A stretch of 64,000 nt of DNA. It comes from an uncultured Planctomycetota bacterium (GTDB lineage Bacteria > Planctomycetota > Planctomycetia > Isosphaerales > Isosphaeraceae). This document shows positions 1-64,000 of this stretch, one piece after another; within the stretch, counting starts at the first letter, position 1; each line of letters begins with the position of its first letter. The notes beneath the pieces are model-generated. The model was given only the letters and a program-made list of their open reading frames with translations, made no database searches and had not been told where the DNA came from. The stretch is taken from assembly GCA_963737655.1 (NCBI GenBank), contig CAVTTN010000002.1, positions 1,728,001-1,792,000 on the forward strand, written 5' to 3'. The position numbers were made by a program, and so were the translations under genes.

Positions 1-1
1 G

Positions 2-562
2 GTCGCCGCCTCGGCCCCGGCCCCGCCTCCCTCGCCGACCCCTCCGCCCCCGACGGCCGCCGCGCCCCGGGCCACGGTCCTGGTCCAGGTCCCGATCAGC
101 CACTACATCGACCGCTTCCAGAGGCTCCACCATCGCGACCCCTCGCCCGAGGACCTCCGGCCTTACGCGGCGAAGACCGAGGCGTCGATCCGGGCGACCG
201 TCGAGCAGGCGATCCCGGCGGAGTTCGCCTCGATCCTCAAGGTCGATCGCATCGACGACCCCGGGCCCGAGCGGCCGTCGGTGGCCCCGGCCGACGCCGA
301 GTCCCGGAGGGACCGGGCGTGGTGGCCGATCGCGGCCCTGGCCGCTTCGGCCGCCGCGGCGACGTTCGCGGCCGTGACCACCCGGAGGCTCCTGGGCCGA
401 CGGCCCGCGGTCGAGGCCGCCGCCCCGAGCCGGCCCTCGGCCTTCGAGGTCGGCGACTCCGCCGGGCCGGCCGAGAGGGTCCGCGAGCTCGTCCGGCTCG
501 ATCCCTCGGCCGCCTCGGGCGTCCTCCAGCGATGGATCGGGCGGGGAGGGACCGTCGGATGA
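2..562 (+). CDS. fliF: FliF-like MS-ring protein, C-terminal part (5' truncated by window)
   Basis: Open frame from base 2. It has a TM segment (WWPIAALAASAAAATFAAV) and ends ERVRELVRLDPSAASGVLQRWI, resembling the FliF C-terminal FliG-binding helix. Its stop overlaps the fliG-like start (ATGA). Confidence 0.6.
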   Translation, partial: VAASAPAPPPSPTPPPPTAAAPRATVLVQVPISHYIDRFQRLHHRDPSPEDLRPYAAKTEASIRATVEQAIPAEFASILKVDRIDDPGPERPSVAPADAESRRDRAWWPIAALAASAAAATFAAVTTRRLLGRRPAVEAAAPSRPSAFEVGDSAGPAERVRELVRLDPSAASGVLQRWIGRGGTVG

Positions 563-1125
563 CCCCCCGGACCGAACCCGCGCCCTCCTCGGCGATCCCC
601 TCGGCCTCGCCCCCGGCCGCCGAGACCGACCCCCTGCGGAAGGCGGCCATCCTGGTCGTCAGCCTGGAGCAGCCGCTGGCCTCGCAGCTCCTCGCGCACC
701 TGGACCGCTCGGCCGTCGAGGCGGTCACCCTGGAGATCGCCCGGCTCGATCGGATCGCCCCGGCCGAACAACGTGCCGTCCTTGAGGAGTTTTACGGCCT
801 GGGCCTCCGTCGGCTCCGATTTGTGTTCGACGACCTGGTGAGGCTGGACGATATAGATCTCAGGGAAGCGTTCCACGACGAGGACGCGCCGGCCTGGGCG
901 GTGGCCCTGGCCGGGGCCTCGTCTCCGGTCCGGGCCAAGGTCCTCTCGGCCCTGGCGCCCGGGTCGGCCGCCGCCCTGAGGCGGGCCCTGGACGGGATCG
1001 GGCCGTTCCGGCTCGACGACGCCGAGGCCGCCCAGGCCGAGCTGGCCGAGCGCTTCCGCCGGCTCCACGACCACGGCCGGATCACGCTACCAGACCCCGA
1101 CGGTCGGGAGGAGATCCTTGTCTGA
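559..1125 (+). CDS. fliG: Shortened FliG-like protein (FliG_N joined to FliG_C, no middle domain)
   Basis: LRKAAILVVSL (FliG N-terminus), then FVFDDLVRLDD...GPFRLDDAEAAQ (FliG_C); about 188 aa. Confidence 0.8.
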   Translation: MTPRTEPAPSSAIPSASPPAAETDPLRKAAILVVSLEQPLASQLLAHLDRSAVEAVTLEIARLDRIAPAEQRAVLEEFYGLGLRRLRFVFDDLVRLDDIDLREAFHDEDAPAWAVALAGASSPVRAKVLSALAPGSAAALRRALDGIGPFRLDDAEAAQAELAERFRRLHDHGRITLPDPDGREEILV

Positions 1126-1426
1126 CCTCGTCGATTTCGAAGACCTCGGGCAGCTCGACGGCGGCGACCTGAGGGCCGTGTTCGGCCAGGTGAGCCTCGA
1201 TCAGGTCCTCGCGGCCCTGATCGGGACCACCCCGGCCTTCCGCCAACAACTCCTGACGAAGCTCGCGCCGGCCTCCGCCGTCAAGCTGGAGAGCCGGGTC
1301 AAGACCCACGGCCCGGTGGCGTTCGCCACCGTCCAGGCCGCCCAGCGCGACCTGGTCGAGGCCCTCTGCCGCCTCAGCCGGGGCGGGCAGGTCGCCTTCG
1401 ACGACCCGGCCGACATGGTGGCCTGA
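1118..1426 (+). CDS. Stand-alone FliG C-terminal-domain protein
   Basis: VDFEDLGQLDGGDLRAVF...GPVAFATVQAAQRDLVEALCRL. TTG start with GGAGGAG RBS. Confidence 0.75.
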   Translation: MSDLVDFEDLGQLDGGDLRAVFGQVSLDQVLAALIGTTPAFRQQLLTKLAPASAVKLESRVKTHGPVAFATVQAAQRDLVEALCRLSRGGQVAFDDPADMVA

Positions 1427-1754
1427 CCGACCGCGACCCTCGGGCCGGCCTTCCGCCGCCCTCTCCCCCGCTTGCTTCGGGGGAGAGGGTCTACCAGGGC
1501 CTCACGACCACCCCTCCCCGGGGATCGTCCGGGGCCGTTTCCTCCTCGGTGGGCGATTCTTCCGAGGGGTTTGGGGCGGCACGGGTTCCGTCCTCGGAAT
1601 CCGTGCCGCCCCAAATGCTTCCGGCCGAGAACCTCTCGGAAAAGGAAACGGCCCCGGGGGATCGTCGAACCGCTCTGGACGCGCCCTCCGAATCGTGTAC
1701 CCTGACGCCGCCGGTCGTCCCGGAGGGCCTCGGGTGATGCGACAAGGAGCGTCG

Positions 1755-2234
1755 ATGCCGCGTACGATCTCGCGACTCGCGGCGGCCGTCTGCGTCTTTT
1801 CGACGAGCTGGGGCCTCGGCCCGGGCCCTCGGGCCTCGGCCGACGAGCCGGCGCCGACGGTCGCCCTGCCGAACCCCTCGCGCCATCCCACGTCGCGACC
1901 CGTCGGCGGGAAGCCGGGGGCCTCGACCGGCTCGGGCGGCTTCTGGCTCGGCTCGGCCGGGGTGGCGGTCGCGTTGGCGGCCTTCGGAGGACTCAGCCTG
2001 GCGACGAAGAAGCTCCGCCCCTCCGGCGGCGACTCCCCCACGCTCCGCGTGGTCGGCCGGGCCGGGTTGTCGCCGAAGCACAGCGTTTATCTCCTCCGGG
2101 TCGGCGATCGCGTCCTGATCGTCGGCGCCGGGGGCCAGGGGCCGCCGTCGCTCCTGGGCGAGATCACCGACTCGAACGCCCTCGGCCGGCTGATCCCCGA
2201 TCGCTCGCCCGGCGGGGCCGGAGGCTCGTCATGA
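1755..2234 (+). CDS. fliO: FliO/FliZ-family export chaperone
   Basis: TM helix, then LRVVGRAGLSPKHSVYLLRVGDRVLIVG. AAGGAG RBS; directly upstream of fliP. Confidence 0.8.
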   Translation: MPRTISRLAAAVCVFSTSWGLGPGPRASADEPAPTVALPNPSRHPTSRPVGGKPGASTGSGGFWLGSAGVAVALAAFGGLSLATKKLRPSGGDSPTLRVVGRAGLSPKHSVYLLRVGDRVLIVGAGGQGPPSLLGEITDSNALGRLIPDRSPGGAGGSS

Positions 2235-3073
2235 AACGCCCCGGCCTGGCCGTGGGGCTGGCCCTGGTCGCCGTCGTCCTGATCGCCGGGGCCGACTCGC
2301 CCCGGGACGGGGATCGCGACGGTGACGGCGGGAAGGTCGCCCTCTCGGACTTCTCCGACATCCGGATCCCGCCCAGGCCCGAGCCCGTCTCGGCGCCGAC
2401 GGCCGCCGTCCCCGCGCCTCCTCCGGTGGCCGCGTCGATCCAGACCGTCGTCCTGTTCGCGTTGATCTCGCTCGCCCCGGCCGCCGCGCTGATGGTCACG
2501 GCCTTTGTGAGGATCAGCGTCGTCCTGACGCTCCTCCGCCAGGCGCTGGGCAGCCCCCAGGTCCCGGGCAATCAGGTGTTGATGGCCGTGGCGCTGCTGC
2601 TGACGGCCCTGGTGATGCGCCCGGTCGCCGAATCGGTGTATGAACGGGGGATCAAGCCGTATTCCGAGGGCCGGCTCGAACCGATCCCGGCGTGGGAGGC
2701 CGGCACCGGCCCGATCAAGGATTTCATGATCGAACAGATCTGCCGGACCCACCACGAACGCTACCTCTGGGAGCTGTACGACCGCACCAATCCCCCGGCC
2801 GGCACCCCGGAGCCGACGGACTGCTCGCAGTTCTCGCTCGGGGTGGTCGCCCCGGCGTTCCTCCTCAGCGAGCTGACGACCGCCCTGTTCATCGGCTTCG
2901 CGATCTACTTGCCGTTCCTGGTGATCGACCTGGTGGTCTCGGCCGTGCTCTCGGCGATGGGCCTGTTCATGATGCCGCCGTCGCTCGTGGCGCTGCCCCT
3001 GAAGCTCATCCTCTTCGCCCTGGCCGACGGCTGGATGCTCGTCGCCGGGATGCTCTTGAGGAGCTTCCTGTAG
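2231..3073 (+). CDS. fliP: Export gate protein FliP (SctR family)
   Basis: MVTAFVRISVVLTLLRQALG...PGNQVL, PAFLLSEL, YLPFLVIDLVVSAVLSAMGLFMMPP, PLKLILFALADGW. Confidence 0.95.
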   Translation: MKRPGLAVGLALVAVVLIAGADSPRDGDRDGDGGKVALSDFSDIRIPPRPEPVSAPTAAVPAPPPVAASIQTVVLFALISLAPAAALMVTAFVRISVVLTLLRQALGSPQVPGNQVLMAVALLLTALVMRPVAESVYERGIKPYSEGRLEPIPAWEAGTGPIKDFMIEQICRTHHERYLWELYDRTNPPAGTPEPTDCSQFSLGVVAPAFLLSELTTALFIGFAIYLPFLVIDLVVSAVLSAMGLFMMPPSLVALPLKLILFALADGWMLVAGMLLRSFL

Positions 3074-3201
3074 GGTGCATGAAATGCACCAGTCTGGATT
3101 CTTTGGTTTTGCAAGATCTGCATCGGAAGGGCGGCCCGGGGCCGCCGGGTGCCTGGTGCATTTCATGCACCCTACATGACGGTGCATTTCATGCACCCTA
3201 C
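3070..3201. repeat. GTAG-type REP cluster, family A (GTAGGGTGCATGAAATGCACC), 3 copies
   Basis: Copies at 3070-3090 (+), 3155-3175 (-) and 3181-3201 (-). Each has an internal GGTGCAT/ATGCACC palindrome. Confidence 0.85.
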
Positions 3202-3210
3202 GGGGGATTC

Positions 3211-3471
3211 ATGGATACGGTCATCGACTGGTCGCGGGAAGCCGTCCGGATGGCCTTGCTTCTCGGCGGGCCGATCCTGCTGGCGGCGCTGGTGGTGGGC
3301 CTGGTGGTGGGCGTGGTCCAGGCCGTGACCCAGATGCATGAGCCGGTCGTCGGCCAGGTGCCCCGGCTGATCGCCGTGGCGGTGGTCGTGTTGCTGGCCC
3401 TGCCGTGGCTGATGGCGACGTGGGTCGGCTACGCGAGCGAGTTGATCGGCTCGATCCCGGACCGTCTCTGA
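3211..3471 (+). CDS. fliQ: Export gate protein FliQ (SctS family)
   Basis: 86 aa; LLLGGPILLAALVVGLVVGVVQAVTQMHE...VPRL; lies between fliP and fliR. Confidence 0.92.
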   Translation: MDTVIDWSREAVRMALLLGGPILLAALVVGLVVGVVQAVTQMHEPVVGQVPRLIAVAVVVLLALPWLMATWVGYASELIGSIPDRL

Positions 3472-3490
3472 GGCGAGGGAGCGTCTGCCG

Positions 3491-4264
3491 ATGGGCCGGA
3501 CCCTCGACTTCTTGCTGGCGATCGCGGCCGACCGCGCCGGCGATTACGCGCTGATCGCGGCGAGGGTGGGCGGCCTGGTGGCGACGGCGCCCGGGTTCGG
3601 CACGTCGGCCCTGGGCTGGCGGGTCCGCGTGGGCCTGGCGATCGTCTTGACGCTGGCCGTCGCCCCGGCCGTGGGGCCGATCGCCACCCGGCCGGCGGGC
3701 TTCGAGGCGATCGCCCGGCTCGCCCTCGGCGAATTCGGCCTGGGGGCGGCCCTGGGGATCATCGCGGGCCTGGTGATCGCCGGGGCGAGGCAGGCCGGAG
3801 ACCTCGTCGGGATGCAAGCCGGCCTCGCGCCGGCCAGCCTGATCGACCCCGAGGCCGGCGACGACCTGAACCCGCTGGGCCACCTGTACGGAGGCCTGGC
3901 CCTGGGCGTGTTCCTCGCGATGGACGGCCCGCTCGTCCTCGTCGGCTCGCTCGTCGAGAGCTACCGGGCGATGGGCGTCGGCGAGGTCGAGCTCTCGGCC
4001 GAGACGGTCGATCGGGCGTTCGCCCGGATCGGCTGGGGCCTGTCCCTGGCGATCCGGGCCGCCGCCCCGGCCGCCCTGGCGATGGCCATCGCCGGGGCCG
4101 CCCTCGGCCTGCTCGGCCGGGCGGCGCCGTCTCTGGGCCTGATCAGCCTGAGCATGCCGGCGAGGATCGCCCTCGGCCTGGTCCTGGCGATGATGGGCCT
4201 GGCGGCCCTCGCCGGGGTGTTCGAATCCGCGTGGATGGACGCCCTGCGGTTCGGGACCGGATAG
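3491..4264 (+). CDS. fliR: Export gate protein FliR (SctT family)
   Basis: ARVGGLVATAPGFG, GEFGLG...AGDLVGMQAGL, FLAMDG...LVESY. Confidence 0.9.
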   Translation: MGRTLDFLLAIAADRAGDYALIAARVGGLVATAPGFGTSALGWRVRVGLAIVLTLAVAPAVGPIATRPAGFEAIARLALGEFGLGAALGIIAGLVIAGARQAGDLVGMQAGLAPASLIDPEAGDDLNPLGHLYGGLALGVFLAMDGPLVLVGSLVESYRAMGVGEVELSAETVDRAFARIGWGLSLAIRAAAPAALAMAIAGAALGLLGRAAPSLGLISLSMPARIALGLVLAMMGLAALAGVFESAWMDALRFGTG

Positions 4265-4294
4265 GGCGGTTTTCGATGGCTTTCGATGGCTTTC

Positions 4295-4363
4295 GTAGGG
4301 TCCGCTCTTGCGGACCTCCCGGCGGCTTCTCGGATCGAAGAGGTCCGCATTAGCGGACCCTAC
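4295..4363. repeat. GTAG-type REP doublet, family B (GTAGGGTCCGCTCTTGCGGACC)
   Basis: Inverted pair at 4295-4316 and 4342-4363. Confidence 0.8.
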
Positions 4364-4398
4364 AAAAACCTTGGCCAACCGTCCTGAGAGGAGCCGCC

Positions 4399-5463
4399 AT
4401 GTCCGAAGACCGGACCCAGGCGCCTTCGGCCCGCCGTCGGCAGGAAGCCCGGGAGATGGGCGTGGTCGCCCGGAGCTCGGAGCTGACCGCCGCCGTGGGG
4501 CTGCTCGCGGCCGTGGCCTTGCTCGGGGCGTTCGGCGAATCGCTCGGCTCGGGCCTCGTCAACCTCGTCCGAGGCCCGTTCGTCGAGGGATCGATCCCTC
4601 CGTCCGACCCGTCGGCCGTCGTGGCGAGCGTCCGAGCGGCATCGGGGAAGGTCTTCGGCCCCCTGATCGGCCTCCTCGGCGGGACCGTCCTGGCGATGGT
4701 CGCGGCCCATCAGGCGCAGGTCGGCGGGATCTTCACGCCGGGCCGCCTCGCCCCGGACTTCACCCGGCTGATGCCCTCCTCCGACGGCGGCTTCCTCGCC
4801 CGAGGGGGTCGCGGCCTCTGGGGCCTGGCCAAGGCGGTCGTCGTCGTGGCCGTGGCGGCGTGGGCGATCCGGTCGCGAGGCCCCGAGCTCGCCCGCCTCG
4901 GCCATCTCGACCCGCCCGCCCTGATCTCGGCCGCCGGATCGATCGTCCGAAGCCTGTTCTTCGCGCTGGGGGTCGCCACGCTGGCCCTGGGCCTGATCGA
5001 CCTGGCGATCCAGAGGGCGAGGGTCGAGGCCCTCCTGCGGACGACCCCTCAGGAGCAGCGCGAGGACCAGAAAGCCATCGACGGCGACCCCGCCGTGAAG
5101 GCCCGCCGCCACCGCCTGGCGAAATCCTGGAGGAGCGACCCGGGGGAGATCCTCGCCGGGGCGTCGCTGGTCCTGACCGGCCCGGGGAACCTCGCCGTGG
5201 TCCTCGCCGGAGGTCCCCCGCCGGGCCGGATCACCGTCCGGGGCTCGGCCCGGGGAGGCTCGGGCGCGACCCTCGCCAAAGCGGCGAAAAAGGCCGGGAT
5301 CGGCACGATCGACGCCCCCGGGCTCGCCCGCCACTTCGCCCGAGGCGCCTCGGCCGGGCCGGCCCTGCCTCCCGAACTCGACGCCGAACTCACCCGGCTG
5401 TGGGTTCGCCGGGCCTCGGAGGGGCCGCCGAGGAGTCCAGCCGTGGCTCCGGATCGTCTCTAG
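4399..5463 (+). CDS. flhB: FlhB/EscU/YscU export switch protein, divergent
   Basis: MSEDRTQAPSARRRQEAREMGVVARSSEL N-terminus; TPQEQREDQKAIDGDPAVKARR; the NPTH position reads GPGN. Confidence 0.9.
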   Translation: MSEDRTQAPSARRRQEAREMGVVARSSELTAAVGLLAAVALLGAFGESLGSGLVNLVRGPFVEGSIPPSDPSAVVASVRAASGKVFGPLIGLLGGTVLAMVAAHQAQVGGIFTPGRLAPDFTRLMPSSDGGFLARGGRGLWGLAKAVVVVAVAAWAIRSRGPELARLGHLDPPALISAAGSIVRSLFFALGVATLALGLIDLAIQRARVEALLRTTPQEQREDQKAIDGDPAVKARRHRLAKSWRSDPGEILAGASLVLTGPGNLAVVLAGGPPPGRITVRGSARGGSGATLAKAAKKAGIGTIDAPGLARHFARGASAGPALPPELDAELTRLWVRRASEGPPRSPAVAPDRL

Positions 5464-5483
5464 CGGGGTCGAGGGCGGTTCCT

Positions 5484-5567
5484 GTAGGTTCCGCTCTTGC
5501 GGACCTCTTCGATTCGATGAGCTGCCATGAGAGGAGATGCGAAGAGGTCCGCAAGGGCGGACCCCAC
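5484..5567. repeat. REP doublet, family B
   Basis: GTAGGTTCCGCTCTTGCGGACC at 5484-5505 and an inverted copy at 5546-5567. Confidence 0.8.
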
Positions 5568-5589
5568 AAGAACCGCTGAGAGAGCCACG

Positions 5590-6021
5590 ATGTTCGGGAT
5601 CTACGACGACCAGGGAATCCGCTTCGAGTACCCGCCGGGCTGGGAGGTCGAGGTCACCGACGACGGCCCCCGCCGGGTCATCGCGATCGAGTCGCCCGAC
5701 GGACCGGCGTTCGCCATGATCACCGTGGACGAAAACCGCCTCGCCCCGGCCGACATGGCCGACGAGGCCCTGGCCGCCATGCGGGACGAATACCCCACGC
5801 TCGAAGCCGTCCCCGCGCTGGACTCGATCGACGGCCAGAACGCGGTGGGCTTCGACGTCGAGTTCTTCAGCCTGGACATGCTCAACGCCTGCTCGATCCG
5901 CTGCTTCCGAACGCCGAGGCGGACCGTCCTGATCTTCGGCCAGTGGATGGAAGACGACGAGGACGACCCCGGGGCGGCCATCGCGGCGATCGCCCGCTCG
6001 ATCGAGGAGACCGACGCCTGA
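5590..6021 (+). CDS. Hypothetical protein (possibly PsbP/Mog1-like fold)
   Basis: Acidic 143-aa ORF with GC3-biased codons; GIRFEYPPGWEV N-terminus. Confidence 0.65.
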   Translation: MFGIYDDQGIRFEYPPGWEVEVTDDGPRRVIAIESPDGPAFAMITVDENRLAPADMADEALAAMRDEYPTLEAVPALDSIDGQNAVGFDVEFFSLDMLNACSIRCFRTPRRTVLIFGQWMEDDEDDPGAAIAAIARSIEETDA

Positions 6022-6022
6022 A

Positions 6023-6063
6023 TCGGTCGATCGGTTACAATGCCGTCAGGGCCGACCGACCGA
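6023..6063 (+). promoter_or_regulatory. -10 element (TACAAT) bracketed by an imperfect 12-bp inverted repeat, upstream of TA operon
   Basis: TACAAT at 6036-6041; arms TCGGTCGATCGG 6023-6034 and CCGACCGACCGA 6052-6063. Confidence 0.45.
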
Positions 6064-6076
6064 CGGAGGGACGACG

Positions 6077-6412
6077 ATGGCTTCGGCGACCACCCCGCAG
6101 ATCCGCCTGGACGACCGGGGCCGGGCGGTGATCGACGACACCCGCATGAAGGTGAAGATGCTGGTGCTCTCCCGGATCGCCCACGGCTGGGGGATCGACG
6201 AGTTGCAGACTCAATATCCCCACCTCTCCCGAGAGCAGGTCGAGGCGGCCCTGGTCTACTACGACGCCCATCGCGCCGAGATGGACGCCGAGATCGAACG
6301 GGAATATCGGGAGGTGCAGGAGCTGCGGGCCCGGCAATCCCCGAAACAGCCGACGCGGGAGGAACTGGTCGCCAGGTTGGAGGCGATGCGGGCCTCGGGC
6401 AAGCGGCCGTGA
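6077..6412 (+). CDS. DUF433-family antitoxin
   Basis: GRAVIDDTRMKV...GWGIDELQTQYPHLSREQVEAALVYY. Confidence 0.85.
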   Translation: MASATTPQIRLDDRGRAVIDDTRMKVKMLVLSRIAHGWGIDELQTQYPHLSREQVEAALVYYDAHRAEMDAEIEREYREVQELRARQSPKQPTREELVARLEAMRASGKRP

Positions 6413-6756
6413 GCGTGGCCTTCTACCTCGATCACAACGTCGATCGCGCCGTGGCCGAGGGGTTGCGACTCCGGGGGGTGGACGTCCTGACCGCCCTGGA
6501 GGATGGGACCACGACCCTGGCCGACCCGGACCTCCTGGATCGCGCCTCCGCCCTCGGTCGGGTCATCGTGACCCATGACCAGGACTTTCTCCGGGAAGGT
6601 CCGGCTCGTCAGCGAACGGGCCGGACCTTCGCCGGCATCCTGTACGCGCACCAGCTCGACGTCTCGCTTGGCCGACTGATCGACGACCTCGAATTGATCG
6701 CGCAGGCCCAATCGCCCGAAGATTACGCGGGTCGAGTCCGCTACTTGCCTCTGTGA
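6409..6756 (+). CDS. DUF5615 PIN-like toxin
   Basis: FYLDHNV...LRLRGVDV...DPDLLDRA...[13 protein letters not shown] overlap with the antitoxin. Confidence 0.85.
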
Positions 6757-6799
6757 CGCGGATAACGCTCGCCCTCTCTTGAGCCGGCCCGGGCCCGGG

Positions 6800-7963
6800 T
6801 CACGGGGTGAGCGACCCCGCCGGGAACATGGTTCCGATTCGGGGGCAGTTCTCGTCGAGCAGCGCGTCGATGTTCGCGAGCTCCAGCGACTTGCCGTAGG
6901 CCCGGAGCTTGTCGCGGGTGATGTCGCGGACGAACGGGATGTTCGAGACCGCCTGGAGCTTGATCCACCCGGTCAGCCAGCCCTGCTCGAAACTCTTTTG
7001 CAGGGGGTCCTTTTCGACGTTCGGCAGGTCGGCGATCCGCACGACGTCCACATTTTTCAGCAGGACCGGGGCGTCCTTGTCTACGTCCTTGGCGGTCAGG
7101 ACCAGGGTCTTGTCCACGACCTGGGCCGGGTCGAAGCTGGCGTCGAAGGTGTCGTCGTCGGTGTCCACCGCCGTCCTCCAGGCCTCGATCTGCTGGGCGA
7201 CGACGAGCATCTCCTGCATGACCCGCTCGTTGATGGCGTTCTGCCACTGCAAGGGGTTGGCGGGGATGGCCTTGATGGACGCCGGGCGCAGGGTCGCGCC
7301 GGCGGGGCCTCGGACCGCGAACTTGGACAGGTCCTTGATCCCGTCGATCAGGAAGATGGCCTTCGCGCCCTTCATGTCCGCGTCGCTGGTCCCGAGCTTC
7401 CTCATGGCGTTGCCGACCGTCGAGCCGGCCAGGGCGCCGACGCCCCCGCCGATGAACGCCAGGGCCAGCCCCAGCAGCATGTCCTCGGCGAGCTTGACCG
7501 TGGCGTCGATGTCCTTCAGGACCTTGTTGTGCGCCTCGAACGCGTTGCCGTAGGCGAGGGAGATGCTGCTGAGCCATCCGCTGATGTGGATCTGGGCGAT
7601 CTGCACCTTGGCCACGGCGGTGTTGCACCGGGCGACGAACTGGGCCTTGGCCTCCGCCGTGCGGACGAAGAGGACCTGGGCGCCGATCTTCCGGGCCTCG
7701 GCCTTCAGGTCGAACGTCCCGGCCTGCATGTGCGCCTTGCCGGTCGCGCCGTGGGGGTCCAGGGGCACGTTCCATTCTTCCCACGTCTTGGACCCGGTCC
7801 ACCGGGTGACCAGCTTCCCGTTGTCGATCTTCCAGGAGCCGGCGCCGGTCATCCCGTTGAGCGGGTCGCTCCAGTTCACGGCCCCCTGCGCGGTGAAGTT
7901 GTAGATCCAGTTCCATTGCTGGACGTGGACGTTCCAGCTGGAATCCGTCATGGTTTGCAGCAC
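6800..7963 (-). CDS. Hypothetical protein with Trp-rich N-terminal domain and central Gly-rich hydrophobic segment
   Basis: 387-aa ORF with coding-like codon bias and GGGGAGG RBS; no family recognised. Confidence 0.75.
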   Translation of the reverse strand: MLQTMTDSSWNVHVQQWNWIYNFTAQGAVNWSDPLNGMTGAGSWKIDNGKLVTRWTGSKTWEEWNVPLDPHGATGKAHMQAGTFDLKAEARKIGAQVLFVRTAEAKAQFVARCNTAVAKVQIAQIHISGWLSSISLAYGNAFEAHNKVLKDIDATVKLAEDMLLGLALAFIGGGVGALAGSTVGNAMRKLGTSDADMKGAKAIFLIDGIKDLSKFAVRGPAGATLRPASIKAIPANPLQWQNAINERVMQEMLVVAQQIEAWRTAVDTDDDTFDASFDPAQVVDKTLVLTAKDVDKDAPVLLKNVDVVRIADLPNVEKDPLQKSFEQGWLTGWIKLQAVSNIPFVRDITRDKLRAYGKSLELANIDALLDENCPRIGTMFPAGSLTP

Positions 7964-8215
7964 GGCGATCCTCCCCTTACCGTCCGTCCGATCGCGAGCC
8001 CCTCGCCACCGGAGGCCGGACGATCCGCCCGGGCGGAGGATTTCGAAGTCTCATTCATTCCAAGAACGAGCACCTCGCCCGGTTATTCCTCCGAATGATC
8101 CATGATTCCGAAAAAGCCCAACTCGCCCGGAGGGTCCGGGCGGGGCGGAGGGCGGAGTCGATCGAAGTCCGGCCGACCCGGGACGTTCGTCGGGTCGGCG
8201 AGCTTGCGTCATCCA

Positions 8216-11200
8216 TCAGGGTGCATCGGATGCGCCCGGACCCGGGCCATCCAGGAGCATCAAAGCCCGATCCGCCAGGGCCTCGCCCCCGTGGGTGAAG
8301 ACGTCGTGATGCCTCGCTCCGGGGATCTCGACCAGCTCGACCGGGCCGGCGAACGCGGAGGCCAGGCGCCGGGCGTTCGCGAGCCGGACGATCGGATCGG
8401 CCGTCCCGTGGAGGATCAGGGTCGGGATGCTCAGCTTCGGGGCGAGGTCGATCGGCCGGGGCTCGTGGAGGGAGACGCCGGCCAGGACCTCCGCCCGAGC
8501 CAGGATCGCCCCGGCGAACAGGCCCGGGAGCCTCATCCGGCGGAGCCAGCCCGCCACGGCGGCTCGGAGGTCGGCATAGGGGGCTTCGAGGACGAGGGCC
8601 CCGATCCTCGGGTCGAGCGTCGCCGCCCGGACCGCGATGGCCGCGCCCATCGACCGGCCCCAGACGAGGAGCCGGGGGTCCGGGCCGACCCGATCGCTCA
8701 GGGCGTCGAGCCAGGCGAGCAGGTCGTCGGTCTCCATCCCGCCGAAGCTCGTGAAATGGCCGAGACTTCGGCCCCGTCCCCTCGCGTCGATCACCGCCAC
8801 GTTCAGCCCGCGAGCCGAGAGGGCCTCGGCCCGGTCCCTCATCGAGGATCGGTCCTCGCCGAAGCCGTGGAGGAGGACCGCCGATCGGGCTCCGGGCGTC
8901 CTGGAGCCGAGCCAGGCGCCCGAGAGATGCGTCCCGTCGGCGGCGGTCGCCTCGATCGGCTCCCACGGAGGGGGCTCGGCCTCGGTTCCGGCGAGCCTTC
9001 GGCCCGGCATCACCAGGGTCCACGCCCCCCACTCGATCACGACCAGAGCCAGGCAGAGCACCAGGCCGCCGACCAGCCCGAGGACCACCACGACCGCCGT
9101 CGGGACGATCGGGACGGCCATCGCCGGAGGGGCCGGGGCCGCCGGAGGAGGGTCGAGGAACCCGCCGACGGCCAGGCCGCCGGGGAGGAACCGGACGAGG
9201 ATCGCGCCTCGGAGCCAGGTCCGATCCACGATCGCCCCCCGGCTCGCGACGGCGTCCAAAGTGTCGCGAGAGCCGGCCTTGGGCCGCGGCTGGCTGACGA
9301 TCACCCGCTTCGGCTCGGCCCAGGCGAAGAGCCAGCCCGGGTTGGCGGTCCGGCCTCCGTGGTGAGGGGACAGCATGGCGTCGATCGGGATTTTCGGCCG
9401 GGCGACCAGCTCGGAGAGGCCGGGCCCGTCGAGGTCGCCGGTCAGGAGGAATCGGCGGCCGGAACGGTCCCGGACGTCCAGGACGAGGCTCCGGGCGTTG
9501 TCGGGCGAGCCGGGGAGCCAGCCCGGAGGGGGATGGATCGCCTCGGCCGAGGCCCCTCCGCCCAGATCCACGCGGTCCCCGGCCGAGATCGGGACGACCG
9601 GGACCCTCCGGGCGCGGAGGAGGTCCAGGAGCCGGACCGCCTCCGGGTTCGCCGAGCCTCCGAAACCGGGAGGGATGCGGACTTCGCCGATCGGGATGCG
9701 GTCCAGGAGGTCGGGCAGGGCGTTGAAGTGGTCCGAATCGGCGTGGGAGAGCAGGACCGAATCGATCCGCCGGACCCCCCGGGACCACAGCGCCGGGGCG
9801 ATCACCCGTCGGCCGACCCGGGGGTCGCGCATGGACCCGCAATCATAAAGAGACGTCCGTCCGTCCTCGGCGCGGAGGAGGACGCAGAGGCCGTGATTGA
9901 CGGCCAGGACCTCGGCCTCGAAGGTCTCCGGGAGGCTCGGGACGATCATCGAGCCGGCCGCGCCGAGCGAGACGACCCCCACCGCCGCCCAGGCCCATCG
10001 CCGGCCGCCCCTGCGTCGCCAGGTCATCCAGAGGGCCAGGCCCAGGGCCGCGTAAATCGCCGCGACCCAGCCCACGGCCGGGCCCGGGACGAACGCATGG
10101 CCTCCGGGCAGGTCGGCCCCCCATCGGACGATCGCCAGGGTCCCTTTCAGGAGCGCCGAGCAGCCCCAGGCGAACGGCAGGGCCAGGGGAGGCCAGATCG
10201 CCCCGGCGATCAGGGCCAGGGCGGCGCAGATCAGGGCGGCCGTGGTCATCGGGATCAGCGGAACATTCAAAATAATGCCGATCGGAGAGGCCAGGTGGAA
10301 CCGGAGGGCCGTGATCGGCAGCCCCACCAGCCAGACCACGGCCGAGATCGTCACCCCCTGAGCGGCCAGGGCGGCCGACCGCCGGAGGGCCTTCTTCCAC
10401 CCAGGCTCCAGGCGGCGTTCCAGGGCATCCAAGGCCGCGACGGGGTCTTCCGGGCCGGCCTGGGGGCCGCGATCGTCGGCGGGGGGCTTCAATCGCAGGA
10501 GGGCCAGCACCGGATCGACGGCCCAGACCAGCGCGGCCACCCCGAGGAAGGAGAGCTGGCAACCGGCGTCAAACAGGTGGGCGGGATTGAGGGCCAGGGT
10601 CGCCAGGGCCGCCGCGGCCAGGAGGTTCGCCGGGCGGGAGCAGCGGTCGCACAGGGCCGCCAGGCAGACCACGACGGTCATCGTCGCCGAGCGGACGACC
10701 GAGGGCAGGAGCCCCACCAGGACGGCGTAGCCGATCGTCACCACGGCCACCAGGACCTGCGACTTCTTCCGGCCCAGGCGCAGGGCGGCGCAGGCCGTGA
10801 GCAGGGCCACCGCCATGGCCTGGAGGTGGAGGCCGGAGATCGCCAGCAGGTGAGTCGTGCCGGTCCGGGCGAAGGCGTCGTTGTCGTCGGGATCGACCCC
10901 CTCTCGGCGGCCCAGGAGCAGGGCCGAGGCCAGGGGGGCGACCTCCTCCGGGAGGCCCGAGACCAGGGCCTTGCGGCTCGCCTCGCGGAGGCCGCCGAGC
11001 AGGCGCAGCCCCCAGGAGGGACGGCCCTCCGGGTCGGGCCAGAGGCCGATCGCCTCGCCGACGCTGATCCGGAGCCGGACCCCCTCGGCCCTCGCCCGGT
11101 CCCGGCGGTCGGGCTCGCCCGGGTTCATCGGAGCGGGGATCGCCCCGAGGCTCCCGGCGACGAAGACCGGGTCGCCGGCCCGGAGGTCCGAGCGGTCCCC

Positions 11201-11656
11201 CACGACCGAGACGAAGATCCGTCCCGAGGCCGGCCGCCATCGCGACTGATCGTAGATCGCCGAGATTTTCATGGCCGAGAGGGTCCGGCCGGAGTCGTCG
11301 GGCCGGTCCGAGGGGCGGAACTCGGGGACCTCGGCCAGCACGCCCCGGAGCCAGGCCGGTCGGGGGACCGACCAGTCCCCCCGGGACAGGTCGTCGGCCG
11401 CCAGGTCGGACCAGCGGCGGTGATGCCAGGCCGCGCCCAGGGCCACGAAGGCGACCAGCACGGCCACCGAGCCGATCCGGGCCCGCGACCCGAGCACCGC
11501 CACCCCGGCGGCGACCATCGCGACGGCCGCCGCCGAGGTCGTCGCCGGCGCGAACCCGAGCCGATCCGCGACGACCCCCGAGGCGAAGGCGATCGCCGCC
11601 GGGGCCAGGGGGGCGGCCAGGGCGACCGGGCGTCTCTCGGGCGTCGGGCGGCTCAT
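8216..11656 (-). CDS. comEC: ComEC/Rec2 competence protein fused to C-terminal alpha/beta-hydrolase
   Basis: TGTTHLLAISGLH (Competence domain); SHADSDH and PHHG (metallo-beta-lactamase); then LLHGFG, GRSMG, HGTAD and GARH (hydrolase). Confidence 0.88.
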   Translation of the reverse strand: MSRPTPERRPVALAAPLAPAAIAFASGVVADRLGFAPATTSAAAVAMVAAGVAVLGSRARIGSVAVLVAFVALGAAWHHRRWSDLAADDLSRGDWSVPRPAWLRGVLAEVPEFRPSDRPDDSGRTLSAMKISAIYDQSRWRPASGRIFVSVVGDRSDLRAGDPVFVAGSLGAIPAPMNPGEPDRRDRARAEGVRLRISVGEAIGLWPDPEGRPSWGLRLLGGLREASRKALVSGLPEEVAPLASALLLGRREGVDPDDNDAFARTGTTHLLAISGLHLQAMAVALLTACAALRLGRKKSQVLVAVVTIGYAVLVGLLPSVVRSATMTVVVCLAALCDRCSRPANLLAAAALATLALNPAHLFDAGCQLSFLGVAALVWAVDPVLALLRLKPPADDRGPQAGPEDPVAALDALERRLEPGWKKALRRSAALAAQGVTISAVVWLVGLPITALRFHLASPIGIILNVPLIPMTTAALICAALALIAGAIWPPLALPFAWGCSALLKGTLAIVRWGADLPGGHAFVPGPAVGWVAAIYAALGLALWMTWRRRGGRRWAWAAVGVVSLGAAGSMIVPSLPETFEAEVLAVNHGLCVLLRAEDGRTSLYDCGSMRDPRVGRRVIAPALWSRGVRRIDSVLLSHADSDHFNALPDLLDRIPIGEVRIPPGFGGSANPEAVRLLDLLRARRVPVVPISAGDRVDLGGGASAEAIHPPPGWLPGSPDNARSLVLDVRDRSGRRFLLTGDLDGPGLSELVARPKIPIDAMLSPHHGGRTANPGWLFAWAEPKRVIVSQPRPKAGSRDTLDAVASRGAIVDRTWLRGAILVRFLPGGLAVGGFLDPPPAAPAPPAMAVPIVPTAVVVVLGLVGGLVLCLALVVIEWGAWTLVMPGRRLAGTEAEPPPWEPIEATAADGTHLSGAWLGSRTPGARSAVLLHGFGEDRSSMRDRAEALSARGLNVAVIDARGRGRSLGHFTSFGGMETDDLLAWLDALSDRVGPDPRLLVWGRSMGAAIAVRAATLDPRIGALVLEAPYADLRAAVAGWLRRMRLPGLFAGAILARAEVLAGVSLHEPRPIDLAPKLSIPTLILHGTADPIVRLANARRLASAFAGPVELVEIPGARHHDVFTHGGEALADRALMLLDGPGPGASDAP

Positions 11657-11849
11657 GGGCGGATCGCGGCTCCTCGGATTCCTCGCCTTCGCCCTCGCCA
11701 CGTCGCGACGGGCCGGATGAGCATAACATCGGCCGCCCCCGGGTCGAACCCGCCGCCCCTCGAATCCCCTCGCCCGACTTCGTGCCGTCGGTTATGTTCG
11801 AGCCGGGCGGGAGCGACTTTCCAGGACCGGAGCGACGGACATGAACGCG

Positions 11850-12413
11850 ATGGCGACCACCGATCTGATCCTCACGCCCGACGACCTCCTGGCCCTGCCC
11901 GAGGGGGACCGCTTCGAGCTCGTCGATGGCCACCTGGTGGAGCTTCACGTGAGCGCGTTATCCAGCCTGGTGGCGTTGGAACTGGGCAGCCAGTTGCGAA
12001 ATCACTCCCGGATGGGCGATCTCGGCTGGATTTTTGGGCCCGACCTGGGCTATCGCTTCTTCCCCGATCGTCCGTCCAAGGTCCGCAAGCCGGACGTTTC
12101 CTTCATCCGTCGCGATCGGCTGGCGGTCGAGGCTCTGGCGGAAGGTTACGTCACGATTGCTCCGGATTTGATCGTCGAGGTGGTCTCGCCCAACGACGAG
12201 GCGGAGGAGCTCGAGGGGAAGATTGTCGAATATCTCGACGCCGGAGTGGGGCTGGTCTGGGTGGTTTATCCGACGACCCGGACGGCCTACGCGATCCGAC
12301 GGGACGGCTCAGCCTCTCGGCTGGGCCCGGGGGACGAGCTGGACGGGGGGGACGTCCTGCCGGGATTCCATTGTCGCCTGGGCGACCTGTTCCCGACGAT
12401 CCCCGCCCGGTAA
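11850..12413 (+). CDS. Uma2-family (DUF820) endonuclease-like protein
   Basis: RFELVDGHLVE, VRKPDVSF, APDLIVEVVSP, YLDAGVGLVWVVYP. Confidence 0.9.
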   Translation: MATTDLILTPDDLLALPEGDRFELVDGHLVELHVSALSSLVALELGSQLRNHSRMGDLGWIFGPDLGYRFFPDRPSKVRKPDVSFIRRDRLAVEALAEGYVTIAPDLIVEVVSPNDEAEELEGKIVEYLDAGVGLVWVVYPTTRTAYAIRRDGSASRLGPGDELDGGDVLPGFHCRLGDLFPTIPAR

Positions 12414-12418
12414 CGCGA

Positions 12419-12464
12419 TCGGCCCCGCGACCGCCGGCCTGACGGGGCCGGGTCGCGGGGCCGA
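12419..12464. terminator. Hairpin between convergent genes
   Basis: 14-bp inverted repeat TCGGCCCCGCGACC / GGTCGCGGGGCCGA. Confidence 0.45.
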
Positions 12465-12488
12465 AGAAGGGTTCGCCGGCCGGATGGC

Positions 12489-13472
12489 TCAGAAGACGAT
12501 GGTCGGCGGCGGCCAGGTGGTGGCCGGCTGCGAGGGGACGCCGCCTCCGCCGGAAGGGCTGGTGGTTACCGGGCTTCCGCCTCCGGGATAGCCGCCTCCC
12601 GGGTAGCCGGGGCCGGGCACGAGGCCCGGAGCGGTCGGCGTGGTCCCCGGGTTGGTCGTCGGCGTGCCCCCGCCCGGATAGCTCGGGGTCGGCGTGCTCG
12701 GGCTGGTCGTGGGCGAGCCGCCCGAGCCGCTGGGCTGGGTCGTCGGCGAGCCGGGCGAGGGATAGCCCGGGCCGGGCGAGGCCGGGCCGGTCGTCGGCGA
12801 GCCGGCGCCCGGGTAGCCGGGGCCCGTCGAGCCCCCTCCGGCCGAAGGATTGGTCGTCGGCGTCCCGGCTCCCGGGTAGCCCGGGCTGGGGTGGCCCGGC
12901 GTGGGATAGCCGGTGCTCGGCGACATCCCGGGAGTGGTCGGCGTCCCGGCTCCCGGATAGCCGGTCGAGGGCGATCCCGGCGTGGGATAGCCCGTGCTGG
13001 GCGACATCCCGGGGGTCGTCGGCGTCCCGGCGCCGGGATAGCCCGGGCTGGGGTGGCCCGGCGTGGGGTATCCGGTGCTGGGGGACATGCCCGGGGTCGT
13101 CGGCGTCCCGGCTCCCGGGTAACCCGGCGGGGTGGTTCCGGGGGTCGGATAGCCCGTGCTCGGCGACATCCCGGGGGTCGTCGGCGTCCCGGCTCCCGGA
13201 TATCCCGGCGGGGTGGTTCCCGGCGTGGGGTATCCGGTGCTGGGGGACATGCCCGGGGTCGTCGGCGTCCCGGCTCCCGGGTAACCCGGCGGGGTGGTTC
13301 CGGGGGTCGGATAGCCCGTGCTGGGGGACATCCCCGGGTTGGTTGTCGGCGAGCTCCCACCGGGGTAGCCCGTCGAGCTTGGCTTGGTGGGCGTCTGGCC
13401 CAGGGCCGAGACCGCCGGCGCCAGGGCCAGGCCCAGCGCGGCAGGCAGTGCCAGCAGCGTCTTGCGCGACAT
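12489..13472 (-). CDS. Secreted Pro/Gly/Thr/Tyr-rich tandem-repeat protein
   Basis: Signal peptide MSRKTLLALPAALGLALAPAVSALG; the repeats vary mostly at synonymous positions, supporting this frame. Confidence 0.8.
   Translation of the reverse strand: MSRKTLLALPAALGLALAPAVSALGQTPTKPSSTGYPGGSSPTTNPGMSPSTGYPTPGTTPPGYPGAGTPTTPGMSPSTGYPTPGTTPPGYPGAGTPTTPGMSPSTGYPTPGTTPPGYPGAGTPTTPGMSPSTGYPTPGHPSPGYPGAGTPTTPGMSPSTGYPTPGSPSTGYPGAGTPTTPGMSPSTGYPTPGHPSPGYPGAGTPTTNPSAGGGSTGPGYPGAGSPTTGPASPGPGYPSPGSPTTQPSGSGGSPTTSPSTPTPSYPGGGTPTTNPGTTPTAPGLVPGPGYPGGGYPGGGSPVTTSPSGGGGVPSQPATTWPPPTIVF
12852..13337 (-). repeat. Six 81-bp (27-aa) coding tandem repeats
   Basis: PGMSPSTGYPTPG(TTPP/HPSP/SPST)GYPGAGTPTT x6. 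Confidence 0.9.
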
Positions 13473-13729
13473 GATCCTGCTCCGTCGATGAGACCGATTG
13501 GGACGAGCCGGCGGGGTGCCGACCCATCTCAGTCCGCGCAACCACGACCGTTCTGAACGATCCGAATCGAAATCGATGGCGAGGGGCCGAGAATCCGCCG
13601 GGTGATTGCCGGGACGCTCGGATGGATGGAATATTAGATCGGCGAGAAGTCGGCCGCAATAGAATTCTTGGATTTTTTGGGTTCGGATCGTGCCGGACTG
13701 TCCCGACGATCCCAGGGAAAGGCCCCACG

Positions 13730-14761
13730 ATGCTCGAAATCACCGCCGAGACGGCCGCCGAGTACCTCGAAACGACCGGCCGGGCCGCTCCAGGCACCGT
13801 CGTCGGCGGGCCCCTGGGCGGAGGGGTCTCCAACGTGGTCGTCCGGGTGGACGTGGAGGGCGCCCCGCCGATCGTCCTGAAGCAGTCGCGGGTCCGGCTC
13901 CGGACGGCCGCCCTCTGGGAGAGCCGCCTGGACCGGATCTGGATCGAGGCCGACGCCCTGGACCTCCTCGGCTCGGTCCTGCCCGAGGGGGCCGTCCCCA
14001 AAGTGTTGTTCCGCGACGGGCCCAATTACCTCTTCGCCATGACCCACGCCCCTCTCGGCTCGGTCGTGTGGAAGGAATGGCTCCTGGCCGGCGAGCCCCG
14101 GCCCGAGGATCGCCTCCGCGTCGCCCGGATGGCCGGGGATCTCCTGGCGGCGATCCATCGCGGGACCGCCGGGCACCCGGCGCTCCTCGGCCGGCTGGCC
14201 GACCTTTCGGTCTTCGACGATTTGAGGCTCGACCCGTTCTTCCGGGCCTGCGCCCGGAGCCATCCCGACCTCGCCCCCCGGCTCGATTCCCTGATCGCGT
14301 CGCTCCGGTCGCCGGCCGACCGGGCTTTGGTCCATGCCGACTTCAGCCCGAAGAACCTCCTGATCCACCCGGACTTCGCCGGGATCACGGCCGTGGACTT
14401 CGAGACGGCCCATGCCGGCGACCCGGCGTTCGACCTGGGCTTCGTCGTCAGCCACCTCCTCTTGAAGGCGATCCGCCGGGCGCCCGACCCCTCGGGGATC
14501 GAGGACGTCCGGGCCGTGGCCGACGCCTACCTCGACAGTATCGGCGCCGAGGCCGGCGGCGATCGCCTGATCCGGGCCGTCCCGGTCGCGGCGGCCTGCG
14601 TCCTGGCCCGAATCGACGGCAAGAGCCCCGTCGATTACCTCGACGCCCCCCGCCGGGACCTCGCCCGCCGCTTCGCCCGGCATGCGCTGCTGGATCCGCC
14701 TTTGGGCCTCCCCGCGTTCCTCGACCGGGCGGCGCGAGACGTGCAAACCTTCACGATTTAG
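13730..14761 (+). CDS. APH/methylthioribose-kinase-like phosphotransferase
   Basis: LGGGVSNVV, VLKQ, LVHADFSPKNLL, VDFETAHAGDPAFD, ARIDGKSPVDYL. Confidence 0.85.
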   Translation: MLEITAETAAEYLETTGRAAPGTVVGGPLGGGVSNVVVRVDVEGAPPIVLKQSRVRLRTAALWESRLDRIWIEADALDLLGSVLPEGAVPKVLFRDGPNYLFAMTHAPLGSVVWKEWLLAGEPRPEDRLRVARMAGDLLAAIHRGTAGHPALLGRLADLSVFDDLRLDPFFRACARSHPDLAPRLDSLIASLRSPADRALVHADFSPKNLLIHPDFAGITAVDFETAHAGDPAFDLGFVVSHLLLKAIRRAPDPSGIEDVRAVADAYLDSIGAEAGGDRLIRAVPVAAACVLARIDGKSPVDYLDAPRRDLARRFARHALLDPPLGLPAFLDRAARDVQTFTI

Positions 14762-14810
14762 GATCGATGCGAACGATCACCCCTCCGCCCCGACGACAGA
14801 GGCCCTCGCC

Positions 14811-16127
14811 GTGCCCAAGCTTGCGCATTTGATTGCCCGGGAGGTCCTCGATTCGCGGGGCAAGCCGACCGTCGAGGTCGAGGCCATCGGCTCCGACGGG
14901 GCCCGAGGCCGGGCGATCGTCCCTTCCGGCGCCAGCACCGGCCGCCACGAGGCCGTCGAACTCCGCGACGGCGACCCCAGGCGCCACTCCGGTCGGGGCG
15001 TGTTGACGGCCGTGGCGAACGTCGTCGGCGAGATCGCCCGGGACGTGGTCGGCCTCGACCCCGACGATCAGTTCTCGCTGGACGCCCGCTTGATCGCCCT
15101 GGACGGCTCGCCCGACAAGTCCCGGCTCGGCGGCAACGCCCTGCTGGGCGTCTCGATGGCCTCGGCCTGCCTGGCGGCGGCGTCCCGGGGCGAGGAATTG
15201 TATGTTCACCTGAACCGGCTCTGGAACGACCGATCCGGGAGGCCCGTCGAGCCGAGCCTGCCCCTGCCGATGGTCAACATGATCTCCGGAGGGCTCCACG
15301 CCGGGCGGAACCTGGATTTCCAGGACTTCTTGATGGTCCCCGTCGGCGCCTCGACCTACTCCCGGGCGTTGGAGATGGCCGCCGACGTGTATCATTGCCT
15401 CTGGAAGGTCCTGAAGGATTACGGCGAGGAGCATCTCCTCGTGGCCGACGAGGGCGGGTACGGGCCCCGCCTCCGCGCCGAGTCCCACGCGGTGGATCGC
15501 ATCCTGGAGGCCGCGATGGCCTGCCATTTCCGGCTCGGCGACGACGTGGCGGTGGCCCTGGACGTGGCCTCGTCCCACTTCTTCGATCCCGCGACCGGCC
15601 GATACACCATGGCCGCCTCCGACGAGGTCCTCGACGCCCCCGGGATGGTCGCCAAGCTCGTCCACTGGGCCGGCCAGTTCCCGATCGTCTCGATCGAGGA
15701 CGGCCTCTCCGAGGACGACTGGGACGGCTGGATCGACCTTTCGAGCAAGCTCGGCGACACCATCCAGCTCATCGGCGATGACCTCTTCGCCACCAACGCG
15801 GGGCGGATCAGGGAAGGGATCTCACGGCACGCGGCGAATGCGGTGTTGATCAAATTGAACCAGGCCGGGACGCTCACCGAGACCCTCGACGCGATGGCCG
15901 AGGCGCGCCGGGGCGGATATCGGACGATCGTCTCGGCCCGGTCGGGCGAGACGGAAGATACGTTCCTGGCCGATCTGGCCGTCGGGACGGCCGCCGGCCA
16001 GGTCAAGATCGGGTCGATGGCCCGGTCCGAGAGGCTGGCGAAGTACAACCGCCTGCTCCGGATCGAGGAGCACCTCGGCCCCTCCGCCCGGTTCGCCGGC
16101 CGGTCCGCCCTCGCCGCCTCCCCCTGA
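14811..16127 (+). CDS. eno: Enolase-family protein (divergent paralogue)
   Basis: REVLDSRGKPTVE, VPSGASTG, DEGG, SIEDG, GDDLF, LIKLNQ, RSGETED, RSERLAKYNRLLRIEE. Confidence 0.9.
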   Translation: MPKLAHLIAREVLDSRGKPTVEVEAIGSDGARGRAIVPSGASTGRHEAVELRDGDPRRHSGRGVLTAVANVVGEIARDVVGLDPDDQFSLDARLIALDGSPDKSRLGGNALLGVSMASACLAAASRGEELYVHLNRLWNDRSGRPVEPSLPLPMVNMISGGLHAGRNLDFQDFLMVPVGASTYSRALEMAADVYHCLWKVLKDYGEEHLLVADEGGYGPRLRAESHAVDRILEAAMACHFRLGDDVAVALDVASSHFFDPATGRYTMAASDEVLDAPGMVAKLVHWAGQFPIVSIEDGLSEDDWDGWIDLSSKLGDTIQLIGDDLFATNAGRIREGISRHAANAVLIKLNQAGTLTETLDAMAEARRGGYRTIVSARSGETEDTFLADLAVGTAAGQVKIGSMARSERLAKYNRLLRIEEHLGPSARFAGRSALAASP

Positions 16128-16521
16128 CTCGCGCCGCCTTCCCAGTCCAGACCATCGGGGCCGACCCCCCCGGGCGATCGCATAATCCGTCGGATCGCGC
16201 CGTGAGCTTTTGTCGGTTTCTCGATGTGCGAGCGGGGACGCGTCCCGCCCTCCGGACGCCCTGTCTCCCATGAGGTCCGGCCGGACGGCTTCTCGAAGGG
16301 GAGGGTCCGACCCGGCTTGCGGCGGATGGATCGATGCGTTGACTCGTGGAAAAACGTCGATATCAAGGGCCTTGCGCGAGCAAGTGGCACACCGTAACCC
16401 CTCGGAGGGCATGGGGTTCGGGCGTTCTTGCGCGAAAAGTGTAGTCAACTTTCGGTTTTTTAAAAAATTGCATGGATTCTTGATATTGAGAGATTCAATT
16501 TCGAAGATCATGGCATTCTTC

Positions 16522-16582
16522 GTAGGGCAGGCCTCGGCCTGCCGTCCCCGGGTCCGACCCGGCAGGCCGAGGCCCGCCCTAC
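16522..16582. repeat. REP doublet, family C (GTAGGGCAGGCCTCGGCCTGCC)
   Basis: Inverted pair at 16522-16543 and 16561-16582. Confidence 0.75.
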
Positions 16583-16643
16583 CCCAATCCCCCACCCTTC
16601 GCGACCGGAAAATCTCCCACTCCGCGACTTCTCGAATCGGCCC

Positions 16644-16693
16644 TTGACTTCTCAGACATGGCGTCTTACCATCGGATATCAGACAAGCCGTCT
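16644..16693 (+). promoter_or_regulatory. Sigma70 promoter with two palindromic operators for the blaI operon
   Basis: TTGACT (16644-16649), 17-bp spacer, TACCAT (16667-16672). AGAC-N5-GTCT at 16654-16666 and 16681-16693. Confidence 0.75.
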
Positions 16694-16725
16694 TGATTCC
16701 GAGTCGATCGAAGGAGGGCCGGGGC

Positions 16726-17147
16726 ATGGCCAGGCCGAGCCGGGACGTGACCGAGGCGGAATTGAGCGTCCTGAGGACGCTCTGGGACCGGGGCCCGCCC
16801 CGATCCGTTCGATCACCGAGGCGATCTATCCCGAGGGGGGCGCGTCGCGATACGCGACCGTCCAGAAGCTCCTGGAACGGCTGGAGGCGAAGGGGTGCGT
16901 GGCCCGCGACCGATCGAGTTCGGTCCACGTGTTCTCCCCCCTGATCGAGAAGGACGACCTGATCGGCCGGAGGCTCCAGGACGTGGCCGAGACCCTGTGC
17001 GACGGCTCGCTGACACCGTTATTGACGCACCTGGTGACGGCCGAGCCCCTGTCTCGGGCGGATCGCGAGGCGCTCCGGGCGCTGATCGACCGGCTGGACG
17101 GCGAGGCGAGGGACGCATCGAAGGCAAACCGCGCCCGGACGGGCTGA
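16726..17147 (+). CDS. BlaI/MecI/CopY repressor (apparent 1-bp frameshift near 16797)
   Basis: DVTEAELSVLRTLWDRGP in one frame continues as IRSITEAIYP...YATVQKLLERLEAKG in another. Confidence 0.8.
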
Positions 17148-17159
17148 AAGGGGGCCGCG

Positions 17160-19949
17160 ATGGAAGGGTTCCTGAGCCTGGGGCTGGCCAATGCCGTGAC
17201 CGCCGCGGTCCTCGCGCCGGTGGCGGCCGTCGTGGGACGAGCCTCGAGACGGCCGGCGCTGGCCCACGCGTTGTGGCTGATCGTCGTGCTGAAGCTGATC
17301 ACGCCGCCCCTGGTGGGCGTCCCGGTCGTCCCGGCCGAGGCGGCGGTCCCGGACGCGGTCGCCGGGCCGGTCGCCTCGGCGCCGCCCTCCGTCGCGGAGG
17401 AGGCCGAGGCGGCGGTCTCGTTCTCGGTCGTGGGGCAGGTGGATCCGAAGGCCGTCGCGACGCTCGAACCGATCGCCGAGCCGCCTTTCCGGCCGTCGTG
17501 GCGGACGATCGTGGGCGCGACCTGGGTCTCGGGGTCGGCCGCGTGGTTGGCCCTGGCCCTGTGGAGGATCGCCCGGTTCCGCCGCGTCCTGATGAGGGCC
17601 GATCCGGCCGATCCGTCGCTGGTCGAGTGGGTCGGATCGCTCTCGGGGAGGCTGGGGCTGGGCCGTCCCCCGGAGGTCCGGATGGTCCCGGGGCGGGTCT
17701 CGCCGATGGTCCTGGCCCTGGGCGGCCGTCCGCGACTGGTGATCCCCTCGGACCTGTGGAAGAGGCTGGACGGGTCGCAGAGGGAGGCCCTCCTTGTTCA
17801 TGAACTGGCGCATTTGAAGAGGAAGGACCACTGGGTCCGCGCCGTCGAATTGGTGGCCACGGGGCTGTTCTGGTGGAACCCGGTGCTGTGGTGGGCCCGT
17901 CGCGGATTGCACCGGGCCGAGGAGGAGTGCTGCGACCTGTGGGTCGTCTGGGCCCTGCCGGAGTCGGCCCGGACGTATGCTTCGGCCCTGGTCGAGGCGA
18001 TCGAGTTCCTGAGCGCGGGCCGTCCGGGCTTGCCGGTGGGGGCGAGCGGGATGGGCGCGGTGGCGGACCTTTCCAGGAGGATTGGCATGATCATGCGAGG
18101 AACGACGCCGAAGGGGCTTTCCAGGCTCGGGCTCGTCGGGACGATCGGCCTGGCGGCCCTGGTCCTGCCGCTGATGCCCACCAGGGCCCAGGCCCCGAAG
18201 GGGGAGGACCAGCCGGAGAAGACCGCCCCGATCGAGGCCCCCAGGGCCGAGAAAACGGCCCCCGAGAAACCGGCCGACGAGCCGCCGATGGACCGCCTGA
18301 GGTTCCTCAAGGCGCAGGTTGAGAGGGCCAAGGCGGTGGTGGCCCGGAACGCCCGGCTCAAGCAGGCCGGCACCCTCAGCGACGCCGAGATGCAGGCGGC
18401 CGAGGCCGAGCGCGACAAGGCCGAGCTCGACCTGGCCGAGTACCAGCTCGAACAGAAGCGCGCCGAATCCAATCGCCGGAGCGACCTGGAACGGGCCGAG
18501 GACCGGCTGAAGTGGTCCGAGGAGATGCACGCCAAGGGCTACGTCTCCCGGGCCCAGCTCGTCGCCGATCGCCTGGCGGTCGCGAAGCTCCGACGGGACG
18601 CCGGGGATGGCCGTGACCTCGAATCGCTCCGCAACGAGGCCGAATTGCTGGAGGCCCAGGCCCGGCTGAAGGAGGCGGGGCTGAACAAGGCCCGGGCCCA
18701 GAGGTCGCTGGCCACGGCCGAGCTCGCCCGCCTCAACAGGCTGAAATCGAAGGGCCCCGGCTTCGTCTCGACGATCGAGTCGGACAAGGCCAAGGCCGAG
18801 TTGGAGATCGCCGACGCGGGGATCGCGGAGGCCCAGGGCGAGCTCGACATCGCCCGGGTGAAGCTGGACCAGGCCCGGCGGTGGCTCAAGCAGGCCGAGG
18901 ACGACGCGAAGGGCGGGAGCAAGCCCGTCCCGGCGCCGTCCTCGACCTCGCCGAAGGCCCAGAACCTCAAGAGGATCGGCCTGGCCCTCCACAACTTCCA
19001 AAGCGCCCGGGGCCACTTCCCCGGCGCCTCCAGCAACCCCGAGATCCCGGGAGGCCCCCCCGTGAGCTGGCGGGTCGCGATCCTGCCGTTCCTGGAAGAG
19101 GACGGGGCCAACGAGTTGTACAAATCCTACAATTTCGATGAGCCGTGGGACGCCCCACGCAACCAGGCCCTGATCGCCAAAATGCCCCGGGCCTTCCGGC
19201 TCGATCCGGGCAAGCCGGGGACGACCCGGGCGTTGGCCCTGGTCGGCCCGGGGACCGGCCTGGACGGCCCGGGGTCGAAGCTCGACGAATTCGCCGACGG
19301 CCCGAGGAACACCCTGCTCGTGGTCGAGGCGAAGACGCCCGTGGAATGGACCCGGCCCGAGGACCTCTCCGCCCCCGGGCCCGGGGCCGTGGACGCCCTG
19401 GGAGGCACCGACGCCGGGTTCGTCGCCCTGTTCGCCGATGGGACGGTCCGGCTCCTGAAGAAGCCCCCGGACCGCGTCTTCCGCGCCCTGGCCTCGATTG
19501 CCGGCGGGGAAGTCCTGGAGGAGAAGTCTTACGGCCGGGACTCGGACCCGAAGGCCGAGGCCTCCGATCAAGCCCCGGGCGCCCGAGGCGGCATGGTCGG
19601 GATGATGCAGATGATGGCCGGAGGAGCGGCCAGGGCCGACGACCGCCCCGACGCCGAGCGACGGCTCTCCGAGGTCGAGGAGAAGCTGGAGCGATTGCTC
19701 CGGGAGAAGGAACAGAAGCCGCCGGGCGGAGGCTCGGTGAACGTGGGATTGCTCGTCCGCCTGATCGACTCCCCGGGCAAGGCCGACGAGCAGGCCGTCC
19801 GCGACCTCTTCGCGATCGTCGATCGGCCGATCTCCGACGCCGAGCTGAAGGACGCCGTGGGGGCCCTGAAGGATCGCAAGCCCGAGGAGCGCCGCGAGGT
19901 GCTGGAAATGCTGGCGAAACGGCTCCTCGGAGACGCCCGGAAGCCGTGA
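17160..19949 (+). CDS. BlaR1/M56 peptidase fused to coiled-coil region and DUF1559 domain
   Basis: HELAHLKRKDHW, WWNPVLW, EECCD; later NLKRIGLALHNF...SWRVAILPFLE...FDEPWD and FADG. Confidence 0.88.
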   Translation: MEGFLSLGLANAVTAAVLAPVAAVVGRASRRPALAHALWLIVVLKLITPPLVGVPVVPAEAAVPDAVAGPVASAPPSVAEEAEAAVSFSVVGQVDPKAVATLEPIAEPPFRPSWRTIVGATWVSGSAAWLALALWRIARFRRVLMRADPADPSLVEWVGSLSGRLGLGRPPEVRMVPGRVSPMVLALGGRPRLVIPSDLWKRLDGSQREALLVHELAHLKRKDHWVRAVELVATGLFWWNPVLWWARRGLHRAEEECCDLWVVWALPESARTYASALVEAIEFLSAGRPGLPVGASGMGAVADLSRRIGMIMRGTTPKGLSRLGLVGTIGLAALVLPLMPTRAQAPKGEDQPEKTAPIEAPRAEKTAPEKPADEPPMDRLRFLKAQVERAKAVVARNARLKQAGTLSDAEMQAAEAERDKAELDLAEYQLEQKRAESNRRSDLERAEDRLKWSEEMHAKGYVSRAQLVADRLAVAKLRRDAGDGRDLESLRNEAELLEAQARLKEAGLNKARAQRSLATAELARLNRLKSKGPGFVSTIESDKAKAELEIADAGIAEAQGELDIARVKLDQARRWLKQAEDDAKGGSKPVPAPSSTSPKAQNLKRIGLALHNFQSARGHFPGASSNPEIPGGPPVSWRVAILPFLEEDGANELYKSYNFDEPWDAPRNQALIAKMPRAFRLDPGKPGTTRALALVGPGTGLDGPGSKLDEFADGPRNTLLVVEAKTPVEWTRPEDLSAPGPGAVDALGGTDAGFVALFADGTVRLLKKPPDRVFRALASIAGGEVLEEKSYGRDSDPKAEASDQAPGARGGMVGMMQMMAGGAARADDRPDAERRLSEVEEKLERLLREKEQKPPGGGSVNVGLLVRLIDSPGKADEQAVRDLFAIVDRPISDAELKDAVGALKDRKPEERREVLEMLAKRLLGDARKP

Positions 19950-19972
19950 ACCGTGCCGCGCCGCCTTGATTC

Positions 19973-20010
19973 CGGGTGGCATGCCCACGAAGACGTGGGC
20001 ATGCCACCCG
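19973..20010. repeat. Perfect 17-bp-stem palindrome after the M56 gene
   Basis: CGGGTGGCATGCCCACG-AAGA-CGTGGGCATGCCACCCG. Confidence 0.75.
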
Positions 20011-20109
20011 AAGACTCGCCGATCCCGCGACTTTCCCCGTCTGGAAGGGGGAGAGGCCGGTGTGCTAGACTGGATCGATCCGGGATGACCGATCGATTCA
20101 GGAGGCGTC

Positions 20110-20863
20110 ATGCGCAACGGTGATCCCGAGCCGCCGGGTTCGGGCCCGCAGGCGGTCGTGGCGGGTCGCGACCCGTCGGGGCGAGGCCCGGCCCCTCCCA
20201 ATCCGGGCTGGGTCCTGGAGACGACCGTCAGCCCGTTCCACTGCCTGTATCAGGACGCGCTGGACTTCCACAAGCAGAGTCATCTGAGGATGGGCCGATC
20301 GGAGGCCGAGGCCAGCCGCCTGGCCCGGGCGGCGTTGGTCCTCTATCTCGGGGCGGCCGAGGCGCTGATCCACCAGGCGTCGGCCGAGCTCGCCCGTCCG
20401 GATCTCGCCGATTTGCTCTGCGACCCGTCCCACCCGGTCGATCTCGAGACGGCGTGGAGGCTCCTGCCGGTGATCGTCGGCGAGGGGCCGGTCGGCGGGT
20501 TCGACCCGGCGTGCCCGCCCTGGCCGCAGCTCGGCGAGCTCCTGGCGCTGCGAACTTCGTGGGCGTTCCCCGGCCCGGCCTCGGAGCGTCGGGCGTATTA
20601 CTGCTCGCCGAACAAGGATGGCTCGTATCGAGCCCCTCGAACCGCATCAGGTGCCTCTGGGCGTGGAAATCCGGGCCGATCGGCTGGTCCTGCCCCGGAC
20701 CGGCCTCCCCCTGGACCCCTACGCCCTGAGGCCCCGGCACCTGGACACCGCCCGGAGCATCCTCGATCAGGCCATCGAGCAACTCGACAAGCGCCTCGGA
20801 GGCGCCCTGACCCGAGACGGCCGACACCGCAAGGAGCCGGTCCGCGTCGTCTCCTCGCCGTGA
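20110..20863 (+). CDS. Hypothetical helical protein (frameshift near 20628)
   Basis: ...YCSPNKDGSY continues as EPLEPHQVPLG...HRKEPVRVVSSP in the shifted frame. Confidence 0.6.
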
Positions 20864-20883
20864 TCGCTCGATTGATCGAGCGA

Positions 20884-21393
20884 TCACGCGGCGCGCTGGG
20901 CGTCGGTCTCGCGGAGGACCATCGCGCAAAGCGTGGCGATGGCGACGAGGACCGTCATGTAGTAGGCCAGCAACGGCTCTCGCTGGACGGTCGGCGGGGC
21001 GGCGATCGGGACGGTCTTCTTCCGGGGGATCGGCCGGGAGCCGAGCAGGTCGTCGAGGACCAGCGGCGTGAGCAGGGGTTTCCCGGTGAAGGGACCGCGA
21101 GCGGCCTCGGCCCGGCGGAGCAGGAGGCGGACCTTGGCCGGCGGATACGTCGTGCGCATCCGGCCGATCCCCTGGATCACCCGACGGTCGGCCAGGGCCC
21201 GATTCAACGAGCCGAGCCGGGCGAACGGGTGATCGGGCCGGGTTCTGATCAGCCATCGGGACAGAGGCCCCGCCCACTCGGCCCCGACCAGTGCCCCTTC
21301 GGCGACGGCCAGGGTGAGCAACACGTCGCGACGGCCCCGCCGCCCCTCTCGGTGGGCGATCCAGGCGAGTTTCAGGTCGTCCTCGGCCGTCAT
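20884..21393 (-). CDS. Hypothetical protein with C-terminal TM helix
   Basis: 169-aa ORF with GGAGG RBS and YYMTVLVAIATLCAMVL. Confidence 0.6.
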   Translation of the reverse strand: MTAEDDLKLAWIAHREGRRGRRDVLLTLAVAEGALVGAEWAGPLSRWLIRTRPDHPFARLGSLNRALADRRVIQGIGRMRTTYPPAKVRLLLRRAEAARGPFTGKPLLTPLVLDDLLGSRPIPRKKTVPIAAPPTVQREPLLAYYMTVLVAIATLCAMVLRETDAQRAA

Positions 21394-21597
21394 GGGGCCT
21401 CCGATCGCCTCGGGCTCGGGTCTTCCGGAGCGGTCTCGCCCCCATAATCCTCAAGATCGGCATCCGGGGCGGTCCGGATTTGGGGTTTTCGGCCCCGGGG
21501 CGGCCTCGTATGTTGGCTCGTCGCGGGGTCGGGGCCGATTTCGAAGGGTCCGAAGTCGATCACCCCTCGGCCGAGGCCCGCCCGGGACTTCCCTCCG

Positions 21598-22746
21598 ATG
21601 CGCATCCTGATGGTCACCTCGTTCCCCGTCCCCGGCGAGTTCGACGGCACCGCGATGCTCCCGATCAAGATCGTCCGGGCCCTGAAGGCCCGAGGGCATG
21701 AGGTCGTCCTCGCCCACCTGAAGGCCCGGAGGCCCTGGGGCAAGCCCTCGCGAGGCGACTTCGAGGGCGTCCCGCAGTTCACCCTGCCCCCGCCGTCGTG
21801 GGTCTCGGGCCTGCGAAGAATCCGCCGCGAATTCCCCTTCGAACTCGTCCACGCCCAGCATTACGGAGGGGCCACCCGGGCCTATTTCGCCTGCCGGATC
21901 GGCCGGTGGCCGATGGTTTATGAGATCCATTCCTTGCTGGGGGACGAGGTCGAGCGCGACCGCCTCGGCCGGGGGATGGCGTTCCGCGGCTATCGCGCCC
22001 TGGAGCGCCGGGTCTGCCGCCACGCCGCCGCCGTGATCGCCCTGGGAGAGCCGGTCAAGACGGTCGTGGTCGAGGAAAAAGGCGTCCCCGCCGACCGGGT
22101 GACGGTGATCTATCCCGGGATCGACCTGGCCGAATACGACGGCCCGTCCGAACCGGCGGAGATCCCCGGGGTCGGCCCCGAGCATCAGGTGATCATGTAC
22201 GTCGGAAGCATCGTCCACCCGAACCAGGGGGTGCCGATCCTGATCGACGCCCTGCCCAGGATCTTCGCCGCCAGGCCCGAGGCCCGATGCGTCCTCGTGG
22301 GAGGCCCGGCCGACGCGGGCGAGGCCTACCGCCGCCAGCTCGGCGAGTTCGGCGACCGCCTGATCGTCCTGACCGGCCGATCCCCCGGGGAGGTCGTCTC
22401 GCTGACCCGCCGGGCGGACGTCCTGGTCCACCCCCGGCTCGCCTGCCGGGAGAATTACTCCGTTCAAAGCAAGATCGCGGTCTACCTCGCCGCCGGGAGG
22501 CCGATCGTCGCGACCGACTTCGGCGACTACCAGAAGCTCCTGGGCGAGACCGGCGCCGGCCTCCTGACCGAAGTGGCCCCAGCCCCCCTGGCCGACGGAA
22601 TCCTCAAGGTCCTCAACAACCCCCAGCTCGCCGAAAACCTCGCCAACGCCACCCGCCCCGTGGCCGAGGAGTACTTCGGGATGGATCGCAACATCGACCG
22701 CTACCTGGACGTCTACCGCAAGGCCCTGGCCGACGGCCCAAGATGA
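21598..22746 (+). CDS. Glycosyltransferase family 4
   Basis: MRILMVT, VHAQH, VIYPGID, ADVLVHP, YLAAGRPIVATD. Confidence 0.9.
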   Translation: MRILMVTSFPVPGEFDGTAMLPIKIVRALKARGHEVVLAHLKARRPWGKPSRGDFEGVPQFTLPPPSWVSGLRRIRREFPFELVHAQHYGGATRAYFACRIGRWPMVYEIHSLLGDEVERDRLGRGMAFRGYRALERRVCRHAAAVIALGEPVKTVVVEEKGVPADRVTVIYPGIDLAEYDGPSEPAEIPGVGPEHQVIMYVGSIVHPNQGVPILIDALPRIFAARPEARCVLVGGPADAGEAYRRQLGEFGDRLIVLTGRSPGEVVSLTRRADVLVHPRLACRENYSVQSKIAVYLAAGRPIVATDFGDYQKLLGETGAGLLTEVAPAPLADGILKVLNNPQLAENLANATRPVAEEYFGMDRNIDRYLDVYRKALADGPR

Positions 22747-22816
22747 ACAGACGACCATTGACCGAGCCGGACCAGCAGGCTAAAGTCAACAAACGATCGA
22801 CGAAAGGGGGACGGCG

Positions 22817-23037
22817 ATGGCCGAAGGCACAATCAGCCTGCCCGAAGCGCTCCTAAAATTCGCCCGAGAGCAAGCGGCCCGCAACGGGATGGGCGGCCCC
22901 GAAGACGACGTCGCCAGCCTGATCGACCAGGCCCGGCGCGAGGCCGCGAGAGAGCATCGGGAAGGCCTTTTGCTGGAAGGCTTGAACTCGGGTCCGGCCA
23001 TCGAGATGACTGCCGAGGATTGGGAAGCGGAAAAGAA
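22817..23037 (+). pseudogene. ParD-like (RHH) antitoxin, 3' end interrupted by repeat; no toxin follows
   Basis: ISLPEALLKFAREQAARNG...LLLEGLNSGPAIEMTAEDWE, then runs into the inverted repeat. Confidence 0.6.
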
Positions 23038-23111
23038 GCGGAAAAGGGGTCAGGAGCCGATTTTGAATCCCGGCAGGCGGGTCTGGAATCGGCTCCTGAC
23101 CCCTTTTCCGC
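23038..23111. repeat. 25-bp perfect inverted-repeat element (AAAAGGGGTCAGG family)
   Basis: GCGGAAAAGGGGTCAGGAGCCGATT at 23038-23062 and its reverse complement at 23087-23111. Confidence 0.85.
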
Positions 23112-23127
23112 CCCTCGCGGCGGGGCT

Positions 23128-23838
23128 TTACGACTTCGCCCCGTCCCCGCGACGGGCCCCTGTCCGGTTCGACCAGCGGCGGCCGAGGGCGCATACGCCT
23201 CCCACGAGGCACAGGGCGAGCGTCGAGGGTTCGGGGACCGACAGGGGCTCCAGGTCGACGTTGTCCAGGCCGGCGAAGGCCGTCGGGGAGGGGGTGCCGT
23301 TGCGGAAGGTGATCGAGGTGCTCGTCCCCGTGGCGACGAACGTGGTCGTGAACTGCTCCCAGTTCACATGACCGGCGGTGATGTTGGAGTTGGTGTAGGC
23401 GACGCTCGAGCCGCCGTCGATGCTCAGGTCAATGGTCGCGGGCGCTGCATAGTAGCTATTCGTCCCCTCCGCCCGGCCCACATAGAACGAGAGCTGATAC
23501 GTCGTGCCGATCGTCGTGGCCACAGACTGGGTCACGCCGTCGGTCGACCCGGTGTTGCCGCTCCCGGTGATGTCCAGCGAGTTCGACCCCTCCTCGGCGT
23601 TGAACGAGGCGATGCCGTTGCCGGGCTCGCCGTACTGGGTCTGGATCAAAAGGACGTCGTTGCCCAGGACCGTCCAGGCGGAGCCGATCACCTCGCCGCC
23701 CGTGTAATCTTTCAGGCCGCCGCTGCTCAGGGACGGATTCTCGAAGCCGCCGTCGGCGATCAGGTCGGCGAAGGCCGAGCCCGCCCCGACGATCCAGGAC
23801 GCGGCGAGGACGGCCGCCGAGAGGACGAATGGACGCAT
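23128..23838 (-). CDS. PEP-CTERM protein with DUF642-like domain
   Basis: Signal peptide, DLIADGGFENP, GVTQSVATTIGTTYQLSFY, VPEPSTLALCLVGGVCALGRR. Confidence 0.88.
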   Translation of the reverse strand: MRPFVLSAAVLAASWIVGAGSAFADLIADGGFENPSLSSGGLKDYTGGEVIGSAWTVLGNDVLLIQTQYGEPGNGIASFNAEEGSNSLDITGSGNTGSTDGVTQSVATTIGTTYQLSFYVGRAEGTNSYYAAPATIDLSIDGGSSVAYTNSNITAGHVNWEQFTTTFVATGTSTSITFRNGTPSPTAFAGLDNVDLEPLSVPEPSTLALCLVGGVCALGRRWSNRTGARRGDGAKS

Positions 23839-24139
23839 GAGTCGAATTCTCCATGTCGGGCGCGGAGGGTCCTCCGTCGGGATCATTCGGATCCCGGAGG
23901 GCCCCTTCATGTCATCGGGATTCGACCCAACGCCGATCCCGGTGCCCACCCGCATGCGTCGCGGATCGGCGAATCATCGATTAATACGAGTGGCAAGCAT
24001 AAATATTTCCGCTCCGAATACAATCGATGTGTTTTTTTGCAACGAAGGCGCGAGGAGTCGCCTCCCCCGCGGCGGGACCGGATGGCCGAGCAAGAGTCGC
24101 GGGCTCATGAGTCCGGCTTGGTGGTCACGTCGGATTTCC

Positions 24140-24168
24140 CTCGTTCCCACGCGGAGCGTGGGAACGAG
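24140..24168. repeat. 13-bp-stem palindrome
   Basis: CTCGTTCCCACGC-GGA-GCGTGGGAACGAG. Confidence 0.7.
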
Positions 24169-24231
24169 TTGTTGAGCAAGCACCAATCTGGAATCATGAG
24201 CCGAGTCGCGTCCCGAGGTGAAACGGGGGCA

Positions 24232-24314
24232 GAAAAGGGGTCAGGCGAGGAACAGCGGTCAGGCAAGGAAAAGGGGTCGGAAAGGGGTCAGGACTTCCTG
24301 ACCCCTTTCCGACC
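24232..24314. repeat. Cluster of AAAGGGGTC(A)GG repeats with hairpin
   Basis: Three direct copies plus an inverted CCTGACCCCTTTCC; same core as 23038-23111. Confidence 0.75.
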
Positions 24315-24451
24315 TTTGAGCGACAAGTAAAAACATTTTAGTATATTGTTTTATGAATTTGTGGAAATTCGCAATCGGCCGGCGGCCGGGTCCGCTCTTG
24401 GTGATTGGTATTCGCGAGAGCGGACCCGGGGCGAAGGCCCGGCGATCGGCC

Positions 24452-25647
24452 TTATTTCTTCTCCTGGGCGGTGGGCTTGATCGTCTTGCGGAGCTCCTCG
24501 ACGGCCTTGTTCAGGGCCTGGACCTGGGCGTTCAGCTCGTCGAGCTTCCTGGCGACGTCGGGCGAGGCGGTGAGGTTCGGGAGGAAGTCGAAGACCCCCG
24601 AGGTCGTCTGGGCCGGGCCGTCCAGGTTCACGATGGTGTGACCCTGGGGGGCGTTCAGGTAGAGGCGATCGACGTTGGTGTTCAGGGTTCTCATCAGGTC
24701 GACGTTGCCGTCGCGGTCGATGTCGCCGTACAGGTAGATCAGGCCTCGCCCGTTGTTCGTCGCGGCCTGGGGCTCGGGCTTTCTCGCCTCGGGGGTGATC
24801 GGCACCGTCCTCCTCTGGCCCCCCCGGATCAAGTCGAGCTGCGTCGGCTTGCCGCCGATCTCCTGGACCCGGGTCCTCAGGGCCTCGACGCTGGGCAGGA
24901 GGCTCCCGCCGAGGCTCACGAGGACGTCGAACTTCATGACCCCGGCTCGGCTGGCCGGGCTGTCCTCGACGACGTCGCCGACGACCAGGCCCGTGTCCTC
25001 GTTCAGGCCGAGATGGGCCTTGAGCGTGGCGTCGGCCGGGTTCACGGGGGTGCCGAGGTAGAACTCGGCCTTCGCCTCCTCGGGCGCGGGGGCGAGGAAG
25101 ACCTTGACCTCGGGCCGGACGGCCAGACTCATCGGCTTGCCGCCCCGGAGCAGGGCCAGGGGGGCGAGCCTGGCGTGGACCGGCTGCTTTTGAGCCTCGT
25201 GGAACGCCTGCAAGGCCGTCGCGAGGTCTTCGGGCCTGGCCAGAGGGGTCTCGGCGAGCGTCAAGAGGATGTCATTGACCTGGAGGCCGACCCGGGCCGC
25301 CGGTCCTCCGGGGACGACCTCGGCGACGACCAGCCCGCGCCCTCGGGCAGCGCGAGCTGGGCCCGGACCGCCGGATCGGCCGGGACGAGCGTCGCCCCCA
25401 CGCCGTCGGTCGTCCCGCCGACGTTCCACACTCGCCAGCCCGTCGGCTGGGCCCAGTTGACGAACGACCCGTCCTGGGCGGCCGTGTTGGCGCCGAGGAT
25501 GTCCCAGGTCTGAATCACGCCGTTGCGGTCGGCCGTGGCCCGGATCGTGGCCTGGGGCGTCTTCGCGTCCTTCGCCTCCTGGGCCGACGCCCCTCCGCCG
25601 ATCAGGGCGAGCAGGGCCAGGGCGCGGAGTCCTCGGTTCGTCGTCAT
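24452..25647 (-). CDS. Secreted two-PDZ-domain protein (frameshift near 25340)
   Basis: Signal peptide; VRAQLALPEG / GLVVAEVVPGGPAARVGLQVNDIL; second PDZ GLVVGDVVEDSPASRAG. Confidence 0.78.
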
Positions 25648-25678
25648 GCGATCGCTTCCTTTCCGAAAAAGACCTTCG

Positions 25679-26227
25679 TTACAATGCCCGGTTCCCCACG
25701 AACCGGAGCCGTTTTTCCTCGATCGGGACGGCGACCCGGCGGCCGGAGGGGGTCCGGGCCGGGACGAGCACGGTCCGGCGGTCGATCCGGTAGCCCTGGC
25801 GTTCCAGGGAGCCGACGAGATAGCTCGGCGCCGCCGGAGGAGGCAGGTGGACCGCCACCGCGGGCGGTCTCGGGACGTTCAGGCGGGCCTCGGGCGGCGA
25901 GGGGCGGCGGAGAGGAGGCGACGGCTCCCGCCGGGGGGCCGCCGACATCCCCAGCGCGAACACCAGGGCGACCGCCGCGGCCCGACTGACGACGGAGAGG
26001 AACCGCCGCGATCGCCTCGGGGCGATCGGGGCCGACCGGGCCGCCGGGCGAGCCGCCGAGCCGAGCGCGGACTGCCATTCCCGGGCTTCGAGGAACGCCA
26101 GGGCGCACCGCCTCCAGCCGTCGGGCGAGGCGTCCAGCCTCCGGAGCAAGGCCCGTCGGCCTTCGTCGTCGAGTTCGCCGTCCACGAGGCGATCGATCAG
26201 GGCATCGTCGGAATCGAGGGGGATCAT
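25679..26227 (-). CDS. Putative anti-sigma factor
   Basis: LIDRLVDGELD...DGWRRCALAFLE plus a TM helix; overlaps the ECF stop. Confidence 0.7.
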   Translation of the reverse strand: MIPLDSDDALIDRLVDGELDDEGRRALLRRLDASPDGWRRCALAFLEAREWQSALGSAARPAARSAPIAPRRSRRFLSVVSRAAAVALVFALGMSAAPRREPSPPLRRPSPPEARLNVPRPPAVAVHLPPPAAPSYLVGSLERQGYRIDRRTVLVPARTPSGRRVAVPIEEKRLRFVGNRAL

Positions 26228-26760
26228 TCGGTCACCTCGATGGCGGAGGAGCCCGCGAGCTCGGCCCGGAGCCTGGTCCGGGCCCGGTGGAGGCGGGCCT
26301 CGACGGCCGACGGCGAGAGCCCGAGGCGGTCGGCGAGGTCGCGATAGGTCCAGTCCTCGGCATACTTGAGCATCAGGATCTCGGCATCGCGACGGGGCAG
26401 CCGGAGCAGGGCCCGGCGGACGGCCTCGGCCCTCTCGTCGCGGAGGAGCCAGGCCAGGGGGTCGGCGTCCCGGTCGGGGGACGGGCGATTCTCGGCGTAC
26501 CGGGCCTCGATCCTCGCCTTGCGGCCTCGCCCTCGGCGGTAGAGCAGCGCCTGGCGGACGGCCAGCCGATGGAGCCAGGCCGGCAGCTTCGCGCGGTCGA
26601 GCAGCGGGGCCTTGCCCGCCACGACGGCCAGGGCGACCTCCTGCAAGACCTCCTCGGCCGCCGGTCCCGGCCCGACCCTCGCCACGACCGCCACGCGGAG
26701 CAGCCGGTCATGCTCGGCCAGGGCCGAGGGCCAGTCGATCGGGGGGGGCGTCGTGCTCAT
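26224..26760 (-). CDS. ECF RNA polymerase sigma factor
   Basis: AEEVLQEV, WLHRLAVR, LSPSAVEARLHRAR. Confidence 0.85.
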   Translation of the reverse strand: MSTTPPPIDWPSALAEHDRLLRVAVVARVGPGPAAEEVLQEVALAVVAGKAPLLDRAKLPAWLHRLAVRQALLYRRGRGRKARIEARYAENRPSPDRDADPLAWLLRDERAEAVRRALLRLPRRDAEILMLKYAEDWTYRDLADRLGLSPSAVEARLHRARTRLRAELAGSSAIEVTE

Positions 26761-26905
26761 CGCGACAGGATAGTTGCCGCCGAGGCGAAAACCTTGCGGC
26801 ATCCCCCGAATTTTTTCATCCCGGGCCGACGGCTTCCGAACCGGGCGGGCCGCGGGTATGATCCTCGCAACCGCCGCTCGGCTCGGATCTTCGGGGGAAC
26901 GCTCC

Positions 26906-28651
26906 ATGAAAGTCGGGATCGTCTTCGCCGGGATCTCCATGCTCTCCCTGGCCGCCTCGGCCCTGGCCTTCGAGGGGAAGCCGGAGGACGCGAAGCTCGA
27001 ACGCTTCTTCCGCGATTATCTCGACGAGAGCTTCCGGGTCAGGCCGATGCTCGCCACCTCCCTGGGCGACCACCGGTTCGACGACCGGCTCGATGACCTC
27101 TCGCCGGACGCCCGGGCCGCCGACCGGGCCCGCGTCCGCAAGGCGTTGGCCGACCTGCCGAAGGCGGTCTCTTCCAAGGAACTCTCGCGGGATTCGCAGA
27201 TCGATTACGAGATCCTCGAACAGAGCCTCCGCCGCGAGGTCTGGCTCGACGAGAACTTCGCCCCGTTCGAGGACGATCCCAGGACCTATGGCCCGTACCT
27301 GACGGACAGCGTGTATTTGCCCCTGGTGCAGTCCACCCTGCCGAAGGAGACGAACGTCAAGAACGCCCTGGCGAGGATGGCGCTGATCCCGAAGGTGGTG
27401 GACGTGGCCCGGACCACGATCAAGGACCCGCCCAGGGTCCGGGTGGACACCGCGATCCGCCAGACCGATGGCGCCATCCACTTCTATGAATCCGAGGTGT
27501 TCGAGCTGTCCGGCCAGGCGAAGGGGTCGGGCGAGATGGGCGAGAAGGCGGCGAGGATCGTCGAGGCCCTGCGCCGCCATCGCGAGTTCCTGAAGGCCGA
27601 GGTCTTGCCGAGGTCGACCGAATCCTGGCGGATCGGGCCCGAGAAGTTCGCGAAGAAGCTGGAATTCGAGCTCGACGCGAACATCTCGGCCGACGAGGTG
27701 CTCAAGGAGGCGGAGGCCGAGGCGGTCCGCGTCGAGGCCGAGATGCTGGCGATCGCGAGGGTCCTGTGGTCGTCGATGTTCCCGACCGAGCCGGTCCCGC
27801 CGGACGACGCCCCGGGCCGACGCGCCACGGTCGCCCGCGTCCTGGCCGAGGTCGCCAGGGACCACGGCACGCCCGAGTCGCTGGTCTCCGACGCGAGGGC
27901 GACGGTCGCCCAGATCAAGGCGTTCATCGCCGAGAAAGACATCCTCGGCCTGCCCGAGCCCGACCGGTGCCGGATCGTCGAGATGCCCGAGTTCAAGCGA
28001 GGCGTGTCGGTCGCCTACCTCGAACCGGCCCCTCCTCTGGATACCCGGGGCGTCAGCGAGTACGCGATCAGCCCTCCGCCGAAGGACTGGGACGCCGCGA
28101 AGGTGGCGAGCTACCTGGGCGAGTATAACAAGGCCATGCTCAAGATTTTAACCATCCATGAGGCGTATCCCGGCCACTACGTCCAGCTCGAATACGGCAA
28201 TCGCTGCCCCTCGACGATCCGCCGGGTGCTGTACTCGGGCGTGTTCGCCGAGGGCTGGGCGGTGTACACCGAGAGGATGATGCTCGACCAGGGATTCGGC
28301 GGCGGCGACTTGAAGCTGAGGCTCCAGCAGTTGAAGTTCTACCTCCGGGCGGTGGTCAACGCGATCCTGGATAATCGGATGCACGCCGGGACCATGACCG
28401 ACGCCGAGGCGATGGAGCTGCTCGTCGGCCGGGCGTTCCAGACCGAGGGGGAGGCGCTGGGCAAGATCGTCCGGGCGAAGCTGACGAGCTGCCAGCTCTC
28501 GACGTACTTCGTCGGCCGGCTGGCGTTCCACCGGCTCCGGCAGAAGGTCCAGAGGGAGCGGGGGGAATCCTTCCGGCTCGGGAGGTTCCACGAGGCCGTC
28601 CTGGGCCACGGGACGTTGCCGGTGAAGTACCTGCCGGAGCTGGTCAAGTAG
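26906..28651 (+). CDS. DUF885-family secreted protein
   Basis: ATSLGDHRFDDRL, HEAYPGHYVQ, EGWAVYTE. Confidence 0.9.
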   Translation: MKVGIVFAGISMLSLAASALAFEGKPEDAKLERFFRDYLDESFRVRPMLATSLGDHRFDDRLDDLSPDARAADRARVRKALADLPKAVSSKELSRDSQIDYEILEQSLRREVWLDENFAPFEDDPRTYGPYLTDSVYLPLVQSTLPKETNVKNALARMALIPKVVDVARTTIKDPPRVRVDTAIRQTDGAIHFYESEVFELSGQAKGSGEMGEKAARIVEALRRHREFLKAEVLPRSTESWRIGPEKFAKKLEFELDANISADEVLKEAEAEAVRVEAEMLAIARVLWSSMFPTEPVPPDDAPGRRATVARVLAEVARDHGTPESLVSDARATVAQIKAFIAEKDILGLPEPDRCRIVEMPEFKRGVSVAYLEPAPPLDTRGVSEYAISPPPKDWDAAKVASYLGEYNKAMLKILTIHEAYPGHYVQLEYGNRCPSTIRRVLYSGVFAEGWAVYTERMMLDQGFGGGDLKLRLQQLKFYLRAVVNAILDNRMHAGTMTDAEAMELLVGRAFQTEGEALGKIVRAKLTSCQLSTYFVGRLAFHRLRQKVQRERGESFRLGRFHEAVLGHGTLPVKYLPELVK

Positions 28652-28774
28652 GGTGCATGAGATGCACCGAACCGGGTCAGGGCGACGTCCGCAACCTTCT
28701 TCCGTCCCTTGGGGAGGAGGAATGAGGTTGCGGCCCTTGGCCGCCGCAGGGTTGGTGCATTTCCTGCACCCTAC
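28648..28774. repeat. REP doublet, family A
   Basis: GTAGGGTGCATGAGATGCACC at 28648-28668 and an inverted copy at 28754-28774. Confidence 0.85.
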
Positions 28775-29202
28775 ACCATCGGGAAGAGTCCGGTGACGGG
28801 CATGAGGTCGCCGTCGGGGTCGGCCGGGAGGTTGGGGATGCTGGGCGGGGCCGCCGGGGCCTTGTTGGGCCGGTTCTGAGCGGGGCTCGGGGCCTTGCGA
28901 GGGGAGGGCGCGGGGGCGTCGTCCTCGAACCGGAAGACCAGGGGGCCGATGGCGACCTCGTCGCCCGCGCGGAGGCGGGCTTCCTCGGTGCGGTCGCCGT
29001 TGACCCAGACGCCGTGGCGGCTGCCCAGGTCGCGGATCAGGAGCCGGTCATCGGCCAGGGCGAGGCAGCAGTGCCTCCGGGAGACGGCGGGCAGGTCGAT
29101 CCGGACGTCGCACTCGGGGTGACGGCCCAGGAGGAGGACCGGACGCAGGAGGGGGACGACCGGCGCGGAGCCGGCGATCAGTGGGACGAGTCGGGCCGGC
29201 AT
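28771..29202 (-). CDS. FHA domain protein
   Basis: LGRHPECD...VSRRHC...DLGSRHGVWVNG. Confidence 0.85.
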   Translation of the reverse strand: MPARLVPLIAGSAPVVPLLRPVLLLGRHPECDVRIDLPAVSRRHCCLALADDRLLIRDLGSRHGVWVNGDRTEEARLRAGDEVAIGPLVFRFEDDAPAPSPRKAPSPAQNRPNKAPAAPPSIPNLPADPDGDLMPVTGLFPMV

Positions 29203-29792
29203 TCGTGGTCCTCGTCCTCGTCGATCTCCAGGTCCTCGCCGTCGAGGTCGGCCGGGGCGTCCTGCGGCATCTGGACGATGACCTGGATGCGGCACTTGTC
29301 GGCCACGGCGGCCGGGAGCATCTCGCGGACGGCGGCGGCCAGGGGGTTGTCCTCGTCCCGGGGGCCGTGGAGCTGGCCGGGGGGCGTGGCCGTGGGGATC
29401 GACGGCCGGAGGCGGAGGCCGGGGCCGTGGCCGCCCGCGCCGTTGCGGTCGGGGCCGTGGCGGTCCGGGCTGCGGTCCTCGGGCGCCCCGGCGACGGTCA
29501 TCTCCTGGCCGTTGCCGTCGTCGACCCGGTAGCGGATGTGGGCGATCGACAGCTCGTCACCGATCCGGAGCCGGCCCTTCTCGACCCTCTGGCCGTTGAT
29601 CCGGATGCCGTTGGTGCTGCCGAGGTCCTTGACGATCACTTCGCCGTTGTCCGGCGTCATGCAGCAATGCCGGCGCGAGACACGTATGGAATCGAGCCGG
29701 GCGTCGCACTGGGGATGGCGGCCCACGACCAGCATTTCGCGGTCCAGCGGGATGTCAGGCCCTTCATCCAAGGCCACCAAGCGTACGGGCAT
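29178..29792 (-). CDS. FHA domain protein
   Basis: VGRHPQCD...VSRRHC...DLGSTNGIRING. Confidence 0.88.
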   Translation of the reverse strand: MPVRLVALDEGPDIPLDREMLVVGRHPQCDARLDSIRVSRRHCCMTPDNGEVIVKDLGSTNGIRINGQRVEKGRLRIGDELSIAHIRYRVDDGNGQEMTVAGAPEDRSPDRHGPDRNGAGGHGPGLRLRPSIPTATPPGQLHGPRDEDNPLAAAVREMLPAAVADKCRIQVIVQMPQDAPADLDGEDLEIDEDEDHECRPDSSH

Positions 29793-30079
29793 GGGGCGAG
29801 TCCTGGACCGAAAATCTTGGCCGGTCACATAGTCTATTCGAGTGCGAGGGCCGGATACTTCATTATAGATCCGACTCCCGCCAGGTTTCCAGCGTCAAAT
29901 CGCGGAACTTGGCAAACCTGGCCATTCGCGTCGTGACGGGGCGACGCCGCCTCGCCCGGCCGGGCCGACTCTCGGCCCCGATCTCGATGCCAGGCGATTG
30001 TGAGCGTCCCTTCCGGGGCTGTCAACGAATTTTTCTCCTCCGCAAAAGGAATGCCGGCCCCTCGGGGCGGGCCGATCGA

Positions 30080-31119
30080 TCAGTGGGTGTCAAGTCTAAT
30101 TAGGTTTTGTTCGGTCCGAACAAGGCGGGCTGCCCCCCGCCGACCGGTGGCGAGCCAGCCCACCGCGTCGGCCAGGGAGGCGTCGATCGATCGAGGTTCC
30201 AGGCCCAGGGCGGCCAGGCTCCTCGAGGCGTCGAAGTGCATCGTCCTACGGGTCAGTCGCACTCCCGTGACGCTGGCCTGGGGAGATCGGCCGGTGATCC
30301 GGTCGGCCCAGAACTCGCTGGCGACGGCGAAGGCCAGGGCGACCGGATAGGGGACCCGGCGGCGGGGGGCCGGCACGCCGGAGATCGCCTCCAGCTTCGC
30401 GAACAGCGATTCCAGGGTCAGGTTCGCCCCTCCCAGGAGGTAGCGGCGGCCGGGCTCGCCCACGTCCCGGACCCGGATCAGCCCCTCGGCCACGTCGCGG
30501 ACGTCGATCAGGTTCAGCGAGCAATCCAGGAGGGCCGGGACCCTGCCCCGGCAGAAGTCCCGGATCAATCGCGAGGGGGGAGAGAGCCGCGGTCCCCGGG
30601 GCCGACCGGCATCGTCGGGTTGGCGATCAGGACCGGGTGGCCGGCGTCGGCCCGTCGCCTCGCCGCGACTTCCGCCCGGAGCTTGGAGAGGCAGTACGGG
30701 CCGACGGCGTCGCGCTCGGTGACCTCGACGTCCTCGGCGATCGGCCCGGTTCGCCTCGCGCAGGTCAGGATGCTCTCGGTGCTCACGTGGACGATCCGCT
30801 CGGCCCCCTCGGCGATGGCCGAATCCAGGACGTGGGTTGTCCCCCGGTGGTTCACGGCGTCGAACTCGCGGCGGTCGCGCACCCAGAGGTTCGGGTTCGC
30901 CGCGAGGTGGAAGACGTGCCGCGCCCCGCGCATCGCCTTGCTCACGGCCGAGGGGTCGCGGATATCGGCCCGGACGGTCTCGACCCCCTCGGGCAGGTGA
31001 TCGACGCTCGCCCCGGGCCTCTCGACCACGCGGACCCGCCGCCCTTCGCCCACCAACTGCTCGACCAGGTGGCTGCCGATGAACCCGGCTCCTCCGGTGA
31101 CGACCGTCAGTTCGTCCAT
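30080..31119 (-). CDS. NAD-dependent epimerase/dehydratase, HpnA/DFR-like (frameshift near 30580)
   Basis: VTGGAGFIG, YCLSK, NPTMPVGPGD; continues IDVRDVAEG...GRRYLLG. Confidence 0.8.
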
Positions 31120-31200
31120 GACGCGAGACTCCTGCTTTCCCTGGGCGCTCCTCCCGGCATCATGGCCGAAATGGCTCGATCGGGCGAGGCGAGTTCGCCG

Positions 31201-33310
31201 TCATCGGGGCGGGACGACGCGGAAGAGGTCGGGGGAGGGCCGGGACTCGTCGATCGGTCCCGCCAGGGGCATGGGCTCCAGGACCCCGGCCTCTCGGAGC
31301 CTCTCGAAGGCGTCCTTCGAGACGAACGGGGTGTAGCCGTAGCCTCCGGGCTTGCGGTGACGGCCGATCTCGAACCAGTCCACATAAATGTGGGTGATCC
31401 CGCGATCGGCCAGGGCCCGGCCGACCTCCCCGGGCGTCCTGTCCCGGGCGAGCGCCTCGAAGATGTCGTCGTTGAACACGGTGTTGTAGACCGGTTCATG
31501 ATTCATGTGGAACACGGCCGCCTGGCCGATCAGCAGGGGCCGGGCTCCCGGGGGGAGCGTGGCGTCGAGGCCCGCCAGCCAGGGATTGAGCCTGAGCGGG
31601 ACGTCTTTCCGGAGGAATTCGAGGTCTCCGGTCCACTCGTTGAAGGCGGTGAGCGCGGACGACCCATAGGCGAAGTTCGTCAGGGTCGCCACGGTCATCA
31701 CGAACGCCAGGATCGCCGTCCACGCCCGGGATCGCGACCAGTCCGCCCCGATCCCCGCCAGGATCGCCAGGGGGGGCAAGAGCGGGAGCCAGAAGCGATC
31801 CAGGCGGTGGGTGAAGAGCCACCACGTCGCGAAGATGTAGGACACGTAGGCCCATAAGACAAGCGAAAGCTTCCGAGATCGGGGCCGCACGAGAGCCAAG
31901 GGCGCCAGGGCGACGAAGAGGACGGATTGCCAGTCCGACCGGCCGGCGATCTCCAGGAGGGCGTCGGTGAAGGCGGGCCAGGACGGGGGCCTCGGGCCGT
32001 GGGCGGCCGACCACTGGGCCTCGTGGGCGGCGCTCCAGGGGCCTCCGCCCAGGACGTTCCAGCCCAGGGGATAGACCGGGTTGCCGTGGTCGATCACGTT
32101 CTTCGCCAGCCACGGGCCGATCGCCACGGCCAGCCCGAGCGAGAACCCCAGGACGGCCCGGGGCGACCGCCAGGCGATCGCCGCGAGGCCGAACGGGACC
32201 ACGGCCGAGATCAGCCCGGGGTACTTGCAGCCCATCGCCCCTCCGGCGAGCCCCTCCGACGACCGCCCAGGACGTCCCGGGGGCGTCTCGGCGATCCCAG
32301 GCCCAACCGGCGGCCCAGATCAGGGCGGCGTGGTAGTAGCACAAGGGGCCTTCCACGTAGGGGATCGCGGCGAGGCGGAAGATCCAGGGGGTCGTCAGGT
32401 AGACCGCCGCCGCGACCCAGGCCGCCCGGGGAGACGCCCTCTGGCTCGCGACCAGGGCGATCATCGCCGCCGCCGCCGGGGCGTGGAACATCACCAGGAG
32501 CTGACCGGCCATCGCCCCTCGCCACCAGTCGCCCAGGACGACCATCCCGAGCAGGTGGAGCATCTCCACGCCGAAGGGCATGCTCGTGTAAACATTGTGC
32601 GGCAAGAAACGGATTCGTCCGCCGAGATAGTATTCCTTCGGCCCCTGGAGGTGGTATTCCAGGCAGTCGAAATCGATCGCCGGGGTCATCGCCCCCAGGG
32701 CCATCAGCAGGAGGAACGGCCCGACGACCAGGGCGAAGCCGACGAGGGGCAGGGGGGAGGATCGCTCCTTCGGAGGGTCGTCCGGGCGAGGAGAGCGGAG
32801 GCCCCAGGCCCCGCTGAGCATCAACGCCGCGAGGCCGATCCGCACCGCCCACGGGTCCAACAGCCCGAGACGGCCGATCAGGAGCGTCAGGGCCGATAAG
32901 CCGACCATCCCCAGGCCGAACCCGACGCCCAGGCGGGCCGGCAAGCCCATCGACCGATCCGCGCCGAGCCCTTTCAGGACCAGCCCGCCCAATCCCAGGG
33001 AGGCCCCGGCGATCAGGAGGGCCGCCCCGGCGATCGGCAGGCGTTGCGGGAGGTTCTCGACGTGCCGGAGGTCGGCCGCGACCTGGCCGATCCGCGATTC
33101 CTTCCACGTGATCCCCGGGATCAGCTCGGGGACGACCTGCATCAACAAGATGCCCCGGCGGACCCGCGTCCCCTTGATGCTCCGGGCGTTCGGCAGGGGC
33201 TCGACCAGCCACCAGCCGAGGAGGACGACCTCGACGATCGCCAGGGCGATCAGGAGGGGGATCGCGGCCCGAGATCGTCGGGGGATCAGAGCATCGGCCC
33301 GATCTGCCAC
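31201..33310 (-). CDS. Multi-TM GT-C-type glycosyltransferase-like protein (frameshift near 32250)
   Basis: DFDCLEYHLQGPKEY, PYVEG; continues MGCKYPG...GNPVYP...DRFWLPLLP. Confidence 0.7.
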
Positions 33311-34851
33311 GGGGCGAACTCCTCCTCGCCGACCCCTCCGCGCTCGCTCCGGGTGGTCCGGCCCGAGGCGACGTCCAGGATCAGGTCGAACAGCCTCCGG
33401 CCGACCTGCTCGACCGGCTCGCCGTCGAGGATCGGGCCGGCGTCGAGGTCCATGTCGGCCTTCATCCTCTCGAACATCACCGAATTCGTGGCCACCTTGA
33501 TGCAGGGCGTGGGCTTCAGCCCCAGGACGCTCCCCCGGCCGGTGGTGAAGACCAGGACGTTCGCGCCCGAGGCCACCAGGCCGGTGGTGCAGAGCGGGTC
33601 ATTGCCCGGGGTGTCCATGAAGACCAGGCCCGGCGAATCGACCCGCTCGGCATACGGGACCACGTCCACCAGAGGGCTCGTGCCGGCCTTGGCCAGCGCC
33701 CCGAGCGACTTCTCGTAGATCGTCGTCAGCCCGCCCTGCTTGTTCCCGGGGGACGGGTTGTTGTTGATCTCGGCGCCGAAGAGGCCGGTGTACCACTCCC
33801 ACCACTTGATCCGCTCGATGAGCTTCTCGCCGACCTCCCGGGAGACGGCCCGGCGGGTCATCAGGTGCTCGGCCCCGTAAATCTCGGTGGTCTCGCCGAG
33901 GACGGCGGTCCCTCCGTGAGCAACGACCAGGTCGCTGGCCACGCCGAGCGCCGGGTTGGCCGTCACCCCCGAGTTGCCGTCCGAGCCTCCGCATTCCAGG
34001 GCCAGGCAGATCTTGGAGGCGGGTTGCTCGGTGCGGGCCCAGGAATTGGCCTCGGGCAGGAGGCGGTGGACGGCCTCCACGGCGGCCTCGACGGTCCGGG
34101 TGATCCCGCCCTGCTCCTGGATGTTCAGGACCCGCGGCCTCTCCGATTTCGGGCCATTTCGAGGGGCCGCGCCGAGCGTGAGGAGGTCTTTCGACTCGAC
34201 GAACTCGCTCGCGGCGTTGACCTCGCAGCCCAGGCCGACGATCACATACGCGGCCACGTTCGGATGGTTCGCGAACCCGGCCAGGACGCGCTCCAGGACT
34301 TGATGATCGGCCCCCCCGGCGGGCATGCTGCACCCGCCCTTGTGGGTGATCGCGAACACGCCGTCGACGTTCGGGAAATCCCGCTTCCAGGAATCGTCGC
34401 GGAAGCGTTCGGCGATGTAGCGCGACGTGCTGGCCGAGCAATTGACCGTGGAGATCACGGCGACGTAGTTCCTCGTGCCGACCCGGCCGTCGGGGCGGAG
34501 GTAGCCGAGGAACGTCCGGGGCTCGACGCTCGGAGGGGGCGGTGCGGGCTCGGAGGCGAAGGCGTAATCGCGCTCGAAGAGGTCGGCCGAGACGTTGTGG
34601 ACGTGGACCCAGGCGCCTCGGGGGATCGGCTTCGAGGCGAACCCGATGACCTGGCCGTACTTGACGATCGGCTCGCCCGGGGCGATGTCGCGGACGGCCA
34701 TCTTGTGGCCCAGGAGGATCGGCTCCCTCGCCTCGACGACGTCCGGGCCGAACTCCAGGACGGCCCCCCTGGGGATCGGCCGGGAGGCCACGGCCACGGA
34801 GTCCTCGGGCCTGAGCAGGACCGCCCGTCGCGGCCCGGTCGCCGTCGCCAT
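33286..34851 (-). CDS. uxaA: UxaA-family altronate/galactarate dehydratase
   Basis: SAF domain (GHKMA...KYG), GRVGTRNY, ECGGSD, NNNPSPGNKQGGLTTIYEKSLG. Confidence 0.88.
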   Translation of the reverse strand: MATATGPRRAVLLRPEDSVAVASRPIPRGAVLEFGPDVVEAREPILLGHKMAVRDIAPGEPIVKYGQVIGFASKPIPRGAWVHVHNVSADLFERDYAFASEPAPPPPSVEPRTFLGYLRPDGRVGTRNYVAVISTVNCSASTSRYIAERFRDDSWKRDFPNVDGVFAITHKGGCSMPAGGADHQVLERVLAGFANHPNVAAYVIVGLGCEVNAASEFVESKDLLTLGAAPRNGPKSERPRVLNIQEQGGITRTVEAAVEAVHRLLPEANSWARTEQPASKICLALECGGSDGNSGVTANPALGVASDLVVAHGGTAVLGETTEIYGAEHLMTRRAVSREVGEKLIERIKWWEWYTGLFGAEINNNPSPGNKQGGLTTIYEKSLGALAKAGTSPLVDVVPYAERVDSPGLVFMDTPGNDPLCTTGLVASGANVLVFTTGRGSVLGLKPTPCIKVATNSVMFERMKADMDLDAGPILDGEPVEQVGRRLFDLILDVASGRTTRSERGGVGEEEFAPWQIGPML

Positions 34852-35089
34852 GAATCCCGCCCCTCGCCCGAGTTCCGGCCGATCTCCTCACCACGGCCAT
34901 CGTAGTGCCCGCCCGGCGATTTGGGAATGGGAGGCCGCCGGGCCGACGGGTTGCTCCGGTCGAAGGGATTGCGGGGGTGAGGCGGAAAATCGCCCGATCC
35001 GGGCGGTCGGCTTGATCGCCTGGGACGCTCAGAGTATGTTTGCACGCTGCGACGATGGCGGTTGCCGAAATCGGGCGGGGGGCACGCCG

Positions 35090-36046
35090 ATGAGCATCGC
35101 GTTTTCTTGCCATTTCTGCTCTCGGAAATATCGGGTCGATGACGGCCTCGCGGGCCGGAAGGTCAAGTGCAAGGAGTGCGGGACGGAATTGTCCATCCCC
35201 ACGCCCCGGACCATGGCGACGGCGAGCAGGCCCTCGGCCCAAGGCGGCGACCTGTACGGGCTGGACGACGAGGCCCCATTGCCCCCGCCCCGGAGGCCGG
35301 GGATGGTCGTCGAGAAGCCGAAATCGTCGCGGTCCCGCAGGAACTCCGGCGCGGATGGCGGCGACCAGTGGAAGCGATCGGGGATCAGCCTCCTGATCTT
35401 CGGCGCGGGGGCGGTGATCCTGCCCCTGATCGGCCTCCAGTGGAGGCTGCTCAGCTTCCTGCCTCCGGCGGCGCAGATCGGCCTGGGGATGCTCATGCTC
35501 CTGGGCGGGATGTTCTGCCTGTTGACGTCGTCGATGGGCTTCCTGAAGGCGCTGGGGTTCTCGGTCCTGGGGCTGGTCGTCGGCATCCCGGCGTTCCTGG
35601 TCCTGGTCGGGATCGGCCTGGAAGCGGCCGGGGTGCAGCCGCCTCAGCCGGGCAACAACGGCGGGGCGAACGTGGCCCAGGATGACGGCGGCGTCCCTCC
35701 TCCGGCCAATCCCGTCTTCATCCCTCCTCCGGCCCCCCCGGCGCCGATCCAGCCGCCGAACTTCGGCCAGCAGCCGGGCAATCCGAACTTCGGCCAGCCC
35801 CAGGGCCCGAACTTCGGTCAGCCCCAGGGTCCGAACTTTGGGCAGCCGCAAAATCCGAACTTCGGTCAGCCGCAAAATCCCAATTTTGGACAGCCTCAGG
35901 GTCCGAATTTCGGCCAACAGCCGGGCAATCCGAACTTCGGTCAGCCCCAGGGCCCGAACTTCGGCCGGATCAATCGGCCGAACTTCGGCCGTCCGCCCGG
36001 GATGCCGAGCATGCCCCGAGGCCCGCAGTTCGGTCCCCGTCACTGA
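35090..36046 (+). CDS. Zinc-ribbon membrane protein with C-terminal PNFGQ repeats
   Basis: CHFC...CKEC, about 3 hydrophobic segments, low-complexity tail. Confidence 0.8.
   Translation: MSIAFSCHFCSRKYRVDDGLAGRKVKCKECGTELSIPTPRTMATASRPSAQGGDLYGLDDEAPLPPPRRPGMVVEKPKSSRSRRNSGADGGDQWKRSGISLLIFGAGAVILPLIGLQWRLLSFLPPAAQIGLGMLMLLGGMFCLLTSSMGFLKALGFSVLGLVVGIPAFLVLVGIGLEAAGVQPPQPGNNGGANVAQDDGGVPPPANPVFIPPPAPPAPIQPPNFGQQPGNPNFGQPQGPNFGQPQGPNFGQPQNPNFGQPQNPNFGQPQGPNFGQQPGNPNFGQPQGPNFGRINRPNFGRPPGMPSMPRGPQFGPRH
35756..36001 (+). repeat. Ten 24/27-bp coding repeats (PNFG...)
   Basis: PNFGQPQG, PNFGQQPGN and PNFGQPQN units. Confidence 0.9.
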
Positions 36047-36174
36047 GAAAAAACGCCGACCGCCGAGAAGATCCGGCCCCGGGGAGCGAATCCCCCGGGG
36101 CCGGGCCGGTTTGTGGGGGCCCCACCCACTCCGCCCCGTGGTCTCGGATCGCCTGGACCGGAGGTGCCCTCGCC

Positions 36175-36936
36175 GTGTCGATCGAGGTCGAAGATTATCA
36201 CAAGGTCTACAAGGACTTCGTGGCCGTCCAGGGCGTGTCGTTCCGGGTCGAGCCGGGCGAGGTGCTCGGCCTCGTCGGCCCCAACGGCGCGGGCAAGACG
36301 ACCACTCTGCGGGCCCTGGCCGGCATCTTGGAGCCGACCCGCGGCCGAATCCGGATCGACGGCCACGACCTGAGCTCCGACCCGGTGCCGGCCAAGGCCG
36401 CGCTGGCCTACGTCCCGGATGACCCGAAGCTGTTCGACAGCCTGACGGTCTGGGAGCACTTCCGGTTCATCGCCTCGGCCTACAAGCTCGGCCCCGACTG
36501 GCCGGAGAAGGCCGAGCGGCTGCTCTCCCAGTTCGAGCTCACGGAGAAGAAAGGCGCGCTGGCCTCCGAGCTCTCCCGGGGGATGCGGCAGAAGGTCGCC
36601 ATCGGCTGCGGCTACCTCCACGACCCGAAGGCCATCCTCCTGGACGAGCCGCTGACCGGCCTGGACCCTCGCGGCATCCGCACGATGAAGGAGACGATCC
36701 TGGAGAGGGCCGACGCCGGGTCCGCCGTGATGGTCAGCTCCCACCTGCTCTCGCTGGTGGAAGACCTCTGCACGACGATCCTGATGCTCGACCGAGGGCG
36801 GGTCGTCCTCCGGGGGAGGCTGGACGACCTGATCCGCGAGGCGGCGGAGTCGGGCCGGGCCGAGACGTTGGAAGACATGTTCCTCCGTTTGACCGAAACC
36901 GAGGCCGACAAGACGGCCGCCGCCCCGGAGGTCTGA
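36175..36936 (+). CDS. ABC transporter ATP-binding protein
   Basis: GPNGAGKTT, LSRGM, LLDEP, SSH. Confidence 0.93.
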   Translation: MSIEVEDYHKVYKDFVAVQGVSFRVEPGEVLGLVGPNGAGKTTTLRALAGILEPTRGRIRIDGHDLSSDPVPAKAALAYVPDDPKLFDSLTVWEHFRFIASAYKLGPDWPEKAERLLSQFELTEKKGALASELSRGMRQKVAIGCGYLHDPKAILLDEPLTGLDPRGIRTMKETILERADAGSAVMVSSHLLSLVEDLCTTILMLDRGRVVLRGRLDDLIREAAESGRAETLEDMFLRLTETEADKTAAAPEV

Positions 36937-36940
36937 CCTC

Positions 36941-38581
36941 GTGGACCGCGCCCTGATCTTGCTCCTGTGGCTCCGGTTCCGCGCCTGGTTCCGTCGGACG
37001 GTCCGGCGGATGGCCTCGGTCCAGGGGCTGATCCTGACGGCCCTGGGCCTCATGATCTTCGCCCCGTCCGCCTTCGCGCTGCTCTTCGATCGCTCCGCGC
37101 CCAACCCGGCCGGGCTGGCCGAGGGGACCCGGCGGTTCGGGCCGATGATCCTCTGCGCCTATTGCTTGCTGACGCTCCTGTTCTCGCCCGGAGACAAGGC
37201 GTTCGCCTTCAGCCCGGCGGAGATCAGCTTCCTGTTCCCCGCGCCGTTCAGCCGGAGGCAGCTCCTGGCCTACAAGGTCGGCGGCAACCTGTTCCTGGCG
37301 ATGCTGTCGTCGGTCTTCGTCGTCTTCGCGATGAGGAAGACCTCGCCGAACCTGTTCTGCCTGTACGTGGGGCTGGTCCTGGCGTTCTGGTTCCTGCAAC
37401 TCTTCGCGATCACCGTCACGCTCCTGGGCGCGGCGATCGGCGCGGCGGCCTCGACGTGGAGGAGGCGGATCGCCGTGGGCCTGATCCTCGGCCTCGTCGG
37501 CGCGGCGGCGGCCTCCGCCGGGCTGGAGGCGCTGAAGGGCCTGGACCTGGATACGATCAAGACGCTGGAGAACGCCCCGGCCGTCCGCGCGGCCCTCGCG
37601 CCGTTCCGGCCGTTCACCAACGCGATGACATCCCGAGGGGTCTGGCACGGCCTGCTCCGATGGGGCGGGATCGCCCTGGGGATCGACGCCTGCCTGTTCG
37701 TCCTGATCCTGGCGCTGGATGCCCGCTACCTCGAATCGGTCGCCGTCAGCAGCGAGCGGTTCTACGCCCGACTGGAACGGATGAAGAAGGGCGGCCCGGC
37801 GATCCGGGCGAGCAAGCCGAGGAAGAAGCCCTGGAAGAGCGTGCCCGACCTGCCGTGGTGGGGCGGAATCGGGCCGATCCTCTGGAAGCAGCTCCTCACG
37901 GCCCGTCGCGACATCTGGAAGATGCTGATCCCGACCCTGTCGTGCCTGTCGATCGCCGGGCTCGGCGTGTTCCTCGCGAACTACACGCCTGCGGGGCCCG
38001 ATGGAGGCGGGTTCGCCATCGGCTTCTCGATCGTCCTGCTGAGCTTTTCGCTCATGTTCAGCCCTCTCCTGAATTTCGACTTCCGAGGGGACTACGAACG
38101 GATGGAAGGGCTCAAGACGCTGCCGATCCCCGCGTCCCGGCTGGCCCTGGGGCAGGTCGCGGCGCCCACGGTCCTGGCGACGGTCCCCCAGGTGCTCTGC
38201 ATCGTCGTCCTGGGCGTCGGCGCCGGTCCGGTCCCGGCGTGGTTCTGGACGTTGCCGGCGTTCGCCCTCCTGGTCAATGCCCTGCTCATGGAGGTCGAGA
38301 ACGTGATGTTCCTCTGGTTCCCGACGAAGCCCCTGGCGGCCACTCCGGGGGACATCCAGGCGATGGGCCGGGCGATTTTGATGATGCTGGCCAAGACGCT
38401 GACCGTCGGCGTGACGGGCGGGCTGGCGGCCCTGCTCGGCCTCGCGGGCTACTTCGTCGGCGGCTGGATCGCGGCCCTGACGCTCGCCTGGCTCGTCCTG
38501 GTCGGGTTCCTCGTGGGCTTCGTCCCGCTGATGGCGGCGGCGTTCCGGGGGTTCGACGTGGCCAGCGACATCCAGGGATGA
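36941..38581 (+). CDS. Putative ABC exporter permease
   Basis: Many TM helices, EISFLFPAPFSRRQLLAYK; follows the ATPase. Confidence 0.85.
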   Translation: MDRALILLLWLRFRAWFRRTVRRMASVQGLILTALGLMIFAPSAFALLFDRSAPNPAGLAEGTRRFGPMILCAYCLLTLLFSPGDKAFAFSPAEISFLFPAPFSRRQLLAYKVGGNLFLAMLSSVFVVFAMRKTSPNLFCLYVGLVLAFWFLQLFAITVTLLGAAIGAAASTWRRRIAVGLILGLVGAAAASAGLEALKGLDLDTIKTLENAPAVRAALAPFRPFTNAMTSRGVWHGLLRWGGIALGIDACLFVLILALDARYLESVAVSSERFYARLERMKKGGPAIRASKPRKKPWKSVPDLPWWGGIGPILWKQLLTARRDIWKMLIPTLSCLSIAGLGVFLANYTPAGPDGGGFAIGFSIVLLSFSLMFSPLLNFDFRGDYERMEGLKTLPIPASRLALGQVAAPTVLATVPQVLCIVVLGVGAGPVPAWFWTLPAFALLVNALLMEVENVMFLWFPTKPLAATPGDIQAMGRAILMMLAKTLTVGVTGGLAALLGLAGYFVGGWIAALTLAWLVLVGFLVGFVPLMAAAFRGFDVASDIQG

Positions 38582-38584
38582 CGA

Positions 38585-38983
38585 TCAACGCTCGGCCTCG
38601 CCCCTGGGCGTCCGATTCCGCCACCACCGCAGCCCTCTTCGGCAGAACTCGGCCCCCGCTCCGAGGAAGAACGTGCCGAGCATCCCGGCCCCGGCGAGCT
38701 GCCCCGGCTGAATCACCTCGCCTTGCTGCATCGCCTGGAACCCGAAGAACGCCAGGGCGATCATCCCCAGGCCCACGAGGATCAAGACAGCGCCCATGGG
38801 CAACTGGGCCGCGAGCAGGGAATTCGGGGTCGGCGGCGTGTACCGGGTCCCGCAGTCCTTGCAAAGCCGGTCATAAACCAGAGCCAGTCCCGGCGGCGCG
38901 ACCTTCTTGAACCGGGCCGACCCGCACTTCGGGCAATATGGAGAGACGGGATATTGCCCCTCGGGGGCGACTTGCAGGCCCAT
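38585..38983 (-). CDS. Small zinc-ribbon membrane protein
   Basis: CPKC...CKDC followed by two TM helices. Confidence 0.6.
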   Translation of the reverse strand: MGLQVAPEGQYPVSPYCPKCGSARFKKVAPPGLALVYDRLCKDCGTRYTPPTPNSLLAAQLPMGAVLILVGLGMIALAFFGFQAMQQGEVIQPGQLAGAGMLGTFFLGAGAEFCRRGLRWWRNRTPRGEAER

Positions 38984-39234
38984 GCGTCGATCCCTCGATC
39001 GGCGGATGAGATGAGGTTGGGTCACGATGGCGGATGGGCCGCAACCGTCCGGGTTGATTCGGCGGACTCGATCATCTGCTCCGGCGTCAGAGGGATCTCC
39101 TTGCGATCCTTGGGCTTCTCCACCTCGCCGATCATGTCGCCGTTGAGGAAGTACTGAGCAGAGACAGATGGGACGATCAGGGTGCCGATCCCGAAGACGA
39201 ACAGCAACGGACGAAGCCCGATGACCCAGGTCAC

Positions 39235-39519
39235 TCACCCGCGCGATTGCCAGGAACGAGGATGGCGAGAACGGTGGACCACCGCGAGGATCAAGATCTC
39301 ACCGCCTTCGATTCGATAGTAGACGGCATACGGGAAATGGCGAGTCGGGACGTGGCGGAAATCGCGGAAGATGACGGCCGGCGCCTCGGGCATCCGCGAG
39401 ACCCGCGCCAAAGCGTCTTCCACGGCCCCGAGGAAGGTCTCACCGAGCCCGGGCTGCTGATCCTCGTACCAGGCCTTGGCCCGGGCAATGTCGGCCTCGG
39501 CCTCCGGGAGGATGATCAT
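39235..39519 (-). CDS. RelE/ParE-family toxin
   Basis: EAEADIARAKAWYEDQQPGLGETF...FPYAVYY...LAVVHRSRHP. Confidence 0.88.
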   Translation of the reverse strand: MIILPEAEADIARAKAWYEDQQPGLGETFLGAVEDALARVSRMPEAPAVIFRDFRHVPTRHFPYAVYYRIEGGEILILAVVHRSRHPRSWQSRG

Positions 39520-39752
39520 GGGTTGGGACCGGATGTCCCTCGCAGCCGGACCAGGGCCTCTTCCCAGGTCGATCCGGTATGAGGATTCGCTCGATAGGCC
39601 GCCAGGCGACGATCGAGCTCGTCCTTGAGATCCTGGGGGATCTCCGTCTCCATCGGCTCGTCGGCGAGGCTGATCCAGATCTCATCCAGGAGCTGGCACC
39701 TCTGTTCGAACGTCAGCAGGTCGATCCCAAGCGATTCCATCAGCGAGGACAT
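39516..39752 (-). CDS. Addiction-module antitoxin
   Basis: QLLDEIWISL...ELDRRLAAYRANP...TWEE; ATGA overlap with the toxin. Confidence 0.85.
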   Translation of the reverse strand: MSSLMESLGIDLLTFEQRCQLLDEIWISLADEPMETEIPQDLKDELDRRLAAYRANPHTGSTWEEALVRLRGTSGPNP

Positions 39753-39785
39753 GATTCGCATCCTCCGATCGGGGCGAGGCGATCC

Positions 39786-39823
39786 GGGGCCTCGGCATCC
39801 ATTGTAGCCGATGCCGAGGCCCC
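39786..39823 (-). promoter_or_regulatory. 14-bp inverted repeat enclosing TACAAT -10 upstream of TA operon (operator or terminator)
   Basis: GGGGCCTCGGCATC-cattgtagcc-GATGCCGAGGCCCC. Confidence 0.5.
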
Positions 39824-39843
39824 TTCCAGCCGGGCTCCTGGCC

Positions 39844-41079
39844 CTAGGGCCTCTTCACGAATTCATAGATGCGGCCGTCGAAGGCGAGGAGGAAGAGCTC
39901 GCCGTCGCGGTCCTCGCCGAAGGCGGCGATGTTCAGCGGGCGGTCTTTCGTCAGGTCGATCAGCTCGCCGTTGACCGTGGCCTTGCCGTCCTTCTCGCGG
40001 AGGCCCCAGACCCGGCCGCTCTGGAAGTCCCCGTAGACGTACACGCCCTCCAGCTCGGGCAGCGCCTTGCCTCGATAGACGTATCCGCCGGTGATGCTCT
40101 GGCCGGTGTCCTTCCGGCCGCCTTCCTGCCTGTCGCCGTGGGGGTACTCGGCGATCGGCGGCGAGAGGTCCGACGGCTTCACGCGGGCCTTCTGCTTCCT
40201 GGGGAACGGGTGGAAGCCTTCCTTCACGCTCCAGCCGTAATTGCCGCCGTTCTTGAGGACGTGGACGATCTCCCAGAGGTTCTGGCCGACGTCCCCGGCC
40301 CAGATCGTGCCGGTTTTCCTGTCGAAGGTGAACTTCCAGACGTTGCGGAGGCCGATGCAGAAGACTTCCGGGGCCCAGTCGGCGAATTTCTGAGGGTCGC
40401 GGAGCCGGGGGTTGTCCTTGGGGATTCCGTAAGGCTTGCCGTCCTCGGGATGATCGACGTCGATCCTCAGGATCGAGCCGAACCAGTCGCTCGGGTTCTG
40501 GCCGGAGAGCAACGGGTCGTCGGCCGCCCCGCTGTCCCCCAGGGAGATGTAGAGGAAGCCGTCGGGGCCGAACTCGATGCAGCCGCCGTTGTGGTTGGAG
40601 AAGGGGTCCTCGGCCGAGACCCAGATCCGCTTCTCGGTCTTCGGGTCGGCCTTCCTCGGGTCGGCCGAGTTCCTCTCGAACCGGGAGACGACCGACCGGC
40701 GCTTGCCGTCGCCGTCGTCGGCCGAGTAATAGAGGAAGAACTGGCCATTCTCGCGGTAATTCGGGTGGAAGGCCAGGCCGAGGAGCCCTTCCTCGTTGTC
40801 CTTGTGCATGCGGTCGGGGAGGGTCAGGAACTCGACCTTATCCTTCGTGTCCTTGACGTCGGGGAACGACCAGACCTTCCCCTGGTGCTGCTCGGCGACG
40901 AACAGCAGGTTCGAGCCATCCCGGGGATAGGCCATCGCCACGGGGCGATCGAACCGGAGGTTGGGGAAGGCCACTCGGGTGGTGAGTTGGGGCAAGCCGT
41001 CGTCGGCGGAGGCCGGGGCGATCGTCGCGGCCAGGGCGAGCGTGAGCGTGAGGGCGATTCGAGGGGCGAAGGGCGGCAT
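39844..41079 (-). CDS. PQQ-dependent sugar dehydrogenase family (GSDH)
   Basis: EEGLLGLAFHP, NHNGG...FGPDGFLY, GLRNVW, DVGQ, GGNYGW. Confidence 0.9.
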   Translation of the reverse strand: MPPFAPRIALTLTLALAATIAPASADDGLPQLTTRVAFPNLRFDRPVAMAYPRDGSNLLFVAEQHQGKVWSFPDVKDTKDKVEFLTLPDRMHKDNEEGLLGLAFHPNYRENGQFFLYYSADDGDGKRRSVVSRFERNSADPRKADPKTEKRIWVSAEDPFSNHNGGCIEFGPDGFLYISLGDSGAADDPLLSGQNPSDWFGSILRIDVDHPEDGKPYGIPKDNPRLRDPQKFADWAPEVFCIGLRNVWKFTFDRKTGTIWAGDVGQNLWEIVHVLKNGGNYGWSVKEGFHPFPRKQKARVKPSDLSPPIAEYPHGDRQEGGRKDTGQSITGGYVYRGKALPELEGVYVYGDFQSGRVWGLREKDGKATVNGELIDLTKDRPLNIAAFGEDRDGELFLLAFDGRIYEFVKRP

Positions 41080-41215
41080 TCCGGGCGTCTCCGGGGTCTG
41101 GGCCGGGTCATGGGCGGTCGCGGGCCAACCCAGTAGACCGGAAGCGGCCTTCGATCGTCAAATCCTCGCCAGAACCGGGAAACTTCGGGGTCCAGCCCCG
41201 GCCGGGGAAATGTCG

Positions 41216-41536
41216 ATGAGGGATCGCCGCCAACCCGCCTTGTCCTCTCGGGGAAGCCGGGGTAGCGTGCCGGACCGCCCCGGGTCCGTCCCGTCTTTCT
41301 GGAAGGAGATTCCCCCCCATGACGACCGCGATCCCGAACCGTCTGAGCCCGGCCCGAGCCGGGCCGAAATCGACCAGGCCGGAGTGGACCTGGAGTACCA
41401 CTCGCTGATGGGCGTCCTCGGAGGCGACGAGCCGACGCACGTCCGGTCGTTCGAGAGGTCCGTTTTCGCCCGGATCCTCCACCCCGCCAGGGCCACCGGC
41501 GGCGCGATGACCGCCGAGCATTCGCCCCGGCTGTGA
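41216..41536 (+). CDS. Hypothetical protein
   Basis: Short ORF filling the gap between gene ends; no family recognised. Confidence 0.35.
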   Translation: MRDRRQPALSSRGSRGSVPDRPGSVPSFWKEIPPHDDRDPEPSEPGPSRAEIDQAGVDLEYHSLMGVLGGDEPTHVRSFERSVFARILHPARATGGAMTAEHSPRL

Positions 41537-41574
41537 CCCGGTGGGACCTGGTGACTGGCCACCAGGTCCCGTCC

Positions 41575-43074
41575 TCACCCGCGATAGTGGGCCTTGACGG
41601 TCTCGACGGCCCGCCGCCACCGGGCGAGCTGCTGGCCTCTCCAGGATTCGTCGCGCCTCGGCTCGAACGAGACGCCCCCGGCCTCCAGGATTCCGGCGAC
41701 CTCGCCGATCGACGGCCAGAATCCCACGCCCAGACCGGCGAGGACGGCCGCGCCCAGGGCCGTGGATTCGCCCTGGGGGCTCCGTCTCAAGGGGCGGCCG
41801 AGCAGGTCGGCCTGGAACTGGAGGAACGGGTCGGAGCGGGCCATCCCTCCGTCGCATCGGAGCTCGCCCATCGGCTCGGGCGAGTCGGCGTCGATGGCGA
41901 CGATCAGGTCGGCGACCTGGAAGGCCACGCCTTCGAGAGTGGCCCTCGCCAGATCGGCCACCGAGGTGGCCCGGGTCAGGCCGAAGATCGTCCCCCGGGC
42001 CTCGGGCTCCCAGTGGGGGGCGCCGAGCCCGGTCAGCGAGGGGACGAACAGGACGCCGGAATCCGGGTCGGCCTTGTCGTACAGCAGGTCGATCTCCGGG
42101 GCGGCGCCGACGGCCTTCAACCCGTCGCGGAACCACTGGACGGCCGCCCCGGCGACGAACACGCTCCCCTCCAGAGCATATTGCGGAGGGCCCGACCCGA
42201 GCGAGGCCGCCACCGTGGCGACCAGCCCCCGGGACGACCTCACGGGCGACGATCCGGTGTGCGAGAGGAGGAACGCGCCGGTCCCATACGTACACTTGGC
42301 CCGGCCCGCCTCCCAGCATCCCTGGCCGACGAGCGAGGCTTGCTGGTCCCCGGCGACCCCGGCGATCGGCAGGCCGTCGGGGAGGTAGCCCAGTCCCTCG
42401 GTCCGGCCGATCTCCCCGCAGCTCGGGACGATTTCGGGCAATATTCCCTCCGGGACTCCGAAGAAGACGCAGAGGTCGTCGGCCCAGGAGAGCGTCTTGA
42501 GGTCCATCAAGAGGGTCCGGGAGGCGTTGGTGGCGTCGGTCGCGAACCTCCGGCCTCCGGTCAGGTGCCAGAGCATCAGGGAATCGACGGTGCCCGCCGC
42601 CAGATGGCCCGAGGCCGCGAGCGTGCCGGCCTCGGGGACGTTCTCCAGGAGCCAGGCGATCTTGGTGGCCGAGAAGTACGGGTCGAGGACCAGGCCGGTC
42701 CTCTCGGCGAGCCAGTCGCGGCGGTCGCGGTGGGCCTCGCAGAACCCGGCCGTCCGGCGGTCCTGCCAGACGATCGCCGGCCCGACGAATCGGCCGCTCG
42801 CACGGTCCCAGGCGACCGTGGTTTCCCTCTGGTTGGTCAATCCCACGGCCGCGATCCGGTCGGCCCCGATCCCCGAACTCCTCAGAGCGTCCTGAACCGT
42901 CAACCCCACCGAATCGACGAGCGTCTTCGGGTCGTGCTCGACCCACCCCGACCTCGGGAACGACGGCGGGACCTCGACTTGCCCCTGTCCGACGGGACGA
43001 AGCCGGCGGTCGTAGACGAGCGAGCGGGTGCTGGTCGTCCCCTGATCGATCGCCAGCAGATGATCGCGGGCCAT
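41575..43074 (-). CDS. glpK: Glycerol kinase
   Basis: AIDQGTTS, TNQRETT, WQDRRT, YFSATK, GDQQA, KCTYGTG, ALEGS. Confidence 0.95.
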   Translation of the reverse strand: MARDHLLAIDQGTTSTRSLVYDRRLRPVGQGQVEVPPSFPRSGWVEHDPKTLVDSVGLTVQDALRSSGIGADRIAAVGLTNQRETTVAWDRASGRFVGPAIVWQDRRTAGFCEAHRDRRDWLAERTGLVLDPYFSATKIAWLLENVPEAGTLAASGHLAAGTVDSLMLWHLTGGRRFATDATNASRTLLMDLKTLSWADDLCVFFGVPEGILPEIVPSCGEIGRTEGLGYLPDGLPIAGVAGDQQASLVGQGCWEAGRAKCTYGTGAFLLSHTGSSPVRSSRGLVATVAASLGSGPPQYALEGSVFVAGAAVQWFRDGLKAVGAAPEIDLLYDKADPDSGVLFVPSLTGLGAPHWEPEARGTIFGLTRATSVADLARATLEGVAFQVADLIVAIDADSPEPMGELRCDGGMARSDPFLQFQADLLGRPLRRSPQGESTALGAAVLAGLGVGFWPSIGEVAGILEAGGVSFEPRRDESWRGQQLARWRRAVETVKAHYRG

Positions 43075-43210
43075 CGGCGGGCCCTCCTCGGAGGTTGCGG
43101 ATCGTCGGAGACGGGACGGCCCGCATCGTAGCAGAGAGACCCGTGACAAACCCGTCCCGACCGATCAGAATCGAGCCGCATCGTCCCCCATTCCGAAGAA
43201 AGGACCCGTC

Positions 43211-43646
43211 ATGAGCGAGGACGTCCTGATCCCCCTGGCCGGGATGGCCATCCCGATCGTGATCGTGCCGACGGTCCTGGCCTTCCGGCAGGCGTCGAAG
43301 AAGCGAGAGCCTCGACCACGCCGAGAGGATGAGGGCCCTGGAGACCGGCCAGCCCCTGCCGAACCGGACGCTCTGGCCGGCGGCCCTGACGCTCACGGCC
43401 ATCGGCGCCGGCGTGCCGATCGCCGCGTTCTTCTTCACCCTGATCGCTACGCTGAACGGCTCGGTGCCGGGGGAGATCTGGATCGCCCCGGTCGTCACGA
43501 CGTTCTTCACGACCCTCCTGACCGGCTCGCTCGCCCCGAATCTCCTGGGATCGGCCAGGCCCGCCCCGGGGCCGGACTCGCTGGCCAACGACTCCAAGCC
43601 CAGCTTCGATCCGGACGCCTACGACGTGGTCGGGCGTCGCGGTTGA
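43211..43646 (+). CDS. Small membrane protein, DUF6249-like (extra C near 43312)
   Basis: TM, then KKRE/LDHAERMRALETGQPLP after the shift, then two TMs. Confidence 0.6.
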
Positions 43647-43674
43647 TCCTCCCTCGGATTCAAGGAGCGAAAGG

Positions 43675-44111
43675 ATGAGCGCGTTTCCCTGGGGCCTGAT
43701 GTGGGTCCTCCTGATCGTGTTCGGCTCCTGCGGCGTCTTCGTCGGCCCGCTCGTCTTCTTCGGGATGCGGCAGGAGCGCCGGAAGCACGAGCTGGAGCAC
43801 GCCGAGAAGATGAAGGCGATGGAGCTGGGGCTCCTTCCCGCCTCGCTGGAGTCCTTGAAGACGGAGGCGGGGCTGTCTCGGACCCTGGTGGCGCACGTCC
43901 CCCTGGGCGCCCTGGGGATCGTTCTGGCGCGAGCTGGCTCCTCGGCCCTCAGTCGTGGGCCTGGGTCGGGGCGGGACTCGTCGGCTGCACGAGCGTGGTT
44001 TGCGGGACGATCCTGGCCGTCCTACGCCCCCCGCCCGACCAGCGCCGACCCTCGGCCAGCAAGCCGCCGGAGCTCTCCGAGGCCCTCGACGCCGTCGCCC
44101 TCCGCAATTGA
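43675..44111 (+). CDS. Second DUF6249-like membrane protein (frameshift near 43925)
   Basis: TM, then RKHELEHAEKMKAMELG; paralogue of the upstream gene. Confidence 0.55.
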
Positions 44112-45398
44112 TCCGCGGAGCCGAGCCAGCCCCGACGCCGCCCAGACGCCCATCAACGGCTCGATGGGCACATGGAATCGGGCCGAGACGATCGTCAGCG
44201 AGTGGAACCCGGCGATCAATCCGGCGGTCAGGAGCGTCGGCCCGAGCCTCCTTCGAAGCGCGCTCGGCATGAGGAGGAGGCCGAGTCCGGCGAGGACCGT
44301 CAGCCCGAGGTGGCCGCCTCGATAGATCCGGCTCCGGGTCTTCGGGTTCGTCTCGTCGAACAGGACGAAGAAGCGGAGCCGGCGGAGGCAGAGCCGCGGA
44401 TACCGCCAGGGATCGGCCCGGAGGTCGGCCATCGCCCGGCGGAACAGGAATCGCGAGCGGGCCGGCTCGGTCATCCGGGCCATCCGGTCATAGTCGGCCC
44501 GGGTCAGGGCGATATCGTCGAGGTATCCGGCCTCGTGGCGGGCTTCCCACAGGGCCCGATTCTGCTCTCGGAGGCTCGTCCCTCCCGAGCTCAACGCCCG
44601 ATCGACCGACGGCCGGACGACCTTGTCCGTCCCCTCGCTCTGCCGGCAGTTCCCCTGCCAGAAGGCGTATCCGAACGTGCTCTTCACGAACACGATCTCG
44701 CCGTGGACCGCGTAATTTCGGGCGATCCAGGGGGAGACGCCCAGAATGGCCGTCAGGGCGATCCGAAAGGCCGTCCTTCGCCACGTCGGGAGTCTCCCCA
44801 GGGCCACGGCCCAGGCGATCCCCGGGGCCGCGAGGCCGAGGATCGGGTCGGTCAGGATCAGCAGGGCGAGGACTCCTCCGCAGAGCACGCCGTCGATCGC
44901 CCGGCCCGTTCGCCCGCTCCGAAACCCCAGGGCGAGCGACCAGACGAGCAAGGTCGAAGCCAGCGCCGCCACCTGAACATGGGTCGCCGAGTAGACGAGC
45001 GTCGGATGCAGGGCCGCCACCAGCCCCGCGACGATCGCCACGAGCTTCCGTCCCGGGGTCGCTTCCCGGGCCAAGGCCATCGCGCCGGCCGCCAGGATGC
45101 CTCCGAGGATCGCCTGGCCGACCTGGAGGACCAGGAGGGCCGTCGGCGAGCCGACCCCTCCGAGGGCATAGGCCCCGGCCACGACGAACGGATAGATCGG
45201 CGCTTGCTGGGAGGTCGGCCCGTCCGCCCCGAGGAACTGGACCGAGAACCCCCGGCCGGCGAGCAGGTTCTCGGCGATCTCGCCGTGCTCGAACGTGCTC
45301 CGGGGGACGTGGTGGCTCTGCAAGACGAGGATCGCCGCCACCCTCACCGCGATGGCCAGGACGACGACGGCCGCGGCGGGGCCTCGGGGAACATTCAT
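44022..45398 (-). CDS. GT39/ArnT-like glycosyltransferase
   Basis: EIAENLLAGRGF, PIYP, PWIARNY, ARFHVPIEP. Confidence 0.8.
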   Translation of the reverse strand: MNVPRGPAAAVVVLAIAVRVAAILVLQSHHVPRSTFEHGEIAENLLAGRGFSVQFLGADGPTSQQAPIYPFVVAGAYALGGVGSPTALLVLQVGQAILGGILAAGAMALAREATPGRKLVAIVAGLVAALHPTLVYSATHVQVAALASTLLVWSLALGFRSGRTGRAIDGVLCGGVLALLILTDPILGLAAPGIAWAVALGRLPTWRRTAFRIALTAILGVSPWIARNYAVHGEIVFVKSTFGYAFWQGNCRQSEGTDKVVRPSVDRALSSGGTSLREQNRALWEARHEAGYLDDIALTRADYDRMARMTEPARSRFLFRRAMADLRADPWRYPRLCLRRLRFFVLFDETNPKTRSRIYRGGHLGLTVLAGLGLLLMPSALRRRLGPTLLTAGLIAGFHSLTIVSARFHVPIEPLMGVWAASGLARLRGSIAEGDGVEGLGELRRLAGRGSALVGRGA

Positions 45399-45407
45399 GA
45401 GGGATTC

Positions 45408-46978
45408 CTACGGGCCGGTCCTTCGGCGACTCGCCGGATCGGCCGGGATTGTGGCGGCGGCCTCGCTCGGGGTCAATCCGACTTGGCTCGTTGCCCTGAC
45501 CCGATAGACCACCGCCGACCTCGGCCCGCCCGCCGAGTCTCCCCAGACGCGCTCCACCCGGTCGGGCGAGCGGGAGACGAACGCCGACAGCGGGCTCGGG
45601 GCGGCCCGGGCGTAGCGTTCCTCGTCGATCAGGAGGAACGCCACGCCGAAGCGTTCGATCAGCGACGAGATTTCGGCCGGAGAGGCGCCGTCGGGAGGGG
45701 CGATCGCGGCCCGTCCGGTCTGCCAGAACACCTCCCCGGGATGGCGGGTCAGGACCGGCCCGATCGAGTCGCGATCCTCGGCGATCCGGGCGCAGGCGGC
45801 ATCGAACGGAGCGTTCGCGAGCCGGGAGGTGTCGGCCCGATGGCCGAGGATCGCGTAGAGGGAATACGGGATCGCCCCGATCAGGACGAACCCGGCCGCG
45901 ATCCCTCGCGCCCTTCGTCGCCCGATTGGTGCCAGGATCGCCGCCAGCCCCTCGGCCAGTCCGGCGAGGAGGAACGGGATGATCGGGACGAGGAACCGGC
46001 CCGCCTCCGTGAACGGCCAGAGGAGCAGGAGGGCCAGGGTCGCCAGGGGGGCCATCGCGAGGAGGCGTTTTCGGGGCGTCCGAAGCATCCTGATCCATCC
46101 GACGGCGATCCCGCCCGACACGAGGCCGGCGAATGCCGTTGCCGGGATCGTCCAACCCGGTCGGAACACCGTCGCCACCTCCACGACCGGGCCGAGCCAC
46201 TGGTCGGGCATCCTCCGCAGATAAAACAGGGTGTTTTCGGCGATCGTGGCGAGGAGGCCGGACCTCGGGACCAGGCCGATCTGGGTCCGTTCCCGGACCG
46301 CCGCAAGCCAGACGACCCACGGCGAAACGACCAGCATCATCGACATCCCAGCAACCGCCGTCGCGGCGACCTTTCGCCTCAAAAGCAGGTCGCCCAGGAC
46401 CGCCGCCGCCATCGCCAACCCCGCGTGACGGGTCAAGATCGCCGATCCCAGGGCCATTCCGAGCGCGACCCCCCACGATTTCCGCCCGGATCGCGCGACC
46501 CGATCGGCCAGGAGGAGCGAGAGCGTCCCGAGAAGGAGAAACGGAGGCTCCGAACCGATCGCCGATCCGTCCCGTGCCCATCGCCAGTCGATCGCCAGGG
46601 CCAATCCGAGCAGGAAGGCCACTTCGGGCCGGAAGCGCACCCGAAAGAGGAGCCAGGAACCGATCGTGGCCGCGAGCGTACAGGCCATCGCCAGGAGATG
46701 CGCCGCCGGGCGCTCGGCCCGGTGATCCGCCAGGTCAGGGCCAGCCAGATCGGATATCCCGGAGGGAAGTGGGCGTGGAGGGGGGCGTTGGGATGGTCGA
46801 TCTCGCGATAGCCCCGGCCGTCCAGGAGCGACCGGGCGAGGACCGCGTATCCGGCGCCGTCGAATCGAGGAGGGGAGTCGAGCCGGGCGTTCGCCGCCAT
46901 CGCCAGGGTCGCGACGACCGCCAGGATCGCGGCCTGGACCGGCCCGGAGCGGATCGCGGGGAATCGGGCGGGTTTCAT
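45408..46978 (-). CDS. GT39-like membrane glycosyltransferase (frameshift near 46700)
   Basis: DGAGYAVLARSLLDGRGY...FPPGYP; continues SEPPF...RFLVPIIPF. Confidence 0.72.
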
Positions 46979-46999
46979 CGTTCGCTCCCGGCCGGTTCC

Positions 47000-47104
47000 G
47001 GATTCACCACGAAGCCACGAAGGGCACGGAGGCGGACACAAAGAAGATAACGGGCTTCTTCTTTGTGTCCGCCTCCGTGCCCTTCGTGGCTTCGTGGTGA
47101 ATCC
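47000..47104. repeat. 48-bp perfect inverted repeat with 9-nt loop (MITE/REP-like)
   Basis: GGATTCACCACGAAGCCACGAAGGGCACGG...AAGAAGA at 47000-47047; reverse complement at 47057-47104. Confidence 0.85.
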
Positions 47105-47220
47105 CGCGAGTATTTCGACGTGCACGCGGCCATCATAAGCCCTCGGGAGGGATCTTGCTCGGCCCTGGCCTCCGTCGTACCTTGCGAGGCATCGCCTCGC
47201 CCGACCTTCGAGAGGTTCGC

Positions 47221-48390
47221 ATGCCCTCCTTCACCCTGACCGACGCCTCGGCCGACCTCTGGGTCGAGACCTTCTCCCTCGGCCCGGACGACCTGAACAT
47301 CGCCGGAGGCCCGGCCTGGTCGGTCACCAAGACCCGATTGAAGGGGGGCCGCCGCGACGGGGTGGACCTGATCCAGGTCGAGAACGGCCGGTTGGCGTTC
47401 TCCGTCATCCCGACCCGGGGAATGAACCTCTGGAAAGGGCGGCTCGGTGGTTTGGATCTGGGGTGGAAGTCGCCCGTGACCGACGGCCCGGTGAATCCGT
47501 GTTTCGTCGATCTCCAAAGCTGGGGCGGCCTGGGATGGCTCGACGGCTTCGACGAGCTCCTCGCCCGGTGTGGGACCGAGTCCTACGGCCCTCCCTTCAA
47601 GGAAGGGGACCGCTCTTACACCCTCCACGGCCGGATCTCGAACATCCCGGCGCGGTTCGTGGCCGTCCACGTCGAAGACGCGCCTCCTCATGCGATCACG
47701 ATCGAGGGGCAGGTGGACGAGTGCCGGCTGTTCTCGACCCAGACCCGTTTGGTCACGAGGATGACCACCGTCCCGGGGTCGAACCGGGTGACGATCCGAG
47801 ACGAGTTCCACAACCTCCGCGACTCCCCCGGAGAGCTCCAGATCCTGTACCACTGGAACCTCGGGCCGCCGTTGATGGAAGACGGGGCGAGGTTCCTCGC
47901 GCCGATGGAGATGATCTTGCCCCGAGACGCCGAGGCGACGCGTGGCCTCGGGCATTTCGGCGAGTACGGCCCGCCGCTCTCGGGATCGGCCGAGCAGGTC
48001 TATTTCTTCCGACTCCTGGGCGAAGGCCCCGAGGGCCGGACCCTGGCCATGCTCCGCAACCGAGCCGGAGACAGGGCGGCGGCCCTGCGGTTCTCGACGA
48101 GCCAGCTCCCCACCTTCACGCTCTGGAAATGCCAACGAGGGCCCAACGAAGGGTACGTCACCGGCCTCGAACCGGCCACCGGCTACCCCAACGCCCGCCC
48201 GTTCGAGGCCGCCCGAAACCGGGTCCTCACGATGGAACCAGGGGGCGTTTACGTCGCCGAAACGACCCTCGAAGTCCTCGATGACGCCGAGGGCGTGGCG
48301 CGGGTCGAGGCCGAAATCGCCGCGATCCAGGGGGGAAAGGCCCCGACGATCCACCCGAAGCCGGTCGAGCCATTCGTGGGCGAGGCGTGA
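47221..48390 (+). CDS. Aldose-1-epimerase-like protein (DUF4432)
   Basis: IPTRGM, TLHGRISNIPA, LYHWNLG, GYVTGLEPATGYPN. Confidence 0.85.
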   Translation: MPSFTLTDASADLWVETFSLGPDDLNIAGGPAWSVTKTRLKGGRRDGVDLIQVENGRLAFSVIPTRGMNLWKGRLGGLDLGWKSPVTDGPVNPCFVDLQSWGGLGWLDGFDELLARCGTESYGPPFKEGDRSYTLHGRISNIPARFVAVHVEDAPPHAITIEGQVDECRLFSTQTRLVTRMTTVPGSNRVTIRDEFHNLRDSPGELQILYHWNLGPPLMEDGARFLAPMEMILPRDAEATRGLGHFGEYGPPLSGSAEQVYFFRLLGEGPEGRTLAMLRNRAGDRAAALRFSTSQLPTFTLWKCQRGPNEGYVTGLEPATGYPNARPFEAARNRVLTMEPGGVYVAETTLEVLDDAEGVARVEAEIAAIQGGKAPTIHPKPVEPFVGEA

Positions 48391-48397
48391 GGGGCCG

Positions 48398-50524
48398 TCA
48401 AGCCTGTCGGGCGCGGAGGAGCCTCAGCGCGTTGGCCACGACGAGGAGGCTGACGCCCACGTCGGCCGCGATGGCCATCCAGAGGTTCGCGACGCCGAGG
48501 ACCGCCAGGACGAGGACCGCCGCCTTCGTCGAAAGGGCCAAGACGATGTTTTGACGGATGGTCCGCAGCGTCCGCCGTCCGAGGCGGACGAGCCAGGGAA
48601 GGCCGGTCAGGTCGTCGGCCATCAGGACGACGTCGGCGGTCTCCAGGGCGGTGGCGCTGGAGATCCCGCCCAGGGCGACGCTGACACGGGCTTCGGCCAG
48701 GGCGGGGGCGTCGTTCACGCCGTCGCCGACCATCCCGGTGGGGCCTCGGCGCCTCTGGATCTCGGCGATGGCGAGGGCCTTGTCCTGGGGCAGGAGGCCC
48801 GATCGACGGTCGGCGATGCCGAGTTCCTCGGCCACGGCGGCGGCGGTCGGGGCGTTGTCGCCGGTGAGCATCACGGCCTCGATCCCCAGGGCCGCCAGGT
48901 CGGCCAGGACCTTCGCGGCCTCGGGCCTCGGCCGGTCGGCCAGGCGAATCCAGCCCCAGGCGCCGGCCTCGCCGGCCACCGCCACGGCCGTCCCCGAGTC
49001 ATTCTCCGCGCGAACCAACCGGGCGTGGAACTCGGGCGGGCAGAGGCCGGATTCATCGAGAAATCGGTGACTGCCGACGTGGTAACGCGATGAATCGACG
49101 GTCGCCGTCGCCCCCAGGCCCGGGACGGCCCGGTAGTCGCCGGCCTCGGGGATCGCCAGCGAATGCTCCCGGGCGTGGCGGGCGATCGCGCGGCCCAGGA
49201 CGTGGCCGCCGAGGTCGCCGAGCGCCGCGGCGATCTTCAGGAGATCATCCCCGGGCCGACCCTCCTCCGGGACGACCTCCACCACCGAGGGTTCGCCCCG
49301 GGTCAGCGTCCCGGTCTTGTCGAAGGCGAGCACGCGGAGCCGGCCGACCTCTTCGAGGAACTGCCCGCCCTTGACCAAAATCCCCCGCCTCGCCGCCGCC
49401 GCCAGGGCCGCCACTACCGCCACCGGGGTGGCGATCACCAGGGCGCACGGGCAGGCGATCACCAGGACCACCAACCCCCGGAGGAACCACTCCCGCCAGC
49501 CCCCCGACGCCCCGAGCAGGGGGGGCCCGAGCATCACCGCCATCGCCACAATCAGGACGGCCGGCGTGTACACGGCCGCGAATCGCTCGATCGTCCGTTC
49601 CACCGGGGCCCGGCCCTTTTGCGCCGAGCGGACCCCCTCGGCGATCCGCGAGACGACGGACTCGTTCAGCGGGGCGCCGGCCTCGACCTCCAGCGAACCC
49701 TCGCCGTTGACCGTCCCGGCGAAGACCGGGTCGCCAGGGCCTCGGTCCACCGGGACCGACTCGCCGGTGATCGCCTTCTGGTCCAGGCTCGACCTCCCCG
49801 AGACGACCCGGCCGTCGATCGGCACCCGCTCGCCGGCGCGAACGCGGACGCGGTCGCCGGCCACGAGGTCGGCCGCCGGGACTACCCGGGTCGAGCCGTC
49901 GGGGCCGATCCTCTCGGCGGTCTCCGGGGCGATCTCCAGCAAGGCCCGGACGGCCCGTCGGGCGCGGTCCAGGCTCAGGGCCTCCAACGCCTCGGAGAGC
50001 CCGAAGAGGAACGCGATCGTCGCCGCTTCGTCCAGTTGACCCAGGGCCGCCGCGCCGACCACGGCCACGGCCATCAAAACGTGAATATCCAGCCGGAACG
50101 AGCGGATCGACCGCAGGGCCCGGGGGACCAGGCCCACGGCCCCGATCAGCGCCGAGCCGGCCAGGACCAGCCGGGAGGCCGGGGCAGGCCCTCCGGCCGC
50201 GTCGATCGCCATGCCGACCGCCAGCAGGAGGCCCGAGCCGACCGTAGGGCCCCAGCGAGAAAGGCTTGACGGAGACGGCTTGGGTCCGGTCTCGGACGCC
50301 CCGCCGACGACCTCGGCCCTCATCCCGGCCTTCTCGGCGATCTTGTGAATCAGGGAGGACGGTCCGATCTTTGCAGGATCGTACTGGACGGTCATGATCC
50401 CGTTCATGGGATCAAATCCCAGGTCGGCAACTCCGGCCGTCCCGGCGAGGGCCGATCGAAGGGCCGGGATCTCGGCCGGGCAATCCAGGCCCGCGACCCG
50501 CAGGACACATCGGGCTTCGGCCAT
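48398..50524 (-). CDS. Heavy-metal P1B-type ATPase (Zn/Cd/Pb-type)
   Basis: GLDCPAE HMA domain, TGES, ACPCAL, DKTGT, GDGVNDAP. Confidence 0.92.
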   Translation of the reverse strand: MAEARCVLRVAGLDCPAEIPALRSALAGTAGVADLGFDPMNGIMTVQYDPAKIGPSSLIHKIAEKAGMRAEVVGGASETGPKPSPSSLSRWGPTVGSGLLLAVGMAIDAAGGPAPASRLVLAGSALIGAVGLVPRALRSIRSFRLDIHVLMAVAVVGAAALGQLDEAATIAFLFGLSEALEALSLDRARRAVRALLEIAPETAERIGPDGSTRVVPAADLVAGDRVRVRAGERVPIDGRVVSGRSSLDQKAITGESVPVDRGPGDPVFAGTVNGEGSLEVEAGAPLNESVVSRIAEGVRSAQKGRAPVERTIERFAAVYTPAVLIVAMAVMLGPPLLGASGGWREWFLRGLVVLVIACPCALVIATPVAVVAALAAAARRGILVKGGQFLEEVGRLRVLAFDKTGTLTRGEPSVVEVVPEEGRPGDDLLKIAAALGDLGGHVLGRAIARHAREHSLAIPEAGDYRAVPGLGATATVDSSRYHVGSHRFLDESGLCPPEFHARLVRAENDSGTAVAVAGEAGAWGWIRLADRPRPEAAKVLADLAALGIEAVMLTGDNAPTAAAVAEELGIADRRSGLLPQDKALAIAEIQRRRGPTGMVGDGVNDAPALAEARVSVALGGISSATALETADVVLMADDLTGLPWLVRLGRRTLRTIRQNIVLALSTKAAVLVLAVLGVANLWMAIAADVGVSLLVVANALRLLRARQA

Positions 50525-50711
50525 CCTTCGGGGACCTCGGGGCCTCGGGGAACTGGCGGCGCCAGAGGCGGGCCGCCTGACTCCGGCCATTATAGGGAAA
50601 GCCCGAGGGCCGGGCAGCGCGACCTGGGGCCGCCCCGGGTTGTCTCGTCCCCGTGCCCTCGACTAGACTGGACCGTCGAAGTCTTCCGGCGGTCTTTCCC
50701 GGCGAGGGATC

Positions 50712-51311
50712 ATGGGCGACGTCTATTTCGTCCGGTTCGGCATGATGCGGCACGTCGCGCGGTTCGCGGCCGGCTCCGGAGGCCGCTTCGCCGCCGGGGA
50801 TCAGGTCGTCGTCGGCTCCTGGCGAGGGGCCGAGCTCGGGCAGGTCCTGGCCCTGACGACCGATCCGGACGATCCCAAGCTTCCCCCGCTCCGCCGGGCG
50901 GGTCCGGAAGACCTGGAAGCGGCCGAAAGGGGCGAGGCGGACCGGGGCCGTCGGCTCTCGGCGTGCGAGGCCGTCTTCCGGGACGGCCTTTGGCCCCTGG
51001 AATTGATCGACGTCGAGCCGATGCTCGACGACCGCCGGACCGTCGTCCTGTACCTGGGCCCCCACCGCCTGGACGCCTCGGGCCTGGCCCAGGCGGTCCG
51101 CGATTCGTGCGGACTCGACATCGTCCTTCAGCCGGTCGGTCGCGACGAGCCGGCCGAGGACGAGAGCCACGGCGGCTGCGGGTCGTGCGGCGAGGGGGGG
51201 GGCTGCGGGTCCACGGGGGGCGGCTGCGGGTCCGAAGGCGGCTCGGGGTGCGGTTCCTGCGCCGTCAAGGACCTCGTCCGTCACGCCAGCGTCCCGGCCG
51301 GGGACCATTAG
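50712..51311 (+). CDS. PSP1/RicT-like protein with Cys-Gly-rich tail
   Basis: GDQVVV..RGAELGQV, LIDVE...VLYL, GCGSCG...GCGSC. Confidence 0.75.
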   Translation: MGDVYFVRFGMMRHVARFAAGSGGRFAAGDQVVVGSWRGAELGQVLALTTDPDDPKLPPLRRAGPEDLEAAERGEADRGRRLSACEAVFRDGLWPLELIDVEPMLDDRRTVVLYLGPHRLDASGLAQAVRDSCGLDIVLQPVGRDEPAEDESHGGCGSCGEGGGCGSTGGGCGSEGGSGCGSCAVKDLVRHASVPAGDH

Positions 51312-51504
51312 GGCGGTCCCGGCCGGGGGTGCGACCGAATCCGACGAGGACCGGCCCCGACCGGTTCGCGGTTGATTTCGCCGCTCCGATTTTGTAATCG
51401 GGATTTCGTTCTCGGGGGATAGTTTGCTTGTACGGGAAAAATTCCCGGCTTGAACAATACGCATGGGAGGCTTTCCGGATGGTTTTTCGGGAGACGATGC
51501 CGTC

Positions 51505-51699
51505 ATGCCCCGAGTTCGCAACCCCCGCTTCGCGCCGGAGTGGCTGGAGAGGAAGCTCAGCCCGTCGAACGTGGTCGCCGCCCCCTCGGCGATCGTGACG
51601 ACCATGACGTTCGATGACCCCGAGCCGCTGCCGCCCGAAGTGCCGGGCGACCCGCCGATCGAGCCGATCACCCCGACCGGCCCGACCGGCCCAGGCTGA
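51505..51699 (+). CDS. Small protein with planctomycete export-like leader and Pro-rich tail
   Basis: MPRVRNPRFAPEWLERKLSPS...DDPEPLPPEVPGDPPIEP; 64 aa, GC3-biased codons. Confidence 0.6.
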   Translation: MPRVRNPRFAPEWLERKLSPSNVVAAPSAIVTTMTFDDPEPLPPEVPGDPPIEPITPTGPTGPG

Positions 51700-51736
51700 G
51701 GAGAGGGAGAAAGTCCGACCCGGCCCCGGGACGGAC

Positions 51737-54638
51737 TTAAGGGGCCGAGCCCGGCCGAAGGCCCAGGAGGGCCGTGATCCGCTCGCGGGCCCCGTCGAAG
51801 GCCGGATCGTTGGCGAAGTGGTGATCGAATCGGCCGGGCTCGGCCCGGGAGGCGTGGCCGAAGGACTCGGCCGCGCGCTCGATCAGCCCCTCGGGACCGC
51901 CATAGGAGGCGGAGGCGGCCAGGGACCGGGACAGGACGTAATCGGAGTCGGCGACCAGGGGGGAATTGGGCTTCAGGATGAGGCGGGCCCGCGGCCCCGG
52001 CCTCCGCGGCGCGAACGGCCTCCGTCGGGAGCCGGGAACGCAGCCGGGCCGCCGCCAGATAGTGGTAGGCGCGAATGGCCCGGGCGTCGGCTCGGAGGAG
52101 TTCCTCGAACCTGGCGTGGTCGATCAGTGCGGCCATCTCGTTGGCTCCCTCGTTCCTCCTCAGGGAGTAGAGCAGCAGGGCCCGATCGAACCGGGCGGGG
52201 AGGTGCTCGGGGTCGGCGTCCAGGGCCCGGTCATACTCGGCCAGGGCGGCGTCGGGTCGGCCGGAGCGATGGAGCAGGGTGGCGATCAGCGAGTGGGCCT
52301 GGGCGTCGTCCGGGGCGGGGTCCGGAGCGTCGTCGGGCGAGGGCAGCGCGGCCCCATCCAGGGAGGAGCTCGCGAAGCCGAGTTCCCAGGCCGAGGCCCG
52401 CCCTTCGGCCCGGGAGAGCCGGGAAAACCGCCGGGAGTCCGCCTCGGCGGCCTCGGGTTGGCCCATGCGGATGTGAGCCAGGGCGCGATTGCGGTAGGCG
52501 TCGCGGAGGTCGGGGTCGATCTCCAGGGCCCGATCGCACTCGGCCAGGGCCGCCTCGACCCGCCCCAGGGCGAGCAGGCACCCGGCCCTCTGCACCTTCA
52601 GGGCCGGGTTCCTCGGTCTCCTCGTCTCGCACTGGGCGAGGAATTCGGCGGCCGAGGCGAACTCGGAGAGGCGGAACGCCGAGGCCGAGGCGCGAAGGAG
52701 GGTCCAGAACGATCCGGGGCGCTCGGCCAGAGCCTGCCGAAACAGGGCGAGGGCGTCCGAGGCATGCTCGGTCTCGGCTTCCAGGCCCAGCGCGTGTAGT
52801 TCCAGCCACCGGGGCGGCGGCCCCCCGGTCGAGGGCGGCGGGGGGGCCTCTCCCAGTCTCTCGCGGAGGGTCCGGCGCCTCTCCCGCCACGGGGCCAGGC
52901 TAGCCCACCGGGGGGACGCCTCCAGGACGGCCAGGGCCCGGCGGACGTCCTCCGGCGAGTCGCGGCGATCGGCCAGGGCCGAGCTCAGTCTCCAGGCGGC
53001 CTCCATCAGCCAGGTTTCTAGGTCGTCCCGGTCCTCGGGACGGAGGCTCCGGACATCGTCCCGCGATCGCCAGTCCTCGGGGCCCAGGACCGCGAACAGC
53101 TCCAGGTGGGCCCGGGCCGTCGCCGCCGGGTCGTCGAGCGGTTCGGCCCTCCACTGGCCGACTCGCCTCATCCGGAAGATCGTCGGGTCGCCGCTGTCCC
53201 AGAGCGAGGCGAGTTTGGCCTCGGCCGCCGCCCTGTGCGACTGGTGGAGGGCGGAGGAGGCGACGGCCGAAGCCAGGACGGCGATCCCGGCCACGGCCGC
53301 GAAGGCCGCGGCCGGGGCCTTGCGGCGGCGGAGCCACCGGCCGAGCCTCATCGCCGGCCAGAGGGGGTCGTCGGCCACTTCCGGAGCGCGGTCGGCCCTC
53401 CAGAGATCCAGGTCCCGGGCCAGGTCGCCCATCCTCGCGTAGCGGTCCCGGGGGTCGGGGGCGAGGCAGCGGTCGAGGATCGGGCGGAGTCCGACGGGCA
53501 CGCCCCGGGAGGCCGACCACCAGGACGGGTCCAGGGCGCCTCGGCCCTCGAACAGGACTCGGGCGATCGATCGGGGCGAGCCTCTCTGGGAGTCGGGCAC
53601 CTCGGGCCTCCGGCCGGTCAGGGCTTCGCGGAGGACCAGGCCGAGCGAGTAGAGGTCGGCCCGGGGGCGGTCCTCGGGCCGGACGGCCGAGGGCTTCCCC
53701 TCGGCCCGGGCCCGGAGCCGTTCCGGGGCCATGTAGGCGAGCGTCCCGCCGGGGTCCGTCGAGCCGCCGGCCCGGCGGTCGGCCGAGAGGTTGAAGTCCA
53801 GGAGCATGGGGCGGCCGTCGGCGGCGATCAGGACATTGGCGGGCTTCAGGTCGCCGTGGGTCACGCCCAGGCGCTCGGCGTGGTCGAGGGCCTCGGCCAG
53901 CCGGGCGATCAGCCAGGCCACGGCCCGGGGACCGTCGGACGAGGCGATCCGCTCTCGGGCCGGGCCCGGGGCCGTCGGAAGGAATTCGGGGGCCGCGACG
54001 CGATCCAGGGCCTCCAGGAACCCCCGGCCGGTCCGCCGCGATCGCGCGCCGATCCGGTCCTGTTCGGCCAGGACGTCGGCCCAGGTCGCCCCGCCCTGGA
54101 ACGGGAAGGCGATCAGGTGGAGCCCGCCGTCGTCGGTCGTCGCCTGGCGGAGGACTTCCACGATATGGGGGTGGCGGGCCCGGGCCAGGAGCCGGGCCTC
54201 GGGAGACGGCCGGGGCGAGAGCTTCAGGACCACCAGGCGGTCTTCCAGGTCCGCCTGTTCGGCCAGGAAGACGCGGGCCAGGCCGCCCCGGCCCAGTTCC
54301 CGGAGCAAGCGGTACGGGCCGATCTCGTCGCCGGCCGAGGGGGGCTCGACCGGCCCGGGGGCCGGGCCGTCCAGGAGCGAATCCGGCCCCTCGGAGGTCG
54401 GCGCCAGGAGCCGGCCGAGGATCTCGGTCAGCTCGGGGAATCGCCCGAGGTAGTCGTCCGGGTCGGGGTCGAGTCCTCCGGCGTCAGCCAGGAGGAATTC
54501 CTGGTAGACCAGGGCGGCCAGGTCGTTCGGATCGGCCGCGCCGAGCCTCTCGGCGAATTCCTCGGCCTTCGGGCGCTCGCCCCGGGCCCATCGGTCGGCG
54601 AATTCGTCGAGGCAGTCGTCCAGGGGGTCGGAGGTCAT
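51737..54638 (-). CDS. Ser/Thr protein kinase with TPR repeats (frameshift near 51995)
   Basis: LGRGGLARV, HGDLKPAN, DFN, GTLAYMAPE; hydrophobic segment, TPRs; the shifted frame ends with TAA at 51737. Confidence 0.85.
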
Positions 54639-55240
54639 CGCTTGCCCCCCTCGTCCAGGCGCTTCCTCGCGGCCTCCAGGACCCGGCGGACGGTCCACTC
54701 CCGGAGCCCCAGCCTCTGGGCGACTTCCTCGACGGTCAGCCCCTGGCGGCGGAGGGCCACGATCGCCGCTTGCCTCGGGTCGGGCCCGGCGCTCAGGCGA
54801 TCGAAGCACTCCTCGGCCTGGGCCTCCTGGCTGGGGGAGGGGTCGGGCGAGGGGAGGTCGCGGGGGGCGTCCGACCCGCCCCGGCGGACGTACAGCGGTT
54901 CCTCTCGACCCAGATCGAACTTGCGGGTCCGTGTCCTCCTGCGGAACTCTTCCAGGACCTTGTTCCGGGCCATCCCGGCGAGGTAGCGGCGGAACTGGGC
55001 GACCGTGCGGAACTCGTCCGGGTCGGGGCCTCCGGCCAGGAGGCTGCCCCAGACGTCCTGGACGAAGTCCATCGAGTCGTACCGGGCCCGAAGCACCCGC
55101 GGGAGACGGCCCCGGACGGCCGAGCGGACGTCGGCCTCGAACGCCGAGAGCAGGAGGGCCTGCGCCTCGGCGTTGCCGGCTCGGGCCCGGTCCATCATCC
55201 CGGCGAATTCGGCGTCATCCATCATCACGGACCCCTCCAT
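54635..55240 (-). CDS. ECF sigma factor (kinase-associated type)
   Basis: RARYDSMDFVQDVW, YLAGMARNK, PSPSQEA; ATGA overlap with the kinase. Confidence 0.85.
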   Translation of the reverse strand: MEGSVMMDDAEFAGMMDRARAGNAEAQALLLSAFEADVRSAVRGRLPRVLRARYDSMDFVQDVWGSLLAGGPDPDEFRTVAQFRRYLAGMARNKVLEEFRRRTRTRKFDLGREEPLYVRRGGSDAPRDLPSPDPSPSQEAQAEECFDRLSAGPDPRQAAIVALRRQGLTVEEVAQRLGLREWTVRRVLEAARKRLDEGGKR

Positions 55241-55561
55241 CGTCGAGGGACCGACCCGCCTTACTCGTGTCAGCCTACGGGTCGCGACGGATTATTATAA
55301 CGGCACTCCCGGTCCAAAGGCAGGGAGCTTCCGCGGAATTGGCCCCGAAAAGCGGAGTGCTCGGAAGATCCGGCGAGATTCTTTCCGGATTTCGCGCCGG
55401 TCCCTCGCGCCGATTGCAACCGGGAGGGTGCCGCCCGCCTCCGAGAGGGGGGAGGGACGGCGAGGAGGAGCCTTCCGCCGACCCACGGACGGGGCGACCG
55501 GACGACGGCCGACCGGGCGAGAGGTTTCGCCTGTCTCGGCCTTCTGGATTGGGAGCCACCG

Positions 55562-56464
55562 ATGATCCGCCCCTGGATGGCGAGCCGAGAGGCCGCCGGC
55601 ACGCTTGATCCCTACCTCCGCTCGATCCGCGCCGACTCCCTGTTGACGGCCGAGGAGGAGCGCGAACTGGCCGCCGCGATCGCCCGAGGGGATCGCGAGG
55701 CGACGGCCCGGATGATCCGGGCCAACCTCCGCCTGGTTGTGCGGATCGCCCGCGAATACCTCGGCCGGGGGCTGCCCCTGGATGACCTCGTGGGCGAGGG
55801 GAACCTCGGGCTGATCCGGGCGGTCCGCGACTACGATCCGGCCTTCGGCACCCGCTTCAGCACCTATGCGGCCCACTGGATTCGCCAGGCGATCCGCCAG
55901 GCCCTGCTGACGACGGCCGAGACGATCCGCTTGCCCGCGCACATGGTCGGCCTCCTGACCCGATGGCGGCGGGCCGAGCGCTCCCTGAGGCGGGACCTGG
56001 GCCGCGAGCCCTCGGCCCGGGAGATCGCCGACGCCCTGGAGCTGTCCGAGGCCCAGAGGGGGATGGTCGAGCAAGCGTTGCGGGCCCGCCGCCTGAGGCT
56101 CGACGGCGACCGGCCCGGCGGCTCGGATTCGTCTTCGTTCGACGAGGCGGCCGTCGCCCCGATCGCCGCCATCGACGCCCGCCCCTCCCCCGAGGAGCAG
56201 GCGGAGACCTCCGAGGCGATCGCCCAGGTCCTCCGCCGGCTCGATCGGCTCGACGGCCGGGAACGGACGGTCGTCTCCCTGAGGTTCGGCCTGGACGGCC
56301 ACGAGCCGATGACCTTGAAGGAGGTCGGCCGCCGCCTCGGGGTCACTCGGGAGTGGGTCCGCAAGATCGAGGTCCGGGCCGTCCGCAAGCTCGACGACGC
56401 CCCGGCCGCCCCGCCGCCCCCCGCGATGGCCCGCCTCCGCCGCCGGGCCGTGTCGGTTGGCTGA
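55562..56464 (+). CDS. RpoD/RpoS-like sigma-70 factor lacking region 1.1
   Basis: ANLRLVV, DLVGEGNLGL, RFSTYAAHWIRQ, TLKEVGRRLGVTREWVRKIE. Confidence 0.9.
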   Translation: MIRPWMASREAAGTLDPYLRSIRADSLLTAEEERELAAAIARGDREATARMIRANLRLVVRIAREYLGRGLPLDDLVGEGNLGLIRAVRDYDPAFGTRFSTYAAHWIRQAIRQALLTTAETIRLPAHMVGLLTRWRRAERSLRRDLGREPSAREIADALELSEAQRGMVEQALRARRLRLDGDRPGGSDSSSFDEAAVAPIAAIDARPSPEEQAETSEAIAQVLRRLDRLDGRERTVVSLRFGLDGHEPMTLKEVGRRLGVTREWVRKIEVRAVRKLDDAPAAPPPPAMARLRRRAVSVG

Positions 56465-56491
56465 GTCGGAGGCTTCGGTCGGGACCGGCGG

Positions 56492-56833
56492 TCACGACTC
56501 GCGGCCCCCGGGCACGATCTGAGCGGCCGTCCCGTAGCAAAGGACCTCGGTGACTCCGGGGGCGATCTCGGTGGCGTCGTAGCGGACCGCCAGGATCGCG
56601 TTGGCCCCGAGCTCCTCGGCGTGGCGGATCATGAGGTCATACGCCTCCGACCGGGTCCTCTCGCACAGGGCCGTGTAAACCGAGATGTTGCCGCCGAAGA
56701 GCATCTGGATCGCCGCCGCGAAGTTGCCGACGACGCTCCGGGATCGGACCACGATCCCCCGGACGACGCCCAGGGTCTTGGCGACCCGAGTCCCGGGGAT
56801 TTCGAACGTGCCGACGACGAGATTGTGATCCAC
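56492..56833 (-). CDS. YbjQ/UPF0145 family protein
   Basis: LGVVRGIVVRSR...AEELGANAILAVRYD...EVLCYGTA. Confidence 0.88.
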   Translation of the reverse strand: MDHNLVVGTFEIPGTRVAKTLGVVRGIVVRSRSVVGNFAAAIQMLFGGNISVYTALCERTRSEAYDLMIRHAEELGANAILAVRYDATEIAPGVTEVLCYGTAAQIVPGGRES

Positions 56834-56967
56834 GGCCGCTCTCCGGACGCTGTCTGAACGCTCGGGCCCGCCGAGGGGCCTCGTCGAAGGGGATTCGCGT
56901 CCCGGGGGCCGTCCTTGGAGGCGACCTCGGGATTGACCCGGGCCGGAGCCGGTCCTAGCCTGGAGCC

Positions 56968-57753
56968 ATGAACGGCCCGCCCTCACCCTCCCGCCGCGAT
57001 TTCGTCCGGGTCGCCGGCTCGGCGGTCCTCGTCCCCGCTCTGGCCCGGGGATCGCCCTCCGAGTCGGCCGTGGCGCGGTTTTTCCGGTCGCTCCGGGCCG
57101 ATCAAAGGGCCGAACTCGCCTTCCCGGCCGATCATCCGCTGAGGTCTCGGGCCTCGAATCACTGGGCGGTCGCCCGGCCGACCGTCGCCGAGCTTTCGGC
57201 CGATCAGAAGGCTCTCTGCGGGCGGATCGTCCGCGAACTCCTGACCGAAGACGGGCACCGCCGGCTCCTCCGGGTCATGGACGACGACGGAGGCGGGTTC
57301 GACCGCTACCACCCGGCCGTTTTCGGCGATCCGGACTCCCCCGGCGCGTTCCAGTGGGTCCTGACCGGCCGTCACGTGACCATCCGCGCCGACGGCCGAT
57401 CGGCCGAGGCCACGGTCCCGAGCGGCCCTCTGTTCCTCGGACATTCCCAACCGGGCGAACGGAACGTCTGGGCGGCCCTGGGCGATCGGGCGAAACGGGC
57501 CCTGGGTGCGCCGGAGGTCGGCCCGGCGAGGATCGCCGATCTCCTCCGAGCGTTGATCGGCCCATTCCGCGCCTTCGCCATGCCGGAGGTCGGCGCCGGC
57601 CTGGACGCTCCCGACAAGCTCCGGCTCACGGGTTATCGGCAAGGGGGCGCCTGGACGCTCGAAGGACCGGGCTTTTCCTGGTACTTCCACGACTCGCCGC
57701 ACGTTCATGGCTGGCTCGTGGTGGGCGATCCGGCCCGTCCGGGGGCCGGTTAG
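56968..57753 (+). CDS. DUF3500-like protein with Tat signal
   Basis: SRRDFV leader; FQWVLTGRHVTIRADG; WYFHDSPHVH. Confidence 0.7.
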   Translation: MNGPPSPSRRDFVRVAGSAVLVPALARGSPSESAVARFFRSLRADQRAELAFPADHPLRSRASNHWAVARPTVAELSADQKALCGRIVRELLTEDGHRRLLRVMDDDGGGFDRYHPAVFGDPDSPGAFQWVLTGRHVTIRADGRSAEATVPSGPLFLGHSQPGERNVWAALGDRAKRALGAPEVGPARIADLLRALIGPFRAFAMPEVGAGLDAPDKLRLTGYRQGGAWTLEGPGFSWYFHDSPHVHGWLVVGDPARPGAG

Positions 57754-57821
57754 GGCCGGACGGCATCGCGGTTGCACAAAAAAACGGGATTGTGGGCTGG
57801 CCCGATCGATGGGAGGTTCTG

Positions 57822-58166
57822 ATGCGATTCCGTCACCCGATTTCGACGTCCGCCGGGCTGCTCCTCGCCTCGGTGGTGGTCCTGGGCGTCTCGGCCTCGT
57901 CGGCCCGAGCCCAGTTCCCGGTCTTCTACGGAGGCCAGGTCCTCACCCCATTCGGCAACCGAGGGAGCGACGGCTCGTATCGCTACCCCTCGACGACACG
58001 CTCTTACGGGGCCCCGAGGGGCTATTCCCGGGTCGTCCCGGCGTCTCGCACCTACTACGCCCCCCAGAGGATGTACTACCAGCCGCAACGGATGTACTAC
58101 ACCCCCTATCCGGGGCAGGCTCCGTACGCGACCCCTGGCAGGGCCATCTACGGCTATCGCCGTTGA
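57822..58166 (+). CDS. Secreted Tyr-rich small protein
   Basis: Signal peptide ending ARA; YYAPQRMYYQPQRMYY. Confidence 0.7.
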   Translation: MRFRHPISTSAGLLLASVVVLGVSASSARAQFPVFYGGQVLTPFGNRGSDGSYRYPSTTRSYGAPRGYSRVVPASRTYYAPQRMYYQPQRMYYTPYPGQAPYATPGRAIYGYRR

Positions 58167-58199
58167 TCCGTCGAAATGCATCCCATGGGCTGGGAGGCG

Positions 58200-59057
58200 T
58201 TATCGTCCGCCCGCGGTTCCGGGCCCGATGATCACGACCCGGGATTGCCAGCGGCGGCGGACTCCGTCTCGCACTTCCTCTCCTGAGGATTCCTGGACGA
58301 TCGGGCCGCCGGGGCCCTGGGGAAGGGGCGGCATGGCCCCCATCGGCCCCATCATTCCCTGGAAAAATCGCTCTTGCTCCCGGAGGCGGGCCTGGAAGGC
58401 CGGGTCCATCCCCATCGGGCCGGCGCTGGCTCGGATGGCTTGCTCCATCCTCCGGTGGTTTTCCATCATTCGGGCCTGGGCCTCGCGGAACATCTGTTCG
58501 TGGCGTTCCTGAGCCTGGCGGAGGAATTCCTGCTGCCTCTGCCTCATCTGGGCCATCTGGGCGGGATTCGGCCTCGCTCGGACGCCCCGAGACGGCGGAG
58601 GAACGGGGGTCCGGGCGAGGGCCTCGTCGGCCTCCTCCTTCAATTTCTCGGCCTCGGCGAGGTCGGCCTTCTTCTTCTCGGCCTCCCGGCGGATGTCGTC
58701 CCAGGTCCCGGGATCGTCCTCGGCGGCGGGGGCAGGCGGATCGGCGGCCTTGGGGTCGCTTGGCTTCGCCTCCGGAGTCGGCGTCGGGGCGATCGTCGGG
58801 GCCTCGTCCGAGGGCCTGGGATCGGTCGGTCCGTCGGCGCGGGCGAACAGGGATTCGATCCGTCCCCGGGCCTCCTGGCCGAGCCCCCGCCAGTCGGATG
58901 ACGCGGCGCGGATCGCCATCACGACCAGGGCCAGAGCCAGGACCGCCGAGGCGAGCAGAATCCCCCGACGGACCCGGACCGGACGGCTCGCGACGAACAG
59001 GATCGGCTCCGGGGCCGTCTCCTCGGATTGGACCTCATTCACGGTCGTCCCCTCCAC
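58200..59057 (-). CDS. Hypothetical membrane-anchored coiled-coil protein
   Basis: One TM helix and a Gln/Met-rich helical region. Confidence 0.65.
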   Translation of the reverse strand: MEGTTVNEVQSEETAPEPILFVASRPVRVRRGILLASAVLALALVVMAIRAASSDWRGLGQEARGRIESLFARADGPTDPRPSDEAPTIAPTPTPEAKPSDPKAADPPAPAAEDDPGTWDDIRREAEKKKADLAEAEKLKEEADEALARTPVPPPSRGVRARPNPAQMAQMRQRQQEFLRQAQERHEQMFREAQARMMENHRRMEQAIRASAGPMGMDPAFQARLREQERFFQGMMGPMGAMPPLPQGPGGPIVQESSGEEVRDGVRRRWQSRVVIIGPGTAGGR

Positions 59058-59258
59058 CAGATCCCCGGGCCGGCGCTCGTCCTTTTCGGATCGACGTCGG
59101 GGCCTTCCTATTTATTCGACCCGGTCGGCCGTCCTTCGGCAACCCATCTCTCCGCCTGGCTCGACCCGGAGGCGACAAAGCCGGAAGGTCGGGGTAAGAT
59201 TTTCGTCTCGGATGGACTGCCTCGCCTCGCCTTGCCGGTCGCCCCGGAGCCCCTCGCC

Positions 59259-60371
59259 GTGAATGACGCCTGGATCGCCGATCGGATGCGGCACATCGAC
59301 GCCTCGGGCATCCGCAAGGCGTTCGACATGGCCCGGTCCATGATCGACCCGATCAACCTCTCCATCGGCCTGCCCGATTTCGACGTGCCCGAAGAGGCCA
59401 AGGAGGCCGCCATCGCCGCCATCCGGGGCGGCTTCAACGCCTATACGCAAACCCAGGGCACGCCCGAGCTCCGCGGGAAGCTCCAGGCCGGGGTCGATGC
59501 CGAGTTCGGCCACGAGGACCGCCAGGTCCTGGTCACGTCGGGGTCGTCCGGGGCGTTGCTCCTGGCGATCTCCTGCGTGGTCGATCCGGGGGACGAGGTT
59601 ATCCTGTTCGACCCTTATTTCGTGATGTACCGCCACCTCGTCACGCTGGCCGGCGGCACCTCGGTGATCCTCGACACCTACCCCGACTTCCGGGTCGATC
59701 CGGCGAAGGTCGAGGCCGCGATCACGCCGAAGACGAAGGTCGTCCTCGTCAATTCCCCGGGCAACCCGACGGGCGTGGTCGCCTCGGGCGAGGAGATGAG
59801 GGCGCTGGCCGAACTCTGCCGGCGCCGAAACGTCCTGCTGATCAGCGACGAGGTCTATCGAACATTCTGTTACGACGAGCCGTTCACGTCCCCGGCCAGC
59901 TTCAACCCCGACGTCCTGGTGGCCGACGGCTTCAGCAAGTCCCACGCGATGACCGGCTGGAGGCTCGGCTACGCCCACGGCCCCTCGAAGCTGATCCAGG
60001 AGATGGCCAAGCTCCAGCAATTCAGCTTCGTCTGCGCCCCGAGCATCGCCCAGAAGGCCGGTGTCGCTGCCCTCGATGCCGACATGACCGCCCACGCGAG
60101 GAATTACCAGCGGAAGAGGGACGCGGTCGTGAGCGCACTTTCGGGCCTTTATGAGCTGGTCGTCCCCAGGGGGGCATTTTACGCCTTCCCCAAGGCCCCG
60201 TGGGGCACGGCGACCGAGTTCGTGGCCGAGGCGATCCGGAGGAACCTGCTCCTGATTCCCGGCAGCGTCTTCAGCCGCCGCGACACCCACTTCCGTATCT
60301 CTTACGCAGTCGATGACCGGACTCTGGAGAGGGGGCTGGGGGTCCTCCGCGAGATGGCCGGTCGCTCGTGA
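59259..60371 (+). CDS. PLP-dependent aminotransferase class I/II
   Basis: NLSIGLPDF, NSPGNPTG, ISDEVY, FSKSHAMTGWRLGY. Confidence 0.92.
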   Translation: MNDAWIADRMRHIDASGIRKAFDMARSMIDPINLSIGLPDFDVPEEAKEAAIAAIRGGFNAYTQTQGTPELRGKLQAGVDAEFGHEDRQVLVTSGSSGALLLAISCVVDPGDEVILFDPYFVMYRHLVTLAGGTSVILDTYPDFRVDPAKVEAAITPKTKVVLVNSPGNPTGVVASGEEMRALAELCRRRNVLLISDEVYRTFCYDEPFTSPASFNPDVLVADGFSKSHAMTGWRLGYAHGPSKLIQEMAKLQQFSFVCAPSIAQKAGVAALDADMTAHARNYQRKRDAVVSALSGLYELVVPRGAFYAFPKAPWGTATEFVAEAIRRNLLLIPGSVFSRRDTHFRISYAVDDRTLERGLGVLREMAGRS

Positions 60372-60377
60372 CCGCGA

Positions 60378-61074
60378 TCAGGCATGCCGCCCCATCCCGG
60401 CGAGCCGGGCGATGAACTCGGCGTGCTCGGGCGAGGCCAGGCCGCGATCGAGGGCGGCGTAGACTTCCTCCAGATCGCCGCGAATCATGGCCCCGGCGTC
60501 GAGCCAGAGACCGGGGAAGACCCTGGACCGGAAGAGGCCGTCCGGGTCCGGCGGGTGAGCGACGAATCGGCCATCGCCGCGCAAGAACCAGAGGATCTCC
60601 GCGGGATCGATCCCCACGAAAAGATACTCGGGGACGCCGGCCCGCTCGTAGTCGTGCTTTTTCCCCACCAGATCGAGTCGGCGGCTGGTCTTACCGACCT
60701 CAACGACCAGCTCCGGAGGGCCCATGATGAAACCATCGACGAACCGAGTGAGCCCGCCGAGCTCGGCGGGGATCAGGAGCAGGCCGTCCGGTTGGGGCTC
60801 TCCGTAATCCCCGAGCTGAATCGTCGCGTTCAGGGCGCGCAGGACGCCGGGGGTAAACCTTTTGTAGTGGCCAAGCCAGTCGGAGACGTCCCCGTCGCGA
60901 AGCCCATGTTCGTAACCCAGAGGCGACGGCATGACGACGACCCCTCCGACGAGCCTCGGCCCGGGTCCCCGAGGGCATCGCCTGATAGCGATCGTGAAAG
61001 GTCCGGCGGTCGAGCCTCTGGCCATCGACCAGGGGCGGAGGCGCCGTGGTTCGGGGGCGATCGACGGTGCTCAT
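60378..61074 (-). CDS. Uma2-family protein (extra base near 60956)
   Basis: Paralogue of the upstream gene; EPQPDG, PELVVEV, SRVFPGLWLD. Confidence 0.8.
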
Positions 61075-61763
61075 GGCCGGAGCCTCCCCAGCCGGGCGAC
61101 GAACTCGGCGTGCTCGGGCGAGGCCAGGCCGCGGTCCAGGGTGAAGAAGAGTCCGTTCAGGTCGCGTGAGAGCAGGGAGGCCGGGTCGAGCCAAAGCCCG
61201 GGGAAGGATTCCGATCGATACAGGCCGTCCGCTCCGGGAGGCACGCGGACGAGCCGGCCTTCCCGCCGGACGTGCCAGAACAAGTCGTTGGGATCGCCCA
61301 CCGCCACCACGTATTCCAGGACGCCCGTGAGCTCGTACTCGCGGAGCTTTCTTCCGAGGTCTTTCGACCGGGTGGAGACGGCGACCTCCAGGACCAACTC
61401 GGGTGCGCCACCGAGGAACTTCCCCTCGACCCGGGCCTGGCCGCCGCACTCGGGCTTGATCCTCAGGAGGGCGTCGGGCTGGACCTCGTTCTTCGGGTCC
61501 AGGATCGTCGTGAGGTTCGCGTTCGTCTCGACCCCGGGCGTGAACCGCTCGTAATGCAGCAGCCAGCCGACGGCCGCGTCGTTCTTCCGAGCGTGTTCCA
61601 GGCTGACCGGCGATGGCATGAGGAAGACGATCCCTCCGACGAGCTCGGCCCGAGTCCCCGGCGGCATCGCCTCATACCGCTCGTGGAACGTGGGCTGGTC
61701 CAGCCTCTGGCCATCGACCAGGGGCGGGAGGGCCGTCGTCCGGGGGCGATCGACGGTGCTCAT
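61071..61763 (-). CDS. Uma2-family protein
   Basis: RAELVGGIV, VQPDA, APELVLEVA, FPGLWLD. Confidence 0.9.
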   Translation of the reverse strand: MSTVDRPRTTALPPLVDGQRLDQPTFHERYEAMPPGTRAELVGGIVFLMPSPVSLEHARKNDAAVGWLLHYERFTPGVETNANLTTILDPKNEVQPDALLRIKPECGGQARVEGKFLGGAPELVLEVAVSTRSKDLGRKLREYELTGVLEYVVAVGDPNDLFWHVRREGRLVRVPPGADGLYRSESFPGLWLDPASLLSRDLNGLFFTLDRGLASPEHAEFVARLGRLRP

Positions 61764-61791
61764 CGGGGGCGTCTCCTTCCCCGGAGAGGGT

Positions 61792-63150
<1,359 letters not shown>

Positions 63151-63716
63151 GCCAGGTCCTTTCGTCGCTCGGAACCGAGAGCCGCCCGGCCATCGCCGCG
63201 CGGCCGGAGGCCGGATTCGCCGAAGATCGGCGAAGGTCGCGATCGGGAGACGGTCGGGAGGGGATCGACGCGGCCCGCCGCGTCGGCAGGGGAAGGGACC
63301 ATCCGAACGGCCGAGGCCGACCAGGCGCCCGCCGGGTCCATCCGGGAGGAGATCGCCACCGCCGTCGATCCACCCGCCGACCCATCGCCCGGGGCTATGG
63401 CGTCGACCGCCCATCAACCGACCCATTTTAGAGCACGATCCCGGCCAGTGCAAGGTCGGCGGACGCTTTGCGACGGGCCCTCGCCCCGACCCTGGGGCGA
63501 TCCGGGCCCGATCGTCACGACCGGCGAAGGCCCGGATGCGGGCCCGCCGGCCGGACCCTCCCGATCCGCGAAGGCGGGCCGATCCCAGGAACTTTGGCGG
63601 CCACGGTTTGGCACCGCCGATCCCGGGCGGGTATAATGAGATCGACGCGCGCCCCGATCGCCCGTTCCCCGTCCTTCCCCAACTCTGGTCTCGTCTCGAT
63701 CGCGGGAGATGCCCCG

Positions 63717-64000
63717 ATGTCGATCCTCGGCAAGGTCCTGGTCGTCCTCGTGACGTTGTTGCTACTGGTCTGGATCTATTTCGCGGCGATGGTCGCCGAG
63801 CGGAATGCCAATTGGGGCAAGAAGATCCAGGAATTGGAAAAGAGCGTTTCGGACGTCCAGGCCCAGATCCCGGACGTCATCGCCGACATCAACCGACTGC
63901 GAAGTGAGGCGATCGTCGAGCAGGTCCGGGCGGAGAAGCTCCGCGAGACCTTCCGCGCCGAACTCGCCGCGGTCCAGAGGCTGGAGAGCCAGTCGAAGGA
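63717..64000 (+). CDS. Hypothetical membrane-anchored coiled-coil protein (3' truncated)
   Basis: [26 protein letters not shown], then coiled coil; TATAAT upstream near 63632. Confidence 0.65.

Follow-up and report, generated by a model that had tools for sequence, protein, structure and literature searches.

The flagellar genes that open the window, a 64,000-nucleotide stretch of contig C2 of its source genome (G000), are on balance best understood as the ancestral planctomycete flagellum's membrane core, which survives in the role of an FlgM export checkpoint that would activate sigma-28. What is new here is the FlgM/sigma-28 regulatory circuit that has been retained alongside the export gate.

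Gene content and layout of the cluster

All genes of the cluster lie on the + strand, with the content and order given by the first-pass annotation of this DNA. The 3' half of fliF (1..562) encodes the end of RBM3, the second membrane helix and the C-terminal helices of the MS-ring protein, and is followed by fliG1 (559..1125; 188 aa), whose product matches FliG_N (5.7e-14) and FliG_C (9.5e-21) and has no middle domain, and by fliG2 (1118..1426; 102 aa), which matches FliG_C only (3.7e-13). Next come fliO (1755..2234, with an alternative start at 1736), the export-gate genes fliP (2231..3073), fliQ (3211..3471) and fliR (3491..4264), and flhB (4399..5463; 354 aa), whose membrane part is intact. 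The match of FliO to TIGR03500 (E 3e-9) is under the cut-off, and a profile built from flagellated planctomycetes detects it at E 1.8e-8. For FliP, FliQ, FliR and FlhB, as well as for FlhA, the best NCBIfam match was a flagellar model each time, always below the curated cut-off, and flagellar models beat Sct models for all five of these gate proteins.

The reading frames, described at first as intact throughout, are so in every gene but fliF, which is broken just upstream of the window start, at most about 100 bases away; its 5' half lies in a different frame at G000:C2:1727082-1727987. Aligned to the single 484-aa FliF of a relative (G047), residues 1-274 fall in one frame and 321-477 in another. 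Since fliF is one ORF in the other 26 of 27 loci and split ATP-synthase genes also occur in G000, this frameshift is likely a sequencing or assembly error; the structure modelled for its unbroken counterpart in G047 matches FliF. The spacing of about 330 bp noticed between fliG and fliO corresponds to the 328 bp between fliG2 and fliO. This gap is filled by a dispersed intergenic repeat (1530..1670; 60 blastn matches in G000, self included), and because fliG2 moreover abuts or overlaps the fliO frame in G032, G063 and G013, we regard it as an insertion and not as the scar of lost genes. Palindromic intergenic repeats are found at 3124..3206 (348 blastn matches) and 4288..4370 (71 matches). The sole conserved neighbour of the cluster is a gene that was matched in 19 genomes, sits upstream of fliF in 18 of them and encodes a 213-aa protein with a hydrophobic N-terminal leader resembling a Sec signal; a search for its family assignment returned none.

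It had also been noted that flhA does not follow flhB, which is true of the window, but the gene is not missing from the genome: an intact copy (709 aa, E 1e-232) lies 4 Mb from the cluster, at C2:5750857-5752986 on the - strand, at a locus that continues with flhF, flhG and fliA. In several relatives, for example G049, G071, G057, G013 and G014, flhA is found directly or closely 3' of flhB. All six CORE genes (fliO, fliP, fliQ, fliR, flhB, flhA) are present in G000, the same six export genes that make up CORE of Bacillus subtilis, and the available part of the CORE paper (PMC6456723) names flagellum-poor bacteria that retain them. A nanotube platform of this kind is nevertheless very improbable here, and the likeness is one of genes, not of tubes. 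CORE operates in cells that also possess a full flagellum, and the same part of that paper, in which Isosphaera goes unmentioned, reports that nanotubes do not require fliF, yet FliF, FliG, FlhF and full-length FlgM are co-retained in our case.

Reduction of FliG and FlhB

In the fliG1 product, the FliG N-terminal helices are fused straight to the C-terminal domain, the entire middle domain being deleted. A search at E<=1e-10 recovered 919 relatives, 103-329 aa long, and the best 120 of the 919 share 69-87% identity; between genera, FliG1 identity is 65-78%. The fliG2 gene encodes a second, free-standing FliG C-terminal domain and forms a gene of its own at 13 of the 27 loci from the family; G087 has such a gene too. 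The charged positions of the torque helix, KR and DE in T. maritima, read PG and RA in FliG1. This charge loss counts as weak evidence, as the fliH-adjacent fliG of the flagellated genomes G088 and G080 also departs; FliG of G116 and G152 shows no such departure.

In FlhB, the self-cleavage site NPTH is replaced by GPGN. The self-cleaving Asn has become Gly (G261) in 25/25 sequences, NP[TE] occurs in 0/25, and a family-specific GGPPP loop is nearly invariant. The cytoplasmic domain is predicted to fold despite the lost cleavage site; the top 13 rows of a fold search were all FlhB/SctU structures (E 0.006-0.07), with zero matches at E<=0.001. FliP keeps its methionine loop (FMM versus MMM), and FlhA keeps the charged membrane residues at positions 94, 203, 208 and 249.

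Retention, loss and selection

Isosphaeraceae are non-swimming, budding bacteria in which the flagellum was lost and the export gate kept, together with sigma-28 and FlgM. FliP is present in 73/74 family genomes across 35 genera (47/47 among the best assemblies) and FlhA in 72/74, flagellin in none of the 74, and a rod motif gave short matches in 3/74, none of them in G000. Searches of G000, which is 87.7% complete by markers and contains frameshifts, returned no filament genes (flagellin, FlgK/L, FliD; tblastn and profiles), no rod, hook or L-ring genes (FlgB-H, FlgJ), no FliJ, FliK or FliL, and no MotB, FliM or FliN. FliE and FliH were found in 0/4 genomes searched, G000 included, FliI and the SctN ATPase (TIGR01026) exceeded the cut-off in 0/5, and SctC, SctD and SctF were not detected within the gate and flhA clusters; the search for MotA gave weak, TolQ-like matches in 3/4 genomes (E 2e-4 or worse). 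G000 also misses every other known class of export substrate besides FlgM, while FliW and CsrA accompany FliF, FliG, FliO, FliPQR, FlhB, FlhA, FlhF, FlhG, FliA and FlgM. With the FlhB switch and the FliG middle domain lost, these counts agree with the original observation that gate and ring were kept while motor and switch features eroded. A complete rod, hook, filament and stator set elsewhere in the genome, which the first-pass annotation had named as the contrary case, was not found in G000.

Among up to 11 pairs compared, dN/dS was below 1 for all core genes, with 0.06-0.26 for FlhA, 0.08-0.27 for FliG1 and 0.21-0.81 for the fast-evolving FliF; these values come without a housekeeping baseline from a method that underestimates dS in GC-rich DNA, those for FliO and FliP took in some unaligned or non-coding ends, and the FliG2 rows scored FliG1 in genomes lacking fliG2. 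By this sequence measure, the gate and ring genes are under purifying selection, and neutral decay, the second contrary case, fails on these ratios and on the retention counts. We accordingly give hardly any credence to a neutral relic, or to a full flagellum missed through incomplete assembly: the incompleteness and frameshifts of G000 and the rapid evolution of FliF would suit such an explanation, but the near-universal FliP, the absence of flagellin and the low ratios of FlhA and FliG1 do not, and in planctomycete family f5 FliP and FlhA have been lost jointly with the flagellum. A quick tree places FliP inside the clade of native flagellar sequences from planctomycetes (clade support 86; the long branches G110b and G172 are unsure), contradicting the earlier notion of a machine separate from flagella.

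FliG1, FlhF and FlhA show stronger conservation than FlhB and the periplasmic part of FliF, which would fit a complex that exports nothing today, with FlhF, FliF, FliG and FlhA acting as a membrane landmark or scaffold that marks a pole or keeps FlgM membrane-bound for sequestration or proteolysis. Moreover, FlhB resembles the cleavage-dead mutant that blocks FlgM export in Salmonella, as far as the available part of the source tells. We consider such a scaffold distinctly unlikely, however, given that all five pore and engine subunits survive, as does FliO, at dN/dS values below 1 and with the FlhA charged residues and the FliP methionine loop preserved, that retention of FlhG and FliG2 is patchy, and that nine genomes outside the family dropped the FlhB domain entirely.

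The FlgM and sigma-28 circuit

FlgM exceeds the Pfam cut-off in 73/74 family genomes, and sigma-28 is present in 131/131 Planctomycetia genomes, including all 23 without FliP; FliA scores 270 bits against TIGR02479, over the cut-off. Our FlgM profile drew on 8 members of the family plus 2 native flagellated genomes, and N-terminal mismatch is therefore partly a matter of distance. Among FlgM chains of solved structure, a profile search matched 9wsf and, weakly, 1rp3; an FlgM query against named genomes gave 22 loci, none in Isosphaeraceae. Counting as full-length a profile match that starts at position 8 or earlier and reaches at least 54 bits, we found full-length FlgM in 86/88 native-gate genomes of the 131 in the class, but in 0/20 genomes with only a compact second system and in 0/23 without FliP. 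This threshold dropped full-span matches of 30-38 bits in G083, G079 and G150, and the genomes are related, so the counts overstate independent events. In the genomes without FliP, FlgM matches cover the C-terminal part only, as they also do in the native-gate genomes G078 and G101, and in G138 and G168 the flgM ORF begins just ahead of the C-terminal helices. The contrast repeats within families f4, f5 and f14.

Across 22 members of the family, identity within FlgM is 80% at residues 1-22, no lower than at residues 36-94, yet the modelled contact with sigma-28 involves FlgM residues 43-91 only. This model scored 0.68 against 0.00 for the best control, a mark reached by 116/157 solved and 2/215 mismatched pairs, although like complexes have been solved and the score may reflect likeness; the runs had at least 74% of contacts in common, with a partner pLDDT of at least 63. 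Outside the family, 11 genomes have FliP but no flagellin. They occupy scattered positions in the FliP tree, all of them carry full-length FlgM, and their FlhB lacks the C-terminal domain in 9/11 and the NPT motif in 2; G139, with FliP and no flagellin match, was excluded from this set for its full hook and motor operon.

Using the consensus of the actinobacterial sigma factor WhiG (PMC8325347), we predicted sigma-28-type promoters upstream of flgM in 21/22 cases (training set) and of fliA in 19/20 (held out), against a background of 59/6001 genes; the motif was found at 0/27 fliF, 0/26 flhA and 0/26 flhB, and not upstream of flgM in 2/2 flagellated outsiders. A first, misregistered promoter matrix (26 sites at score 17 versus 1-14 with shuffled matrices) was replaced by a fixed pattern and conservation tests, and an RpoD-like sigma and cysE were rejected as regulon members, each with the motif in 0/5 relatives.

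An uncharacterised secretion machine had been the initial interpretation; the retained circuit names a likely substrate and, in place of cargo delivery, a regulatory function. We consider it unlikely that the gate sends other proteins into the periplasm or to the cell surface while FlgM and sigma-28 are kept for reasons of their own or as a secondary load. The gate residues are intact, the new invariant FlhB residues (G261, GGPPP) could dock new cargo, and 61/74 family genomes carry an SctQ-like gene with a FliG/SctK-like gene upstream, whose nearest clusters are chlamydial. Lysobacter and Buchnera, too, keep working or proposed export systems without flagella, to judge from the available parts of PMC7277350 and PMC3459982. 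Yet G000 clearly lacks the SctK/SctQ-like pair, and searches did not recover it from 12 further genomes of the family; ATPase, FliH and FliJ are absent; the cluster holds no conserved candidate substrate gene, its 213-aa neighbour having a Sec-like leader; and the tracking of the gate by the FlgM N-terminus would be left unexplained.

Discussion

For the FlgM export checkpoint, we envisage that the FliPQR-FlhB gate sits within FliF, which a truncated FliG anchors, and that FliO assists assembly; the genes are there, and the assembly would follow that of flagella. FlhA, to judge from its conserved residues, would power export by the ion gradient, without a FliI ATPase. The cleavage switch of FlhB is abolished, and no rod, hook or ruler is left to count. 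Co-retention suggests FlgM as the cargo, passing to the periplasm via its conserved N-terminus, and from the sequences we infer that it would leave the cytoplasm through the gate. Its loss would free sigma-28 (FliA), which, judging by the motif, may transcribe fliA and flgM and also genes with no flagellar role, for example lpxA and a member of the MotA/TolQ family. More speculatively, FlhF, plus FlhG where kept, might position the machine at one site, so that sigma-28 could become active in one cell or at one stage of the budding life cycle.

With the flagellar type III export and FlgM/sigma-28 checkpoint of Salmonella and B. subtilis, G000 has in common the gate, FliF, FliG, FlhF, FlhG, FliA, FlgM, FliW and CsrA, as well as putative sigma-28-type promoters at flgM and fliA. 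It differs in lacking rod, hook, filament, stator, FliE, FliH/I/J, FliK and FliL/M/N, in its uncleavable FlhB and its FliG without middle domain, and in having no structure to report on. The minimal set for FlgM secretion in B. subtilis, according to Calvo and Kearns in 2015, is said to comprise FliF, FliG, FliOPQR, FlhAB and FliK. That FliF is needed is stated in the available part of PMC4526659. In Salmonella lacking the cleaved FlhB domain and Fluke, as the available part of PMC13344023 reports, FlgM fusions reach the periplasm without axial structure, rod, hook or FliK, in a domain-less gate that required raised flagellar gene expression. Nine of the 11 outside genomes share this truncation, whereas the FlhB of the window keeps a remodelled domain and is closer to the N269A allele, which according to the same source does not switch to FlgM export.

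This folded (as predicted), uncleavable domain argues against the checkpoint, which, because of the N269A phenotype, needs the remodelled domain to pass FlgM. Sigma-28, furthermore, can apparently work without the gate, as it is present in all 23 FliP-less genomes. In Fig. S3 of the P. limnophila transposon essential-gene study (PMC10632474, available part), one COG1191 sigma, identified by its COG label only, and no COG1298 or COG1338 gene is included, and the gate looks dispensable in culture in that species. Finally, the SctK/SctQ-like pair of 61 family genomes falls outside the model's account.

Export genes outlast swimming also in Lysobacter enzymogenes OH11 (PMC7277350) and in the Buchnera basal body (PMC3459982), but the available parts of these papers do not tie retention to FlgM; Lysobacter keeps the FliI ATPase and Buchnera a basal body, whereas Isosphaeraceae lost ATPase and rod and show family-wide retention. 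In Actinobacteria, WhiG, a sigma of the flagellar clade with TAAA/GCCGATAA promoters, has been reused for non-flagellar development and is held by the c-di-GMP-dependent RsiG (PMC8325347); Isosphaeraceae keep the original anti-sigma FlgM and the export gate. In the literature we consulted, these planctomycete genes figure as a 'poor representation' of flagellar assembly and as nothing more (PMC5352709), and our literature search, in which subscription papers were thinly covered, found no paper about planctomycetes that have retained export genes or FlgM.

If true, the checkpoint would offer a naturally occurring example of a minimal type III secretion system. It would lack ATPase, rod and switch, its cargo would have a name and its read-out would come built in, so that substrate choice and energy needs could be tested on it; its sole product would be a transcriptional decision, with nothing built. 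It would exemplify a way of losing the flagellum, followed on several occasions, whereby a regulatory checkpoint outlives the structure it monitored. Tentatively, and with considerable doubt, we extend this to the class: sigma-28 might be a class-wide, possibly essential regulator of Planctomycetia, several lineages having independently cut the flagellum to an FlgM exporter at one cellular site that activates sigma-28 in a single cell or at a single stage during FtsZ-less budding, while gate-less lineages cut the FlgM export signal and control FlgM otherwise. Sigma-28 is a candidate life-cycle regulator in planctomycetes, with a set of promoters and genes to test for budding control.

Organization of the export gene cluster

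The window carries, on the forward strand, the genes reported for it in the first-pass annotation: the window start lies inside fliF, whose 3' part is followed by fliG1 (559-1125), fliG2 (1118-1426), fliO (1755-2234), fliP, fliQ and fliR in that order, and flhB (4399-5463). The accompanying claim of intact frames holds except at fliF, whose reading frame is split in two close to where the window begins; it is unsplit in 26 of 27 loci. Because ATP-synthase and glycosyltransferase-like genes are also split (G000:C2:1403796-1405023, 3421434-3425456, 2951769-2953192), indel errors are indicated in the G000 assembly (7.63 Mb, 3 contigs, 87.7% complete; window at C2:1728001-1792000). As described, flhA is not next to flhB in the window; it is nonetheless present in a second, separate cluster, flhA-flhF-flhG-fliA (G000:C2:5747565-5752986), and follows flhB in several relatives in our locus comparison. 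The flgM gene lies at G000:C2:3348435-3348719.

The intergenic gaps of the cluster are occupied by genome-wide palindromic repeats of at least three families (60-348 matches in the genome), which break up the operon at window positions 1530-1670, 3124-3206, 4288-4370 and 5464-5576. Upstream of fliF, 18 family genomes encode a protein of 213 aa that is confined to planctomycetes, begins with a hydrophobic leader and belongs to no known family (G000:C2:1725971-1726612; locus L001:13971-14612); its gene is preceded by a sigma-28 motif in 3/19. Downstream of the cluster lie a DUF433 and DUF5615/PIN-like pair (6077-6756), likely a toxin-antitoxin module, and a 387-aa gene without family on the reverse strand (6800-7963). 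The named FliG1 relatives, two among the best 120 listed, are Isosphaeraceae bacterium and Singulisphaera sp., in agreement with the family assigned previously; described Isosphaeraceae have no swarmer cells and a poor representation of flagellar genes, according to Ivanova et al. (PMC5352709).

Missing and remodelled flagellar parts

Using tblastn with 62 flagellar-cluster proteins of two flagellated planctomycetes, together with profiles built from the loci, we did not find rod, hook, filament, L ring, FliE, FliH, FliJ, FliK, FliL, FliM, FliN or MotB in G000. MotA gave weak TolQ-like matches only, and FliI exceeded the cut-off in none of five genomes, its matches being ATP synthase and Rho-like. 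FliE and FliH were absent from all four family genomes tested and detected in the flagellated control. A complete set of fliI, fliM/N, rod/hook, filament and motAB, for which the first-pass annotation had proposed a genome-wide check, was thus not found in G000. Among 74 family genomes with at least 85% completeness, FliP occurs in 73, FlhA in 72, flagellin in none and a rod motif in three. These sole rod-motif matches (L035 and L038 in G012, L036 in G037, L037 in G047) are possibly contamination or chance; G012 is also the one family genome without FliP. Judged by the features tested, the encoded system is neither a flagellum nor an injectisome.

The flagellum-less G000 encodes, away from the cluster, a HEAT-repeat protein of 605 aa that resembles FlgI (P-ring) (C2:88800-90617, L227), and the COG1706 gene Plim_1168 appears in the essential-gene figure for P. 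limnophila (PMC10632474). In G075 (C2:357600-358637) and seven other genomes of family f3, a second gene matches the cytoplasmic half of FlhA alone (~510-aa frames, 29-35% identity). A gene pair for FliG/SctK-like (~300 aa) and SctQ-like (~390-430 aa) proteins lies apart from the gate at L104:10516-12565 (G049), L080:1492-3182 (G032) and L103 (G063), and is cleanly absent from G000 at the same site (C2:2951689-2951769); the nearest Atlas clusters of its FliG/SctK-like member are chlamydial, and an SctQ-like domain occurs in 61/74 family genomes.

As far as sequence comparison tells, the retained gate and ring parts are remodelled, not decaying. A simple counting method, applied to at most 11 within-genus pairs and with no control genes for comparison, gave dN/dS ranges of 0.06-0.26 for FlhA, 0.08-0.27 for FliG1 (with saturation in one pair), 0.01-0.38 for FliQ, 0.13-0.46 for FliR, 0.12-0.55 for FliP, 0.08-0.50 for FlhB, 0.08-0.36 for FlhF, 0.00-0.07 for FliA and, highest, 0.21-0.81 for FliF. 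Neutral decay had been expected to leave ratios near 1 and patchy loss; with all ratios below 1 and FliP in 73/74 genomes, we regard decay of a lost flagellum as highly improbable.

FliG1 lacks the whole middle domain, which matches the loss of FliM, and fliG2 is a separate gene in 13 of 27 loci. The FliF model predicts that the ring-building folds are kept, with a low-confidence, strandless stretch at ~274-320, where we take the rod-holding collar to lie. FlhA keeps its counterparts of Salmonella residues 94, 203, 208 and 249, to all of which a role is ascribed. FliP retains its methionine loop. FlhB has Gly at the position of the cleaving Asn in 25/25 sequences and a near-invariant GGPPP loop; its C-terminal domain is modelled as folded (block pLDDT 76-95), with weak matches to FlhB/SctU structures. 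The role of FlhA Asp-208 is described in PMC9751260. FlhG was found in 8 of 23 genomes with flhF in the locus, some loci being incomplete at their ends. In G087, from another family, L060:9871-11830 encodes a FliF-FliG C-domain fusion and then a 102-aa FliG2 which shares its C-terminal end with the window FliG2.

The FlgM/sigma-28 circuit

FlgM is present in 73/74 family genomes, and FliA, 82-97% identical within the family, was found in 131/131 class genomes (at least 68%). FliW and CsrA are also retained in G000, where fliW and csrA are adjacent (C2:5250439-5251412, L224) although FliW's usual partner, flagellin, is gone; at least three more csrA copies exist. Of the 22 flgM loci that defined the motif T[AC]AA-N16/17-N[CT]CGAT, 21 have it upstream of the gene, and a motif of this sigma-28 type precedes fliA in 19/20 held-out loci (480-base windows), against a background of 59/6001 G000 genes (330-base windows); it was found upstream of fliF in 0/27, flhA in 0/26 and flhB in 0/26 loci. 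It closely resembles the flagellar promoter consensus TAAA/GCCGATAA given in PMC8325347. Four G000 genes besides flgM and fliA were assessed for motif conservation. Two are candidate new regulon members: lpxA (C2:357869-358690; motif kept in 3/5 relatives) and a 409-aa MotA/TolQ/ExbB-family gene (C2:2006702-2007931, L220; 4/5). An RpoD-like sigma and cysE were rejected, their motifs being kept in 0/5 relatives each.

The FliA-FlgM model scored 0.68 versus 0.00 for the best control (contacts agreeing to at least 74%, partner pLDDT at least 63); the score mark is reached by 116/157 solved and 2/215 mismatched pairs, and as complexes of this kind are already solved, the result may reflect likeness to them. 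Modelled FliA contacts are confined to FlgM 43-91, whereas residues 1-22 are 80% identical over 22 family members versus 26% to two flagellated outsiders, which would imply a second, family-specific partner for the N-terminus.

Across 131 Planctomycetia genomes, whose relatedness makes the counts non-independent, FliP and FlhA occur in 108 and flagellin in 67. In a FliP tree built by a quick method from 75 rows, 52 form a native clade (support 86), which contains the family as a single long-branch group (support 99), and 22 make up a separate second system of compact type (support 96). With native status taken from the tree where sampled, and otherwise from an FlhA score of at least 541 bits, 88 genomes are native, 20 compact-only and 23 without FliP; three of the last carry flagellin and may reflect assembly gaps. 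Full-length FlgM occurs in 86/88, 0/20 and 0/23, respectively, where full-length means a match of at least 54 bits that begins no later than profile position 8, the profile favours the native type and the threshold excludes weak full-span matches in compact-only G083, G079 and G150. Of the 20 genomes without FliP and flagellin, 18 have a C-terminal-only FlgM match and two none. Outside the family, eleven genomes without flagellin, at no fewer than five separate places on the FliP tree, keep the native gate and full-length FlgM (11/11); the FlhB C-terminal domain is gone in nine of them and NPT in two. In G092 and G098, full-length FlgM and a native FliP on a long branch coexist with a compact flagellum.

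Discussion

From the gene sets, residues, selection, promoters and co-retention observed directly, we lean slightly towards the view that the gate has been kept to export FlgM and thereby release sigma-28. The gate would assemble, take FlgM as its cargo and export it, freeing sigma-28 to act on its putative regulon, much as in the flagellar FlgM checkpoint but stripped of structure; polar placement with cell-specific sigma-28 activation is a speculative extension. Export of FlgM normally follows the FlhB switch and sets its sigma free, and B. subtilis requires FliF for this export (PMC4526659). Type III export is possible without the ATPase (PMC4230889). When the cleaved domain of Salmonella FlhB and Fluke are removed, FlgM fusions reach the periplasm without rod, hook or FliK (PMC13344023).

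Against FlgM export speaks the persistence of sigma-28 in genomes without any gate. The essential-gene figure for P. limnophila (PMC10632474) shows the COG1191 sigma Plim_1142 (insertion index 0.0013; known by COG) and no COG1298, COG1338 or COG2747 gene, which also argues against export, as does the uncleavable family FlhB with its folded domain, like Salmonella N269A, which cannot switch (PMC13344023). Alternatively, the gate might carry other cargo, which seems unlikely to us beside the co-retention of FlgM, or the complex might be a non-exporting scaffold, a reading we hold less probable still, with FlhA and FliP residues retained.

Precedents for export genes kept after swimming loss are Lysobacter (PMC7277350), Buchnera (PMC3459982), Myxococcales and those given in work on CORE (PMC6456723) and in a FliO survey; that the cluster is itself a nanotube CORE platform appears very improbable. 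WhiG offers a precedent for flagellar sigma re-use (PMC8325347). In the literature searched we found no report of export-gate/FlgM retention in planctomycetes, and 'planctomyc' is absent from the main text of two recent flagellar surveys, whose supplements may list these genomes. On the genomic evidence, the cluster is real, family-wide and under selection, and FlgM export would give it a concrete, testable function.
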